Source: Candidatus Binatia bacterium (lineage in GTDB: Bacteria; Desulfobacterota; Binatia; UBA9968; CAXXLF01). From it: a stretch of DNA of 64,000 bases. The translations under genes and the position numbers were made by a program. This document shows, in pieces, positions 1 to 64,000 of this stretch. How positions within the stretch are numbered: the first letter of the stretch is position 1; each line of letters begins with the position of its first letter. The stretch is from contig CAXXLF010000002.1 in assembly GCA_963664015.2 (NCBI GenBank), positions 672,001 to 736,000 of the forward strand. Reading direction: 5' to 3'. The notes beneath the pieces were generated by a model. That model did no database searches, was not told the origin of the DNA, and saw only the letters and a list, made by a program, of their open reading frames with translations.

Positions 1-1
1 C

Positions 2-1456
2 TGGCCCACCTTTGGTTTTTTGCTGATTGGTGTCGTGGTCGGCCTGATCTTTGGGGCCATTCCCGGCATTGGCGGGATTACGGCCTTTATCATTCTGTTC
101 CCGCTCCTGCTCAACCTCGGTACAGACGCGGCCTTGTCCCTGATCATCGGCCTATTTGCCGTAACGACCACGAGCGATACCGTCTCGTCGGTTCTCCTCG
201 GTGTACCGGGAACTGCCGGATCTCAAGCGACGATCCTCGACGGCCACGCCATGGCCAAAAAAGGCGAGTCCGCCCGTGCCCTGGGAGCAGCCTACACGGC
301 ATCCGCTATCGGCGGGGTCTTTGGCGCCCTCGTCCTGGCGGTGGGTCTTCAGATCCTACGCCCCCTGGTCTTGCTCCTGCAGTCGCCCGAGTTCTTTGCC
401 CTGGGACTTTGGGGTATCACCATGGTGTCGGTACTCAGCGGGAACACCCCGCTGAGGGGCATTTCCATGGCGATCATAGGCATGATGGTCGCTACTATCG
501 GGATCGAGATGACCATCGGCATCGAACGCTATACCTTCGATCAAATGTATCTGCTAGAGGGCATCCCGCCGGGCCTGGTGGCCCTAGGGCTCTTTGGTAT
601 TCCCGAGCTCATGTCTCTCGCCATCGGTAGAACCAGCATCTCGCGTACAGCAACCTCCCCCGATCTGTTTCGAAGCCAGCTTCAGGGTGTCAAGGACGTG
701 CTAAAGAACTGGACCCTAGTCCTCCGGTGTTCAGCATTGGGAGTCCTGGTAGGATTTATCCCAGGTTTGGGTTCCAGTGTTGTGGATTGGCTCGCCTATG
801 GTCACGCGCTCCAAACCTCGCCTAACCGGGAAGCCTTCGGCAAGGGCGACGTGCGCGGGGTCATCGCTCCCGAGAGCGCGAACAACGCCAAAGACGGGGG
901 TTCTTTGATCCCGACCATCGCCTTCGGTATCCCGGGAAGTCTCTCCATGGTCTTGCTGCTGTCCGTCCTGGTCTCTCTCGGTATCACGCCAGGTCGGGAT
1001 ATGATGACAATTCACCTCGCGTTGACCTTCACCATCATTTGGAGCCTTGTCCTAGCCAACCTCTTCGGTACCGGGATCTGTTTGGCCGCAACTAATCTCC
1101 TGGCACGCATCGTCTTTCTCCCCTATTCGTGGGTCCTTGCTGCGATTATCCCGATAGTATTTTTAGCCGCCTTTTCATGGAATTCTAATGTAGGGGACCT
1201 TTATACTCTAATGGCTTTCAGTGTACTCGGATACTTTATGAAACTTTGGGAATGGCCCCGCCCGCCCTTTATCCTGGGCTTTGTACTGGGACCTCTTTTG
1301 GAAAATCGCTTCTTTATCACCCTGAACCTGTACGGATGGAGCTGGCTATACCGTCCTTATTTTCTCATTATTTTAGCCATGATACTCGCAACCCTGCTAT
1401 ATCCTATGTTTGAGGAACGGCGCCAACGACTCAAAACCGCACGCAACCGTTCGTAA
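2..1456 (+). CDS. tctA: Tripartite tricarboxylate transporter permease TctA (5' truncated by window edge)
   Basis: Hydrophobic ~480 aa protein with TctA motifs GAIPG, LLGVPGT, DGHAMAKKG, GVIAPESANNA, IPTIAFGIPGS. The frame is open to the window start. Confidence 0.92.
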   Translation, partial: WPTFGFLLIGVVVGLIFGAIPGIGGITAFIILFPLLLNLGTDAALSLIIGLFAVTTTSDTVSSVLLGVPGTAGSQATILDGHAMAKKGESARALGAAYTASAIGGVFGALVLAVGLQILRPLVLLLQSPEFFALGLWGITMVSVLSGNTPLRGISMAIIGMMVATIGIEMTIGIERYTFDQMYLLEGIPPGLVALGLFGIPELMSLAIGRTSISRTATSPDLFRSQLQGVKDVLKNWTLVLRCSALGVLVGFIPGLGSSVVDWLAYGHALQTSPNREAFGKGDVRGVIAPESANNAKDGGSLIPTIAFGIPGSLSMVLLLSVLVSLGITPGRDMMTIHLALTFTIIWSLVLANLFGTGICLAATNLLARIVFLPYSWVLAAIIPIVFLAAFSWNSNVGDLYTLMAFSVLGYFMKLWEWPRPPFILGFVLGPLLENRFFITLNLYGWSWLYRPYFLIILAMILATLLYPMFEERRQRLKTARNRS

Positions 1457-1469
1457 TCGAAATAGCTCC

Positions 1470-1958
1470 ATGAAACTGCCGTTACTGTTCCCCGCTACTT
1501 TGGTTTCCGTACTGCTCTTTATGGGCTGGCAGGCTCAGGCGTGGAATTTTTCCGCTAGGCTCTTTCCAATGACCCTCGTAGGGGTCGGCGTGTTGCTGCT
1601 GTCATTTCACATAGCCCGCGAGCTGTGGCGATCTTTCTTTTCGACACAACCCCAGTCAGGCGGACAATCCATGGATATCGGTATGGGGGAAGGCGAAGAT
1701 CCTTCTGTCGTGCGCTGGCGCAGCATGGAGATCTGGGCCTGGCTCGTGGGGTTTTTTATCGCCATCCTCTCCATTGGCATGTTAATCTCGATTCCGCTCT
1801 TTTCTTTCCTGTACCTGAAATTCCACGCTCGCGAGGCTTGGTGGATCTCCATCCTCATCCCGGTGCTGGTCACCAGCTTCATGTATGGGCTTTTCGAGTT
1901 GATTCTTCACACAGCGTGGATAGAAGGGTGGCTCTGGGAACTACTCTGGACCGAATAG
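1470..1958 (+). CDS. tctB: Tripartite tricarboxylate transporter TctB-family small membrane protein
   Basis: Multi-TM protein with the 'SARLFP' and 'MYGLFELIL' patterns, directly after tctA. ATG at 1470 preferred. Confidence 0.8.
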   Translation: MKLPLLFPATLVSVLLFMGWQAQAWNFSARLFPMTLVGVGVLLLSFHIARELWRSFFSTQPQSGGQSMDIGMGEGEDPSVVRWRSMEIWAWLVGFFIAILSIGMLISIPLFSFLYLKFHAREAWWISILIPVLVTSFMYGLFELILHTAWIEGWLWELLWTE

Positions 1959-2010
1959 GTTTTGGCACTCATCATCGCTTCGGCTTTTTTATTCCCCAAT
2001 CATTAGACGA

Positions 2011-2697
2011 TTAGCGCAATTCCTCCTTCACCTCGGCCAGGTGCATAACGTCGGCGTACTTGTGGTGCAGATCAAATAGATTGACCTTATGGGACAAAAG
2101 ACTTCGATCAAAGCAGCTTTCCTCAACCAGGGTCGTATGATAACCGTAAGAATATGCGTCGACCGCGCTGGCTCGCACACAGCCGCTGGTAGTCTCCCCA
2201 CAGACAATTAACGAACCGATTCCCATACGGGTCAGATGGGCGATCAAGGGTGTGCCGAAAAAGGCGCTGGCCCTTTCTTTGAAGACGATCAGGTCACCGC
2301 TTTGGGGTTTGAAATCCTTGTAGATTTCATATGCCTCAGGGTCAATCTTCCGGATGTTCCGCGCAGTAGCGTGGACCGTTCCCGGCTTCGCCTCTTTACG
2401 TGTCTCGGTGGTCGTATAGATGATAGGAATTTTTTTAGACCGTGCCAGGCCAAGCAGTTCCTGAATGGGCTCGATCGCCTCATAGGCGTAGATGCCGCAT
2501 GAACTCTGCTGCTCTTTCACCGCCTCGTGGACCGGCCGCGCCCCACCCTGATAGACCAGATTGTATAGATCGATTGCTAGGAGGGCAGGTCTTTCGCCTA
2601 CGTAGGTTTTCCTGCGGTAAGGTTCATAAACCTTAAGGACCTCTTCCGAAACCAGGTCTTTCCAACAGTGATCTTCGAATGGCTCCATAACGATCAT
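2011..2697 (-). CDS. Isochorismatase-family cysteine hydrolase (maleamate amidohydrolase/N-carbamoylsarcosine amidase-like)
   Basis: ALLAID, KERASAFFGT and GETTSGCVRASAVDA give the Asp-Lys-Cys triad. Confidence 0.9.
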   Translation of the reverse strand: MIVMEPFEDHCWKDLVSEEVLKVYEPYRRKTYVGERPALLAIDLYNLVYQGGARPVHEAVKEQQSSCGIYAYEAIEPIQELLGLARSKKIPIIYTTTETRKEAKPGTVHATARNIRKIDPEAYEIYKDFKPQSGDLIVFKERASAFFGTPLIAHLTRMGIGSLIVCGETTSGCVRASAVDAYSYGYHTTLVEESCFDRSLLSHKVNLFDLHHKYADVMHLAEVKEELR

Positions 2698-3017
2698 CCT
2701 CCACGGAGTTTATAATGAAGCCATCTATAGCCTTTACCATCAACGGCAGGCAAGTCGAATATCATCACCCCCCACGACGACTAGACAGCGGACATAACGA
2801 ACTGTGTAAAGTCTTAATCGAAGAGTGTTAACTGGGCAAAAAACACCACTAGTGGATTCATAAAACTCAACCCTCACCACAGACCGATCGCTTCGCCCTA
2901 GGGCGGTCGGGCTGGGGTCTCAGTCAAATCATTCTTTGACATGGCGCCGGCCCGTTTGCTACGCATTGCCGCTACAATCTTCTTAGGTAGAAAATTACAG
3001 TATGAGGGGAATAGTTT

Positions 3018-4039
3018 ATGAAACAGACACTTAGCGCAGCAATAGGCTTGTTTTTTCTAGCGATTACACAGGTCGGCTCGAGCCAGGACATGGATCTGTC
3101 CAAGGCCAGGGCCTATTTTAAAGGTAAAACTATCACCGGATGATCGGTTCGACACCGGGAGGCTCCGTGGACGGGTATTCCAGGCTCGTAGGCCCCTATT
3201 TCGCAAAGCACGTGGGAGCCAAGGTCATACTCCAGAATCGCCCGGGAGGGGGCAGCGTCGCGGCGTTTAACTACGTATACTCCAAGGCGAAGCCAAATGG
3301 GTTGAGTTTAGCCTTTCCTATCGGCTCGACTCAGGTGCTTAGCAAGATCACCGGTCGAGCAGGCGTGAATTACAAGGTGGAGGATATGTCCTGGATCGGT
3401 GTGGTCGCCCCGACCAGCAATACCTTAACGGCGTACAAAAAGAGATTCAAAACCATTGAAGATGTTAAACGGGCCGGCAGGGTTCGTTGGGGTCTTACCC
3501 GCCCGGGCGGCAACAGCCACTTCATCGGTATCACCCTATCAAAGGTGCTCGGCATCGATGTGCAGTTCGTTCCCGGATACTCAGAAAGTTCCTCAGTTCG
3601 CCAGGCCCTGTTGAGCGGAGAGGTTGACGTGGCAGCCTATCCTGCAACCCTATTCCTATCAGGTACTAAAGAGGGACTGGTTATGCCATTGATCACCATG
3701 GGAGACAATCGACACCCCGCAGCGCCGGATACTCCCACACTGCAAGAAGTCATCAAAAAAATCCCCAGCCCCTTCGATACCTGGATCGAGATCGCACGGG
3801 TGGGCTGGTTTCTGGTGAGTTCCCCAGGGCTATCCGAGGATAGACGGCAATTTCTAAGCCTGGCCTTGAAAAAAGCCGTACATGACCCCGAGATGCTCAA
3901 GAAGGCACAAAAACACCAATTCCTGATCGGATATCTCGAACCTGGGAAGGCCAAGGAAATTGCCAGGAAGATGCTGGAGATGCCGGCATCGGAAAAGAAG
4001 GAGCTCCGGCAGTTACTGAAGCTCCAGGGCAAACCTTAG
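3018..4039 (+). pseudogene. TctC/Bug-family tripartite tricarboxylate transporter substrate-binding protein, frameshifted near 3138
   Basis: RBS GAGGGG plus ATG 3018 encodes a signal peptide and YFKGKTIT, then TGA at 3141. The body (IGSTPGG..D, NRPGGG, PNGLSL) continues in another frame from 3140. Confidence 0.8.
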
Positions 4040-4057
4040 CAGCGCGAGGAATCAAGT

Positions 4058-4096
4058 TATATCGACCACGGGGTTTGAATCCCCGTGGTCGATATA
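4058..4096. repeat. 16-bp perfect inverted repeat (REP-like hairpin or bidirectional terminator) between convergent genes
   Basis: TATATCGACCACGGGG-tttgaat-CCCCGTGGTCGATATA. Confidence 0.75.
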
Positions 4097-4186
4097 TATT
4101 AGCAAAGGGGAAAGTTGCCGCTTCTCCCCTTTGTAAACCCCTAGACTTTGTGCCCGCCTCAAGATGCGGGGTTGACCTCGCATCTA

Positions 4187-5032
4187 CTATTTTTTCTTGC
4201 CGGCGACGGGGATCTCGAGCCTGCCGATGCCATCGATCTCCGCGACCATCCGGTCGCCGGGGTGGATCTCACCCACGCCCGGGGGCGAACCCGTAGAGAT
4301 CAGGTCCCCAGGATTAAGCGTCATCACGTTGGAAGCGTAAGCAATAATAGCGGGTATCTTCACCAGCATATCGCCGGTATTAGCATCCTGCCTCAGATCT
4401 CCGTTGACCCACAGCTTTACGCTCAACCCGTGGGGGTCTTTGATCTCGTCGGCGGTCACCATACACGGCCCCAAGGGAGTAAAGCCGTCGTATGATTTAC
4501 GTCTCGACCGGTCCCCCTTTCCCCGGAGGGTCACATCGATAGCGATGGTGTATCCGAGGACATGATCCATCGCTTCCGATTCGGGAATGTTCTTGCCGCC
4601 CTTCCCTATGACAACAGCCAGTTCGGACTCGTGGTGAATCTCCCCAGTGACATCCGGCAGGCTGAGGGTATCTCCCGGACCGATAATGGAGCTCGGCGCC
4701 TTGAGAAAGACATCGAAGTCAAGCAACCAACTATCAGGCGCCCCCCGATCCCTCATCTCGTCAACATGGCTTCCATAATTTGATGCTGCTGCGAGAACCT
4801 TGGTGGGATTCAGGACGGGGGAACGAAGTCGAACCCTGTCAAGAGGTCGGGACTCCCCTTTTTGAACTGCGGCATCGATCTTGGGTCTGACTTTTTCGAA
4901 GTTACTGCATAGCCGCGCCCAGAAGTTTGCCGCATATCCATTCTGATGCTGGGGCACGACGCTCGTCACATCACAAAAACCTTGCTCCGTTAACACTCCC
5001 ACACGGTTGTCGTCAAATAGTACAATTTTCAT
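4187..5032 (-). CDS. Fumarylacetoacetate hydrolase family protein
   Basis: FLKAPSSIIGP, HHESELAVVIG, YTIAIDVTLR, RKSYDGFTPLGP, LNPGDLISTGSP. Confidence 0.93.
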   Translation of the reverse strand: MKIVLFDDNRVGVLTEQGFCDVTSVVPQHQNGYAANFWARLCSNFEKVRPKIDAAVQKGESRPLDRVRLRSPVLNPTKVLAAASNYGSHVDEMRDRGAPDSWLLDFDVFLKAPSSIIGPGDTLSLPDVTGEIHHESELAVVIGKGGKNIPESEAMDHVLGYTIAIDVTLRGKGDRSRRKSYDGFTPLGPCMVTADEIKDPHGLSVKLWVNGDLRQDANTGDMLVKIPAIIAYASNVMTLNPGDLISTGSPPGVGEIHPGDRMVAEIDGIGRLEIPVAGKKK

Positions 5033-5153
5033 AACGGATCGGACTCTACCAAGGGGAATGTCCAATATCAAGGCAGCAAAAGATCTATCACTTGCAGTGG
5101 ACCGGAAACATCTGAAGGCCTAAATTATGGCTCGAAATCCACAGGGAAGCCCG

Positions 5154-6110
5154 TCAATTCCCCAGGAGGATTTTCATCGTGCCGGGACGGACGGCGTGGT
5201 GTATGGCTTCCGGTCCGTCGCCGAGGGGATATGTCTTCTCGATCATCGGCTTAACCGTAACATCCTTTTTCACCAGGGCCGCTAGGGCCGGAGCGAATGG
5301 ACCGCAGCGTGAGCCCACTACCGTGACCTCATTGATCACCAAGGGAGCGAGGGAGAGGCTATGGGATTCAGCCACGGTACTTTTGAGTACCAGGGTCCCG
5401 CGTGGTCGGACCGCCTCCATGGCCATTTTCATACCTGGAAGGGAACCCGTGGCCTCGACGACGACATCCATCAAACTCAGGCGCCAGTCGGGTAATAAAA
5501 TCCCTTGAAGGCCCAACCCTTTGATGAACGAGAGCTTCTTTTCATGTCTGCCGACCACAGTGACCTGAGCGCCCGTAAGCCTCAAAACTTGTGCGCATAG
5601 AAGCCCAAGCTTTCCGTCCCCCAAGACCAGGACCTTGTCGTTAGAATTAACATGAACCTGTTCCAGGATCTCAAAGGCCGCCGCCAGAGGTTCGACAAAG
5701 ACCGCCTCTTCGTCACTCAGGTTATCGGATACCGGATGTAAGTTCACCGCCGGGACCGCCACATATTCGGCGAAGCAGCCGTCGGCTCTCAAAATGCCCA
5801 TGACGCTGCGCTCAGGGCAATGGCGCCCCAACCCTTGCATGCAAAATGCGCACCCGCCGCAGGTGAAATTGATCTCCCCAACCACACGCTTACCTAGCGT
5901 TTCCTTCGGCCCCTCTTTCACCTCACCGATAAACTCATGCCCAGGGACGCCATGAAATCCCATATAGCCTTTTAAGATTTGGAGGTCGGTTGAACAGATC
6001 CCGGCCAGCCGCACCTTTACCAGAGCCGTCCGGTTATCGGCATCCGGCGTGGGGTAAGAGCGATTCAATTTCAAATCCCGACCGTCCCAAAACAGAGCGT
6101 GCATCCGCAA
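5154..6110 (-). CDS. Zinc-dependent alcohol dehydrogenase (MDR family)
   Basis: GICSTD, GHE, CGGCAFC..HC structural Zn site, VEPLAAA, GDGKLG. Confidence 0.92.
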   Translation of the reverse strand: MRMHALFWDGRDLKLNRSYPTPDADNRTALVKVRLAGICSTDLQILKGYMGFHGVPGHEFIGEVKEGPKETLGKRVVGEINFTCGGCAFCMQGLGRHCPERSVMGILRADGCFAEYVAVPAVNLHPVSDNLSDEEAVFVEPLAAAFEILEQVHVNSNDKVLVLGDGKLGLLCAQVLRLTGAQVTVVGRHEKKLSFIKGLGLQGILLPDWRLSLMDVVVEATGSLPGMKMAMEAVRPRGTLVLKSTVAESHSLSLAPLVINEVTVVGSRCGPFAPALAALVKKDVTVKPMIEKTYPLGDGPEAIHHAVRPGTMKILLGN

Positions 6111-6218
6111 CTCCTCGTCAAAGACTGTGCTTACAACCGTAGGTCCATCGGGCTCTTTACCGGGATTTCTTTTTGGCGCCGAACGTCGATCGACACGCTA
6201 GGAAGCGAACCGGTTAAA

Positions 6219-7190
6219 TCAGATCAGGCGTCGTTTTTCGCTCTTGACCCATTTGACAATGGCGGCAATACCGCTGTCGAGGTCAAGGGCAGGAGCAAAT
6301 TCTAGTTCTTCACGGGCCAGCGTGATATCCAGAAGATGACTGTGAGGCAATTGGTCGATGGTCTTGGAGACGGGCGGCTTTTCGATCGCATAGGAGATCT
6401 CGGGCAGGTGCTTCCGCATAGCGCGTTTTAGATTGGCCTCGAAATAGCCCTTGCCACAGCCAATGTTGTAAGCCCAACTCAATGGCCGATTGGAAAAACA
6501 TGCCAGATGGAGAGCCTGAACCGCGTCCTTCACGAATATGGGATCGTCTGGAATTCGAGCAGGCCGTAAACGGCACTCTCGACCGAGGCCCCCCTCTTTG
6601 ATAGCCGCTCCCATACCGGACCGTTGTCCCGGGCTGAAAATCGAAGAGAATCTTAGTCAAATAAACTTGACTCCGTGATTGTGGGCATAAAACTTTCCAA
6701 GGAACTCGCCAACAATCCTACCGGTGCGGTGGAGATTGACCGGATAGATGCCCACTGGATCATCTTCCTTGACCAGACTCCGCTCTCTCTTCTTACTCAT
6801 CCCGTAAATAGCCCCGGAACTTGCAAAAACAACCCTCTGAACTTCCAGGTCCTTGGCCGTCTGAAGGATATTGCGTACCCCCTGAACACAGGTGTCAAAC
6901 GTCTCAGACGTTTCCTCACCGGTGGTCCTGGGCCGCATGAACGATATGCGTTACGTTCCTCTTCTTGCACAGCCGGCTGAGGCTCATGGAATCGGTCACA
7001 TCGAGTTTCGTGCTCGAGACCTTGATTGGAAGCAGTGACAGGTCGCGGGAGGAAGGGTGGATATCAATGGGGATCAACCGGTGCCTGACCTGTCGTCCTC
7101 AAGCCGAACCTGCAGCGGGACTCCCCCACGGCGGCGCCGTCCTATTAAATCCGTCAATTCCAATAACTGAACACGCCGCACCAAACCGCC
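6219..7190 (-). pseudogene. Degraded NAD-dependent epimerase/dehydratase (extended SDR)
   Basis: Fragments in different frames: LDVTD..VTHIVHAA (~7000), RVVFASSGAIYG (6657-6938), FVKDAVQA..YNIGCG..LDITLAREEL (6219-6614). The 5' boundary is approximate. Confidence 0.7.
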
Positions 7191-7566
7191 ACTAGAATAC
7201 CCTGATTCCCCCTTTCAGGGGAAGAAAAAAACAATTGACCGTGCCTCTCAAGACATCAGGCAAATAGCAAGCAGATCGCCGTTTCAAGCATGCGTAAAAA
7301 AGCTGATACCAACACGCGAGAGTTGGCAGCCAGCTCTATACTGTTCCTATTGATTAACAGCCTATCTTTCCTGCCTTTCGATTTTTCTTAGTTGACGGCT
7401 GATCGTTAATTAGCGCTATGCGCTTTACTGCTGATCTCAGCTCTCAACACCCAGTCCTGATTAGCTGATAGCTATGTGTAAAAGGTCGACTGACGCCTAT
7501 TCCAGCGCCTGGACATTACCTCCTTGCTTATGTATAAGCGGGTGGATACTCGTCAGGGGGGGCGGC

Positions 7567-8286
7567 ATGGATCGGTTAACGAAGGAATTCAAGGAACAGC
7601 TCCTCAGCCTCATTGCTTCCTTTGGTAAGAAGCCGGACCTCCGGGTGCTTTGTGAGGAAAAGGGTCTGACCCGCGAGGGTGGCAAACGCCTGATTTTGGA
7701 GAGAAACGGGTTCAACCGGAGCTGGCCCCGCTGGCTCGGCGGGGTAGTTTCCAATTGCCCTCATAAAGAAGTCAATCTATACCTCATCTCTAACATGTAC
7801 GAAGAGGGGGTGATCGACCCAAGGGTCGGAACGGACCATAACGAACTCCACATGCGACTGGGCGAAGCACTCAGTCTCACACGCAAGCAGATCAATGATT
7901 ACGAGGCCAGCCCTACAACGGTAGCGGCAACGAGCTATTGGGAAAATGTGTACCGCACCAGGCCTTGGCTTGAAGAATTTACGGCTTTGGTGTGTCTCGA
8001 AATACGGACCAGCAAGAGGGCCATGGGGCCCCACTTTCAACCTAAACGAGTGAGATCAAGCGAAGCCTGGGCAAAATTAGGAATTGAAGTAGGGGCCTTA
8101 AAAACATCCACCAACCACGAGGCCGCCGACGAAGACCACGGCGGCGAGGCCCTTACCCTCCTTTCAAAATACGCAGATACGGAAGAGAAACAGAGAATCG
8201 TCCTTCGTATGACCCGGGAGAGTCTAACCGTCGAGCGCATGTTTAAAGACAACATAGGAAGAATGATGATGGCATGCGGAGAATGA
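7567..8286 (+). CDS. Heme-oxygenase-like diiron oxidase (CADD/PqqC/TenA-like iron-containing redox enzyme)
   Basis: NMYEE..DHNEL, CLE and HEAADEDHG match the E-H-E-H-D-H ligand set of CADD-type proteins. Confidence 0.75.
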   Translation: MDRLTKEFKEQLLSLIASFGKKPDLRVLCEEKGLTREGGKRLILERNGFNRSWPRWLGGVVSNCPHKEVNLYLISNMYEEGVIDPRVGTDHNELHMRLGEALSLTRKQINDYEASPTTVAATSYWENVYRTRPWLEEFTALVCLEIRTSKRAMGPHFQPKRVRSSEAWAKLGIEVGALKTSTNHEAADEDHGGEALTLLSKYADTEEKQRIVLRMTRESLTVERMFKDNIGRMMMACGE

Positions 8287-8421
8287 ACCCCTACCCTTTC
8301 ATCTGCCAGTGGACCCTGAATTACTGTCACGAACGTAAGCATAATCCCAATTCGCAGCCTTGTTATGGGCTGTACCAAGAGGAGGCCACCCGGAACGGGT
8401 AGACCACGGGCGAGATAAGAT

Positions 8422-10113
8422 ATGCCACCACAAAAACCAAACATCGCCATATTCTCAGGTGCGACGGCCACCATCCAAAACAGTCCCCCATTGGTTACGA
8501 GCAACAAGGCCCGTGAGCAGTACGGCCTTGCCTTTCGCACGAACGGCGATGGGAGTCCACTCCGCTTCGATACGCTGCGTTCCCAGCGGCTCGCCGCCCC
8601 GGTTACCGTGTATATCGAACAGTTCAGTGCCCACCCCCTGGAGCGGGACTCGGCTGAACTCTACGCCCCACCGGATGGCTACATCGACAGCGCAGGAGAA
8701 TTTCACGAGCAACGACAAAGCCCAGATGACACCCCGGTTTATAAGGTGACTTTGAACCCGGAAGACGGGCTCTACCCATTACCCTTCATGGGCCGCCAGG
8801 CCAATGGCCAACCCTGGGAAGGGGACGGCACAGGGCCGCAGGCACCGGAGGCCCAATGCCGCATCCCCTACTATCCCGACGCCTCGCGCATTGTTGAGGA
8901 AATCGACCGCTTGGGAATCGGGGAGTCCGGCTTTGGCGGCATCCTTTCATCCATGGCAAATTTTCACTTTTACAGGCCGGCACCATCAGGAGGCTACAGA
9001 AAGGGTCTGCCACAAGCACAGCGAACGGATATGGGAGCGGGAGATATCCAGCCGGAGATTCTAGGCAAGGATTTTTTTATTTACCGACCCGGTCATCTAC
9101 GATGCTCACCGACCATGGATACCCTCGCCCGAGTCACAAATGTGGTGCAGGACGCCATGGGGTCTGGGCAGTATGAGGGAGGCGTCTGGCTCGAGGGCAG
9201 CCCCAACGTGGAAGAGAGCTGCTACTGGCTCAATCTTTTGATCGATACCCGGGTGCCCATCGCGGGCAACGCGTCACAGCGACCTCACGGGCAGGTGGGA
9301 AACGACGGCGACCGCAATATCATCGATTCTGTGGATTACATCGTTTCCCGTGTCTGGACGGATCCGTCCGGGCAAGATGAAATCGGGGCGGTCGTCATCA
9401 TGGACCAGCAGATTTTTACTTCCCGCGAGGTCCAGAAGGCCGATGCACGTCCAGGGGGGTATACCGCCACCGGCGGACATGGCGGGATCGTCGGAACGGT
9501 TGGCCATGGACCCGCAGCTATCACCTTCAAGCCAGTCAGGCGACACACGCATACCTCGGAGGTTAACCTCAACCGTCTGCCGGACACGGTTCAAGGAGTC
9601 CGCCGAAAGGGTCACACAAATGAGCCCGTGACCCTACGAATCAAAGACGAGCGGGGCCACCTCCTCCCAAGCGCCATTCCCATGGTGACCATCGAGAAGA
9701 GCGCCCGTTATCGAGATGGGGGTTCCGAGAGCTACGAGGTTGGCATTCTCGCCCTGGCCGAGCGGAACCTAAGGGAGGGACTACTGGCAGGCTTCGTTGC
9801 CGAGGGGGCAGCCCCTTACGGTAGTACAGTCAATTCCATATCCGCTGCCCTTAATCGCGCTTCCTTATGCGGCATGCCCGTGGTCAAGGTGGGACGCGGC
9901 AACGCTGAGGGGTTCACGCCAAAGCGACCCAACGAGCTTGCCATTGCCGGCAGCAATCTGACAGCGACCAAGGCGAGGGTGCTACTCATGGCCTGTTTGA
10001 TGAAGCTGGGAAGCCTGCCCCCGGTGGCGGATACGGACCATCCGACCAAGAATGAGATCGACCGGATTCGGGCCAAATTGGCAGAGTATCAACGGATATT
10101 CGATACCCACTGA
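8422..10113 (+). CDS. Asparaginase-domain protein, divergent, with large insertions
   Basis: PIAGNASQRP..DGDRNIIDSV, SREVQK and GSNLTATKARVLLMACL..YQRIFDTH match the asparaginase fold. The canonical TGGT and HGTDT motifs are altered. Confidence 0.7.
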   Translation: MPPQKPNIAIFSGATATIQNSPPLVTSNKAREQYGLAFRTNGDGSPLRFDTLRSQRLAAPVTVYIEQFSAHPLERDSAELYAPPDGYIDSAGEFHEQRQSPDDTPVYKVTLNPEDGLYPLPFMGRQANGQPWEGDGTGPQAPEAQCRIPYYPDASRIVEEIDRLGIGESGFGGILSSMANFHFYRPAPSGGYRKGLPQAQRTDMGAGDIQPEILGKDFFIYRPGHLRCSPTMDTLARVTNVVQDAMGSGQYEGGVWLEGSPNVEESCYWLNLLIDTRVPIAGNASQRPHGQVGNDGDRNIIDSVDYIVSRVWTDPSGQDEIGAVVIMDQQIFTSREVQKADARPGGYTATGGHGGIVGTVGHGPAAITFKPVRRHTHTSEVNLNRLPDTVQGVRRKGHTNEPVTLRIKDERGHLLPSAIPMVTIEKSARYRDGGSESYEVGILALAERNLREGLLAGFVAEGAAPYGSTVNSISAALNRASLCGMPVVKVGRGNAEGFTPKRPNELAIAGSNLTATKARVLLMACLMKLGSLPPVADTDHPTKNEIDRIRAKLAEYQRIFDTH

Positions 10114-10300
10114 TAGAATTAGATTTCGCACCCTCGGCAACACGGCCCCACGGTCTTCGAATCGGGGTTTGGGGACGTTTGCAACGCTGGAGCACACCTG
10201 TCCTGTCGTAGGGAATTTAGAGATTGATGATGCTTTGTGGCTTGGGATGCAGCCCCTTGGGCCGCTTGGGAGCCTCGAAACCCGACGAAGGTTTCAGGCC

Positions 10301-10822
10301 TTAAGCTTCAGCGAGAGGCGCTTTGGCGCCGGGGCTGAACTCGGGCATCTTGACGAGCTGCTCACTTTCGATGTTGAGTTCGGAAGGGGGAGGTACGCGC
10401 AGGTCCTTGGCCAAACGGCGTAGAAAATCCGCCACTGACTCATTGGTCCTGCGTTTCAAATTGAGTAGGGATTCGGCGCCTTCGATGGCACTGCTCCAGT
10501 AGACCCGACCGATGGGGTTTTGTTTCAGTGCCCTCTCGAGGCGATTTTTCAAGACCATTCGTTTCGCCCCTCTTTCCGTTCGATTGCACAACAAGCAGTT
10601 GAGCCAATATACCGCCACGACCACTACAAAACCACTACCGATTGCCGTGTACAGGGCCGCTTCCCGGCGGTCTACGAGTATCAGCCAGTCCTCGAGGCCA
10701 TAAAAGATTGGATAGATTTGAATGCCTACAGCGAGGGATACCAGAAGGGCTCCAGAGAGCAGGTGGGCCTTCTGCTTGGACAGGCTCCTGAGGCGCTCCA
10801 GGCTAAAGCCACCGTACAGCAT
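10301..10822 (-). CDS. Hypothetical membrane protein, possibly the 3' part of a frameshifted gene
   Basis: Two TM segments. An overlapping hydrophobic ORF (10726-10938) lies upstream in another frame. Confidence 0.35.
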   Translation of the reverse strand: MLYGGFSLERLRSLSKQKAHLLSGALLVSLAVGIQIYPIFYGLEDWLILVDRREAALYTAIGSGFVVVVAVYWLNCLLCNRTERGAKRMVLKNRLERALKQNPIGRVYWSSAIEGAESLLNLKRRTNESVADFLRRLAKDLRVPPPSELNIESEQLVKMPEFSPGAKAPLAEA

Positions 10823-11102
10823 GGCGCCAGCCTGGCAATCAAATCCGACGATAGACTGAAGGTCGCTAGGTGCACAAATAGGGCACCGCAGGCGGCAATG
10901 GTAGCAGAGGCAACGTTAAGGGATTCGTTTATTAACATGGGGTTAGCTGAAACAATCGAGCGCCCTAAAGCACCTAATTACATGAAAAACTCCGGTTCGA
11001 TGAGAATGTCGACTTACTAAAAATTATACGTGAGTTAGTTTTTATGCTCAAGCCAAAATTACAGGGGGGATTGGGCTTCACGCGGAGTGGCGGGTGCCGT
11101 CT

Positions 11103-11957
11103 CTAGCTCCCCGGCTGGACCGGATCGCCGATCAGCTCGAGATAGACGCTACCAAACCACAACTTGCTGGTGGCCTTGAGTAGGAATCTTTTAGGATCAC
11201 TGGATATCCAGATTATCCCTTCTCTAGCCTTTACTTCACTGGCCTTGCCGTCGTCCCCCGGGGAAACCTGTTTAATCAATGCGGCATTGATCCGGTAGGC
11301 GTCGAATTTCCCGGAGTTCAACTCTATTTTTTCCTGGCCGGCAATGTGAATGGTCAAGAGATAACGATTATTTCCACCAAACAGGTTTATTTCGAACCGG
11401 TCTTCGATTTCGATGTCGAGGCTTCGAAGGAGATAGCTAGCAGAAACCGGATCAAAACTATAGGGCCATACAATCTCTCGTTCTTTGATCTTCTTCCCTT
11501 TTGTCTTGCGGACCAGCCACTTCTGGTTTTTTCGATCATACGAGGCCCTGGTTTCTGACCGTCTCCCGTTTTCCTTTTGATTGAAGACGTAGTGGTGCGG
11601 CATAAACGTCTTAGCATCGAATACGGACTCGATTGAGTCCCGCATTTTCCATATGAGGTCTAGAGCGATCCAGGTTTTGGCCTTGATCTTGACTTCATAG
11701 AGTTTCTCACCCTCTACCCAGATGGGACGGGTCCGAATCTTCGCGGTGGCCACAGGGATACCGTTCCAGCCCGCCTCGTACTGCGCGCTTTCACCTCCTT
11801 CGAACGGATAGAACCGGGGTTGATGCTTTCGACTCCCATTGGAAGATGCACCCGTTGAACCCGCGTCGTATGGGATCGTCAGGCAGATAAACAACAGTGA
11901 TAAGTTTATAATGAACCGTTGCATGCTACGAAAAATCACCCTGTTCCAAAACAACAA
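11103..11957 (-). CDS. DUF3108-domain exported beta-rich protein
   Basis: Signal/TM N-terminus, GESAQYEAGWNGIPVA, FDPVSASYLLRS, IWISSD..LLKA..KLWFGSV. Confidence 0.75.
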   Translation of the reverse strand: MLFWNRVIFRSMQRFIINLSLLFICLTIPYDAGSTGASSNGSRKHQPRFYPFEGGESAQYEAGWNGIPVATAKIRTRPIWVEGEKLYEVKIKAKTWIALDLIWKMRDSIESVFDAKTFMPHHYVFNQKENGRRSETRASYDRKNQKWLVRKTKGKKIKEREIVWPYSFDPVSASYLLRSLDIEIEDRFEINLFGGNNRYLLTIHIAGQEKIELNSGKFDAYRINAALIKQVSPGDDGKASEVKAREGIIWISSDPKRFLLKATSKLWFGSVYLELIGDPVQPGS

Positions 11958-12287
11958 AGTTCAGTGAACAAGTCCCTATGCCCCCTTCTCTGCACACCTG
12001 GTTTACGGATATTTTACCATGAATGGATCTGGGTAATCAAAGTAGCCGATGTCCGATTTGTTCTCCTATCGGTAACCCAGAGGGAGCTGCACCCCGACGA
12101 CGAACCTCCAACCACTAACTGGGCATTGTACGATTGCATCATTTTATCTAGGACTTGTTGGCCTTGCGTATTCTCGGCGCAGCCCCGTACCAGGCGCTAG
12201 GTTCAGTTGGAATGTTTATCTAAGGTCCTAAACCACTAGTGAAACTGGTCGATCGGATCGTTCTCCATGACAGACCATAAGTGTGTA

Positions 12288-12310
12288 ATTTGGTAATTGT
12301 TGCACCAAAT
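12288..12310. promoter_or_regulatory. Candidate upstream activator (bEBP) palindrome
   Basis: ATTTGGT-N9-ACCAAAT, overlapping an NtrC-like half site TGCACCA, 60-80 bp upstream of the sigma54 motif. Confidence 0.4.
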
Positions 12311-12351
12311 CGGAAGTTTTTCATTTCTCCGAAAAGGCAGCAATCCTGCAA

Positions 12352-12364
12352 AATCAATGGGTTA
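12352..12364 (+). promoter_or_regulatory. IHF binding site
   Basis: AATCAATGGGTTA matches WATCAANNNNTTR exactly and lies between the UAS and the sigma54 motif. Confidence 0.55.
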
Positions 12365-12369
12365 ACGCC

Positions 12370-12385
12370 TGGCCCCTCTTTTGCA
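12370..12385 (+). promoter_or_regulatory. Sigma54 (-24/-12) promoter
   Basis: TGGCccctcttTTGCA with exact GG-N10-GC spacing. Confidence 0.6.
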
Positions 12386-12456
12386 ATTAGGTCATCTTTA
12401 CCTTCCAGTCAAGATTTTTGGGAATTTAAAAGGGAAAAGGAGGTCGCAAGAGGATC

Positions 12457-12621
12457 ATGAGTCTCGATGGAATCCTTCTTGATCGCCAAGCGCTCATAAA
12501 CCGTGTTCGTACGCTCGAGGAAATCGTCGAACGAAGCGGCCTATGGGAATGCGAGTGCTGTGGTACCGTATACGCCGGTTGCCACCCGCAACCAGGTCTA
12601 CAGAGCAAGATCTACAAATGA
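12457..12621 (+). CDS. Small 54-aa Cys-rich protein (not in the ORF track)
   Basis: AGGAGG/AGAGGA RBS and sigma54 promoter upstream. Sequence MSLDGILLDRQALINRVRTLEEIVERSGLWECECCGTVYAGCHPQPGLQSKIYK. Confidence 0.55.
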   Translation: MSLDGILLDRQALINRVRTLEEIVERSGLWECECCGTVYAGCHPQPGLQSKIYK

Positions 12622-12689
12622 GGTGGGGAATGCAACAAACGGGCTCACCCCCGATAGCCACAATGGGCTAATGTTGTAAGATCGCCCGT

Positions 12690-13685
12690 TTACCCTTGAA
12701 ACTCTTCCCGGTATAACCCGAAGGGTTCATATAGGGGTCGGTCCGACATAAAGAAGAGGCACGCCTCCTCATCCAGGGATCGGTTCTCGTGCCGATGCCA
12801 GGTCCAATTGGGGATCACCAAGTAGTCCCCCTTCTCCCACTCCAACACCTCATCGTTAACGACCGTTCTACCGCGGCCTCGAACTACGTGAAAAATCCCC
12901 GAGGAAGTGTGGCGGCGATTCTTGCCCCTCTCCCCCTGACGCAGGAGATGCAGGCCGCAGCTCATGGTTGGCAATGTAGGGGCACCCCCCTGTCCCGTAT
13001 AATCCATGATTAGGTCACCGCTCGATTCTCCCGATCGTTCTGCCATCTGCCGCAAGCGCTTCTCGCTTTCCTGCCACTTGTAGTACCAGCGGGCCCCGCC
13101 GTCATGCCTTTTCCCATCGTCTGATTTTTTCCACTCTCGTTGGACCGTCTGCTGCGGCTTTTCATGATCCTCGATAAACATCACATCCATCGCCTGCGAG
13201 AAGGGAACATCCAGGCCGTCAATCCATATCATGGGGCCGTCGGACTTGTTGATATGATCGTGCCAGGTCCAGTTGGGCGTGAGGACAAGATCGCCGGGCT
13301 CCATCAGGAAACTCTCTCCATTGACGGTGGTGAAGGTGTCCTTGCCTTCAACGACGAAACGGATGGCGGCCATGGTATGACGATGTGCTGTGGCGACTTC
13401 GCCGGGAAGAACCATTTGGACCGACATCTGCAGAGTATGGGTTGTAAATTTCTTTGGAGCCATACCGGGATTAACGAGCTGGATGGTTCTTCGGCCGGCT
13501 TCGGCCACACCGATGAGATCACCCGCCCGCATTAGAGTGTCGCGAATGACCGACCCCTTCCAAAGCATGGGCTTCAGCTTGGAGCGCGGCTCCATGTTTG
13601 CCGGGAGCCCCATCTTCCAGTGTCCTTGGATGGAGTACTTTTGAATTTCCTGATCAAAATTTTCGAGCTCTTCAGCCTTGGACAT
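12690..13685 (-). CDS. Gentisate 1,2-dioxygenase-like bicupin
   Basis: RRTIQLVNPG, AHRHTMAAIRF, LTPNWTWHDH, WIDGLDVP; RBS GGAGGT. Confidence 0.85.
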   Translation of the reverse strand: MSKAEELENFDQEIQKYSIQGHWKMGLPANMEPRSKLKPMLWKGSVIRDTLMRAGDLIGVAEAGRRTIQLVNPGMAPKKFTTHTLQMSVQMVLPGEVATAHRHTMAAIRFVVEGKDTFTTVNGESFLMEPGDLVLTPNWTWHDHINKSDGPMIWIDGLDVPFSQAMDVMFIEDHEKPQQTVQREWKKSDDGKRHDGGARWYYKWQESEKRLRQMAERSGESSGDLIMDYTGQGGAPTLPTMSCGLHLLRQGERGKNRRHTSSGIFHVVRGRGRTVVNDEVLEWEKGDYLVIPNWTWHRHENRSLDEEACLFFMSDRPLYEPFGLYREEFQG

Positions 13686-13819
13686 AGAAATGCTACCTCC
13701 ATTTATGGCACCGTAAAGAAACAACTAAATCAAGCAATATCACCGCGGCCCCCATTGGGTCAAGATACCCGCCCAATGGGGCTCCCCTCTCGATGGTCTC
13801 TGCTAGAAGGTGGATCCGT

Positions 13820-14524
13820 CTACCTTTTACTTTCGTTAACCTTCGCCTCGTAATAAGCCCAGGTCCGTTCGAACAGGCCTGCGGGACGGTCGTTCTGCAC
13901 CGCAAGGTTTTCCAGCTCATGCTTGAAGTCGGCGAGCTCATCTTCCGCATACGCCTTGGCGCCGCCCGCCAGGCCGGCCAGGAGCTGTATTTTGGCGGCC
14001 TCTTCCATCATGACGGCCTTCACCGTAGCCTCCTCCAGGCTGGAGCCAGCCACCGAACCGCCATGCCCCTTCATCAATACCGCCGTCTCCTTTCCCATCA
14101 GACTCGTCATCTCCTCCCCCCGCTTCCTCGAGTTAATCAAGCCCGCCTTCTTGTAGACCTTGCTACCGGCGAACGGGAAGCCGAACACGGTACCCGGGAG
14201 AAACGTAGCCTCAGCCGTAGCCAGTGAAGTGACGTACAGGGAGTGGGTATGGACGATCCCCTGGACTTCCGGACGTGACTGGTAAATGCAGATGTGGATC
14301 CAGGTCTCGCCGTGCCACTTGCCCTTGCCTTCGAGAACCTTCCCGTTGAAGTCCACCACCAGGAGGTCCTCGTTTGTCACCAGGCCAGGCGCGATGGCCC
14401 GTGATATCAGAAGCCGGTCAGTGCCTGGGGCCCGAACGCTCACGTGACCGAAAGGAACCGTCAGGCCCGTCTTGTCCAGGATCCGGTTTGCCATTACGAG
14501 TTTTTCAATTAGCTCATTGCTCAT
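13820..14524 (-). CDS. Class II aldolase/adducin family protein
   Basis: FGHVSVR, ETWIH..IY..RPEVQGIVHTHS, LMKGHG. Confidence 0.9.
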   Translation of the reverse strand: MSNELIEKLVMANRILDKTGLTVPFGHVSVRAPGTDRLLISRAIAPGLVTNEDLLVVDFNGKVLEGKGKWHGETWIHICIYQSRPEVQGIVHTHSLYVTSLATAEATFLPGTVFGFPFAGSKVYKKAGLINSRKRGEEMTSLMGKETAVLMKGHGGSVAGSSLEEATVKAVMMEEAAKIQLLAGLAGGAKAYAEDELADFKHELENLAVQNDRPAGLFERTWAYYEAKVNESKR

Positions 14525-14576
14525 GCCATCGTCCTTCAATTGGGGAGGAAACGTCGTGATGTTGTAACCTATTCGC

Positions 14577-15170
14577 CTAACGGCCAACCCTTTTCGGATA
14601 ATCAGGATGACGCAGCAAATTTTCGATAAAGGTCTCCTTCATCGCACGGCCATGGAGCCGCCGTGAATCCACTTCCACACGCGCTTTTCCCGGCTCGATC
14701 TTGAGCACGAAAAAGCTTAGCCCCCCGTCAGCCAGCGACTTTGGCACGACGCGTTTGAATTCGTCCTCGGTGCGGATGGTCCCGGTTACGGGGATTCCGG
14801 CTCCCTTTGCGATCGCTTCGAGATCGGCGTGGGTAGCCGTCGCCGTGGGTCCCATGTCAGCGTACGATTGATTGTCCATAACGAGTGCCAGGAGGTTGGG
14901 AGGGTTGACACCGGCTACAGTCACAAGGCTGCTCGTATCCAAGAGGAGACTGCCGTCCGAGTCGATAGCGACAACCTTTCGCTTGGGGTAGGCAAGGGAC
15001 AAGCCCAAAGCAAAGGAAAGACACATTCCCAGGTTGAGGCTGTGAAAATTGGCACCCTTGGGCCGCAGATAAGCCCACTCCCTTGCGTTGGGTCCTCGAG
15101 CTGTTACGGTGATCGCGTGTTCGTCCAGCCAGGAAGCAAGCAACGTGAGACAGTCGTAGCGGTTTACCAT
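14577..15170 (-). CDS. ThDP-dependent decarboxylase beta subunit (ComE/phosphonopyruvate decarboxylase-like)
   Basis: IDSDGSLLL...MDNQSY ThDP-binding motif; overlaps the stop of the alpha subunit. Confidence 0.82.
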   Translation of the reverse strand: MVNRYDCLTLLASWLDEHAITVTARGPNAREWAYLRPKGANFHSLNLGMCLSFALGLSLAYPKRKVVAIDSDGSLLLDTSSLVTVAGVNPPNLLALVMDNQSYADMGPTATATHADLEAIAKGAGIPVTGTIRTEDEFKRVVPKSLADGGLSFFVLKIEPGKARVEVDSRRLHGRAMKETFIENLLRHPDYPKRVGR

Positions 15171-15676
15171 AGGACATCTCCGGTTAAGAGTAGGACCAAC
15201 GGAGTGCTGTAACCCTGGCACGCAGCGTGGGCATCCAGCAGCTTGCGTTTGAGTTTCTCTTTTTCCTCCACGATCCGATAAGGGATCTTCAACGCACTCA
15301 GCACTGGCTCACCCACCTGATTGAACATATTGAGCTGATCGCCGGAGATACCGCTGCGATCGCTGACGTCCCCACGATAGGAGGCGAGAATGAAGACCGG
15401 GATACCATAAAGCACCCCCATCTGAGCGAGGGCCCAGCTTCCGACCAACAGTCCCGCAATACCCGTAATAAAAACGCAATTGCGCCCCCCCAGGGACGCT
15501 CCCGCGCACAGGCTTATGCCATGCCCTTCCCCTGTAACCGTTACGGCGGTAAAGAATGGGTCCTGGCGAATTTGCTCAGTCAACGGGTAAGTCGGATCCT
15601 CCGGCAACGTAACCACCAGATCGATATTCTTTTCCTTTAATGTTTCGATAATAACGCCAACCATGTCTTTATCCAT
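15164..15676 (-). CDS. ThDP-dependent decarboxylase alpha subunit (ComD-like)
   Basis: VVTLPED, GEGHGISLCAGASLGG, YGIPVFILASYRGD. Confidence 0.82.
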   Translation of the reverse strand: MDKDMVGVIIETLKEKNIDLVVTLPEDPTYPLTEQIRQDPFFTAVTVTGEGHGISLCAGASLGGRNCVFITGIAGLLVGSWALAQMGVLYGIPVFILASYRGDVSDRSGISGDQLNMFNQVGEPVLSALKIPYRIVEEKEKLKRKLLDAHAACQGYSTPLVLLLTGDVLW

Positions 15677-15738
15677 CTTTTTTTCTCTTTTCTCCGAGCT
15701 TGGCGTCCTTTGCACCTTTCCCCCGACTTTGCTCGGAA

Positions 15739-15757
15739 CCCTGAGCCTGTCGAAGGG
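15739..15757. repeat. Short REP-like element CCCTGAGCCTGTCGAAGGG
   Basis: Recognisable dispersed intergenic repeat motif; single copy in this window. Confidence 0.45.
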
Positions 15758-15800
15758 TGCGCGAATCATCTATTTCCGGGTACGTAATCAATATCTTCCC

Positions 15801-16361
15801 CTAGGGATTGGTTAGCTCTTTGGGCTTGAGGGCCCTGCGCTGAATCTCCGAACCGTTGAGGTTAACCACCGAGAACACGGGTGTAGGCCGCATGAGCGTG
15901 TCTACAGCCCGGCACTCCCTCTCGGCAAATTCCACGAGCGCTACTATTTTCTCCTTGGGTTCGGGACTATCAATGAAGGTCTCTAAGGTTATGTCGGAAA
16001 AGCCACAGGGGAATTCGGCCTTCTTAGACAACGAGCGATAGTCAAGACGACCTTTGATTACGGTGCGAGCAGAGCTGATAGCGATATCCAGTAGCGACGA
16101 AGCCGTCGCTATTTGACTGTGCAGTCAAAAAGCGGCGCCGAGCAGAAAATACTCCAGCGGCCCCGGCGCGGTGTCGGTTCCACCGTGACCGCGCTTCTGC
16201 TCGTCCGCATAGATCTCAAAGTGCCGGATCTTGCCCCGCTTACGATAGTTCTCCACAATCTCGACCTCGGCCGCTACCACCTGGTCCACCGGCTGCCTCG
16301 CCTTGGTCAACTCTTTAGATATTTCCACTCGGCCTTCACGGAGACGCTTTCGATCGATCAT
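15801..16361 (-). CDS. OsmC/Ohr-family protein, probable selenoprotein (in-frame UGA = codon 79; 186 aa)
   Basis: ADEQ..HGGTDTAPGPLEYFLLGAAF-TGA-LHSQIA reads in frame into AERECRAVDTL. The TGA (16127-16125) is at the first conserved Cys, and a SECIS-like hairpin follows. Confidence 0.85.
16088..16119 (-). promoter_or_regulatory. Bacterial SECIS-like stem-loop
   Basis: UAGCGACG-GCUU-CGUCGCUA starts 13 nt after the UGA. The loop begins with G about 21 nt from the UGA, and a CAG/CUG lower stem is possible. Confidence 0.7.
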
Positions 16362-16681
16362 CACTTCCCTCCGTCTGTTTCCAAGAAGAGCGCCGCTAGG
16401 CGACTGTTTTCCAAGTCCACATTGATGATCAGTCGTGAGGGAACTGAAGGGGCGACGGCTGCGGCAACGTACACGGGCCAACCCTCTCCCTCTCCAACCC
16501 AAACGTACCCCACTGGGGGCACTTCCCTCTCTTCCACCAGGATCACTTCAAAGCCAACGGCGCAGCATTCCTCACACTCATTTTCGAACACGACCAGGGC
16601 CGCGTCCTCAATAGGATCTGCTGCGAGGGCACCGACCAGCTCTTCTTTCGCCTGGCGGCCGATCTCAATTTCCATTTCCAT
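16361..16681 (-). CDS. Small acidic protein with CxxCC motif, HesB/IscA-like pattern
   Basis: 106 aa, IEIGRQAKEEL..ECEECCAVGFEVILV..PVYV. Starts 4 nt after the upstream stop and has a TGATG overlap with osmC. Confidence 0.6.
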   Translation of the reverse strand: MEMEIEIGRQAKEELVGALAADPIEDAALVVFENECEECCAVGFEVILVEEREVPPVGYVWVGEGEGWPVYVAAAVAPSVPSRLIINVDLENSRLAALFLETDGGK

Positions 16682-16685
16682 AGGG

Positions 16686-17414
16686 TTAATCCAATCCGTC
16701 GAACAATTTTGGATCCACTCCACACGCAATCCGCATGCAATGGTCTTCGAGGATGTGAAACGTCCTTTTGAATTGAACCGCCTTTCGCACCCCTTCCTGC
16801 TGCACTTCTGTGACCGCATACTTTTTAACGAGGTCCCGTGTGGACGAACCGTGGTCGATGTCCATTTCCGAGTGAAGGGTAAAATGGACCAGGCCCCAGT
16901 CCGGTACATCGTAGTGCTTGGCCAGGGCCTCGGCCATTTTCATCCCGTGTCCCCCGGTCCCTGTCCCCGAGTCTTCGTCGAAGCTCATGGAAGCCCCTTC
17001 CAACCAGGAATGGTCCCTGGCGTAGTTGACCCACGAGTCACAGACCAATCGATAGGCGTTGTGGAGATCCCGATAACTCTCCAGTTCGTCCCGCGGGATA
17101 CCGAGCCCCTCTGCCAGTTTGGCCCATAGCTCCGAGTGGGCCCCCACGGTCCCACCCATCACCCGACTGTCCTCTTCCTCGATGTACTTTGTAATGCGCT
17201 CCATGCGTACTTCTTTGATAGAACAGTTAGCCAAGATGTAGAGTTCCTTGCGCGGTACGTTGACCCGGTAATAGTAAAGCTGCTTAACCCACATCTTTAC
17301 CTGCTCCTTGGTAAGCCTACCGTACTGGATCAACAGGCGGGTGGGCCGTTCCACCCGGTAGGCCTGCCGTCCTTTCATGAGATTCTGGATCAATTCTTCG
17401 GGCGGCTGCAACAT
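16686..17414 (-). CDS. PqqC/CADD-like heme-oxygenase-fold iron-containing redox enzyme
   Basis: LTKEQVKMWVKQLYYY..PRKE.YILANC, EEED..AHSELW and HSEMDIDHG. AGGAG RBS before ATG 17414. Confidence 0.8.
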   Translation of the reverse strand: MLQPPEELIQNLMKGRQAYRVERPTRLLIQYGRLTKEQVKMWVKQLYYYRVNVPRKELYILANCSIKEVRMERITKYIEEEDSRVMGGTVGAHSELWAKLAEGLGIPRDELESYRDLHNAYRLVCDSWVNYARDHSWLEGASMSFDEDSGTGTGGHGMKMAEALAKHYDVPDWGLVHFTLHSEMDIDHGSSTRDLVKKYAVTEVQQEGVRKAVQFKRTFHILEDHCMRIACGVDPKLFDGLD

Positions 17415-17436
17415 AACGTCATCTCCTATTTCCGTC

Positions 17437-18867
17437 TTAATCAAAAAGGCCTTTCCATTTCTGCATTACCTTTTCCCGTTCCTCGTCGCTCGACTGAACG
17501 ACCCGGGGGAAATCCTGAATCCAGTCGAAGGGCCGGCAGGCGTCGATCACGGCCCGGGAACCGAAGGAGATCTTTTCAGGCTTGGGGTAAATGGGATCCA
17601 AAGGACCGGTATAGGTGTTGCGGAGAATATCGATATCCTTTTCCGGATTGGAACGGGTGCTGATGGCCCAGATGACCTGATCCAAATCGCTGGGATCGAT
17701 GTCGTCATCGACCACGACCACATACCTTCCCATGGAAGTCCCTCCTGCCCGGCATTGGCATACCATGAAACCGGCTTGCCGTGCGTGACCGGGATAGCGC
17801 TGTTTGATCGAGACAACTGTGAAGAAGTTGATGCCCGACACCTCGTGATACCAGACCCCTTTGACATCCGGGATGCCGTCTTTCTTCAGCGAATCTTTCA
17901 CGTTCGCAGATTTCATCGCCGACATAAAATAGGAATAGTCGTGAGGTGGGCGCGCCGGCATGGCGCCAAGAATGATGGGATCGTTCCGGTGGTAGAGAGC
18001 CTTGACCTGAATCACCGGTTCCTTCTCCCTGCCCGACGCGTAGTATCCCGTATACTCACCGTAGGGTCCTTCGTCTCTCCGTTCATCGGGCGGCGAAAAC
18101 CCTTCGATAGAAAACTCACTACCGGCGGGAATGGGCAGACCCGTAATCTCACCGGGGATCACCGGGACGGGCTTCCCGAAAATAGCCCCGACGAACTGGT
18201 ACTCGGATATACTGTAGGGGACACTCATCGCTGCAAGCACGTGATAGAGCGGATGGTGTCCGAAGGATACGGCAATGGGCGCCGCTTCGCCCCGAGCATG
18301 ATACTTTTTGACGTTTAGCGCACCATGGTGAGCGGAAGAGATATGGAGTGCCAGGGTCTTCTCATCGTGGAGCATCAAACGGTAGGCCCCCAGGTTGATC
18401 ACCCCCGTATCCGGATCCCGAGTGATAACGACACAACCCGTACCCAAATATTTCCCGCCGTCATACTCGTGCCACTTGGGAGCCGGGAACTTGAGCAGAT
18501 TGACGTCGTTACCGAAAAACCGGTTTTCCATCACGGCACCGTCGGAAACCTCCTCCGGTGCGAATTCACCCGAACGCCTTTCCCAATCGATCACCTTTCC
18601 CTCCAGGCGCGACACAAGCTCTTGGTCCGTAGTGATATCGCGGTACCCTAGGGTGAGCCCCAGCCTTTGGGCATCCAGAATAGCGCCGGTAACGATCCGG
18701 TATCCCTTGTCATGGCCCTTGATGTTGTCAAAGATGAATGCGGGCCCCCTGCGCTTGCAGTTGACTTCGGCCAGTATCCCGAGCTCCAGGTGGGGATCGG
18801 CGCCGTCAACGACCTTGAGTTTTCCTATTCCCTCGACTTCTTTAAGCCAGCTTCTCAGATCCTCCAT
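17437..18867 (-). CDS. UbiD-family prFMN-dependent (de)carboxylase #1
   Basis: DGGKYLGT, NLGAYRL, EGPYGEYTGYY, VVVVDDDIDP, IDACRP. Confidence 0.95.
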   Translation of the reverse strand: MEDLRSWLKEVEGIGKLKVVDGADPHLELGILAEVNCKRRGPAFIFDNIKGHDKGYRIVTGAILDAQRLGLTLGYRDITTDQELVSRLEGKVIDWERRSGEFAPEEVSDGAVMENRFFGNDVNLLKFPAPKWHEYDGGKYLGTGCVVITRDPDTGVINLGAYRLMLHDEKTLALHISSAHHGALNVKKYHARGEAAPIAVSFGHHPLYHVLAAMSVPYSISEYQFVGAIFGKPVPVIPGEITGLPIPAGSEFSIEGFSPPDERRDEGPYGEYTGYYASGREKEPVIQVKALYHRNDPIILGAMPARPPHDYSYFMSAMKSANVKDSLKKDGIPDVKGVWYHEVSGINFFTVVSIKQRYPGHARQAGFMVCQCRAGGTSMGRYVVVVDDDIDPSDLDQVIWAISTRSNPEKDIDILRNTYTGPLDPIYPKPEKISFGSRAVIDACRPFDWIQDFPRVVQSSDEEREKVMQKWKGLFD

Positions 18868-18966
18868 CGGTTTTCCCCTTTATATCAAAATTTCTATTTT
18901 CTTAGCCCAATAGCTCGAACGCAAAACACCACAGTCAACTAAAGATAAGGTCAGGACAAACACGGC

Positions 18967-19869
18967 TTACTTGTCGTACTGCCGGGGATCAAAAACATCC
19001 CGTAGGCCATCGCCAAGCAAGTTGAAGCCCAAAATGGTCATGGAGATGGCGAGACCGGGGATGAGGGCCACGTGGGGTCCAAGTTCCATGTAACCCCGTG
19101 CCTCGTTGAGCATGAGTCCCCAGCTGGGAGCGGGAGGGGCAAATCCCAACCCGAGAAAACTCAGGGAGGACTCGGTGATGATGGCATGGGCGCAGTCAAG
19201 CGTTATCAGGACCAGTAAGGAACCGATGCAATTGGGAAGGATCTGAAAGAAAAGGATCCTAAACTCGGATTCACCCGTCATGCGAGCGGCTTCGACGTAT
19301 TCTTTCTCTTTTTGTGAGAGAACTACGCCTCGAACCACCCGGGCATAGCCGGGGATCGAGGTAATGCCAATGGCCAGCCACAGTGTCAAGAAGTTTGCGC
19401 CCATGGCAGCAACTAGGGCAATGGCCAGGAGACGTCCCGGAAAGGCGAGAACCGCATCGATAAACCGCATGATGAGCATGTCCACTCGTCCACCCATATA
19501 ACCTGAGAATGCTCCCAATGGAACACCGATGAGAATGGCCAGGAGAACGGCTCCCATGGCCACCTGCATCGCGATGCGAGTGCCCAGGATAACCCGGGTA
19601 TAGATATCCCGTCCGAACACATCGGTACCGAACAGGTGCTGAGCCGAAGGAGGCGATAGGCGGTCGATTATGTTCATTTGATAAGGGTCTTGAGTAATAA
19701 TGAGATCGGCGCCGAGAGTCACAAACACGACCAATGTGATCAAAAGAAGCCCTACGGTAGCAAGGCGGTTGCGTAGGATAACCCGTAGACCGCTGCTGAC
19801 CTTTTCTAATAACTCTCGAAATCTTACCGAAGAGGTGGGCGCAATGATATTCCCTGTTGTGTTAGCCAT
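18967..19869 (-). CDS. Peptide/nickel ABC transporter permease (DppC-like)
   Basis: HLFGTDVFGRD, EYVEAARMTG, ESSLSFLGLG, NLLGDGLRD. Confidence 0.93.
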   Translation of the reverse strand: MANTTGNIIAPTSSVRFRELLEKVSSGLRVILRNRLATVGLLLITLVVFVTLGADLIITQDPYQMNIIDRLSPPSAQHLFGTDVFGRDIYTRVILGTRIAMQVAMGAVLLAILIGVPLGAFSGYMGGRVDMLIMRFIDAVLAFPGRLLAIALVAAMGANFLTLWLAIGITSIPGYARVVRGVVLSQKEKEYVEAARMTGESEFRILFFQILPNCIGSLLVLITLDCAHAIITESSLSFLGLGFAPPAPSWGLMLNEARGYMELGPHVALIPGLAISMTILGFNLLGDGLRDVFDPRQYDK

Positions 19870-19870
19870 T

Positions 19871-20824
19871 TTACTCCATTTGGATTCTCGGATCGAGCCA
19901 ATGGTAAATGACATCAACAATCAAGTTCACAAAGACATAGGTGAACGCCAGGAAGAGGACGGATCCTTGGAGAAGAGGATAGTCTCTGGCGTAGATAGCC
20001 TCCAGAACCAAAAGGGCCAAGCCGGGCCAGGAAAAAACCGTCTCTACTATAGTCGACCCACCAAAAAGTCGCCCCACTTGCAATCCGATGGCCGTTGTTG
20101 CCGCCACCAGAGAGTTTTTCAGAACATGTCGGGAAACAATTGCTCGAGGCGGTAAACCTTTCGCCTTGGCCGTTCGCACGTAATCCAACCTAAGCTGTTC
20201 CAACATCTCAGCCCTGACGAATCGCGTAATGCTGGAGGCCATAGCGGTTCCGAGCACGATGGCGGGAAGGATCAAGTGCCAGAGGAACTGGATAAAATTC
20301 ACGGAGGGATCCACGTATCCCATGGTGGGAAAGACTCTCCAGTACAGGCCAAAAAAAAGGATAAGCAAGAGGGCAAGCCAGAAATTAGGGACCGAAATAC
20401 CGAACAGGGCAAACCCCATAGCCGAATAGTCCAGGGGAGTATTCTGCTTCACCGCGGCGATAACGCCGGCAGGGATGGAGATCAGGATTCCCACGATAAA
20501 GGCACTGAATGCCAGGTAAATTGTTGCGGGATACCGGGCCTTGACCATGTCCCAGACAGGCTCACCAGTCTGCATGGACTGCCCCAAATTCCCCTGCAAG
20601 ACGTTGCCCATCCAACGCACATATTGGATATAGATGGGGGCGTCTAGTCCCAGCTGTTTTCGGAGCGCGTCGTAGAGCTCCTGACTGGCCGCAGCATCGT
20701 CCTCCCCGAGCATGACCTCAACCGGGTCGCCGGGGATTAGATGGATGATTAGAAAAACAAAGATGGAAACGAAGAAAAGGACCGGGACGAGCTGTAACAG
20801 TCGCTTTAGTATGTACTTGCCCAA
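19871..20824 (-). CDS. Peptide/nickel ABC transporter permease (DppB-like)
   Basis: IPGDP, GNLGQS, DYVRTAKAKGL, ETVFSWPGL, RDYP, LDPRI. Confidence 0.93.
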   Translation of the reverse strand: MGKYILKRLLQLVPVLFFVSIFVFLIIHLIPGDPVEVMLGEDDAAASQELYDALRKQLGLDAPIYIQYVRWMGNVLQGNLGQSMQTGEPVWDMVKARYPATIYLAFSAFIVGILISIPAGVIAAVKQNTPLDYSAMGFALFGISVPNFWLALLLILFFGLYWRVFPTMGYVDPSVNFIQFLWHLILPAIVLGTAMASSITRFVRAEMLEQLRLDYVRTAKAKGLPPRAIVSRHVLKNSLVAATTAIGLQVGRLFGGSTIVETVFSWPGLALLVLEAIYARDYPLLQGSVLFLAFTYVFVNLIVDVIYHWLDPRIQME

Positions 20825-20861
20825 ACGATCCTCTTCTCCGTAGGATTGGTTGTTCTCTAAT

Positions 20862-22448
20862 CTACTTGGCCAGCCACGTCCGTGAGAGCCCGCCCGTGGT
20901 CAGGTTAAAACGGGCCCCGTCGTCAGTGGTGAAACCCCGGACCTTCTTGTTGAACACGAAGTAGCGCGGCACAATGACCAGTGGGATTTCCGGCAGGTCG
21001 CTGTGGACCAGGCGGATGGCCTTATCGTAGAGCTTGAAACGCTCTTTCTTGTCGCTGGTTTGACTCGCCTTATCCGTCAGCTGGTCAAACTCTGGATTGC
21101 AGTATCCCGAGTAATTCAGGATGCGTTTTTTTCTCTTGCCTTCGAGGCATGAAAATCGAAACGGATACGCGTCGGCAGGGTCTTTGACGACCTCCGCCCC
21201 ACTGAAGCCCAACATGAAGTTTCCCGAGCGACGCATCCGTGAAATTTTGCCGCCGGTGAGGAATTCAAGCTTAACATTGAATCCGGCGCTGGTAAGTTGG
21301 CGTTCAATCACCTGCATCATGGGCTCCTCACCCTTACGGGCTATTAACTCGATCTCGAAGTTCGGGTCCACTCCGGATTCTTTGACCAACGCCTTCGATT
21401 TGGCGACGTCTCTCTTTATTTCCGGGAGACCAATGTGCCAGGGGCTGGTGTCGGGAATCGCCCACACGGTGGCCGGCACACCGTAGCCCCAATAGGCCGC
21501 GGTGATCAACTCTCTCATGTCCAAGGCGTAACGAACCGCATGGCGCAGCTTGGGATTATTGAACGGCGGTTTCGTCACCTCGAAAATGAGCCGGCGAAAG
21601 CCCGAATACTCGGCCTCGGCGATGCCCAGGTTGGGATAGTCTCCATCCGTTATTTTCTTAATAAAGGCATAAGGCGCCCTCTCGATGAGGTCCAGATCGC
21701 CCGCACGCACCGAGGTGAAACGGGCCTGCGTATCCCGTGCCGGTTTTAATATCAGCTCGTCGAGATAGGGGAGCCCTTTTTGCCAGTAGTTCTTGTTACG
21801 AACCAGGGTCACATGCCTTGCCCGTTTATAGTTTTTGAAGACAAAGGGACCTGTTCCCGGTGGAAACCCTATTATTCTTTTCTTAGCCTTGACTAGTTTC
21901 TTCAATCGTTGATTACTTCCAGTGGCGACCGATCCTTCAGGGACCACGACGAAGGGGCGAATCGAAGCCATGATGTTAAGAAAAATCGGGTCGACACCCT
22001 TCAACTTGAAATCGACGATGAGGTTGCCCCTCGCCGTCACGGATTCCACATTGCGCAACAGGGACAACCCTGTGGCCGCGTTTTTCGGATTCATCGCATA
22101 TTCGGCGCTCCATTTCACGTCCTGAGCGGTCATATTCTTGCCGTTATGAAACTTGACGCCGCTGCGGAGCTTAAAGGTATAGGTTTTGCCGTCGGAAGAG
22201 ATCTGCCACGCCTCGGCCAAGGCCGGAACAGGTTTTCCTTTAAGATCGAAATCCAGCAGGCCCTCAAACATTAACTGCCGCACGTAAGAGTCCGTCGACT
22301 GGGTTCTCCAGAAGGGGTTGAGTGAAGAGAGGTCCTTACGGATACCAAAGATGAGACGCCCGCCATACTGAGGCGTGTCGGCAGCCCATAGGGACCCAGT
22401 GATCATAAAGAGTCCCAAAATTAACGCTAATGTTCGTAACTGTTTCAT
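20862..22448 (-). CDS. Peptide/nickel ABC transporter substrate-binding protein (family 5)
   Basis: Signal peptide, PALAEAW..S.DGKTYTFKLR.GVKFHNG, GTGPF, NYWQKGLPYLD. Confidence 0.93.
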   Translation of the reverse strand: MKQLRTLALILGLFMITGSLWAADTPQYGGRLIFGIRKDLSSLNPFWRTQSTDSYVRQLMFEGLLDFDLKGKPVPALAEAWQISSDGKTYTFKLRSGVKFHNGKNMTAQDVKWSAEYAMNPKNAATGLSLLRNVESVTARGNLIVDFKLKGVDPIFLNIMASIRPFVVVPEGSVATGSNQRLKKLVKAKKRIIGFPPGTGPFVFKNYKRARHVTLVRNKNYWQKGLPYLDELILKPARDTQARFTSVRAGDLDLIERAPYAFIKKITDGDYPNLGIAEAEYSGFRRLIFEVTKPPFNNPKLRHAVRYALDMRELITAAYWGYGVPATVWAIPDTSPWHIGLPEIKRDVAKSKALVKESGVDPNFEIELIARKGEEPMMQVIERQLTSAGFNVKLEFLTGGKISRMRRSGNFMLGFSGAEVVKDPADAYPFRFSCLEGKRKKRILNYSGYCNPEFDQLTDKASQTSDKKERFKLYDKAIRLVHSDLPEIPLVIVPRYFVFNKKVRGFTTDDGARFNLTTGGLSRTWLAK

Positions 22449-22596
22449 GCAGTCCTCCTCTAAATTTATACAGAATCCAAAACCTTGACAGGGCTTTCTT
22501 AATTACCAATTCCACTCTACTCTGTCAACCGCGATTCCAGTACCATTCCAAAGCCCGAACTCATCAGAATCAAAAGATTATCTAGTGCGTATTCAC

Positions 22597-22626
22597 TTGA
22601 ATTTTCGAGCGCTGCCACCGTATAGT
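22597..22626 (+). promoter_or_regulatory. Candidate sigma70 promoter for the Mo-hydroxylase gene
   Basis: TTGAAT-N18-TATAGT. Confidence 0.4.
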
Positions 22627-22683
22627 GCAGGGCAGAGCAGGATCCGAATCTAGAGATCCGAATTGAAAGTTGCCGTGGAATCA

Positions 22684-24945
22684 ATGAAGGAAAAAAGAGC
22701 CAGGCCTCAAGCCGACCTGATTCGAGTCGATGCAGTCGACAAGGTCTCCGGGACCGCGTGTTACGCGGCGGATGTTCCCCTTCCGGGCCTGCTGGTAGGG
22801 GCTATGCTGCGCAGCACCATTCCCCATGGGCTCATCACTTCTATGGATGTCTCCAAGGCGCGGGAGATTCCCGGTGTCCACGGGGTTCTGACGGCTCAGG
22901 ACGTTCCCGATCTACGTGTCGGAAAGGGCTTACAGGACATTCCTCTTTTGGCACAGGAGCGGGTGCGGTTTGTCGGTGAAAGGATCGCTGCCATCGCCGC
23001 CGAATCTAGGGAGATCGCCGAAGAGGCGATCCACGCCATTAAAGTCGAGTACGCAGACCTCCCCACGGTCTGTGACGTCGAGAAGGCTCTCAGGCCCGAT
23101 GCCCCCATCATTCACCCTGAGCGCGCCACCTATAAACCCGCCGAAGGCCGTGAATGGCCCGAGTTCCCATCCGAGCCGAACGCAAATTCCCGGGTACTTT
23201 ATAAAAAGGGAAACTTCGAAGACGGCTTTTCGACCGCGGCCAGGGTTTTTGAGGACGTCTTCACTCTGCCCATGCAGCACCACGCCTTCATCGAACCCCA
23301 TTGCTGCACCGTCGCCGTCGATAACGGCGGCGGCGATGCGGAAAAGGTCCGAGTCTGGACCTCCATCAAGCAGCCTTTCTCCATGCGGGACTGGCTTGCA
23401 TCCGCCACGGGAGTTCCATCCGAGCGCATCGTCATCCTGCCCACCCAGATCGGCGGCGACTTCGGGGGCAAGGCCTTTCTATGGGACGAAGCGCTTGCCT
23501 ATTTTCTCGCCCGTGCCAGCGGCCGGCCCATCCGCATGGTAACGAGCCAGAACGAGGAGTTTGTGGCCGGCATCCACCGTCACGCCGCCGTGATTCGCAT
23601 CAAGAGCGGCCTGGACTCCCAGAACAACCTGACAGCACGTGAGGTTCGCATCCTATTTAACAACGGCGCCTACGCGGGCTACCGCCCCCACCCGACCATC
23701 GGTGGCTCTGCCCAAGCGGCTGGCTGCTACCGCATCCCTCACGTTCGCATTACGAGTACTCACGTCTACACCAATCAGGGCCCCTGTGGTCATATGCGCG
23801 GACCCGGTGAGCCTCAGGTCGGCTTCGCCGTGGAGTCCCACACCGACATGATCGCCCGGCGACTCGGGATGGATCCCGTGAAGTTCCGTCGCCAAACCGT
23901 CATGCGGGACGGCGACGAAGGCCCCCTAGGAAAGGTCTGGCATTCGGTTACGGCAGGCGAAATGGTGACAAGAGCGGCAACCGCGCTCCATTGGGATAAG
24001 CCGAAGAAACAGAACACCGGTCGAGGATTCGCCGTTAACGAGCGGGCTACGGGGAGGGGCAAGGCCGCCGTAGCTCTCGAGATCGACGCCGAAGGGCAAA
24101 TTTTGATCCGCACAGGTCTCGCGGAAATCGGCACCGGGGCCCACACCATGCTCAGGCAAGTGCTCGCCACTGCCTTCAAGATCGATCCCGCGGAGATTTC
24201 CGTGGTTCAGGGCGATACCGACAAGGGACCCTACGACCAGGGCGCCAACGCCAGCAAAGTGACCAACACCACGGGGGGCGCCGTTCTACTGGCCGCAAAG
24301 GATACACTGCCGCGCATCTTTGCCGCTGCCGCGGAGTTGAAGGGCTGGCCGGTCGGCGCCATCAGCGTGGAGCGGGGCCGAATCGTCTGCAAGGGCCGGC
24401 CAGGGTCCGTAACCTTTAAAGTAGCGGCAATTCGATTGGCGAAAACGAGCGGCGGCCGCTTCCGCCAGGACGCAGAACTATCATCGGAGCGCGGGGATTC
24501 GTTCGGCTACGCCTGCCAAGGAGTAGAAGTGACGGTAGACCGTGAGACCGGAAGGATTCGAATCAACCGCATCGTGGCCATCCAGGACGTGGGCTACGCC
24601 ATCAACCGCCAGGCCCTTACGAGCCAGATCGCCGGGGCCATCGGCATGGGGCTTGGCATGGCGCTGAGGGAAGAAATGCGCTACGACAACGGCTACCTTC
24701 AGGCGGTCAACTTCGGCGCGTACAAGATTTCCTGCGTCGCTGACATCCCGCCCACGACCTTTGAATTGATCGAGAACGGTGATGGCCCGGGTCCCTTTGG
24801 CGCCAAGGGTGTGGGGGAGATCGCTGCAGTGCCTATCATGGCGGCCATCGCCAATGCCGTCGAAGACGCCATAGGAGTGCGGATAACCGACTTACCGATC
24901 ACGGCAGAGAAGGTTCTGGGCGCACTCAACGGGCGGAAAAATTGA
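22684..24945 (+). CDS. Xanthine dehydrogenase-family molybdopterin-binding large subunit #1
   Basis: DKVSGTACYAAD, HAFIEPH, GGDFGGK, MRGPG, EIGTG, GPFGAKGVGE, ITDLPITAEKV. The start is either 22663 or 22684. Confidence 0.93.
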   Translation: MKEKRARPQADLIRVDAVDKVSGTACYAADVPLPGLLVGAMLRSTIPHGLITSMDVSKAREIPGVHGVLTAQDVPDLRVGKGLQDIPLLAQERVRFVGERIAAIAAESREIAEEAIHAIKVEYADLPTVCDVEKALRPDAPIIHPERATYKPAEGREWPEFPSEPNANSRVLYKKGNFEDGFSTAARVFEDVFTLPMQHHAFIEPHCCTVAVDNGGGDAEKVRVWTSIKQPFSMRDWLASATGVPSERIVILPTQIGGDFGGKAFLWDEALAYFLARASGRPIRMVTSQNEEFVAGIHRHAAVIRIKSGLDSQNNLTAREVRILFNNGAYAGYRPHPTIGGSAQAAGCYRIPHVRITSTHVYTNQGPCGHMRGPGEPQVGFAVESHTDMIARRLGMDPVKFRRQTVMRDGDEGPLGKVWHSVTAGEMVTRAATALHWDKPKKQNTGRGFAVNERATGRGKAAVALEIDAEGQILIRTGLAEIGTGAHTMLRQVLATAFKIDPAEISVVQGDTDKGPYDQGANASKVTNTTGGAVLLAAKDTLPRIFAAAAELKGWPVGAISVERGRIVCKGRPGSVTFKVAAIRLAKTSGGRFRQDAELSSERGDSFGYACQGVEVTVDRETGRIRINRIVAIQDVGYAINRQALTSQIAGAIGMGLGMALREEMRYDNGYLQAVNFGAYKISCVADIPPTTFELIENGDGPGPFGAKGVGEIAAVPIMAAIANAVEDAIGVRITDLPITAEKVLGALNGRKN

Positions 24946-25015
24946 ACCCTTCTTTCACTCGGGAACCAACCATCGGGGGTTTATCTTGGGTTCGTACTGA
25001 ATGACTCTGAAGAGA

Positions 25016-25675
25016 TCAGGGCAAAAGTATTTTGGATTTTCTCTGCACGCCTATGTGGGGAATAATCAGGCCGAGTATGATTCCAAACACGATCACCGCC
25101 GCGCCGATGATAAACCAATCCCGGTTTGACCCGTCCGACAGTGCGTGATTCTCGGATTTAAATTCGTCGATCTGCCGTTCGGCGTCATTTAGTTTCTTTG
25201 TTAGCTGCTTATTCTGGTCATTGAGTTGGATGGTGTTGGACGACAACTTTTGAATTTCCTCAAGCTGCCGTTGTAACCCACGGGAAGACCTTTTCGTATT
25301 ATCAAGCTGAGTCGTGAGATCCCTCAGTGCCCGCTCGAACTCCAGGCCCCGTGCTTTAAGCTGCCTGTTCGACTCTTCACTATCACGTAACCGGGCCTGC
25401 AACCGGGGTAGCTGGAGACGCGCTGTCTGGTTGGATAGCAGGTATCGAGTAAGCAACCAGCCTTCCATCCCGTCGGAAGTTTGTACCCTGGTATAACCGG
25501 ACTCGTCGTCCACCTCGAGCACCGTCACTTTGGTACCGCTGGGCATTACTCTGATGATACTTTGTTGCGTGTTCCTTCCTGTGCGCAGCATGACTTCGAA
25601 CTGATCGGAGATCCACCGATCATTGCTCTGTCCTAGTGCCAACCCCGGCCCAATACAAAGAGCGGCCGCCACCAA
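25016..25675 (-). CDS. SH3 domain protein with coiled coil and C-terminal TM (TIGR04211/YgiM-like)
   Basis: WISDQFEVMLRTG, GYTRVQT.DG.EGW, coiled coil, WFIIGA..GIILGLIIP. Start is uncertain. Confidence 0.85.
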   Translation of the reverse strand: MVAAALCIGPGLALGQSNDRWISDQFEVMLRTGRNTQQSIIRVMPSGTKVTVLEVDDESGYTRVQTSDGMEGWLLTRYLLSNQTARLQLPRLQARLRDSEESNRQLKARGLEFERALRDLTTQLDNTKRSSRGLQRQLEEIQKLSSNTIQLNDQNKQLTKKLNDAERQIDEFKSENHALSDGSNRDWFIIGAAVIVFGIILGLIIPHIGVQRKSKILLP

Positions 25676-25989
25676 AAATAATTTGACGCGGTTCCATCGA
25701 TGTGGTCGGAAAATACAAGCAAGCCTGAACCATTGAGTTTAAAAAATAGCCCAATACGCTGGTACAATGGTAGGAATCTGTTTTGGAAGAGTAGCCGCCA
25801 AGAATCAAAAACTTCCTGAGACAGCTACCTGTCAACCCACGGTCAATAAATCTATGCGGGAATGGGACAGCCCTTCTCTATATTGGGTGAGCAATATCCG
25901 ATAACGAGGCGTTATGTCAACAAAAACCTGACATTCCAGGAAAACTGCACATCCACATTTAGGATGGAGACAATTCGCCGGTGTAGCCC

Positions 25990-27249
25990 CTACTGTTTTG
26001 TAGCAGGATTTTTCAGCGTCATCAGTATGATACGGTTCGTGCTGCTCTGGTGGATCAGCAGGTTGCCGTCCCGCGTCGGTCTCATGTGCCTCACGATGCC
26101 GGCATAGATGCCCCCGGAAGGGATGGGCCAGCTCTGAAACGTCTCCGACGCAGGATCGAACCGCACCATTGTATCCGGCCTGCTGCCTGATTCGTTGTAT
26201 CAGACAATGTCGTCTACGACCGCGATGGCATAGGGGCGCGATCTCGGCCCGCTGGGTGAAGGCCATTCCTTGACCTCCCCCGTCTTCGGGTTGAACCGGC
26301 CCAACCGACCCTGGCGGGAATTGACGTACCAGAGCATGTCGTCGCTCGCGAAATCGAGTCTCCGGACGGTAGTCTTCGGATCCGGCAACTTATACTCGCG
26401 TAGTTTCATCGTCTCCGGATTGACGCTAACCAGGCAATTGCCACCGTTACAGGCAACCCACGGGACGCCGTTGGAGTCTAACTTGATGCCGTAAGGCCGA
26501 GATTTCGGGGTGGGCATAGTTACCAGCTTGATGTCACCCGTCTCAGGATTCAGCCGGCCTACCATATTGCTACGCTGCAAGGTGAACCACATCATTCCCT
26601 TGCCATCGAAAATCGCTGTGTGTGGATCCCTGGCGGCGGGGTCGGGCATCTTGTACACGGTGATCTTACCCGTGCGCGGGTCGAGTTTGCCTACCGTTCC
26701 GTTTTTGTTGCCCGTGTACCAGACGTTGGCCTCCCGATCCATGGTCACCGAATGGGGCATCGAGTTTTCCGGCAATGGGTATTCCTTCATTTCGCCGGTC
26801 TTGGGATCGATGCGCCCGATCAAGTTGCCCCATTGCCCAGCCCACCAGATGGATCCGTCCAGCGCCTGAACAGGGTCACGCGACCGCTGCCCAAGCGTGG
26901 GAACCGTCCATTCCTTGAAGCCTATCGAGGCACTGCCAGGAATCAGTTTGGGCTTCCGCTTAGTGTTCTCAGGGAAGTGAGTGGTCAGATACGTCGTTAT
27001 CGTCTCATAGGCAGAGCTGCCGGACAGGTCGATCATCGTACCGATCAATTCTTGCCAGCCTTCGCGGGTATACCCTGAACTGCGGGTAATCGGGTTCATG
27101 TTATGGCACGCGGCGCAGGCACCCTGCACGAGCTCCTTACCAGGTCCTGCCGGCAATTCACTCGACCACCTCTGCGCCATGGCGGGCAACGGCCCGATCA
27201 GAAGTACGAGGATTAGGGTACTGACAAGTCCGATGGTGCGAATCCTCAT
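25990..27249 (-). pseudogene. Exported cytochrome c (CAACH) + Vgb-type beta-propeller protein interrupted by an in-frame TGA at 26202-26200
   Basis: Signal peptide, CAACH and repeated GRIDPKTG/PH-PY blades. The frame continues DIV*YNESG..RFDP..FQSWPIPSGG to TAG 25990. Confidence 0.8.
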
Positions 27250-27815
27250 GTTGATCTCCTTATTATTAATTATCAGGAAGGTACCCATATCATAGGGGGA
27301 AAAATTGTCAATCACTGCAGGAGGAATTTGAACAACGTTTTAATTGATTCCTACATAGGACTCATTTCATGAGCTATTTCATTGTATCCTAAAGCTGGTG
27401 GAATAAAAGAAAGTGCGGGCCCGAGGAGGACCGCGTTGATTACTATAAGAAAAAGGTTCCTCACACCTTTTCCGTCAGCTATCGATGTCGTCTTTGAAAA
27501 CGGCATTGGGCTTGTTACCCCACAACCCCAATGGACAGAGCAGCCCCTTAGGTTAAATCCTCCATTGCTGTGCCATGAGTCGTTATTTCGTTAAAAGAAT
27601 GCTAGAGTCAAACACCTGATCGTAATTACCAGCGTGCGCGCCCGAACCATAATCTATCCCTATTCGGCGCAGACAGCGCGGTTAAGCGCAAGAGTGGCTT
27701 GACGCCCCCTTCTCCATAATAGCGGACCGCGCCCGATCTAAACAAAAGAAGTTGTTGGATCCCGAAACCGTTCGCTTGGTTAACGTGACTTTATACTCTG
27801 GTAAGACAACCCATC

Positions 27816-29570
27816 GTGATTAAGATCAACCAACTTTCAAAGTCCTATTTTGCCCGTGAGCTTTTCACTGACGTCATTTTCCAGATGAATGCGGGTGATC
27901 GCTTGGGCTTAGTCGGACGCAACGGCCACGGTAAATCCACCCTCTTTAAACTCATTTTGGGGCAAGAAGAGCCCGACTCGGGCAAGATCGCTATCCCGCG
28001 AAACTATCGCATCGGCCATCTCGAGCAGCACTTACACTTTACCCAGCCGACGATTTTGGAGGAAGCGGCTTTAGGACTACCGGAAGAAGACTCCCATTCC
28101 ATCTATAAGGCTGAAGCCATATTATCCGGACTGGGATTTTCGGACACCGATCTTGAAAAGCCGCCTCATGAGTTTTCTGGCGGTTTTCAAATTCGCATCA
28201 ACCTCGCAAAGCTCCTACTCTCCGACCCCAATCTGCTTTTACTAGACGAACCGACAAACTACCTCGACATTACATCGGTTCGTTGGATCGCAAGATTTCT
28301 CGCTAATTTTAACGGCGAGCTTATTTTAATCTCTCATGATCGTGACTTCATGGACAGCATCACGACGCACACGGCGGTTATTCATCGCCAGAAAATTCGT
28401 AAATTCGAGGGCGGCACCGCCAAGGCGTACGATCAGCTCGTCATCGAGGACGAAATTCACGAAAAGACACGCGCCAACGAAGAGAGCAAACGAGCCCATG
28501 CCGAGGCTTTTATCAGTCGGTTTAGAGCCCAGGCTTCAAAAGCCAAGATGGTTCAGTCGCGCATCAAGATGCTCGAAAAACTCCCCAAACTCGACGGGCT
28601 GGCTAATATTGAGTCTTTGGATTTTGCATTTAGGCACGCCCCCTTTGCCGCCAAAACGTTACTTGATGCACGCAATATTTCATTTGGCTACACCCCCGAT
28701 AATGTCTTGTTCCAGAACATTAATCTGACCATCAATGCTCGGGACCGATTCGGCGTGATTGGCAACAACGGCAAAGGCAAATCGACTTTATTAAATGTAC
28801 TGTCCGGGGGGCTAAAACCGCTGACCGGCGAGCTCAAGGCTCATCCCGGTTTGAAACTGGGATACTTCGGCCAAACCAACATTCAACGGCTCAATCCAAA
28901 GTTGACCATCGAACAGGAAATCGAACGGACCAATCCGGCACTAACACGCACGCAGGTTCGAAACATTTGCGGCACGATGATGTTCGGCGGCGATTTAGCT
29001 TTAAAGAAAGTATCCGTACTGTCGGGCGGCGAAAGAAGTCGAACCCTATTGGGCAAGATCCTCGCTCATCCTTCAAACCTCCTTTTACTGGATGAACCCA
29101 ACAACCACCTCGACATGCAATCCATCGACGCCTTGATCGAGAGCCTGCAAGACTTTCCCGGGGCTTTGTTGATTGTCACCCATAACGAACGGATTCTTCG
29201 CGCCCTAGCCACGAAACTTATCGTCTTTCACCGCGGCACAGTCAATGCCTTCAATTCAGGCTACGACGAGTTTTTAGAAAAGATCGGTTGGGAGGACGAA
29301 AGCGAAGCCAACGGCGCACAGAAAAAGCCTACGTCGCGAAATAATTACAACGAGAAAAAAGAACGTGGGAAAGCGGAACGCAGAGAAAAAGCAAGAATCG
29401 CAAAGCTCGAAGCCCAGATCCTAAAAAGTGAGAATACGTTAAAGAAATACCACGAGCAACTCGAGATCGAAGCGAATCGCAACAATCTCGCTCAGTTGGA
29501 CGATCTATCCCGGAAAATCGGCCAGGTAAAGGAAGAAATCGAGGATTTGTATCGGGAGTACGCAGGGTAG
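27816..29570 (+). CDS. ABC-F family ATP-binding protein
   Basis: Two ABC cassettes (GRNGHGKST, FSGG, LLLDEPTN; GNNGKGKST, LSGGE, LLLDEPNN), no TM segments, C-terminal coiled coil. Confidence 0.95.
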   Translation: MIKINQLSKSYFARELFTDVIFQMNAGDRLGLVGRNGHGKSTLFKLILGQEEPDSGKIAIPRNYRIGHLEQHLHFTQPTILEEAALGLPEEDSHSIYKAEAILSGLGFSDTDLEKPPHEFSGGFQIRINLAKLLLSDPNLLLLDEPTNYLDITSVRWIARFLANFNGELILISHDRDFMDSITTHTAVIHRQKIRKFEGGTAKAYDQLVIEDEIHEKTRANEESKRAHAEAFISRFRAQASKAKMVQSRIKMLEKLPKLDGLANIESLDFAFRHAPFAAKTLLDARNISFGYTPDNVLFQNINLTINARDRFGVIGNNGKGKSTLLNVLSGGLKPLTGELKAHPGLKLGYFGQTNIQRLNPKLTIEQEIERTNPALTRTQVRNICGTMMFGGDLALKKVSVLSGGERSRTLLGKILAHPSNLLLLDEPNNHLDMQSIDALIESLQDFPGALLIVTHNERILRALATKLIVFHRGTVNAFNSGYDEFLEKIGWEDESEANGAQKKPTSRNNYNEKKERGKAERREKARIAKLEAQILKSENTLKKYHEQLEIEANRNNLAQLDDLSRKIGQVKEEIEDLYREYAG

Positions 29571-29574
29571 CTCC

Positions 29575-29949
29575 CTACGCTGCAAAAGAGGTTCCACATC
29601 CACACGAACCCGTGGCCTTTGGATTTTGGAACGTGAATCCGGCTCCCATTAAACTGCTTTTGTAGTCGATCGTTGTACCTTTTAGATGGTCAACCGTTGA
29701 TTGGTCCAAGTAGATCTTGAGCGTCCCCTGTTCAACTACCGTATCACTTGGGTTAGATTCTTTTTCAAAATCAAGTTTGTAGGAGAATCCTGAGCACCCT
29801 CCACTGACAACGCTTATTCTGAGCCCATGACCATCCAGTTTATCACGCACGAGCATTTTCTTAATCTGTCCCATAGCAGCTTCGGTCACTGCCACAACCT
29901 TCCCAAGATCTAACTCTTGTCCGGTATCAGGTAAAATTTCAGTATCCAT
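29575..29949 (-). CDS. A-type Fe-S carrier (IscA/ErpA/HesB family)
   Basis: LRISVVSGGCSGFSY, IDY, FQNP.A.GSCGCGTSF. Confidence 0.95.
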   Translation of the reverse strand: MDTEILPDTGQELDLGKVVAVTEAAMGQIKKMLVRDKLDGHGLRISVVSGGCSGFSYKLDFEKESNPSDTVVEQGTLKIYLDQSTVDHLKGTTIDYKSSLMGAGFTFQNPKATGSCGCGTSFAA

Positions 29950-30114
29950 AAGCAACCTCCATGAGTGTCAACTTTCATTCAAGATAGACCTAAAAATTTC
30001 ATCATGTCAAGGGGCACCATGGGCCACCGGAATCTTGTACTAAGGCGACGCGTTGATTGCCTCGGTTGCAGTTACAGCCGCTGAGATAAGGTAGGGACCC
30101 GATCATTACCTAAG

Positions 30115-30957
30115 CTACTGCAGGGGAGGTGACGTCTTCCCAAGTTGGATAATACGACTACGAATTTCCCTCACATCAGACCCGTCCGGTTGGAGCTCAA
30201 GATACCGCCGATAGTCCTGAATTGCCGACTGCGCGCATTCCAGTTGCTCGTATAAAAGACCACGGTCGCGAAGCTCTTCCGGCCAATCGGCCCGGATCAG
30301 TAGGATTCGGTCAACCACCGATAACGCCTTTGTATAATTCTCCTCATGCAAATAGATGGCCTTTAAATTGTGCAGCATACGGACCAGGATTTCCTTCTTC
30401 CCAACCCCGGCAAGGGATCGGCTCAACGCGATCTCCCGCCGGCGCCCGTGGTATTGGGGCAAGCGGTTGATTAATTCCTCCTCACTTAAAGAGTTCCCTC
30501 CCGAATACGGGTCGAGAACCACTCGACCGGTTTCCTGCCCGAGACTGACCAGAAAATGGCCGGGGAAGGAAACGCCTTTGAGCGACAGTCCGACGCGCAG
30601 GCCAACTTCCATATAGAGGATCGAGAGGGTGATCGGGATACCCAGTCTGCGGTCCAGCACATCGTTCAGGAAGCTGTTGCGCGGATCGTAATAGTTCTCC
30701 CCATTGCCAGCGAATCCTTCCTCCTCGAACAAGACATGGTTCATGGCCGCAATCATATTTTCGGGCGTGGCGGCGGGGGAAAGACGGGCGCGCACATCCC
30801 CCGACAGGTCATCGAGCCGCCGCAAATAGGCACCGATATCCAGCTGGGGATACTCGTCCTGGGCAAAGAGAAGGGCTACCTCTGCGAGGTTGATCCCCTC
30901 TTCCGGGCGGTTGATAAGCCGAGTTAAACGCTCCGTCGTTGGGTTCTCATTAGTCAT
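30115..30957 (-). CDS. SirB1/YchA-family protein (transglutaminase-like + TPR)
   Basis: YYDPRNSFLNDVLDRRLGIPITLS, FPGHFL, LRDRGLLY. Confidence 0.9.
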   Translation of the reverse strand: MTNENPTTERLTRLINRPEEGINLAEVALLFAQDEYPQLDIGAYLRRLDDLSGDVRARLSPAATPENMIAAMNHVLFEEEGFAGNGENYYDPRNSFLNDVLDRRLGIPITLSILYMEVGLRVGLSLKGVSFPGHFLVSLGQETGRVVLDPYSGGNSLSEEELINRLPQYHGRRREIALSRSLAGVGKKEILVRMLHNLKAIYLHEENYTKALSVVDRILLIRADWPEELRDRGLLYEQLECAQSAIQDYRRYLELQPDGSDVREIRSRIIQLGKTSPPLQ

Positions 30958-31026
30958 ACAGCTCTCAAGTGGGCCCTTTCGCAACCATGGTTTGATTCAC
31001 CTTGGAGAAAGCCTAGTTAAGGATCT

Positions 31027-31222
31027 TACCGCAGAGGTGCAGAGAAATAGATTTTTATTTGCCGGGAGACGACGAGAAACAAAATATTCCTCAAATTCAA
31101 GCTATAATTTTTTACCCAATCGTCGTCTCCCGATTGGGCAAAAGGGATTTCCTCAGCGTACGCGGCCTCTCTGCAGTGAAATATCCGAATCCTTATCTGC
31201 GAGAATCGGCGAAAATCTGCAG
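31027..31222. repeat. Structured intergenic element with nested inverted repeats (MITE/REP-like)
   Basis: CGGGAGACGACGA (31063-75) pairs with TCGTCGTCTCCCG (31120-32). There is also a local hairpin CCCAATCG/CGATTGGG and outer GCAGAG/CTCTGC arms. Confidence 0.5.
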
Positions 31223-31272
31223 TTAAGTTATTAGAGCCGGTAAGGATTTCGCACGAGTCGTTTCCGAACTCG

Positions 31273-32319
31273 TTACTCCGTTGTCTCCTCGCCCTGCTGC
31301 ACGTACATAAACCCCAGGTTCTCCATTAACGGCCTGTTGTGGTGGACGAGGAAGCGAGCGGGCTCGTTTCCCGTGTTGAAGTGCTGGTGCCAGCTGAAGA
31401 CCGGGAGGCAGAGGACGTCTCCCTTTCCCCAATCATAGCGTTTATCTTCGATAATGCTGTATCCACTCCCTGACAAGACGTAGTTGACCTCTTCATACAT
31501 GTGCTGGTGAGCACCGGAGCTCTTGCCGGGTGAGATCTCCGCCATGAGCGTGCCCAGGACTCTCATGAAAAAGTTCGTCTTGGGGTCGATCACGTAGGCC
31601 ATTCGACCCATGGGGGTCTTTTGGAAGCAGATGTCCCGTCCCTTTTTCAGTACCTGCCCGGCGCGGCGTTGCTTTTCTTCGCGACTGGCAAAAAGCAGGT
31701 GCTCTTCGTAGAGCCCGTCGGTTTTATTGCTTGGGGGACGGTCAGATTCGGTCTTCATACGCACCCGGTTCCCGTCAGCAGCACCGGGGATTAACGACTG
31801 CATGGACTTCTCCCCTTTACCGCCAAAAACCCAGTATTCCGGGTACCGCTCGTCTTCGTATACCGCCAGCCCCAGAGACAACGACAACGGACCCGTGGTT
31901 GCTGCCACATAAATAAAGTCTTTGCTGTCCGTATTCAGATGGCGATGCCAGGCAAACATGGGAACGGAAATAAAGTCCCCCGCTTCCCAATCGTAGCGCA
32001 CGCCGTCGATGATGCTGTGACCCTTTCCCTGAAGGACATAGATCACGGCCTCCACCGTGTGGCGGTGCCCCAGGGTCTTCCAACCCATCCCCTCTTCTTC
32101 ACCGGCGGGAATACGGTTGATCCAGAAACGAAAGGTCCGATTGTGAAACCCCAGGCGGGGATCCACAAGGTAGACATGGGAGTGGGTCTTGAACTGGGTC
32201 TCTATCTCCTCCGCCTTAACGATCACCGGTGCCTTCTGCCGTTGCTCGACCTCGTTTTTGGCAAAGCGGACCGACTCCATGAACATCTCGTCGCGTTTTT
32301 CAGGCTTTAGAACGGCCAT
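31273..32319 (-). CDS. Bicupin protein with two intact metal sites
   Basis: GHRHTVE..AWHRH and AHQHMYEE..SWHQH. Confidence 0.85.
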   Translation of the reverse strand: MAVLKPEKRDEMFMESVRFAKNEVEQRQKAPVIVKAEEIETQFKTHSHVYLVDPRLGFHNRTFRFWINRIPAGEEEGMGWKTLGHRHTVEAVIYVLQGKGHSIIDGVRYDWEAGDFISVPMFAWHRHLNTDSKDFIYVAATTGPLSLSLGLAVYEDERYPEYWVFGGKGEKSMQSLIPGAADGNRVRMKTESDRPPSNKTDGLYEEHLLFASREEKQRRAGQVLKKGRDICFQKTPMGRMAYVIDPKTNFFMRVLGTLMAEISPGKSSGAHQHMYEEVNYVLSGSGYSIIEDKRYDWGKGDVLCLPVFSWHQHFNTGNEPARFLVHHNRPLMENLGFMYVQQGEETTE

Positions 32320-32329
32320 CGGTAATGTT

Positions 32330-33769
32330 TCAAGGGTTGACCTTTCCGAGGATATCTTTCCACTTCTCGCTGACTCTTGCCCTTTGCTCAGCGCTCATGA
32401 CGTTGGAGGCGGGAAAGTCCTTGAGCCACCGATAGGGTTTGCACGCGTCGATAATCATTCTCGATGAGACAAATCTGCCCTGTTGCCTTTCCTCCGGGTT
32501 AACCCTGGGGTTGATATCGCTGGTGGGAAAATCCTTCAAGACCTCGCTCTGGTAGGCCGGATCGCATCGGCTGGTCACCGCCCAAAAGACGTCTCTCAGA
32601 TCCGAGGGATCGATGTCCTCATCCACCACAATGACGAAGCGGCCCATGCCGAGTGTTGCCCGGACTCCCAGGGCAATAGAGGCCGCCTGACGCGCGTGCC
32701 CTTCGTAGCGCTGTTTGATGGAGATCACCGTCGCGAAGGGACCGTGCATCCACACACCCTTCACATCCTGCACCCCCGCATACTCCAGGGCCGACCAGAC
32801 CGCAGCCGATGGCAGCGGGATGCCGAAATGGTCCATTCCCGGAATCGGTTTGAGGGGCGGTTCCCCAAAGATGATGGGATCGTTACGATGATAGAGGGCT
32901 TTGACCTTGATGACAGGTTCGTTTCTCACGTCGGCGGCATAGTACCCGGTCCTCTCGCCGAAAGGCCCCTCGGGTCTGGATTCCTTTTCGAAGGGAGGAA
33001 TCTCCCCTTCTACCACAATTTCCGAGTTGGCCGGGATGGGCATACCGGTGACCTCACCTTTAATAAAATCCACCGGCTCGCCCCGGAGCCACCCGGCAAC
33101 GCTCAGTTCCTCCACCCCCCAGGGCTCTCGCTGGGCCGCCGCGACAAATACGGCCGGGTCCTGACCAAAGGACAACATCACGGGACAACTCTTGCCCTGA
33201 TTCCAATGTTTTTGCAGGATTAAGCGTCCATGCTGGATGTGATTGATGAATATCCCCAGGGTCGTCTCGTCATGGACTACGACGCGATAGACGCCCATAT
33301 TGATCCATTGCCCCTCCGGATCCCTGAAAAAGACACAGCTGCCGGTGCCTATGTAGTAGCCACCGTCCAGGTCGTGCCATTTGGGTGAGGGAAACTTTGA
33401 TAGGTCGATCTTTCCCGCGCCAAAGACGTTCTCCATGACAGGACCGTCCTTGACCTCTTTGGGAGCAATCGGCTGAAAGGTCTTCAATCGCTCCTTCCAA
33501 GCACGTACTAGCTCCACGTGGCTGGCGCTTGGATCCAATTCCAGAGCCAAGGCCATGCGTTTAACCCCGGAGAGCGGCTTTGCCGCTACACGAAAGCCCG
33601 TTGGGTATCCCTTTATCTTGTCGAACAAGAGCATGGGGTGCTTGGAGCTTCCGGAGATGATTTCGGTCAGGGCGCCGATATCCTCCTCCCGGTCAGCGCC
33701 GTCGATACGAAGAAGGTCTCCGGCTTCGTCTACCCTTTGAATGAACTCTCTGAAGCTTGTGAACGGCAT
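32330..33769 (-). CDS. UbiD-family (de)carboxylase #2
   Basis: DGGYYIGT, NMGVYRV, EGPFGERTGYY, IVVDEDIDP, IIDACKP. Confidence 0.95.
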   Translation of the reverse strand: MPFTSFREFIQRVDEAGDLLRIDGADREEDIGALTEIISGSSKHPMLLFDKIKGYPTGFRVAAKPLSGVKRMALALELDPSASHVELVRAWKERLKTFQPIAPKEVKDGPVMENVFGAGKIDLSKFPSPKWHDLDGGYYIGTGSCVFFRDPEGQWINMGVYRVVVHDETTLGIFINHIQHGRLILQKHWNQGKSCPVMLSFGQDPAVFVAAAQREPWGVEELSVAGWLRGEPVDFIKGEVTGMPIPANSEIVVEGEIPPFEKESRPEGPFGERTGYYAADVRNEPVIKVKALYHRNDPIIFGEPPLKPIPGMDHFGIPLPSAAVWSALEYAGVQDVKGVWMHGPFATVISIKQRYEGHARQAASIALGVRATLGMGRFVIVVDEDIDPSDLRDVFWAVTSRCDPAYQSEVLKDFPTSDINPRVNPEERQQGRFVSSRMIIDACKPYRWLKDFPASNVMSAEQRARVSEKWKDILGKVNP

Positions 33770-33907
33770 GCTGGGTTCTTTCCTATAGAAAATTCAACTG
33801 AACGACTCCAACAAAGGTTTTCGCTTTTCTCCGAACTTAGCGTGCTTTGCGGCTTTGCGCGAGATATATTTTCCCCGATTCCATGCTCCGGGATTCAACA
33901 AAACAAT

Positions 33908-36157
33908 TCAATTGATTTTGGTTAGACCATTCAAGACTTTTTCCGAAGTAATGGGGTTCTCTGTGATCCTCACCCCGGTGGCGTTGTACACGGCGTTGAC
34001 AAGAGCGGGGGCGAGGATACTGACACCCGCCTCGGCAACCGACTTGGTACCGAAGGGACCCGGGCCTACTTTGGCTTGAACCAGTGAAGTGGTCAGCGAA
34101 GGGATATCTTGGATGGTGAAAATCTTATAATCACCCAGGCTCGCAGAGATGACCTTCCCGTCGTCGATGAGGACCTCTTCCGTCAGGCCATACCCAAGAC
34201 CCTGCACAATGCCGCCTTCGATCTGGCCCTGGTGGATAATGGGGTTGATGATCCTACCCACGTCGTAAACGAAATATAGCTGCTTCACCTCGACTGCCCC
34301 TGTTTCTTCGCTCACCTCCACGTCGGCGACAACGGACTGAAAGGAATAGACGTGTGGTTTGTGTCCGTTAAAATGACCGAAGCCCCGAACCGGTTCCCCC
34401 GAGATCTTGGCCAGGTCGTTCAATCCCCACCTCTTCTTGCGGTTGCCCCTCTGGACGACGGTGCCATTGGACCATGTGACCTGATCGCAATCGATGTTCC
34501 ATGAAGACGCGGCGAGGTCGCATAGCTTTTCGATCAAGGAGGTTGCCGCAAGTTGAGTGGCTATCCCTTCGATATGGGTGCCCCGCGCTCCTTTGATACC
34601 CTGATCGTAAGGGGCCGTGGAGGTGTCGCGCACCTCGATCTGGACGCGTTCGGGCTCGACCTGAAGGGTTTCGGAAACGACCTGGCGGTGCATCGTATAG
34701 GCACCGACTCCCTGATCACCGACGCCGCTCACCAGCTTGAGGGCCCCGTCGTTCTCCAGAAACAGCTCAAAACTTGATTCCCCGTGACCCACATGGCGGT
34801 CGCCGAGGGCCACGCCCCGCCCCAGGAGCTTGCCATTCTTTCTTTTCATACCTGGCCGGGAGGGTTTCCACTTGGAGATCTGTTTGACCCGGCGCAATAC
34901 CTCGACAGCATGAGAATCTTCCAGGCTTTCGCCCGTGGACCTGGTGTCGCCCTCGCTCAGCGCATTACGCAGGCGAAATTCCAATGGGTCTAGCCCCAAG
35001 CCCTCGGCCATCACGTCCATATGGCTCTCGACGGCAAACAGAGTTTGGGCCTCCCCTGGGGCACGGAAGTAACCGCCAGGTACCTGATTGGTGTAAACGC
35101 AGTATCCCTCCATCAGGGTGTTCGGAATGCGGTAGGAACCGGCCACCATGAATGCCCCGCTCATGGAACCTTCGGGGTTGGGCTTGTAAGCCCCATAGGC
35201 GCCACCGTTGTAATAGGTCTTACCCTCCCATGCCCACAGGGTTCCGTCCCTCTTGACTCCCGTACGAAGCGTGATCACCGCCGGATGGCGCGGACACGAA
35301 GCCGAGAGCTCTTCGGTGTAGCTCTTGACGAATTTGACCGGTTTCCCCGTCGACCGGGAGAGGTAATAGGCCGCCGGCACGTGAGTTAGAAAGTCTTTGG
35401 CGCCAAAGGAACCGCCCATATTGCTGGGATAGATGGTAATGTCTTTTTCCTCTATCCCCAGATAGAGGGCCAAAACCTTGCGCAGTTTGAAGAAGGCCTG
35501 ATTGCAAACCCAGACCGCCACTCGTCCTTCCGAATCCACCTCGACGGTGCAGGCGTACGGCTCGATGTAGGCCTGGTGCACCATCTGGACTCGATAGTTG
35601 CTCTCGAAGATCTGGTCCGACTCGCGGAAACCCTGCTCTATATCTCCCTTGCCACCTCGAACCAGCGTTTGGACATTGTGCAGATGAGGGGCCTTGGTAT
35701 CGGGTCCGTCATAGGAACCGTAGTCCGGGTGGAGGAGCGGGGCATCGGGCTTCATGGCCTCGAGGGGATCAAAGACCGTTGGCAGATCCTCATAGTCGAC
35801 TTCGATGAGGCCGACGGCCTCTTCCGCAATATCCTTGTCGACCGCCGCAACCGCTGCAATCTCCTCCCCGATGAAACGGACTCGGTCTGTGGCCAAAATC
35901 GGCTGGTCTTTGAGTGTCGCACCGACCAAGCGCGGAGAGATGTCGTTGGCCGTTATCACCGCTTTGACGCCCGGCAGACTCTGGGCCTTGCTGATATCCA
36001 GGTTAAGGATCCGTGCATGGGGTAGAGGACTATGCAGTACCTTACCCCATAAGGTGCCCGGGCGATGGAAATCGGCGGCGTAGTGGCAGCTGCCGGTGAC
36101 TTTGGCGTATCCATCCACTCTGGGCAACGACGTCCCAACAACCTTTCTCATCCCCAT
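33908..36157 (-). CDS. Xanthine dehydrogenase-family molybdopterin-binding large subunit #2
   Basis: KVTGSCHYAAD, HQAYIEP, MGGSFGAK, FRAPG, DQGVG, GQIEGG, GPFGTKSVAE. Confidence 0.93.
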   Translation of the reverse strand: MGMRKVVGTSLPRVDGYAKVTGSCHYAADFHRPGTLWGKVLHSPLPHARILNLDISKAQSLPGVKAVITANDISPRLVGATLKDQPILATDRVRFIGEEIAAVAAVDKDIAEEAVGLIEVDYEDLPTVFDPLEAMKPDAPLLHPDYGSYDGPDTKAPHLHNVQTLVRGGKGDIEQGFRESDQIFESNYRVQMVHQAYIEPYACTVEVDSEGRVAVWVCNQAFFKLRKVLALYLGIEEKDITIYPSNMGGSFGAKDFLTHVPAAYYLSRSTGKPVKFVKSYTEELSASCPRHPAVITLRTGVKRDGTLWAWEGKTYYNGGAYGAYKPNPEGSMSGAFMVAGSYRIPNTLMEGYCVYTNQVPGGYFRAPGEAQTLFAVESHMDVMAEGLGLDPLEFRLRNALSEGDTRSTGESLEDSHAVEVLRRVKQISKWKPSRPGMKRKNGKLLGRGVALGDRHVGHGESSFELFLENDGALKLVSGVGDQGVGAYTMHRQVVSETLQVEPERVQIEVRDTSTAPYDQGIKGARGTHIEGIATQLAATSLIEKLCDLAASSWNIDCDQVTWSNGTVVQRGNRKKRWGLNDLAKISGEPVRGFGHFNGHKPHVYSFQSVVADVEVSEETGAVEVKQLYFVYDVGRIINPIIHQGQIEGGIVQGLGYGLTEEVLIDDGKVISASLGDYKIFTIQDIPSLTTSLVQAKVGPGPFGTKSVAEAGVSILAPALVNAVYNATGVRITENPITSEKVLNGLTKIN

Positions 36158-36192
36158 TGACCCTTTCTTTCCATCCGTACCCTCATTCCAAA

Positions 36193-36262
36193 ATCATCGA
36201 TCTTCAATCACCCAGCCTCTATCCTCGAATTTATATCCTCTATTTTCAATCCTCAATCTTCC
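36193..36262. repeat. Degenerate heptamer tandem repeat (10 x ATCCTCN-like)
   Basis: atcatcg atcttca atcaccc agcctct atcctcg aatttat atcctct attttca atcctca atcttcc. Confidence 0.7.
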
Positions 36263-36279
36263 CGCTGGCCTCGTTTTGC

Positions 36280-37659
36280 TTACTCGAGCCCAAGCTCGCC
36301 CCAACGCTTCAGGACCTTCTGGGTCAGCTCCTCACTCACCATATTTTTTTCCGGGAATTCAACTTCCTTGAACTTGGATGTCGCATCGATACCGATCCGC
36401 GAGGTAAAACCCTGCTTGACCATGGGTTGGTGCCCACCCTTCTGGCGGGGAGGCGTAATCCAGATATCTCTGTGGGGAAGCGCCATGGTGTACAACCTCC
36501 ACCAGATGTCGTTCCAGTCATCTAGATCCGCGTCCGCATCGACGACGATGACCCAGTTGGGAATAATCGTGCTCACACCCCATACCGTATCGATGATTTG
36601 ATTGACCTGGCCCGGTTCGGTGACATCGGCGGCAACGATACAGATCTCCCGTCCGCATCCAGGATCCGGGAACCTCACATCCACAACGCCCGGTGTGCCC
36701 AGGTTCATCAATTTGCCCCAGAGAACCGCAGAACGGGTAATTCGCTTTCCTCCATCCTCCAGGTAATTACAGATCAAGCCCTGGGCGATGGGATCTTTCC
36801 TATGGGTGATGCACTTTACCTTGATGACGCATCCTTCTTCTTCGGTCCCGTAGAACCCATGGGACTCTCCGTGGGGCCCCTCCACCACCCGGACTCCCGC
36901 CTGCACTTCGCCTTCAATCACGATCTCCGAATGGGCAGGGACCGGCATGTCGATGGTCTCACATTGGGTCAGCTCGACGGGTTTTTGTCTTAGTCCTCCG
37001 GCAAAGGCAAACTCGGCGTGCCTGGCTAGGCCGGAGCTTATGGGGTTCATCGATGCGATACAGAGAGTTGGTTCCATACCGATAGCAATAGACATCGGCA
37101 TATTCTGATTGTGGGCTTCCCAACCGCGAAAATGTTTCATCCCATCCCGATGCATGGACATGTAAAGTGTATCTTTATCCTTTATCAAAAGCCGATACAT
37201 ACCCATGTTGAGATCGCCTGTCTCGAAATCTTTTGAGATGCAGCCATGAAAGGTTCCAATATAGGGTCCAATATCCTTCTCGTGCCAGACCGGCGTGGGG
37301 AACTCCTCCAGATTGACCTCGTCCCCCTTGTGCACGATTTCCTTACAAGGCCCCCCCTTCACCTCCACGGGCTGAATGGTTTCATTGAATCCGGAAAGGA
37401 ACCTCTTGAACACTTCCTTCATGTCGCCCTCTACTCCTAAAGCGACCGCAACCTTTTTGTCCGTGGACAGGACATTCGTCAGCACAGGGGTTTTGTACCC
37501 TTTGACGTTTTCAAACATGAGTGCAGGTTCTTTTCGGAGTAACGACACATAGGAGATACCGCCCAGTTCATGAACCGGATCGACTTCCGCCTTGATGCGT
37601 TTAAGCTCTCCCATTCGTTCGAGAGATGAAACAAATTCACGTAAAGAATCAAATGCCAT
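36280..37659 (-). CDS. UbiD-family (de)carboxylase #3 (divergent)
   Basis: DIGPYIGT, NMGMYRL, EGPHGESHGFY, IVVDADAD, IGIDATSK. Confidence 0.92.
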   Translation of the reverse strand: MAFDSLREFVSSLERMGELKRIKAEVDPVHELGGISYVSLLRKEPALMFENVKGYKTPVLTNVLSTDKKVAVALGVEGDMKEVFKRFLSGFNETIQPVEVKGGPCKEIVHKGDEVNLEEFPTPVWHEKDIGPYIGTFHGCISKDFETGDLNMGMYRLLIKDKDTLYMSMHRDGMKHFRGWEAHNQNMPMSIAIGMEPTLCIASMNPISSGLARHAEFAFAGGLRQKPVELTQCETIDMPVPAHSEIVIEGEVQAGVRVVEGPHGESHGFYGTEEEGCVIKVKCITHRKDPIAQGLICNYLEDGGKRITRSAVLWGKLMNLGTPGVVDVRFPDPGCGREICIVAADVTEPGQVNQIIDTVWGVSTIIPNWVIVVDADADLDDWNDIWWRLYTMALPHRDIWITPPRQKGGHQPMVKQGFTSRIGIDATSKFKEVEFPEKNMVSEELTQKVLKRWGELGLE

Positions 37660-37669
37660 GATTTACCTC

Positions 37670-38725
37670 CTAATTTTCAAGTTCTTCCATGTATATGCCG
37701 AGAGAATTAAGCAGCGGCCGGTCCGTGTAGGACAGCAAGACAGCTGCATCTTTTTTTGACGAATTGATGTGTTCATGCCAATGCCAACCGGGGAGCGCGA
37801 AGATATCACCGGCGGACCACTCCAGCCGCTGATCGTTGACCAGGGTAGTCCCCGAACCGCGAAAGACGTGGACCACTGCCGCCGAGGTGTGGCGATGGCG
37901 CTTCGTATGGACCCCCGGCCTGAGCTTCTGGGCGTAGCACCCCATTGACGGCATCACCGGTCCCCCCGTGTGCGGGTTGTAGTACTCCAGCAGCAAATCG
38001 TCAAAGGGACTTGCCTCCGATTCGAGCATGGCGTCCAGCGCGTCGAGCGTCTTTCTCCACGGATACTTAGTCAAGGGCGAATAGGACTTGTCCCATTGAT
38101 ACTCGGCCGGTCTCATGCCCGGTGAGGCAAAGCGGTGAGTCGAGGCCTCGTCCGGTTGTGTCCGTGGCTGTTGCTTAAGGCCGGGGTAACGGGAGAAGAA
38201 GAAGGTGTCCATGTTATCGATGAGCACGGCATCCAGGCCGTCGAGCCAGATCATCGGCCCCTTTCCCTTGTTCTCGTGATCGTGGTAGCTCCACGCGGGT
38301 GTCAGTATCAGGTCACCCGGCTCCATCCAACAGCGCTCGCCATTGGTACAGGTATAGGCCCCCTCACCTTCCAGGATGATACGCAGGGCCGACGGAGTAT
38401 GATGATGGGCAACGGCAATCTCTCCCGGCATGATCATTTGAACCGCCCCTACCAAATTGGGAGTGGTGGCGAAATGGCGCCCCCCCTGAAGACCCGGGTT
38501 ACTGAGTCCCAGGACCCGGCGCTCGACATCCTCAGTGCTCACATGATCTCCAGCACGGAGAATCTGTTCCCTAATCACCGTCCACTTCCAGAGGTAGGGA
38601 ACGGCGCGTCCATGGGGCGGAGACATCTCCTGCAACCAGAGCGGCTTTAAATTCAGGCGCGTGACTTCATCGTAGAAATCCGCCGCCCCAACGTCCGCCT
38701 TCTTTGCCGATGCCTTTCGACTCAT
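37670..38725 (-). CDS. Gentisate 1,2-dioxygenase-like bicupin
   Basis: ERRVLGLSNPGL, AHHHTPSALR, SYHDH, WLDGLD, HRHTS..WHEH. Confidence 0.88.
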   Translation of the reverse strand: MSRKASAKKADVGAADFYDEVTRLNLKPLWLQEMSPPHGRAVPYLWKWTVIREQILRAGDHVSTEDVERRVLGLSNPGLQGGRHFATTPNLVGAVQMIMPGEIAVAHHHTPSALRIILEGEGAYTCTNGERCWMEPGDLILTPAWSYHDHENKGKGPMIWLDGLDAVLIDNMDTFFFSRYPGLKQQPRTQPDEASTHRFASPGMRPAEYQWDKSYSPLTKYPWRKTLDALDAMLESEASPFDDLLLEYYNPHTGGPVMPSMGCYAQKLRPGVHTKRHRHTSAAVVHVFRGSGTTLVNDQRLEWSAGDIFALPGWHWHEHINSSKKDAAVLLSYTDRPLLNSLGIYMEELEN

Positions 38726-38742
38726 CTCCGTCTCCCGGGGTT

Positions 38743-39882
38743 TTACGCGCTCGCCTTTAGCCCCACCTTCCTGAGATTGGGAAGGACTTCCTTCGACAGC
38801 AGTGAAAGGCTCTTCTCCACATCCCTCATCCTGAACCTGCCGAAGACCGGACGCAACATTATCTTATTCGTACCCAGTGTTTTACATTGGGAAAGGATTT
38901 GCTCGGTGACGTAGCCCGGATCTCCCGAAATGGCAATACCCGAATCCTGCAGATCCTCGTACGACCAGCCCTTGATCTCCATAACACCCACGTGCTGGCC
39001 CTTCTTATAGGACGTGGCGCGCTCGCTGAAGTACTTGTCCTCGACGCTCCGGCCATACTTGGCCGGCGAGCCGCCAAACTCCTCGGCGGGTCCAATAAGG
39101 AGTTGTGACTCCGCCTCTTCACGGGCCTTGGCATTAGTCTCGGCCACGTAAACGTCCCGCGAGACCACGCAGTGATCCTCTTCCGGTTCCCAACCGCAGT
39201 TCTCCTTAGCGTAACGGCGATAGTAATCGAAGCTCTCCTGGATCTGTTCTGTCGGCGACCATGACGCGGCGAGCCGCACCTTATTCTTTGCCGCCCACTC
39301 GATGCTCTCGGCGCTGATAGAGGGGATCCAGGTCTCCGGTATCGGCTGCTGCAGCGGCCTCGGAAGGAAGGCAACGTAATCCAGGTCCCAGTGCTTCCCG
39401 TGGTGTGCGAACGGCTCCTCCGCCTGCCAACCCTTCTGGATGATCTCCCACCCTTCTTCGAAACGCTCGCGGGACTCGGACGACGGGATCTGGAAGGCCC
39501 AGAAGTCCCCCCCTCGGGTCAAGCCGACCACGAGGCGCCCGTGGCTCAGATTGTCCAGGAGGGCAAGCTCTTCACCCAGTCGTACGGGATGATGCAGAGG
39601 AAGGCAGTTCCCCATCAAGCCGAGCTTGATCTCTTTGGTTATCACGGAAGCCGCGGCAACGAAGAGGTTGGGCGACGGCGAGAGGCCGTTAGCCGCCCTT
39701 GCATGGTGCTCCGGAAAGAACAGCCCGTCGAATCCATAGACCTCCTCCGCCTTCTTGATAAAATCCATCGCCTCGTCGTAGATCTCCAACCCCAGGGCGC
39801 GGTCGTAGCTGCGCCCCTTCATCAGGTAGTCTCCTGTCACCCGTTTCGGATATCCGATACGGACGAAAAGCCAAACTTTCAT
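38743..39882 (-). CDS. LLM-class (luciferase-like) flavin-dependent oxidoreductase
   Basis: GFDGLFFPEHH, SPSPNLF, LPLHHPVRLGEELALLDNLSHGRL, PRPLQQP. Confidence 0.92.
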   Translation of the reverse strand: MKVWLFVRIGYPKRVTGDYLMKGRSYDRALGLEIYDEAMDFIKKAEEVYGFDGLFFPEHHARAANGLSPSPNLFVAAASVITKEIKLGLMGNCLPLHHPVRLGEELALLDNLSHGRLVVGLTRGGDFWAFQIPSSESRERFEEGWEIIQKGWQAEEPFAHHGKHWDLDYVAFLPRPLQQPIPETWIPSISAESIEWAAKNKVRLAASWSPTEQIQESFDYYRRYAKENCGWEPEEDHCVVSRDVYVAETNAKAREEAESQLLIGPAEEFGGSPAKYGRSVEDKYFSERATSYKKGQHVGVMEIKGWSYEDLQDSGIAISGDPGYVTEQILSQCKTLGTNKIMLRPVFGRFRMRDVEKSLSLLSKEVLPNLRKVGLKASA

Positions 39883-39909
39883 AGATGTCTCCTTGTTATT
39901 GAATAAGAA

Positions 39910-40914
39910 TCAATTAAATGGAAATATCTCCTTCAGGGCCAACCGCTTCGGAAGCAGGGCGTCAGCCGCGAGAAAGTCCATACACTTCTCGACGCTGCGG
40001 GAGTTCAATGGGGTGAGGCCGCATCGGTTGGGGTCCACTCCGAGCAGTTCCTTCTCGCGGTTGAAAAGCTCTCTCTGCTCCGGCGTAAGGTAGCGGACAC
40101 CCGCTTCCGCCGCCCGGTCGAATGCGATGACCAGCGCTTCACACAGCCCCGGGTTCTGCTCCGCAACCGACCGTCGCAAACCCAGGACATGATAGAGGGG
40201 ATAGAACTCCCAGCGCTTGAACCACTGGACCTGGGTCTCCATGTCTCCGACAGGGAAACACAGGGTCGAGCTCTCCTTGATCATCTGCTCCAGGTCCCCG
40301 TAGGGAGTCGGTGTCTTGCTGAGACCGCCTTCAACAACCCAGTTGAACCAGTGGCCACCAGCCCCGCCGGGATAGATAACGGCGTCCAGCTCACCCTTTT
40401 CCAGTTGGGGGATCAGCTCCGGCGGTCTGATCCCGCCCCGCTGGGAGAGGTATCGCCACTCGACGCCCATGGCCCCGTCGCTGGTGATGGGCTCCGCTGC
40501 GACCCACGGCACTTTATCACGGCTGGCCCCATAATCGTCGGCAATCAACGCGCGGAGAAAGACACTGGTCGCCCCCAGCACCCTTCCCATACCGACCTTC
40601 TTACCGACTAAATCTTTTGGTGAGAGAGAACCACGGCGCATCACGAACTTACGGTGGTTCATGCCCCGCGTGACAAAGATCGGCAGGATTACCAAATTGG
40701 ATTCGGTGCCCCGTGAGAGACGCACAAGAAAATCGGTCAGAACCTGCTCCGTCCCCGCCCATTCGTCTTCCACCTCACCGCGTAGCCGCCGCGACGTCCG
40801 CTGGTCGAACGCCGACCCCTTGAACACTACCTCGAACCCATCAACCTTCACACTCCCATCAACTAGGGCATGGGTCAAAAACACATCCGGAACTTGAATC
40901 GTAATAGTTGCCAT
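39910..40914 (-). CDS. 4,5-dihydroxyphthalate decarboxylase (PhtD)-like protein, PBP2 fold
   Basis: ALVDGSVKVDG, LPIFVTR, DLVGKKVG, LEKGELDA, YPLYHVLGLRR; no signal peptide. Confidence 0.65.
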   Translation of the reverse strand: MATITIQVPDVFLTHALVDGSVKVDGFEVVFKGSAFDQRTSRRLRGEVEDEWAGTEQVLTDFLVRLSRGTESNLVILPIFVTRGMNHRKFVMRRGSLSPKDLVGKKVGMGRVLGATSVFLRALIADDYGASRDKVPWVAAEPITSDGAMGVEWRYLSQRGGIRPPELIPQLEKGELDAVIYPGGAGGHWFNWVVEGGLSKTPTPYGDLEQMIKESSTLCFPVGDMETQVQWFKRWEFYPLYHVLGLRRSVAEQNPGLCEALVIAFDRAAEAGVRYLTPEQRELFNREKELLGVDPNRCGLTPLNSRSVEKCMDFLAADALLPKRLALKEIFPFN

Positions 40915-40977
40915 CTGTCTTTTCCTGTTTTTCCCTCTCCTTACTTATACGTCCATAATCGTATTAGATTCCCGGCT

Positions 40978-41087
40978 TTTCGCGTTCTGGGTTTCGGGTT
41001 CCGCGTTTCTTAATTCTGATCTCTAATCTCTGGTTTTTTCTTTCCGCCTTCTCTATGCGGATCGCTGAGAGCTGATGGCTGACAGCT
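40978..41087. repeat. Cluster of short degenerate heptamer repeats
   Basis: tttcgcg ttctggg tttcggg ttccgcg; ttctgat ctctaat ctctggt; gctgaga gctgatg gctgaca. Confidence 0.55.
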
Positions 41088-41178
41088 ATTTCACCACTTT
41101 GCCTTCTGTGTCTCTTTTTCCCTCTGTCTCTGTCTCAACTCTCTGTCTGATTATTTCTTTTTACTTTTTACTTGCCCC

Positions 41179-41886
41179 TCACATCCCCCAGCTTGCCCTT
41201 TCTCCAAACTCACTGCCCACCGGTGCAATAAAGTATCTCCGCAGCAGCTCCCTTCCAAGATCGATGATGCGTACCCTGAGCTCTTCCGCCAGGTTGGCAT
41301 CCCTCTCGTGAAAGGCATGATAGATCCCCTCGTAGCAGCCGACGACTTCATCCATATAGCCGGGGACATTGACGTGCAGGGCGCGGTAGCGGGCACAGGG
41401 ATGGCCCATAACTGCAACGAGGCGGGCAAGCCTCGGGGACAAGGCATTATCCGTGATAGTCCGTTCCAACCGGCCTCGTAGCTCCACAAAACCCCGGCGA
41501 TCGCCGTCGTCCACGGTCAACCGGAGCTTTTGTACCAGCTCCCCTATAACAGTAATGTCTCTATCGCTCATCTTTTGACAGGCAAGCCGCATGGCGAGGC
41601 CGAGCAGTTGGCCATGGATGAGGTAGAGCTCGTCGGCATCTTCCGGCGTGATATCGGTCACGAAGGCCCCGCGACCGGGCTCATAGGTCACCAACCCATC
41701 CCTCTCTAGCACCCGTAGTGCCTCACGGATTGGGGAACGGCTGATACCCAGTTTCTTTGAGGTCAAGATCTCGTTGATCCGCTGATTGGGCCGCAACCGG
41801 CCGGTCATGATCTCGTTCAACAAGGCATCCAGTGCTGTCTGGACCAGCGAACTACTGGCCCTTCGTTTCACTTTCCGTTGTGCCAT
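41179..41886 (-). CDS. GntR-family (FCD) transcriptional regulator
   Basis: LRPNQRINE..LGISRSPIREALRVLERDGLV..GRGAFV; AGGAGG RBS. Confidence 0.92.
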   Translation of the reverse strand: MAQRKVKRRASSSLVQTALDALLNEIMTGRLRPNQRINEILTSKKLGISRSPIREALRVLERDGLVTYEPGRGAFVTDITPEDADELYLIHGQLLGLAMRLACQKMSDRDITVIGELVQKLRLTVDDGDRRGFVELRGRLERTITDNALSPRLARLVAVMGHPCARYRALHVNVPGYMDEVVGCYEGIYHAFHERDANLAEELRVRIIDLGRELLRRYFIAPVGSEFGERASWGM

Positions 41887-41908
41887 GGCAAGCCCTCCTG
41901 TATGCAAG

Positions 41909-41919
41909 ATTGTCGACAG
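41909..41919. promoter_or_regulatory. Candidate GntR/FadR-type operator
   Basis: Palindrome TGTCGACA just upstream of gntR and downstream of a minus-strand TTGACA (41945-41940). Confidence 0.5.
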
Positions 41920-42311
41920 ATAGACCAGCCCCATTCCCTTGTCAAGAGGCTCACTTGGAATGCATTAAGAATCCTCACCTAACGTTAGGTCCACACCAAA
42001 ACGCATTTTAAGTTCCATGGCTTGAACCAAGAGAAATAGGATGTTCTGTGGAGCCTACCCGATTGTAGAGCAGGTCATATAAGTACGTGCCTTCGATGGT
42101 GGGATAGCTACGGAGAGTGGACTCAACTATCAAGCAATAAAAGCCCTCCCCCGATGAACCGTCTCAAGAGTACATAAATTAAAGTAGCTGGAGATATCTC
42201 TAACCAATCTGCTGGTCGTCGGGCATTCTATGCTCGTAACGGTGGGGTGCCAATATAGCGGTTGCGGGCAAACGCCTATCGCGACAGGTAGGTCGACGCT
42301 GGATCGAGGCG

Positions 42312-43295
42312 TTAAGTGTCGTCCCGATAACGATCGGGCGTGGCGGGTACCCGGATCGGTTTTGGAGCATACTTCCGGGCGAATAAGCCCAGGACGCGAC
42401 CGTCCATCGCCACTAACCCGAGTCCGATGAGACTCATCCCGGTAAAATGCTTAAGCTCGAGGTGCTCGTCGAGGAATGTCGTGCCAAGCAAGATGGCACT
42501 CACCGGAATCAGGAATGTGACGAGCAGGGCGTTGGTGGCGCCTGCCCTCGCGAGAAGCTGGAAGTAGAGGATATAGGCTAAAGCGGTCGAGAACAAGGCC
42601 AGTCCTATAACGGCGCCCCAAATCTCCAGGCCCGGCATGGTCAGCAACCAGGGCCGGTCGACGGCAGCGGTTACGGGAATCAAGATGACCGTCCCGGCGA
42701 TCGCCTGGTTGGTGGCGAGGCTCATGGTCGAGATACCCAGAGCCCGAAAGCGACGACTAGCAACACCCCCCACGGCGTAGGAGATCCCGGCTCCGAGAAC
42801 AGCGAGTTGGGCGAGGATGTGGGCACCGACGCCGCTAAAGGCTTCCGGGCCGATCATCACCACAACGCCTGCAAATCCAATCAGCACCCCGGCGATACGC
42901 CCGACCGTCATCTTCTCATCTTCGGTAAAGTAATGCGCGACGATGACGGCGGAGAATGGGGTTGCGGCGTTGAGGATGGAGGCAAGACCGCTGGCAATAT
43001 GCGTTTGCCCCCATGCGATAAGACCATAGGGAACGATGTTGTTGAGCAATCCGATGCCGGCGAAGGCGGCCCACATTCGCCAGTCCCTAGGGAGAGTCAG
43101 CCCTTTGGCGAGAGCAATCGCCTGGAGCACTACCGCCGCCAACGCCAAGCGCAGCAAGACGATAGTCAAAGGCGGCAAGGCACGAAGGGCAATACTAACG
43201 AAGAAAAACGACCCGCCCCAAATCATTGACAAGACGATAAGAAAAAACCACTCGGTAGATCCCATGGATCGTTTGACGACTTCAGGCGTTTTCAT
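42312..43295 (-). CDS. DMT/EamA-family transporter
   Basis: About 10 TM segments; IWGGSFF, SGLASILNAATP, LLVTFLIPVSA. Confidence 0.9.
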   Translation of the reverse strand: MKTPEVVKRSMGSTEWFFLIVLSMIWGGSFFFVSIALRALPPLTIVLLRLALAAVVLQAIALAKGLTLPRDWRMWAAFAGIGLLNNIVPYGLIAWGQTHIASGLASILNAATPFSAVIVAHYFTEDEKMTVGRIAGVLIGFAGVVVMIGPEAFSGVGAHILAQLAVLGAGISYAVGGVASRRFRALGISTMSLATNQAIAGTVILIPVTAAVDRPWLLTMPGLEIWGAVIGLALFSTALAYILYFQLLARAGATNALLVTFLIPVSAILLGTTFLDEHLELKHFTGMSLIGLGLVAMDGRVLGLFARKYAPKPIRVPATPDRYRDDT

Positions 43296-43328
43296 ATGCA
43301 TTCTGGCGCCATCTCTTCCGGCGCGTCC

Positions 43329-43358
43329 GAAAAAAGGGGTCGGGAGTCTTTTCTTGAC
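43329..43358. repeat. REP-like repeat copy 1
   Basis: GAAAAAAGGGGTCGGGAGTCTTTTCTTGAC, near-identical to 43994-44024. Confidence 0.7.
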
Positions 43359-43524
43359 TCGATGACTTGCCTCGGGGAGTCAGTGTGATGGTGCTTCGTG
43401 ATCGTGTTTTGGCTTGGATTCTGGGCCTTGTCAACCACGGAGCCAAATGCTAGACCAACCCTCAATTGTTAGAGTCGGATTCGCGATAGGGTAACCACCT
43501 ATTGAAAAATCTCAATTTGGAATC

Positions 43525-43995
43525 GTGATGGCTACTAAACACGTTTCCAGCATGGCAGAAATGACCGCGTATCTTGGGCTCCCAATCGACGCGGAGCCCG
43601 TGGCATCCCTATGTGTCGGTTGCAAAAGTAAGGAGTGGCCCTTCGTTAAACCCCGTTTTCGAATCTCTCGTAGCCGCGGCTTCGACGTGAAATATGGGCC
43701 GGATCGCGTTGTGGAGACGATCTTTCTTAAGCGCTTCGGTAGAAACGGCTATGCTCAGTTTGCTGGTAAGCTACCCAACGGTATAAAGTTCGGAGATCGA
43801 CCGGAAAGGGTACATGCCGCTCTTGGTGCACCAACTCGCTCAGGGCTTTTAAAATCCGGTGTTCCGGGACTCTACGAGGGCTGGGACCGCTACGAATACC
43901 CACATCACCGTGTGCACTTCAGCTATGCGGAGGACGGTCGCCTAGATCCGATCATGCTGATGCTGCAACGTAACCGAACTCATAAGCAGCCCTGA
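43525..43995 (+). CDS. Hypothetical protein
   Basis: 156-aa ORF with the LPNGIKFGD..VHAALGAP..WDRYEY pattern, lying between two REP-like repeats. Confidence 0.55.
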   Translation: MMATKHVSSMAEMTAYLGLPIDAEPVASLCVGCKSKEWPFVKPRFRISRSRGFDVKYGPDRVVETIFLKRFGRNGYAQFAGKLPNGIKFGDRPERVHAALGAPTRSGLLKSGVPGLYEGWDRYEYPHHRVHFSYAEDGRLDPIMLMLQRNRTHKQP

Positions 43996-44024
43996 AAAAA
44001 ATGGGTCGGGAGTCTTTTCTCGAC
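43994..44024. repeat. REP-like repeat copy 2
   Basis: GAAAAAAATGGGTCGGGAGTCTTTTCTCGAC. Confidence 0.7.
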
Positions 44025-44099
44025 CTTATGTATCGCCCCCGGGCCGTTTGTACGTGAATCAGAATCAGGGAAATCGACATAATAGCCCCGGTCATCATT

Positions 44100-44372
44100 C
44101 GAGGGCACGGGGAGCCCTTCCCTGATCCGTCGGGAAAATGCCGGGTCCTGATCCGTTGCGTGAGCGCGCTCGTTGATATGGGAGAGTTTTTTCAGCTCTT
44201 CGAACGGTTGACTCGCATCGATTCTTCCTAACTCGTAAAGGCATGCGGGCACGTAACCGCTCAGCCGCACTTTCCAGGAAATGGGCGGCGAATCCGGATT
44301 AACTCAAGCATGCATGAGAATATCGGTGGTCCAGTTGGTCGTCACCGTGTTGTAAAAACGTGGCTGCTCTCC
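44100..44372 (-). pseudogene. C-terminal remnant of a DUF4105/Lnb-like protein
   Basis: PRFYNTVTTNWTT..HA*VNP..SWKVRLSGY...HINERA..DPAFSRRIREGL; internal stop, no N-terminus. Confidence 0.65.
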
Positions 44373-44545
44373 AAAGGGTCACACCCAGAACCGCTAGAGT
44401 GCCAAAACATCTAATTGCGATCTTCATTCGTTAATTTTCTGTTAAGAAGGATCAGACATGGGTCAAAAAACATTTGCTGACAAGTTGTTACAACCGAGGC
44501 CGCCTAACCATCCACAGCCGGCCGCACTCACTGGCTCCGCCATCG

Positions 44546-45379
44546 TTAAAAAGCACTGAGGACCGCTTTGTCGAACAGTCGATCCCCACACCACTTTCTC
44601 ATGAATATAAGAGGTTTTGCGAACCGACCTGCCACATATCGAGCTTTTGGTTTTCGAGCATGAACGGCCTTCGAAATAATCCTAGCGATAACCGATGGAT
44701 GGGAGCGTTGTCCCTTTTCACGAGTGTTTTTATGGAGCTTTTCTACTGCTTTAGCCATTTGTGCATATGCCGAGTTACCGGAACGTTCCATCATCGGTCC
44801 GAGCATCACATCGCCGAACTCGGATTCTATAATCCCTGGTTCCACGATGATTACATTGATATGAAACCGAGTCAATTCCACCCTCAAGCAATCGGACCAA
44901 CCCTCCAGAGCATGCTTCGACCCAGCATACCAGGCACCCATTGGGAAATACACTTTCCCCGCGATGGACGAGATATTGATAATCCTACCGGACTTTTTCT
45001 CTCTCATTGATGGCAAAACCAGTTGAGTCAGGCGCGCCAGACCAAAAAAATTTACCTCAAACTGATTCCGGGCATCTTCCATAGCGGTGTCTTCCACGGC
45101 ACCATAATGGGCCAACCCCGCATTGTTGACCAATACATCCAAGCCGTTTTGCTCTCGGTGAATTCTTTCAACCGTGGCCTTGATCTCCTCTTCCTTGGTT
45201 ATGTCCATTTTTAGAGCCGTAGCGCCCAACTCTTCCAGGTCTCTCATCTTTTCGACTCTTCTGGCTGCTCCGTAGACCTCCAATCCATCGTCAAGGAGTT
45301 GCCTTGCGATCTCCTTACCGATTCCCGACGATGCACCGGTAACCAGTGCAACCTTTTTCTGTTTTATTAAAGTCGGCAT
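44546..45379 (-). CDS. Short-chain dehydrogenase/reductase
   Basis: TGASSGIG, NNAG, SS, YAGSK. Confidence 0.95.
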   Translation of the reverse strand: MPTLIKQKKVALVTGASSGIGKEIARQLLDDGLEVYGAARRVEKMRDLEELGATALKMDITKEEEIKATVERIHREQNGLDVLVNNAGLAHYGAVEDTAMEDARNQFEVNFFGLARLTQLVLPSMREKKSGRIINISSIAGKVYFPMGAWYAGSKHALEGWSDCLRVELTRFHINVIIVEPGIIESEFGDVMLGPMMERSGNSAYAQMAKAVEKLHKNTREKGQRSHPSVIARIISKAVHARKPKARYVAGRFAKPLIFMRKWCGDRLFDKAVLSAF

Positions 45380-45480
45380 GCGGATCTCCTGTACGGATCA
45401 TGGAAGCCGTCGAAACGAAAAGATACGAATCACTAGCAAGTAACGGGAACCGAATTCCGGCTGCATGCAACCCGGCCAAC

Positions 45481-45885
45481 TCAGGCTTTGCTTTGATAGA
45501 CCTGGATGACATTACCCTCGAGATCGGCGATGACTGCGAGCCAGCCGTGGGAGACATCGAGAATATCCTGGACAATGCGGACGCCGCGTTGCTTGTAAGT
45601 ATCGACTACCCTATTAATATCGGCGACCTGGAAGCTTGGGACGGGACCCACTAGTCCACGGGGATCCTTCGAGGACTTGCCACCCTTGTGTAAGACAACC
45701 GGCGGGCCCGAGGTGGCGAATTCGAAGTTGACCCCGTCCACGCCGTGTAGGGGCTTGAAGCCGAGGACGTCCCGATAGTAGGCAATGGCCTGCTCCAGAT
45801 CTTCGACGTAGATCAGAATCCTACGCGCGGTAAAAAGAAGCGGTTCGTTTACCGATGCCAATGTCGCCCACCTTATCTTCGTCAT
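45481..45885 (-). CDS. VOC (glyoxalase/bleomycin resistance) family protein
   Basis: IYVEDLEQAIAYYRDVLGF, FQVADI, DLEGNVI; ATGA overlap with the upstream gene. Confidence 0.85.
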   Translation of the reverse strand: MTKIRWATLASVNEPLLFTARRILIYVEDLEQAIAYYRDVLGFKPLHGVDGVNFEFATSGPPVVLHKGGKSSKDPRGLVGPVPSFQVADINRVVDTYKQRGVRIVQDILDVSHGWLAVIADLEGNVIQVYQSKA

Positions 45886-46874
45886 CCAACCTTGGCACTT
45901 GTGCCGGGAAAGATCTCCTGCACCGTAAAGCGACGATTGAGCAATCCGTCGGCCTGGAGGTAGTCCATGAGCTTTTCTATGGTGTGAAGCTGCACCTCTC
46001 CCAGCTCGTACTTATAGGCGTCGAGGCCCAGGACAGAACGTTCCTTCTTGATCATTCCCTTCTCTTTGTCATTCAAGCGTTCTTCGCTCACGCTCCAGGC
46101 CTTCTTGAACGCAGCCATAAGACTTTCAGCCAGACCAGGGTTCTCTTCCAGACAGTCCGTGCGAAGCTGAAGACAATGAACCACAGGATAGATCTTCGCC
46201 TTTTTAAACCAACCGGCAATCCCATCGGCGTCGCCCAAGGGCTGATGAAGCTGGGGAAAGCGCTCCAGGGTGCCCTGGATCATCTTGTCCCCACCGTACA
46301 GCGCGGCAAATCCGTGGGCGCCCGGATGAATCAACGCGTCGATCTCTCCTCGCGTCAAGCGATCCGCTGCGTCGCGCACTGCCTCCAGTCCTTCCGGTTG
46401 ATCGAACCGGCCTTTGAGCCAGGGCACCTCGGCATCTTCGGCGGCCCCGTGAATCGTGTACCACTCGACCGAGTCTCTCGATATCCCCAATTCATCGGCG
46501 AGATAACCGCGCATATAAACGCCGCCAGGGGTCAGTACCCGGGGCAAAGCGACCTTCTTGCCTTCCAGATCGGCGGGTGACGGTCCGTCCTGGCGCATGA
46601 GCAGGGTCCGTTGGCGGAATCCTCCAAGCATGAAGATCGGCAGCGCGGTTTTTGGAACCCCTTCGTTTCGTTCCATCTCCAATAGATAATCGGTCAACGT
46701 CCCGTCGCCACCCTCCCATTTCCCCTCGCGTATGCCGTGGAGTCGGTCGGGGAGAGTCACCTTGGAATGGAACTCGACGGGGAATCCCTCAACTCCGACT
46801 GTGCCGTCAACAATGGCCCGGGTCCACAAACTCTCACCGATAGCGATCCGAATCGCATTACCCGCTGCACTCAT
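45882..46874 (-). CDS. PhtD-like (4,5-dihydroxyphthalate decarboxylase-like) protein #2
   Basis: TRAIVDGTVGVEG, LPIF..GFR, DLEGKKV, RGEIDA, IYPVVH; paralog of 39910-40914. Confidence 0.65.
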   Translation of the reverse strand: MSAAGNAIRIAIGESLWTRAIVDGTVGVEGFPVEFHSKVTLPDRLHGIREGKWEGGDGTLTDYLLEMERNEGVPKTALPIFMLGGFRQRTLLMRQDGPSPADLEGKKVALPRVLTPGGVYMRGYLADELGISRDSVEWYTIHGAAEDAEVPWLKGRFDQPEGLEAVRDAADRLTRGEIDALIHPGAHGFAALYGGDKMIQGTLERFPQLHQPLGDADGIAGWFKKAKIYPVVHCLQLRTDCLEENPGLAESLMAAFKKAWSVSEERLNDKEKGMIKKERSVLGLDAYKYELGEVQLHTIEKLMDYLQADGLLNRRFTVQEIFPGTSAKVG

Positions 46875-47125
46875 GCGTCCTCCCACAGATAGACTCTATT
46901 CTTTGGCTCTTTGGCGCGTTCATATAACAATTTCGATTCAACCCATCCGGTCCCAGCAAACATAAAGGAACTCCAACCATTGTGTCAAACCTCCTACAAC
47001 ATGAATGCAATCGCCCAACTCGCTTGCGAGTTCGAACACAGACTGAAAAAACTGGTTATTTGACAAAACAAGCCGGCCAGAATAAGCATTGTTTACCCAT
47101 TTTTTCAACGAGGGAGAGGATCGAC

Positions 47126-48256
47126 ATGGATACAGTCTACACACTCGCCAAGACCGGTTATCAACGCTGGATGGACCAGGAAGGAATCCCCATCTTTGAC
47201 GGTCTTGCCGTCGAAGACGTTACTGAATTGCCCCTAAAACCCTGGAAGCGCCTGGGCGGGAGGGGGAGCTACATTCAACTTATGGGCGGGGGGGGAGTCA
47301 CCGGGATGTACGTGGTGGAGATTCCCGGGGGCGGCGCCTTGAACCCCGAACGGCACCTTTTCGACAAGGTCCTCTATGTCCTCAAAGGACGCGGTGGCAC
47401 CGAGGTGTGGCAGGAGGGGCAGAAAAAACAGACCTTTGAATGGGGAGAAGGAAGCATCTTCGCCCCACCGCTCAATACCTGGCACAGGCTCGTCAACGGG
47501 GCCCGGGAACCGGCCGTCATCCTGGCCGTAACCACCGCTCCGATGATTCTGGATCTCTTTCGCGACCCGGACTTCGTCTTCAACATCGACTACCAGTTTA
47601 AGTCCCGGTATCGCGGGGAGGAAGACTACTTTCAGACCGGCGACAAAAGATACCAGGCCAACAAGGCCAAGATGTGGGACACTAACTTCATCGCCGACGC
47701 GAGATCGGCATTACTGGACGATGCGACCTACAAAACGACCAAGGGGCAGACCACCTGTTTCGAAATGTCGGACAACTGTCTCGTCGGTCACATCTCCGAC
47801 TGGCCTTCGGGCATTTACCACAACGCCCACTATCACGCCGCCGGGGCCATCTTGCTTGTCTTGCGCTCTACTGGCTATGTGCTGATGTGGCCCAAGGAAC
47901 TCGGAATCCATCCTTATCAATCGGGCAGAGAAGACAAGGTCATCAAGTTCGATTGGAAACCCGGCAGTATCTACAGCCCCCCCGAGGGATGGTTTCACCA
48001 GCATATCAACACCTGCAACGAGCCGGCACGGCACGTGGCCGTCCGCCTGGGCAGCCGAAGAAACCCGACGGGTTTTCACGACGCCTCAAGCGGTCGTGAA
48101 GGCGTTACCTTGAGCATCCGCGAGGGAGGTACCGTCATTAAGTACGACGACGAGGACCCGCGCGTTCGAAAAGACTTCGATGCGGCCATAAAGAAAAACG
48201 GCGTCGTCTCCCAGATGCTTCCGGTCACTTACCGCTCGGATCCCATCGCGGTTTAG
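47126..48256 (+). CDS. Bicupin protein (copy A)
   Basis: EGIP, PWKRLGG, ERH..PPLNTWH, HNAHYH..WFHQH. Confidence 0.85.
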   Translation: MDTVYTLAKTGYQRWMDQEGIPIFDGLAVEDVTELPLKPWKRLGGRGSYIQLMGGGGVTGMYVVEIPGGGALNPERHLFDKVLYVLKGRGGTEVWQEGQKKQTFEWGEGSIFAPPLNTWHRLVNGAREPAVILAVTTAPMILDLFRDPDFVFNIDYQFKSRYRGEEDYFQTGDKRYQANKAKMWDTNFIADARSALLDDATYKTTKGQTTCFEMSDNCLVGHISDWPSGIYHNAHYHAAGAILLVLRSTGYVLMWPKELGIHPYQSGREDKVIKFDWKPGSIYSPPEGWFHQHINTCNEPARHVAVRLGSRRNPTGFHDASSGREGVTLSIREGGTVIKYDDEDPRVRKDFDAAIKKNGVVSQMLPVTYRSDPIAV

Positions 48257-48349
48257 TTTGCAGGGAGAGCCCCGACTACGGTCCGATGCCGTACATCGGG
48301 GGATTTCTTCTGTGGAGAGGTACCGATTTTTGACGCCCTTCAATTCCTA

Positions 48350-49798
48350 ATGGCGGAAGGACATCCAAAAGGCAGTGGAAACGTTCTAGTCGTAGGCGGC
48401 GGCATGGGCGGTCTGACGGCGGCTATCCGGGCTAGGGAGCAGGGGGCTAACGTAATCCTGATCGAAAAGGCCCCTGATCTCACCCACAGCGCCACCTCCA
48501 TCGCCGGAGGCGGTTTTACCATCCATGTTGAACCCTTTGGAGAATTGACCCAGGCGGGATTGATCCTGGCCTTTCAGGAAACCAGCAACTATCAGTGCGA
48601 CCTCGATCTCGTTAGTATCTTTGCCCGCAGGCTTGCGGCCGACTTCTCCTGGCTTAAGGATGACCTTGGCCTTTCCTTTACACCCAACCCGGACCGCAAA
48701 GGTGCATTTATGGTCGACGGCAGAGGTGCCGCCATTCCCCCTTTCCTGGAGAAAATCGCGCGAAGTCGCGGAGTGAATATCCAGTGCAACACCAGTGCAA
48801 AGAGACTTGTGACCGATGACAGGGGTCGAGTCGTCGGACTTGAAGTCTCGACCCCCGAGGGCTCTAGGGAGCTAAGCGCAGGCTCTGTTGTGCTCGCCAC
48901 CGGCAGCTTTGAATCCAACGAAAAGTTGGTTAAACAGTATCTGGGCCAACAGGTCTATGAGACCGCTTTCATGCACAGGGTTTCACCAAGCGGACATACG
49001 GGCGACGGACAGCTGATGGCAACGGAGATTGGAGCGAGTTTCGCAAAAGATCCATTCATGATTCACTGCGGCGCCGAGGATAAGGCCTGGGAAAAGCCCG
49101 GGGTCAAGCCCAAGAACCAGGGCGGCCCGACCCGCGCTCTGCTCAAGACCAGCCGGTGGGGGCTCTGGGTCAACAAGAACGGGGTGAGGTTCGTGGATGA
49201 GTCGGCGGAAAGCGATCCGGTCTCCACCGCGATCATTCGTCAACCCCGGGGTGTGGCGGCCCTCGTCTTCGATCAGAAGATCCGCGATCGATTTCCCGAG
49301 GAGTCGCAAAAATACGAGGAGGTCGTGCCGGGAGCCATCCTTCAACGGCAGACCCTACAAGAGATTGCACGAGCCATCGAGGCTCCTGCGGAAACACTGG
49401 AACGTACCGTTCGTGAATTCAATGATTCTGTCAGCAAGGGTAGAGCAACGACGCTGGAGATCCCCAAGGGAGTCTATATGCCCACAGCTGCACGTCTTGA
49501 AACGCCACCTTATTATGCCGTCTATCCGGTATTTGCCTCGATGAATACCATCTGGGGCGGCCTGGAGATCGATATGGAGGCGCGAGTACTGCACCAAAGC
49601 GGAAAACACATCCCCGGGCTGTATGCCGCCGGCGCAATCTTTGGCGGGATCTTCAACGGCATCTGGACGGAAACATCGACGGGTGTCCAGACCTATCGAT
49701 CGAACCACGATGCTCTTTCCGCCTCTCTCCAGGTCTGCCTCGTTTTTGGCAGCATCGCCGGCGAGAAGGCGGCTGCCTATGCCGGTGACCTTACTTAA
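48350..49798 (+). CDS. FAD-dependent oxidoreductase (flavocytochrome c/fumarate reductase/TcuA-like)
   Basis: GGGMGG..EK, VLATGSF, TGDG, VNKNGVRFVDE, TIWGGL, IPGLYAAG. Confidence 0.88.
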   Translation: MAEGHPKGSGNVLVVGGGMGGLTAAIRAREQGANVILIEKAPDLTHSATSIAGGGFTIHVEPFGELTQAGLILAFQETSNYQCDLDLVSIFARRLAADFSWLKDDLGLSFTPNPDRKGAFMVDGRGAAIPPFLEKIARSRGVNIQCNTSAKRLVTDDRGRVVGLEVSTPEGSRELSAGSVVLATGSFESNEKLVKQYLGQQVYETAFMHRVSPSGHTGDGQLMATEIGASFAKDPFMIHCGAEDKAWEKPGVKPKNQGGPTRALLKTSRWGLWVNKNGVRFVDESAESDPVSTAIIRQPRGVAALVFDQKIRDRFPEESQKYEEVVPGAILQRQTLQEIARAIEAPAETLERTVREFNDSVSKGRATTLEIPKGVYMPTAARLETPPYYAVYPVFASMNTIWGGLEIDMEARVLHQSGKHIPGLYAAGAIFGGIFNGIWTETSTGVQTYRSNHDALSASLQVCLVFGSIAGEKAAAYAGDLT

Positions 49799-49815
49799 CC
49801 CTTAATCGGACCGAT

Positions 49816-49844
49816 TTGACAAAAGCAACGGTCGAGAATATAAT
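49816..49844 (+). promoter_or_regulatory. Consensus sigma70 promoter
   Basis: TTGACA-N17-TATAAT, perfect match, 35 nt upstream of ATG 49880 with AGGAGG RBS. Confidence 0.85.
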
Positions 49845-49879
49845 TAGAAAAACACTCACCAAATAACAGGAGGTTCGCG

Positions 49880-51019
49880 ATGTCTGATGAAGTAGCCTAC
49901 AAACCCGCCAAAACCGGGTATCAAGTCTTTATGGAGAGCGAGGGCATCCCCGTCGTCGAGGGATACGGGATCGAAGACGTCACCGAGCTTCCGCGCAAGC
50001 CATGGAAGCGTCTGGGAGGAACGGGATCCTATATCGACCTCAAAGGCGGCGGTGGCGTTTCGGGCATGTACGTTGCCGAGATCCCATCCGGCGGCGCCCT
50101 CAACCCGGAGAAGCACCTCTACGACAAGTTAATTTACGTTCTCAAGGGGCGTGGTGCCACCGAAGTGTGGCAGGAAGGTGGGAAAAAGCAGCTCTTTGAA
50201 TGGTCAGAGGGAGCCATCTTCGGTCCGCCCCTCAACACCACCCACCGGCTGGTCAATGGAGCCAGTGAACCTGCCATCGTGCTTGCCGTTACCACGGCTC
50301 CGATTGTCATCGACCTCTTCCGCGATCCACAATTTATCTTCAACAGTGATTATCACTTCAAATCCCGCTTCGACGGACAGGAAGACTACTTCAAATCCCA
50401 GGACAAGTACTATAAGGCCCATAAAACCCAGATCTGGGAGACCAACTTTATTGCCGATGCACGTACGGCCAAGGTTGAGTTAGCCCCCTACAAACAAGCT
50501 AAAGGTGGACTCACCTGCTTCGAGATGTCGGATAACTGTCTCATCGGACATATCTCCGACTGGCCCACGGGCATCTATCACAAGGCCCACTACCATGCGG
50601 CTGGGGCCGTCCTGCTCGTGCTTCAGTCCTCGGGATATATGCTCATGTGGCCCAAGGAACTGGGCATCCATCCCTATGAATCGGGATACGGGGACAGGGT
50701 GGTCAAGTTCAACTGGAAACCGGGCAGTGTTTACAGTCCGCCGGACGGTTGGTTCCATATGCATCTTAACAGCGGTGTCGATGACGCGCGGCACGTGGCG
50801 CTTCGTCTGGGCAGCCGCAAAAACCCCACGGGTCTCCACGATGCCACCAGCGGCCGGGAAGGCGTGGTCACTAGCCTACGGGATGGCGGCACGCTCATCG
50901 AGCACGAAGATGAGGATCCCCAGATTCGGAAAGATTTCGAAGCTGAAATTAAAAAGTCAGGTATCAAAAACGCAATGCCGCCTGTCAGCTATCGGACGGA
51001 TGCCATTAAGGCAGCTTAG
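49880..51019 (+). CDS. Bicupin protein (copy B), close paralog of 47126-48256
   Basis: Long near-identical stretches shared with copy A (CFEMSDNCL.GHISDWP, LMWPKELGIHPY, RLGSR.NPTG). Confidence 0.87.
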   Translation: MSDEVAYKPAKTGYQVFMESEGIPVVEGYGIEDVTELPRKPWKRLGGTGSYIDLKGGGGVSGMYVAEIPSGGALNPEKHLYDKLIYVLKGRGATEVWQEGGKKQLFEWSEGAIFGPPLNTTHRLVNGASEPAIVLAVTTAPIVIDLFRDPQFIFNSDYHFKSRFDGQEDYFKSQDKYYKAHKTQIWETNFIADARTAKVELAPYKQAKGGLTCFEMSDNCLIGHISDWPTGIYHKAHYHAAGAVLLVLQSSGYMLMWPKELGIHPYESGYGDRVVKFNWKPGSVYSPPDGWFHMHLNSGVDDARHVALRLGSRKNPTGLHDATSGREGVVTSLRDGGTLIEHEDEDPQIRKDFEAEIKKSGIKNAMPPVSYRTDAIKAA

Positions 51020-51043
51020 GTCGGATTTTTAAGAGGAGCTTCT

Positions 51044-51088
51044 AAAAAAGGGCCGCCCCGTTGTAAAACGGGGCGGCCCTTTTCTTTT
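51044..51088. terminator. Bidirectional rho-independent terminator
   Basis: AAAAAAGGGCCGCCCCGTT-gtaa-AACGGGGCGGCCCTTTTCTTTT between convergent genes. Confidence 0.9.
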
Positions 51089-51142
51089 GGGTCCGAAATG
51101 AAGAGGATACGTCCCCGAAGTGACACAACTGGCCAGTTTCAG

Positions 51143-52570
51143 CTAGCTCGAGGCGGTGGTTCCCGTTCGTTGCAAAGGTATGCCCAACTGGTCCCACTCC
51201 CGATCAATTTTCTCCTGGGCCTTCGCCGAAGGAAGGCAGACCTTCGAATAGCTCTTGGCATCGTAGCGTGTGGCGTCGATGATCATCTTGGACGAGGTTA
51301 CGCCACGCTCTCCCGATTTCGTTAGTGGCATAGAGGGATCCAGGACAACGCCTTGCACCTCTTTGATGATATCCACATCCCGGTGTGGCTGGACACGCAT
51401 GGCCACCGCCCACTCCACTGAGAGCGGGTCGTAGGGGTCGACATCATCGTCTACGACAATTACCTGTTTGACAGCACGGCCGGCGATAGCCCCGAGTACG
51501 GCCAATCCCACGAATTTGCCGAAGCCTTCGAAGGGCTTTTCCACCGAGACCACAGCGTGAAGTACCCCTGCCGTCGCCGGCGTCATGTGAATCCGTTTGA
51601 TGCCCGGTAGCGTGATTTGACGCATGAGTTCCGCCTCTCGGGGCAAACCGATCATAACAGTGGATCCACTGGGTTGCCGTCCTTCGTAGGTTGAATCCAA
51701 AATGGGATGGTCCTGATGGGTAATCGCTTTTACTCGAATGGCCGGACGGGCCTTGCGGAACTCGCTGTAATAACCTGTAAATTCACCGAAGGGACCCTCA
51801 TCATGCACCAGCCCGGGGAGAAACTCCCCTTCGATAACAATCTGCGCTGACGCGGGGACTTCCAGTGGGATAGTGCGGCAGGGCACCATTTCCAGAGGCT
51901 TTCCTCTCAATGCGCCGGCTACGGCCAACTCATCAGTGCCGAAAGGCAAAGGCGCGCATGCGGCCATCGTCACCACCGGATCCGCCCCAAGCACAATCGC
52001 CACGGGGAAAGGCTCGTCCGGTCGCTTTTGCATTTGGAGTTTGAGATGACCGTAGGGTTGTATCTGAAGCCCCAGAGTGTTGCGATCGTGTACCTGGTTA
52101 CGATATATACCAACGTTTCGAACCCCGGTGGTAGGGTCTTTGGTCACATGGCATGAAAGTGTCAAAAAGGCCCCCCCATCGTTCGCGTTCCAGGTGGGTA
52201 TCGGTAATTGTGTGAGATCCACCTTGTCGCCTTCGAGGACATGCTGTTGGCATTCGCCCCGCTCGACCATGACAGGCGGGATGGGATTGGCGACTCGGCG
52301 ATTCCATTCTTCCTGCAACTGGTCGGGATCGACTCCAAGGGCCAGGGCATAGCGGCGACGTGTAGCCAGAAGTCCGACGGCAATAGGGAAATCCATTCCC
52401 CCCGGTTTCTCAAAGAGCAATCCCGGACCGTTATGGCGGATGTTCCTGTAGCTGATCGCTCCCAACTCCTGATCCAGCTCCACCGGAACCTTCACCCGTG
52501 CCAGTTCCCCAGCTGCTTCGAGGACCTCCAGATAGCTGCGAAGATCCTTTACTGGATAATCATTAGCCAT
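51143..52570 (-). CDS. UbiD-family (de)carboxylase #4
   Basis: DGGAFLT, NVGIYRNQ, EGPFGEFTGYY, IVVDDDVDP, IIDATR. Confidence 0.95.
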   Translation of the reverse strand: MANDYPVKDLRSYLEVLEAAGELARVKVPVELDQELGAISYRNIRHNGPGLLFEKPGGMDFPIAVGLLATRRRYALALGVDPDQLQEEWNRRVANPIPPVMVERGECQQHVLEGDKVDLTQLPIPTWNANDGGAFLTLSCHVTKDPTTGVRNVGIYRNQVHDRNTLGLQIQPYGHLKLQMQKRPDEPFPVAIVLGADPVVTMAACAPLPFGTDELAVAGALRGKPLEMVPCRTIPLEVPASAQIVIEGEFLPGLVHDEGPFGEFTGYYSEFRKARPAIRVKAITHQDHPILDSTYEGRQPSGSTVMIGLPREAELMRQITLPGIKRIHMTPATAGVLHAVVSVEKPFEGFGKFVGLAVLGAIAGRAVKQVIVVDDDVDPYDPLSVEWAVAMRVQPHRDVDIIKEVQGVVLDPSMPLTKSGERGVTSSKMIIDATRYDAKSYSKVCLPSAKAQEKIDREWDQLGIPLQRTGTTASS

Positions 52571-52687
52571 TGGGACGCCCTCTCAAGTGTTATTATCGTT
52601 TTTTTCTGTTTCATATTTCAAATTCCCCCATACGCGGCTTCACCGTCATCATTAGCAGGCAGCTGAAACACACTGTTCGCAAGCCGC

Positions 52688-54088
52688 CTACCGGCCGTCG
52701 TGGATCCCATACCGGATCCACTCCCGTGCTACCTTCTCCATAACCTCGACCTTGGGTTCACAAACGAGCGGGTAATCTTTGGCATTGTAGCGCGTAGCAT
52801 CGATAATCCACTTGGAAACGCGCGACGGCCCTCTCTGTTCGTCGTGATCCATGGAAGGATCGAGAAAAACCCCCGTTACCTCGTTCAAAATCTCTATGTC
52901 CCGATGGGCCTGCACCCGGGTAGCCACCGCCCACTCCACCGCCACCGGATCGAAGGGATCGATGTCATCATCGACCACGATGACCTGCTTGATATAACGC
53001 CCCGCTTGGGTCCCCAGAACGGCGAGGCCGACATACTTCCCGAAGCCTTCGAAAGTCTTCTCCACTGACACAACCGCATGAAAGGCCCCACCGGCGGCAT
53101 CGGTCACGTAAACGCTTTTCAGGCCCGGCAGTTTGACCGTACGGAGGATCTCCGCGTCCCGGGGGACCCCCGTAAGGACGGAAGACTCATGGGGGGGCAT
53201 ACCTTCATAGGTCAGTTGAAGGATGGGGTTCTCCTGATGCGTGATCGCCTTCACGTGTATCACGTCACGCCGCATCTTGGGTCCCCCATAGTAGCCAGTA
53301 AACTCTCCGAAGGGCCCCTCTTCTCGCTGCTCTTCCGGATCAATCTCCCCTTCAATGACAATCTGCGCAGTGACAGGGACCTCCAAGGGAATCGTGCGGC
53401 AGGGAACCAACTCCATTGGCTTCCCCCGTAGCGCGCCCGCCACAGCCAATTCGTCGGTGCCGAACGGCAATGGTGAGGTGGCCGTTATCACCACCGTCGG
53501 GTCAGCGCCCAAGATGAGCGCCACGGGAAACGGTTTTCCCGGGGCCTTTCGCCTCTGCAGTGTCAGGTGTGTGTACGGCCCCGAGAGAATACCGAGGGTA
53601 TTACGGTCATGAACTTGATTACGGTAAAGGCCCACGTTACGAGTTCCCGTGTCAGGGTCCTTGCTCAGGTGCCCACAGAGGGTCAGATAGGGGCCGCCAT
53701 CGAGGTCGTTCCAAATGGGAACTGGAAACTTTGTTAGATCCACATCGTCGCCGATCATGACATGTTCCTGGCAGGCGCCTTTCTTGACTATCACCGGCGG
53801 CAGCGGATTGGCCGCACGCTCATTCCAGGTTGCCGCAAGCTGATCGGTTTCAACCCCCAGGGCCAGTGCATAACGCCGTCGGGACGCCAGCAGGTCCACG
53901 GCCAACGGAACATTTGAACCACCGGGGTGTTCGAATAAAAGCCCTGGCCCCCGATTTCTCAGATTGCGGTAGCAAACAGCTCCGATTTCCTGATCGAGGG
54001 AGAGGGGTGCTTTTATTCGAGCCAACTCCCCCGCCTCTTCAAGCACGGCCAGATAGCTGCGCAGGTCGGTCACTTCCCTATCTGCCAT
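52688..54088 (-). CDS. UbiD-family (de)carboxylase #5 (tandem paralog of #4)
   Basis: DGGPYLT, NVGLYRNQ, EGPFGEFTGYY, IVVDDDIDP, IIDATR. Confidence 0.95.
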   Translation of the reverse strand: MADREVTDLRSYLAVLEEAGELARIKAPLSLDQEIGAVCYRNLRNRGPGLLFEHPGGSNVPLAVDLLASRRRYALALGVETDQLAATWNERAANPLPPVIVKKGACQEHVMIGDDVDLTKFPVPIWNDLDGGPYLTLCGHLSKDPDTGTRNVGLYRNQVHDRNTLGILSGPYTHLTLQRRKAPGKPFPVALILGADPTVVITATSPLPFGTDELAVAGALRGKPMELVPCRTIPLEVPVTAQIVIEGEIDPEEQREEGPFGEFTGYYGGPKMRRDVIHVKAITHQENPILQLTYEGMPPHESSVLTGVPRDAEILRTVKLPGLKSVYVTDAAGGAFHAVVSVEKTFEGFGKYVGLAVLGTQAGRYIKQVIVVDDDIDPFDPVAVEWAVATRVQAHRDIEILNEVTGVFLDPSMDHDEQRGPSRVSKWIIDATRYNAKDYPLVCEPKVEVMEKVAREWIRYGIHDGR

Positions 54089-54239
54089 TCGTCTTCCTCC
54101 TGACTGGCAAGGTTCACCACGCGTTTCATGGCAAACCTAATCAATATTCGATTGTTAATGAACCCGTCACCCGGTTCGAGATCGGTACGAAAAGAGTTAG
54201 CCCCGATCCAAATTTCACGCAGTTGTAGTTCGGATCCGG

Positions 54240-55979
54240 TCAGTGGCCCGCGCTGCCAATTCCCACCTTCCCACCGAATATACGGGCGCACAGCGCCGTG
54301 ACGACGACGATGATGGACGTCATAAAGGCAACCACTGAGCCACGTTCGAACTGGCCGCCGAAGGCGTAGTCCAGGGCCAATAGGGCCATGGTTCGCGATT
54401 GGGCCGAGCCCAGGAGCACAATAGTACTGATATCCCGCGCCGCAGACATGAAGCCGACCAAACCGACAACGATGAAGGTCGGTGTCATAATAGGCAGGAC
54501 GATCCTACGGTAGGTCTGGAGCCAGGACCCTCCGCTGATCCGCGCCGCCTCTTCCAGCTCGGGCCCGAGCTGGAGCAGGACGCTCTTGGTAATCTGAACT
54601 CCGAACGGCATACTCTTGATAAACAGAGCCAGGATCAGGAGATAAATCGAGCCGTACAAAAACAGCAGCACCCGGGTCTGAAAAACAGTCCAGAGCAAGG
54701 CGAGTCCCAAAAGAATTCCAGGAACGGCCCAGGGAAGCCACGATAGAAAATCGAGCACGTGACGTCCCGCGAACTTCGTCTTTATAATGACATATGCGAT
54801 CAAACCATAGAATACGATACCCGCCGTAGCGGTCCCAAGCCCAATAAGAATCGTATTTTTTACCGATTGCACGAGAAAGGGATCCGTAAATACCCGTTGC
54901 CAATTCTCAAGGGTCCATGGATCCGGGATATCGAAGTACCCGAAGGCCCGCATGAAGGTCCCCATGAACAACATGACAATGGGCGTCAGGGTAACCGAGA
55001 GAGCCAGCAGGAGGACCGCGGCAAATATGGGCCAGCGCCAGCGGCCGAGGGACACGGGCCGGGTGCTGAAGCCCTTGCCGGTCACCGTGCGATACATCCT
55101 CCGCCCTACATACCAGCGCTGGACAAACACGAGGACGAGCAAGACGATCAGGAACATGGTGCCCAACGCAGTGGCAGGAGCGTATTCCGGCGGCTCGTAC
55201 GACACCAGGTCGCGTATCTTGGTCGAGTAGACGAACAGGCCGATGGGAACTCCCAACAACAGCTCGATCTCAAAGGCCTCCATGGAGCGGATAAGCCCAA
55301 GGACCGTCGAGACTAAGATGGCCGGCATCATGAGCGGCACGACGACTCGAAAGATCGTCCCGAACGTACTTGCCCCGCAACTGCGCGATGATTCCTCAAG
55401 TGTAGCGTCGAGATTCCGAAAGGCCGGCGCTAAGAGCAGCACCTTGACCCCCAGGGTCGTCGTCATGTGGACCCAGACGATCCCCCAGTAAGAATAAACA
55501 TTAAAAACCGCACTATCGATAAATGGAAGCTTTTGCAGCCATATATTCAACAGTCCGAACTTGTCGTCGAGCATAAGGATCCACCCCAACGCGACCGGTA
55601 ACGAAGGGAGAAAGAATGAGACCCAGAAGGTGAACTCGAGACCGCCTTTCCCCGGCAGGTCCGTCCGGGCAATGAGCCATGCAAGCACAATACCGATAAC
55701 CAAAGCGATGGATTGGCGGGTTACCGCCAGGGAGACCGTGTTCCACAGAGCATCCAGAATCGAGGGATCGGAGAAAGCCTGCACCCAGCCATCCATCCCG
55801 TAGGTCGGTATCTGGCCCGGGCGGCCCAATTGGAAGCTGTTGACCAGCATCAAGGTGAGGGGCGTGATAACAAGGAAGGCAACCACACCCAACAACAAAC
55901 ACATCAGGATCGTCGCCGGCTCCAGGGTGAATCTACCGGTTGGAGTTGGTTTTATTTCGGATGCAGAGGATTCAATCAT
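54240..55979 (-). CDS. Fe3+/thiamine-type ABC transporter permease (FbpB-like, duplicated)
   Basis: Two EAA loops (LEESSRSCGA, LEEAARISGG), ARTDLPGK, about 12 TM segments. Confidence 0.9.
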   Translation of the reverse strand: MIESSASEIKPTPTGRFTLEPATILMCLLLGVVAFLVITPLTLMLVNSFQLGRPGQIPTYGMDGWVQAFSDPSILDALWNTVSLAVTRQSIALVIGIVLAWLIARTDLPGKGGLEFTFWVSFFLPSLPVALGWILMLDDKFGLLNIWLQKLPFIDSAVFNVYSYWGIVWVHMTTTLGVKVLLLAPAFRNLDATLEESSRSCGASTFGTIFRVVVPLMMPAILVSTVLGLIRSMEAFEIELLLGVPIGLFVYSTKIRDLVSYEPPEYAPATALGTMFLIVLLVLVFVQRWYVGRRMYRTVTGKGFSTRPVSLGRWRWPIFAAVLLLALSVTLTPIVMLFMGTFMRAFGYFDIPDPWTLENWQRVFTDPFLVQSVKNTILIGLGTATAGIVFYGLIAYVIIKTKFAGRHVLDFLSWLPWAVPGILLGLALLWTVFQTRVLLFLYGSIYLLILALFIKSMPFGVQITKSVLLQLGPELEEAARISGGSWLQTYRRIVLPIMTPTFIVVGLVGFMSAARDISTIVLLGSAQSRTMALLALDYAFGGQFERGSVVAFMTSIIVVVTALCARIFGGKVGIGSAGH

Positions 55980-56049
55980 GATCAAGAGGCCCCAAGGACG
56001 CGGTGTTAATTTATTAATCTATCCGACGCGGAACCTACGACACGGATGC

Positions 56050-57138
56050 TTAGCGCCGGCGCCTGAATACGCTCTGCACCAAGCTGATAACCTTTTTCTT
56101 ATTCCGCATGGCGCGCTCGTCGTACGTTTTAATGGCCCCAGGCTGAGGGACACGCCATTCAAACGTATGGTCCGTGGGAACGTCGTTACGGGCGCTAACG
56201 TAGCCCATGATCTTCGGGAAGATCCTCTGGCCGTCACGGGAGAGCAGCCAGTTAATATACACCTTGGCGGCATTGGGATGGGGTGCCCCTTTGTAGATGG
56301 CCACCGCACCGTTGGCGGGACTTACATCGGAGCCTTCGCGCAACTGGCGCGGGTCTACGATGCCGATGGGTAATCCCTGTTTCATCTTGAGCTCGATGAG
56401 GAAATCGGCAGTGCCGATGAGGACAGGAAAACGACCATGGCCGAGGTCATCCCCTTCTACCGTATAGTCCCGCTGTATGCGTAAATCCTGTTTGGCCAGG
56501 GCCCGGATAAAATCAGGACCTAACTCGGGGTGAAGGTAAAAGAATGTAAACGTGGCCTGGCCAGGGCCCGGCCTTGTGGGGTCATCCACGGCCAGCTTTC
56601 CCTTCCACTTGGGGTCCAACAGGTCCTTGTAGGACTTGAACTGCTTTGGATTCACCATCTTTGTATTGTAAAAAATGGTCCCGCGCTGAAACGGGGTCAT
56701 GATCCCAATCTCTGCGCCCTTGCCCAGAATTTCCAGGCCACCGCCGCGCCAGTGCTTGGCATCGGTAACTTCGGGGAGGATCAGTGCCGGCCGCAAAGGC
56801 TGAAACGCCCCCGCCGGAACCATGACAGTCAGCCCCGTGGTCGTGCCATGGACGAATACATCCCACCGGTATTGGCGCGCCCTGCGTTCAGCCATAATGC
56901 GGGGCGAAATCTCACGCCCCGAGGCGCCGAAGAAATTGACTTTGATCCCAAATTTATCTGTGAACGGTTTTGTGAGCGCATCACGGGACTGGACCCCTGC
57001 TGGGCCCGAGACTGCGACTTCGCCCTCTTGTCTGGCCGCCTTTAAAACCTTGTCCCATTCTTCCTGCCAGGCAGATTCACCAACTGAACCGATTGAGAGG
57101 AAAACGACAGCGATAAATATTCCAATGTAACGTCTCAT
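56050..57138 (-). CDS. ABC transporter substrate-binding protein (Fe3+/AfuA-like)
   Basis: Signal peptide, AARQEGEV, DLLDPKWKGK, APHPNAAKVYINWLLSRDGQ. Confidence 0.88.
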   Translation of the reverse strand: MRRYIGIFIAVVFLSIGSVGESAWQEEWDKVLKAARQEGEVAVSGPAGVQSRDALTKPFTDKFGIKVNFFGASGREISPRIMAERRARQYRWDVFVHGTTTGLTVMVPAGAFQPLRPALILPEVTDAKHWRGGGLEILGKGAEIGIMTPFQRGTIFYNTKMVNPKQFKSYKDLLDPKWKGKLAVDDPTRPGPGQATFTFFYLHPELGPDFIRALAKQDLRIQRDYTVEGDDLGHGRFPVLIGTADFLIELKMKQGLPIGIVDPRQLREGSDVSPANGAVAIYKGAPHPNAAKVYINWLLSRDGQRIFPKIMGYVSARNDVPTDHTFEWRVPQPGAIKTYDERAMRNKKKVISLVQSVFRRRR

Positions 57139-57327
57139 AATGCACATCCTTCCCGATCCGCGCAATTTCACGAGTGTTCTTATAGGCTTAAAGTACCCGT
57201 TTTGGTACCATTTTTACATATTTCTGTCAACTAAACCTCTGTTAATGGAAAGCTTCAGGAATAATCGCGGGCGTAATCGACGGTACGATTCACCCATGGG
57301 TTAACCCTGCCCATATTCCAATCTTGG

Positions 57328-57357
57328 TTGACAGGGTAAACGTTGATTTACTATGTT
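57328..57357 (+). promoter_or_regulatory. Candidate sigma70 promoter
   Basis: TTGACA-N18-TATGTT upstream of the MDR gene. Confidence 0.4.
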
Positions 57358-57426
57358 CGCTACGGAGATCGCCACCAACTCATACGAGAGGTTTGTTAGG
57401 AACCACAACCGGAAGGGGGAACTCTG

Positions 57427-58569
57427 ATGCAAGGCAACATGAAGGCTGCTCGTTTCCACGGCTCCAGAGGCCGTGATGGGAAACAGGACGTAGTACGGGT
57501 CGAAGAGATACCCATACCCGACATTGAACGGGGAGAAGTTCTGGTACGCGTTTTACGGGCCGGGCTCAATCACGGAGACCTGCACATGAGGGAGGACGGC
57601 ATCACTTACGCTCCCGATGTGAACGCAATCCCCTATCTGCCCATGACCATCGGCCACGACGGCGTCGGCGAGGTGGTCGAAGTCGGTCCGGAGGTAACCA
57701 ACGTAAAACCAGGCGACCGTGCCGTCATCATGTGCGCCATCACATGCGGATTTTGCAAATACTGCCGCACCGACCGCCAGAACCTTTGCCCATCACACAA
57801 AACCATGGGCTTTGTGGCCAACTTCGGAGCGAAACAATTCCCCGAGCGGCTGCTCCGGTACAAAGACGGCCTGTGGGCCGAGTATGCCCGGGTGCCGGCC
57901 ACCAACGTATGCCCACTCAAGCCGGAAGACGACACGGATGTTATGAGTAAGGTATCCCAGATCGCGGTGGGCTATCGGGCCTTGAAGCGGGCGCGGTTTC
58001 ACAGTGGAGAGACCCTCATTGTCCATGGGGGTTCCGGAATTACGGGCGTCGGGACCATCATCAGCGCCCTGATCATGGGGGCCTCCAGAGTCATCGCCGT
58101 AGCACGAAACCCCGTACCCCTGGAACAGGTCCGGGCCATCGATCCACAGCGTATCTTCACGGTGTCCCTAGGACGGGGCGAGTCCATTTCGGAACGGGTG
58201 CAGGAGCTGACGGGAGGTCAAGGGGCCAGCGTTCTCGCCGACGTGTCCCCGGCCGGCGCCGAGACCATGGTGGAGTGCCTGAAGAATCTCGAGGCTGGAG
58301 GCCGCGTGACTCTCGTTGCCGCAAATCCCGAGTTACTCCAAATTCCCATACGCTACCTCATGATCCGGAACATCGAGTTCACGAGCACCACGGGGCGCCA
58401 CTACGCCGACGTCCCGGAGCTTCTGGATTTGGCGCGCGCCGGGGTCATCGACACGGGACCCATTACCTCCCGATCCTTTCCCTTGGAGGCCGCCAACCAG
58501 GCCCTGGACTACATCAAGACCCGCGGTTCAAACGATCCCCGCTGGCCCATGTATGCACCGGACGCATAG
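57427..58569 (+). CDS. MDR-family dehydrogenase with atypical catalytic Zn site
   Basis: Structural Zn site CGFCKYC..NLC and HGGSGITG are present. GLNHGD and GHD replace the usual GxCxxD and GHE. Confidence 0.85.
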   Translation: MQGNMKAARFHGSRGRDGKQDVVRVEEIPIPDIERGEVLVRVLRAGLNHGDLHMREDGITYAPDVNAIPYLPMTIGHDGVGEVVEVGPEVTNVKPGDRAVIMCAITCGFCKYCRTDRQNLCPSHKTMGFVANFGAKQFPERLLRYKDGLWAEYARVPATNVCPLKPEDDTDVMSKVSQIAVGYRALKRARFHSGETLIVHGGSGITGVGTIISALIMGASRVIAVARNPVPLEQVRAIDPQRIFTVSLGRGESISERVQELTGGQGASVLADVSPAGAETMVECLKNLEAGGRVTLVAANPELLQIPIRYLMIRNIEFTSTTGRHYADVPELLDLARAGVIDTGPITSRSFPLEAANQALDYIKTRGSNDPRWPMYAPDA

Positions 58570-58647
58570 GCCCATCGGGAAATCGTTTAAGAGAGCACGG
58601 TTTAAAAATGGTCGACCGGATCCTTCGAAGAGAAAGGAAACTTTAAA

Positions 58648-59613
58648 ATGGAAGAAAACCCACGTACCCATGCACGCCCCGTGACCACTCGTTCCCGTCT
58701 AGTCCTAGAGATGGTCTCTGAGCTAGTTGGGCTCGAAGAGTGGAAGGACAAGCAGGTCAAAATATCCCTTCGGGAACAGGGAGCTCCCCGTTGGAACCTT
58801 TGCTTTTTCGCTAGCGACTCACCCAGTGGCATCGAGGAAGTGATTCGTGGAGACGCCGATCTGGGCATCATCAACCCTGTGGAGCCCCTGACACTCGCCT
58901 ACCGTGGAACCGGACCCTATAAAACCCCCTCACCCCTGAGAGTCATTACGACCATACCATCAGCGGATCAGCTTGGATTTGCTGTCACCGAAGATACTGG
59001 CTTGAACTCGTTGGCGGACGTTCGCGAGCGCCGCTTTCCGCTAAGGGTAACTCTCCGCGGCCAGCGGGCGCACTCCGTACATCCCATGGTGGAAGACACT
59101 CTCGCTGCCTATGGATATTCCTTGGACGATATCCGGTCCTGGGGCGGGGAAGTGCGCTACGATCCTGGCCTCCCTGATGCTCCAAATCGTATCGGCGCAG
59201 TTGAGCGTGGAGAGGTGAATGCCATTTTTGACGAGGCGGTTAATGTATGGGGCGATATGGCGCTGGACTTGAAAATGCGATTTTTAACCTTAGAAGAACC
59301 GATCCTCAAAAAGCTTGAGGCCGTCGGCTACCGCAGGGCTCTTATCACCAAAGCTGCTGCTCCCAAGATTACCAAGGATGTTATGAGCCTCGATTTCAGT
59401 GGTTGGGCCCTCTTCACCCGTGCGGATGTGTCAGACGAGGTAGTTACGTTTATCTGCCGTGGCCTAGAGGCACGGAAAGATAAAGTTCCGTGGCAGGGGA
59501 CCGGACCGTTGCCGCTGGAGCGGATGTGCTATGACAGCCCCGAAACCCCAATGGCCGTCCCATTGCATGCGGCGGCAGAACGTTTCTGGCGTGAGCGCGG
59601 TTACCTACGCTAG
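58648..59613 (+). CDS. TAXI-family TRAP solute-binding-like protein lacking a signal peptide
   Basis: GDADLGI, LRVITTI, TGLNSLADV, GEVNAIF, RADVSDEVV, VPLHAAAERFWRERG. Confidence 0.75.
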   Translation: MEENPRTHARPVTTRSRLVLEMVSELVGLEEWKDKQVKISLREQGAPRWNLCFFASDSPSGIEEVIRGDADLGIINPVEPLTLAYRGTGPYKTPSPLRVITTIPSADQLGFAVTEDTGLNSLADVRERRFPLRVTLRGQRAHSVHPMVEDTLAAYGYSLDDIRSWGGEVRYDPGLPDAPNRIGAVERGEVNAIFDEAVNVWGDMALDLKMRFLTLEEPILKKLEAVGYRRALITKAAAPKITKDVMSLDFSGWALFTRADVSDEVVTFICRGLEARKDKVPWQGTGPLPLERMCYDSPETPMAVPLHAAAERFWRERGYLR

Positions 59614-59741
59614 GTCTATTCCCAATAGCGCGTAGCGTTCGGACACGGGCAATTCTCGTTGATTCTTTAGCGTTAGGAATCGATCCGTAACTCTTCAATT
59701 CTGTTAGCCGACTTAACACTCTTCGCTTATCGCTCGCCCCG

Positions 59742-60763
59742 TCAGGACGGCAACGCCACTGAGGAGCCAAGCAAGTTGAGAGCGTTCTCGCATTCGATCT
59801 TACGCCTGACCTGCACCGGTACGTTCAAGGCGACAATTTCTTCCATGGTGGAAGGAATGCCATCCTCGAGCAGGGTATAAGGATAGTCGCCTCCTAGCAC
59901 AATCACGTGGTCACCGGCCTCGGCCATAACGATGGACAGGACATGTCGGTCCAGAGTGTGGGTATCGAGCCAGATGTGGGAGAGGTAATCGCCCAGAGTC
60001 TTTGTGGCCCAGGCTGGAAGGGCCTCGCCGTGTTGCTCATGGACTCGTATAGCCTGACGACGATGATAATCCCATCAACCGCAACAGATAGGCGTCATTC
60101 CCCCCGAGCTGACAGAACATGAACCTGACATCCGGATACTTATCGAAAGTTCCGTTGGTCGCCATGCGGAGGATACACAGCGCGTCGTCGATAAAGAGAC
60201 CGAATCCACCCCCTAAGAAACATATTGTCGAGGCGCAGGGCTTTCATCCATTGATCGGGAACCGTGCTGGGATGGACCAAGACCGGCACATCCCGATCCC
60301 GCGCAAGATCGAATATGGGCTCAAAGACCGGATCGTCCAGCGCAATTCCATCGTAGCTGGCCACCAGTCCAATGGCTACAATGGCCGGCAGCGACAGCGA
60401 GCGATCCAGTTGCCGAATCGCCTCCTTGCCCCCGAAGGGATCCACAGATGCCGCCGCCAAGAATTTACCATTGTGGGAAGCGAGATCCTCCGACATGGAT
60501 CGATTGTAGTCCTCGACGGTCTCGTTTAGTGAACCGCCCAGGGCGCGCAACCCCGCCAGGAGGGAACCATGCTCGACAACAATACCGACATCCACATCGG
60601 ACTTCCCCATCAGGTTTTCATGAACCGATAGGTCCCGCCAGCCAGGCCTGGCGGCAACAATATCTTGAACGGCCCCCCGTCCCGCCCGGTGTCTGGTGAG
60701 CTGTTCGGCAAAGGCCGAAGGCAGGGAATGAACATTACAGTCGATGCGGCGGATGGTGGACAT
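59742..60763 (-). pseudogene. Amidohydrolase_2 (ACMSD-like) family pseudogene
   Basis: IDCNVH and VPVLVHP, then a frameshift in the G5 run (60209-13). The new frame reads FDKYPDVRF..QLGG, hits an in-frame TGA at 60077-75, and continues to LGGDYPY..ENALNLL. Confidence 0.8.
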
Positions 60764-60911
60764 AGGACCTTTCCAGATAATGAATTACCGTTTAACTTCT
60801 TAACTGGTAACACTACGGCCATCTAACAAACGGTTTCAGTCCCTCTCAAGCCGCCCTCAGCCGTGTCTGGGTTGCAAATAAGGTGTCTCAACTAAGGCTC
60901 AAGGGCATTAC

Positions 60912-60941
60912 TTGACAAGGGGCTTTGCCACCGGCTATGTT
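60912..60941 (+). promoter_or_regulatory. Candidate sigma70 promoter
   Basis: TTGACA-N18-TATGTT upstream of coxG. Confidence 0.4.
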
Positions 60942-60991
60942 TCGCTCTGAACGCAGCAATGCGCAAAATGCATCATGAATGTGGGGGCTGG

Positions 60992-61438
60992 ATGAAAATT
61001 ACTGGACGATACTCATTCCCGGGATCAACCAAACAGGTCTGGGACTTGCTCACGGACGTGAAGGCACTGCAGAACTGCACACCGGGATGTAAAGGGATGG
61101 AGGAAATTGGCCCGGACGAATACAAGGCAACCATGGAAATCGGTGTCGGCCCGATCAACGGGTCCTTCAGCGGAAAAATTCGTATGGCGGATAAGGAAGA
61201 GCCCAATCGTTACAAGTTGTACGTCGAGGGTTCGGGAATGGTTGGTTTTGTTAAGGGTGAGGGTTTACTGGAGCTTCAAGTGGAGGAAGCCGATAAGACC
61301 GCCGTTCTGGTTAGCGGGGACGCTCAAGTCGGGGGCCTGGTCGCAGGAGTCGGGCAGCGCCTGCTGGAGGGAGTGTCGAAACAGTTCATTGGTCAATTTT
61401 TCAAGTGCATGGCAAGCCAGCTTGCCGAACGAAAGTAA
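60992..61438 (+). CDS. coxG: CoxG (SRPBCC) family protein
   Basis: VWDLLTD..L..CTPGC, IGVGPING.FSG, QVGGLVAGVGQRLL..QFF. Confidence 0.85.
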   Translation: MKITGRYSFPGSTKQVWDLLTDVKALQNCTPGCKGMEEIGPDEYKATMEIGVGPINGSFSGKIRMADKEEPNRYKLYVEGSGMVGFVKGEGLLELQVEEADKTAVLVSGDAQVGGLVAGVGQRLLEGVSKQFIGQFFKCMASQLAERK

Positions 61439-61505
61439 AACTCATTTTACGAGCGATTTCTAACTAGTTAATCTTGGATAAAGCGGGTAAGCGTCGGAGG
61501 GGCTC

Positions 61506-62228
61506 ATGGCATTAGAAGAGATTCGTATCCCGCGTGAAGGCGGGGATATCGGCGGCTTGTTGGCGGCTCCCTCGGGGAACGGTCCCTTTCCGGGAATCGT
61601 GTTGATCCCCACGGTACGGGCCTTTGATGATTTCGTCCGCTACGCGGTTGGGCGGCTTGCCGGTGACGGCTGGGTAACCCTGGGAGTCAATATATTCGAC
61701 CACCCGGGCGTTCCCGAAGATCCGTTCAAACGGCCGGGGGCCCAACCGGACGAGCAAATCCTGACAGACCTGAACGCGGGCCTGAACCTGTTAAAAAACA
61801 ATCCTCTCGTGAAGGGGCAGCCCATATTCGCTTGGGGCTACTGCATTGGAGGCCGTTTCTCCCTGCTCTGGCCGACCTATCAGAAGGAGATTGCAGGCGC
61901 TGCCGCCTTCCATGGATTCCCGACCAACGACACCTCGAATCCCAATACGCCGACCGAACCCGCCGGCCGGATGGCCCAGTTGACGGTCCCGGTTATCGGC
62001 TGCTTCGGAGAGGCCGACCGATTGGTTCCTATGAAAGAAGTGGAACGTTACCGTAGTGAGCTTTCCCAGCATAAAAAGAACTTCGAGATTCACACCTACC
62101 CGGGGACCGATCACGGGTTCACTAATCCAAAGGGATCCGCTTACAAACAAGAGTTCGCCGAGGATGCCTGGAAGCGGGCTACCGATTTCCTCCGTCGCTC
62201 AGCAGCGACTGCAAAGGGCAACCCATGA
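61506..62228 (+). CDS. Dienelactone hydrolase family protein
   Basis: GYCIGG nucleophile elbow, GEAD, YPGTDHGF. Confidence 0.92.
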   Translation: MALEEIRIPREGGDIGGLLAAPSGNGPFPGIVLIPTVRAFDDFVRYAVGRLAGDGWVTLGVNIFDHPGVPEDPFKRPGAQPDEQILTDLNAGLNLLKNNPLVKGQPIFAWGYCIGGRFSLLWPTYQKEIAGAAAFHGFPTNDTSNPNTPTEPAGRMAQLTVPVIGCFGEADRLVPMKEVERYRSELSQHKKNFEIHTYPGTDHGFTNPKGSAYKQEFAEDAWKRATDFLRRSAATAKGNP

Positions 62229-63100
62229 AACCTCCGCGTTTTGAATACTACGATCCCCGAACTGTGGAAGAGGCGCTGAAGCTATTCACCGATCAACCGG
62301 GTGAGAGCAAGGTCCTGTCCGGCGGCCAAAGCCTGATGCCGCTCCTGAACATGAGGCTGCTCCGGCCCAAGGCAATCATCGATATCAACCGCATTGAAAG
62401 CCTAAAAACGGTGCGGCCGTGGAATCAGGGTCTTTCCGTCGGCGCAGGGGTAGCCGTACTAGCCATTGAAACGGACCGCCAGTTCGCCGAGCGTCTTCCC
62501 ATCCTGTATGATGCGGCCCGCCACATCGCCCATCCCCAGATCCGCAGCCGTGGCACCATCTGCGGCAGCATCGCCCATGCGGATTCGGCGGCCGAGCTGC
62601 CGGCTTTGGCGGTTGCCTTGAAAGCAGAAATGGTGGCCACGGGGTCCAGTGGAACTCGAACTATTTCCAGCGACGAATTTTTCATCAGCTACTTCACAAC
62701 GAGTCTTCAGCCCAACGAGATCCTGACGGAGGTCCGCTTTCCCGCCCCTCCCGAAAAGATGGCCTGGTCCTTTCTCGAGGTTAGCCGGCGCCATGGGGAC
62801 TTTGCAATGGTGGGAATCGTGACCGGCCTGGAACTGGATCCGACGGGAAAGCAAATCAAGGACGCCCGCCTGGTTTACTTCGGCGTTGGACCGACACCGG
62901 TGAGACTCGAAGAAGCCGAACAGGCCCTGGTCGGTCAAGCACCGGGACAACCGGCATTTCAGGCCGCATCGGATGTTGCCAGCAAAACATTAGACCCTGA
63001 CAACGACCTGCACGCGTCGGCGGACTACCGCCGCCATGTGGCCGGGGCTTTGACCCGGCGTTCGCTGGACCAGGCATGGCGCAAACTTGGAGGCAACTGA
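62225..63100 (+). CDS. Mo-hydroxylase FAD-binding medium subunit (CoxM/CutM-like)
   Basis: MKPPRFEY..P, SGGQSLMPLLNMRL, AHPQIRSRGTICGSIAHAD, RRHGDFA. Confidence 0.93.
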   Translation: MKPPRFEYYDPRTVEEALKLFTDQPGESKVLSGGQSLMPLLNMRLLRPKAIIDINRIESLKTVRPWNQGLSVGAGVAVLAIETDRQFAERLPILYDAARHIAHPQIRSRGTICGSIAHADSAAELPALAVALKAEMVATGSSGTRTISSDEFFISYFTTSLQPNEILTEVRFPAPPEKMAWSFLEVSRRHGDFAMVGIVTGLELDPTGKQIKDARLVYFGVGPTPVRLEEAEQALVGQAPGQPAFQAASDVASKTLDPDNDLHASADYRRHVAGALTRRSLDQAWRKLGGN

Positions 63101-63615
63101 TGGCAACCAACCGAACAGTCCAACTTAGAGTAAACGGCGTGGAGCACGAGGGAACGGTAGAGGTACGCAAGACCCTATCCGATTTCCTTCGGGAAGACTT
63201 AGGGCTTTGCGGCACCAACATCGGGTGCGAGCATGGCGTTTGCGGTGCCTGTACCGTGCTCATGAACGGTGAGACCGTTCGCTCCTGTCTCCTCCTCGCC
63301 GTACAAGCCGATGGTATGGAACTCATGACCGTCGAAGGCCTCGCCAGTCCCACCGGGGAGCTGCATCCCATCCAGGAAGCCTTCCGGGAAAAACACGGCC
63401 TCCAATGCGGTTTTTGTACCCCCGGTTTCCTGGTGACGACCTATAAACTTCTCCAATCCAACCCGAACCCTAGTCTTGACGAGATCAAGGAGTGGCTAGC
63501 GGGCCACCTGTGCCGGTGCACAGGGTACGAGGATATTCTCGAATCGGTCAAACTGGCGGCAGCCCGGCTGCGTGGCGAAAGTGACGCACCGCAGCCGCTT
63601 CCGAAATCATCTTAA
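63100..63615 (+). CDS. Mo-hydroxylase [2Fe-2S] small subunit (CoxS/CutS-like)
   Basis: GCEHGVCGACTV..SC, LQCGFCTPG, LCRCTGY; TGATG overlap. Confidence 0.95.
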   Translation: MATNRTVQLRVNGVEHEGTVEVRKTLSDFLREDLGLCGTNIGCEHGVCGACTVLMNGETVRSCLLLAVQADGMELMTVEGLASPTGELHPIQEAFREKHGLQCGFCTPGFLVTTYKLLQSNPNPSLDEIKEWLAGHLCRCTGYEDILESVKLAAARLRGESDAPQPLPKSS

Positions 63616-63663
63616 TAGAGTTTACTATCTTGGCCTAAAGCGACGGGTCGCGAGGAAAATTCC

Positions 63664-64000
63664 ATGCGCAGGAGTTTCCCCTTGAAACATGCCGGAGGCT
63701 ATCGAGCCATGTAGGGCAAGGGATGTACGGCCCAAGGGACCTTTGCATTTCTCTCGGGGACTGAAGGCATCGATGCAGAAACGCTAAAGGTCCTTCCCAC
63801 GATGGATGAGCATGTCGACATGGCCTGGGACAAGATCAAGGAGCGACTGGGCGATATGGGAACCTCGTGCGATGATATCGTACAAAAAATAACTTTCGTG
63901 ACAGAAATGGACGAATGGTTCCGCCACGATATCTGGTACCAGAACCGCTGGCTAAAAAAGAACAGTCCCAAGCTGATGGAAGAGGAACCTGCTGGAACTC
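63664..64000 (+). pseudogene. RidA/YjgF-family protein with in-frame TAG at 63712 (3' truncated by window edge)
   Basis: MRRSFPLKHAGGYRAM*GKGCTAQGTFAFLSGTEGID..AWDKIKERL..MGTS.DDIVQKITFV; not in the ORF track. Confidence 0.6.

Follow-up and report, generated by a model that had tools for sequence, protein, structure and literature searches.

Does the single in-frame TGA of an OsmC-family gene, set in a putative bacterial catabolic operon, end translation, or is it read as selenocysteine? The gene lies on the minus strand at 15801-16361 of the window, by which we mean the whole stretch of 64,000 nucleotides analysed here (C2:672001-736000 of a 3.51 Mb genome in two contigs), and forms one reading frame of 186 codons plus a TAG stop. 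It runs from an ATG at 16361-16359, preceded by a GGAGG Shine-Dalgarno sequence, to the TAG at 15803-15801, and its orthologs begin at the same start codon, also behind GGAGG. Translation of the minus strand with TGA as U exposes one internal stop only, the TGA at 16127-16125 that constitutes codon 79, within the residues GPLEYFLLGAAF-U-LHSQ (LGAAF-U-LHSQ). A preliminary description of this DNA had proposed that two mechanical ORFs, 16125-16502 and 15801-16031, belong to a common frame split by one TGA and that the 31 codons separating them contain no stop, giving a 186-aa protein; the minus-strand sequence and its translation bear out both points. The TGA itself is also confirmed, as contigs of X1 and X3, two runs that belong to different studies, concur with 0 differences over positions 15700-16700; the window sequence may itself derive from one of these runs, and independent support for the codon is therefore provided by the orthologs. 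We consider it very probable that the gene encodes an OsmC-family protein with selenocysteine at position 79, inserted by way of SelB, tRNA-Sec and a downstream hairpin, and we propose that this protein would serve in the removal of peroxides within a putative aromatic-acid operon.

The read-through protein is recognized by several family models. It scores 116.1 bits against NCBIfam NF041052, 'OsmC-related (seleno)protein' (OsmC_like_Se; cut-off 95), and 107.6 bits when the genome is searched in six frames; it matches Pfam PF02566 (OsmC) at 42.2 bits (gathering cut-off 27.5), with residues 61-162 aligned to profile positions 1-97 of 100; and the A3 family profile matches solved OsmC/Ohr chains. 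Homolog alignments place UGA codon 79 (16125-16127, minus strand), read here as selenocysteine, at the first Cys of OsmC/Ohr proteins and the codon of Cys150, a candidate resolving cysteine in the context ERECRAVDTL (15912-15914, minus strand), at the second, as had been anticipated before any homolog was consulted. The two residues are 71 positions apart, close to the spacing of about 60-70 residues typical of the Cys pair in OsmC/Ohr thiol peroxidases, and both fall on conserved columns of the family, which we take, after the OsmC/Ohr literature, to be the peroxidatic and resolving sites.

How these columns vary among homologs is informative. The NF041052 searches of the genome and the phylum supplied 33 loci, 32 of which had a phmmer match and were aligned; among these the expected alternation between TGA and Cys is indeed present at the U79 column, with TGA in 6/32 (the window and five others) and Cys in 26/32, such that all homologs without TGA (26/26) carry Cys there, and in alignment A3, with its 26 rows, this position is U or C throughout. 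Four of the 401 phylum genomes searched lie above the NF041052 cut-off, three with the TGA (G000, G291 and G036) and one without it (G381). The C150 column holds Cys in most homologs and Ser in one subgroup. E70 (of the P-L-E motif) and R46 sit at A3 columns plausibly homologous to those of the catalytic Glu and Arg; the Glu is kept in the window copy and replaced by Ala or Gly in three Sec paralogs, so the family chemistry may differ from that of classical OsmC/Ohr proteins. The exchange of Sec for Cys is observed at the level of the family; the orthologs found for the window subgroup include no Cys form.

Because TGC or TGT becomes TGA by a single base change, and because gene callers split this gene, one could suppose a pseudogene, in which an OsmC-family gene was killed by a nonsense TGA at its catalytic Cys codon. 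The distribution and divergence of the orthologs contradict such a loss. A word-index search of 5.8 billion proteins for near-full-length relatives gave 1 match among 94 candidates, P0002, a fusion-like protein that also terminates at ...GAAF, and a search of the same 5.8 billion for shorter proteins gave 39 matches. From these, 22 whose length (mostly 78 aa) marked them as N-terminal pieces were aligned, and every one (22/22) stops at F78, immediately before the TGA. The metagenome scan returned four loci (L054, L055, L056 and L057), of which L057, a near-duplicate of L054, has masked bases and was left out of the readable set; the TGA stands at codon 79 in 3/3 readable loci. The loci are 78-82% identical to the window upstream of the TGA and 79-83% identical downstream; in the downstream part, dN/dS amounts to 0.07-0.11 and dS, at 1-2.5, is saturated. 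A nonsense codon retained in all readable orthologs and all 22 N-terminal fragments over so much synonymous divergence, with purifying selection persisting downstream of it, is not what a dead gene would leave, nor would one expect four paralogs in the genome to share the position of their TGA and to follow it with a hairpin every time. We therefore give the pseudogene next to no credence.

The same data bear on a second alternative, namely that UGA79 acts as a true stop and that ribosomes start afresh within the gene, for example at the TTG at 16031, to make the C-terminal part as a polypeptide of its own, with the two pieces assembling into one protein. Mechanical ORFs do lie on both sides of the TGA, and some gene callers report C-terminal ORFs of 86-100 aa. 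Yet these called fragments (86, 92 and 100 aa; 73-84% identity) begin at differing places, and the 31 codons before the first downstream start, which lie outside both ORF fragments, are identical in 26-29/31 residues among orthologs, with synonymous changes outnumbering non-synonymous ones. This conservation indicates that the 31-codon stretch is translated in the OsmC frame; a split gene would moreover lose the catalytic residue together with its helix. We regard the split-gene arrangement as highly improbable and retain the continuous selenoprotein as the preferred reading. A single metatranscriptome contig (15954-16086) covers part of the gene; it falls short of the TGA, may be DNA carry-over and is no proof of transcription.

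Public gene sets reflect the interruption, as they carry fragments only, which, where they are named at all, are called 'hypothetical protein'. Hence, the gene could fairly be called hidden at the level of gene calls; the term does not extend to the family, which was already known. The word-index search of the 5.8 billion proteins, the sensitivity of which is limited by the index, yielded no Cys-form ortholog of the window subgroup, and a scan of genome contigs with P0001 found a single distant relative (30% identity). The window subgroup is thus apparently Sec-only, as judged from the sequences available.

Is the organism equipped to read the codon in this way? The genome encodes a tRNA-Sec (74.2 bits; called tRNA-SeC with anticodon tca by ARAGORN) as well as selA (606 bits), selB (409 bits) and selD (373 bits), all over their family cut-offs and all, with the tRNA, within C2:1.306-1.323 Mb, so the Sec machinery whose presence the preliminary description left to be checked is there; selD has one in-frame TGA of its own. 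The genome further holds four genes of NF041052 type, each with exactly one TGA, which in 4/4 copies occupies one and the same column of the alignment, after G-x-A-(F/G). The window copy is 27-35% identical to the other three Sec paralogs and is the lowest scorer among the three genome copies above the NF041052 cut-off. A crude genome scan suggests about ten plausible selenoprotein candidates.

These observations also bear on whether UGA79 might be read without selenium, with a near-cognate tRNA or a reassigned code placing Cys, Trp or Gly there. In some organisms the Sec pathway inserts Cys at UGA when selenium is limiting, so that read-through of this kind has a precedent. Against it, TGA is a normal stop in this genome, and indeed the commonest one of long frames, ending 563 of the 1535 stop-to-stop frames that reach 300 codons; the full Sec apparatus is encoded; and wherever the family has such a TGA, a hairpin follows at the appropriate distance. 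We judge a selenium-free reading to be quite improbable. Comparative evidence demonstrates that UGA79 is decoded in frame, at the catalytic Cys column of its family, in a Sec-competent organism and ahead of a positioned, conserved hairpin, and the selenocysteine proposed in the preliminary description is supported from several sides, by the NF041052 match, the Sec machinery, the paralogs, the orthologs, the dN/dS values and the alternation with Cys.

The hairpin itself, a SECIS-like element at 16092-16111 on the minus strand, has the sequence UAGCGACG-GCUU-CGUCGCUA, in which an 8-bp stem (16111-16104 paired with 16099-16092) closes the loop GCUU (16103-16100). Its stem starts 13 nt and its loop 21 nt after the TGA, confirming the 8-bp stem with a G-initiated loop about 21 nt downstream that the preliminary description had pointed out. 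In bacterial SECIS elements, by the criteria of bSECISearch, the apical loop lies roughly 16-37 nt from the UGA. The window element conforms to this geometry, being a stem-loop directly 3' of the UGA with its loop at the appropriate distance, a G within the first two loop bases and a structure conserved across homologs. The 42 nt from the UGA fold at -16.0 kcal/mol (z = -3.1; equalled by 1/200 shuffles). When a hairpin is defined by a stem of at least 7 bp, a G within the first two loop bases and a start 9-17 nt past the triplet, it occurs by chance at 1235/200000 random genome positions (0.62%) and at 715/111939 TGA triplets (0.64%). All four genomic copies have a hairpin with a G-first loop 12-14 nt past the TGA, and in 3/4 the stem is at least 7 bp long and begins 12-13 nt past the TGA, a property shared by 0.6% of random sites; in the fourth it measures 5 bp, with an extension. 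The stem sequences of the four copies, AUUUCCC, CUGACGCG, UAGCGACG (the window copy) and UACCA, are unrelated.

Conservation among orthologs points in the same direction. The window hairpin recurs in L054, L055 and L056, that is, in 3/3 readable orthologs, and the minimum-free-energy fold contains the hairpin in 9/9 sequences. Invariant third codon positions are concentrated over it (7/12 in codons 80-91 vs 35/173 elsewhere; Fisher p = 0.006), the pattern of synonymous-site conservation expected of an RNA structure overlaid on a coding sequence. Among the orthologs the hairpin is kept without covarying, and against shuffled sequences L055 (z = -0.83), paralog 1 (-1.10) and L024 (-0.79) score weakly. 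All three paralog loops (GGUACG, GUA or GGUAC, and GUU) contain a GU dinucleotide, which is absent from the apical GCUU of the window copy and from the GCCU of L056. Support for the structure is drawn from the positional hairpin statistics and the per-sequence folds; the MAFFT alignment A5 is ungapped and leaves the paralog stems out of register. At gathering thresholds the window has no Rfam match. Comparative evidence thus supports the decoding of UGA79 as selenocysteine by SelB and tRNA-Sec under the direction of this element 13 nt downstream, to which SelB is predicted to bind.

What might such a protein do for the cell? The OsmC gene is one of a series that runs in a single direction, in the order ABC importer, UbiD, PqqC-like protein, 106-aa protein, OsmC-Sec, TPP decarboxylase, aldolase-fold protein and bicupin, all on the minus strand. 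The importer is an Opp/Dpp/Nik-type ABC transporter with two permeases and a substrate-binding protein (18967-22448), followed by a UbiD-family (prFMN) decarboxylase (17437-18867) and a PqqC/TenA-like iron-containing redox enzyme (16686-17444). On the other side of the OsmC gene lie the alpha and beta subunits of a split TPP-dependent decarboxylase that resembles sulfopyruvate/phosphonopyruvate decarboxylase (14577-15769; a repeat at 15700-15765 leaves the 5' end of the alpha ORF in doubt), then a class II aldolase/adducin-fold protein akin to aromatic dicarboxylate decarboxylases (13820-14587) and a bicupin (12690-13724) that is gentisate 1,2-dioxygenase-like and scores under the equivalog cut-off.

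The preliminary description had placed the gene in a catabolic operon, and synteny in the metagenome loci establishes this context as real and conserved. The cluster core is 75-88% identical there (tblastn): UbiD, the 106-aa protein and OsmC-Sec are found in 4/4 loci and the aldolase-fold protein and the bicupin in 3/4 each; the PqqC-like gene is missing from L056, and the TPP subunits are present in L055 only. A scan of 11900-23000 for promoters and terminators returned counts at chance level, so the scan does not inform the operon boundaries.

The neighbours of the encoded enzymes hint at the substrate class. In PDB and NCBIfam searches the neighbours of the aldolase-fold protein include Mlr6791 (chain 2z7b), which we take to be the decarboxylase of a hydroxypyridine dicarboxylate, and 3,4-dihydroxyphthalate decarboxylase. 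The UbiD protein has 7pda as its best PDB match, at 321 bits (the next reaches 185), and 7PDA is PhdA, the phenazine-1-carboxylate decarboxylase of Mycobacterium fortuitum (PMC10850782). NCBIfam assigns the same protein to the general UbiD subfamily and no closer, and UbiX is encoded away from the cluster, at C2:1280431. On the family likenesses of the UbiD/PhdA, aldolase-fold and bicupin proteins, which are likenesses of family name and stop short of equivalog level, the cluster seems to serve the breakdown, with the use of oxygen, of an aromatic or N-heteroaromatic compound that bears a carboxyl group.

In the window and in 4/4 metagenome loci alike, the gene immediately upstream of OsmC-Sec encodes an orphan protein of 106 aa with the motif Cys39-Cys40 (16361-16681, minus strand). 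The stop codon of this gene, TGA, runs into the OsmC start codon, reading TGATG in the window and ATGA in L054 and the near-identical L057, and translational coupling of the two genes is accordingly seen in the window, L054 and its near-duplicate L057; from the coordinates, gaps of 37 nt and 56 nt separate them in L055 and L056, respectively. Cys39-Cys40 is invariant in four orthologs. An HMM search of 1.84 billion cluster representatives recovered only 13 relatives of this CC protein at E <= 0.001, and among the 12 representatives that cover the site, 10/12 have CC, one has CY (P0044, a near-identical variant) and one LC; the CY of P0044 argues against an essential vicinal dithiol. The protein has no Pfam or NCBIfam match at E up to 10, only chance ARF matches among PDB sequences (E >= 0.07) and no paralog in its genome, and in the 401 phylum genomes it was found in its own genome only, a match in G002 (E = 0.0085) being taken as chance. 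We also considered a likeness to IscA/HesB and set it aside as unsupported, since hhalign of alignment A4 with the two PF01521 proteins encoded in the genome returned a probability of 1.5% for one and 0.1% for the other.

Whether the CC protein works together with the selenoprotein is a matter of gene order, from which alone we would guess that it is a candidate thiol partner of OsmC-Sec. Two of the three other Sec paralogs adjoin thiol-redox genes (a thioredoxin-TPR protein downstream of paralog 1 and a GST upstream of paralog 2), so a thiol partner is plausible for the OsmC-Sec family, a plausibility that does not extend to the CC protein in particular.

For the reaction itself we infer peroxidase chemistry by analogy with OsmC/Ohr proteins. 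Sec79 would take the place of the peroxidatic Cys and attack a hydroperoxide or other oxidised substrate, giving a selenenic acid that Cys150, as the putative resolving residue, may then turn into a selenenylsulfide, before a thiol donor would re-reduce the enzyme; the hydroperoxide reductases of the OsmC/Ohr group draw on a thiol or lipoyl reductant. Peroxide removal is the most likely role of OsmC-Sec in its operon, where the protein could clear peroxides that arise from oxygenase or oxidase steps or from redox-cycling intermediates. A more ambitious proposal is that OsmC-Sec and the CC protein form a dedicated Se-S redox couple and an integral step of an undescribed pathway degrading a phenazine- or PQQ-like N-heteroaromatic compound that is carboxylated and undergoes redox cycling, in which the couple would reduce a hydroperoxide or quinone of the pathway rather than serve as a general stress peroxidase, with the subgroup obligately dependent on selenocysteine; we consider this unlikely.

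How much of this is new has to be measured against what was known. OsmC-like selenoproteins were reported in 2005 in the Sargasso Sea selenoproteome, under COG1765 and with a UxxT motif (PMC1088965), and they are listed in reviews from 2022 and 2026. The earlier statement that such proteins are a known class is accordingly upheld, both by that report and by the score above the curated NF041052 cut-off, and the gene, as judged from its sequence, is a divergent member of this already known selenoprotein family. The passages on them in PMC1088965 and the two reviews mention no characterised member of the family, nor is the operon context mentioned there; our literature search found no publication joining such a cluster with an OsmC selenoprotein. 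What may be new is a subgroup for which no Cys-form ortholog was found and which public calls represent by fragments only, together with its conserved UbiD-PqqC-CC-OsmC-Sec-aldolase/TPP-bicupin cluster.

Nothing here will surprise a selenoprotein specialist. The analysis repairs an annotation that in public calls consists of unnamed fragments of 78 aa and of 86-100 aa, and it adds a divergent, apparently Sec-only subgroup to a catalogued selenoprotein family. The conserved operon ties the selenoprotein to what looks like oxygen-dependent aromatic-acid catabolism, and an orphan CC family has surfaced beside it; we regard both as modest leads that lend themselves to testing. With four paralogs and several other candidate selenoproteins, the genome is a good one in which to ask why Sec is used over Cys in OsmC-type enzymes.

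Compared with known systems, the cluster resembles those of PhdA in that the best solved match of its UbiD enzyme is 7pda, and differs from them in that PhdA is the nearest solved sequence only, not an equivalog, and that UbiX lies outside the cluster. Like the Cys-based OsmC/Ohr proteins (1vla, 6mjn, 1n2f, 1usp), the window protein matches the family profile and has redox residues at both conserved columns, whereas it carries Sec in place of the peroxidatic Cys, and its distance from them is considerable: with the A3 profile the named chains score 22-58 bits vs 132 for the uncharacterised 2opl. With the known OsmC-like selenoproteins it shares the OsmC fold family, Sec at the first conserved Cys and a SECIS hairpin directly downstream, and the likeness to the Sargasso Sea protein extends to the genome, whose paralog 1 has the published UxxT motif (as ULLT). 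In contrast, the window copy reads U-L-H-S (UxxS), bears a conserved N-terminal extension of ~30 residues and is part of a catabolic operon.

The OsmC-Sec gene, in which TGA codon 79 is read as selenocysteine, has company in its own genome, whose two contigs (C1 and C2) carry three more OsmC-like selenoprotein paralogs, at C2:1336549-1336971 (L020, minus strand), C1:76098-76526 (L021, plus strand) and C2:1596931-1597344 (L023, minus strand). Each copy holds a single TGA, in the same column as that of the window gene, and has its own hairpin 3' of this codon. Downstream of paralog 1 comes a thioredoxin-TPR gene, and a hemerythrin gene also flanks it; paralog 2 has GST and aldo-keto reductase genes upstream, and paralog 4 lies between genes for an MFS transporter and a dienelactone hydrolase.

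The protein P0044 (106 aa) is a near-identical variant of the CC-motif protein encoded directly upstream of OsmC-Sec, with E-C-Y-G in place of the window's E-C-C-A, so the protein may do without the pair's second Cys. P0002 is a 114-aa gene call on a 1247-base contig (ENA), the first ~60 residues of which do not match the window OsmC-Sec protein and may resemble a class II aldolase; they are fused to residues ~28-78 of the OsmC-Sec ortholog, again terminating in ...GAAF. Either a rearrangement at the locus or an assembly chimera could account for this protein.

Within the operon, a ~60-nt repeat at window 15700-15765 (plus-strand coordinates) runs into the beginning of the ORF for the TPP alpha subunit (ATG 15769), so that gene may in fact start elsewhere. 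The repeat has eight more partial copies elsewhere in the genome (86-96% identity), and several assembly contigs from sequencing runs compared with the window also carry it at their ends. The PqqC/TenA-like 'iron-containing redox enzyme' type is represented by a second gene at 7474-8286 (plus strand), some 8 kb away from the operon, and a xanthine-dehydrogenase/aldehyde-oxidase-type molybdopterin subunit gene (22663-24945, plus strand) is divergent from the operon's transporter end; either could be part of the same catabolic neighbourhood. At L055, a metagenome locus with an OsmC-Sec ortholog, a distant second UbiD paralog (29% identical; L055:3670-5106) sits immediately upstream of the conserved UbiD gene.

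The organism appears to be selenoprotein-rich. An in-frame TGA is also present in selD (C2:1311134-1312057), and a crude genome scan requiring a TGA, a hairpin and open flanks returned 65 candidates, with examples at C1:255223, C1:677100, C1:940512, C2:588044, C2:1194093, C2:1218299 and C2:2107627. About seven of the 65 fall in redox-motif contexts typical of selenoproteins: GSxTU(G/P)PF (three), DsbA-like UxxC (two), GHUWPYC (one) and WUPVC (one).
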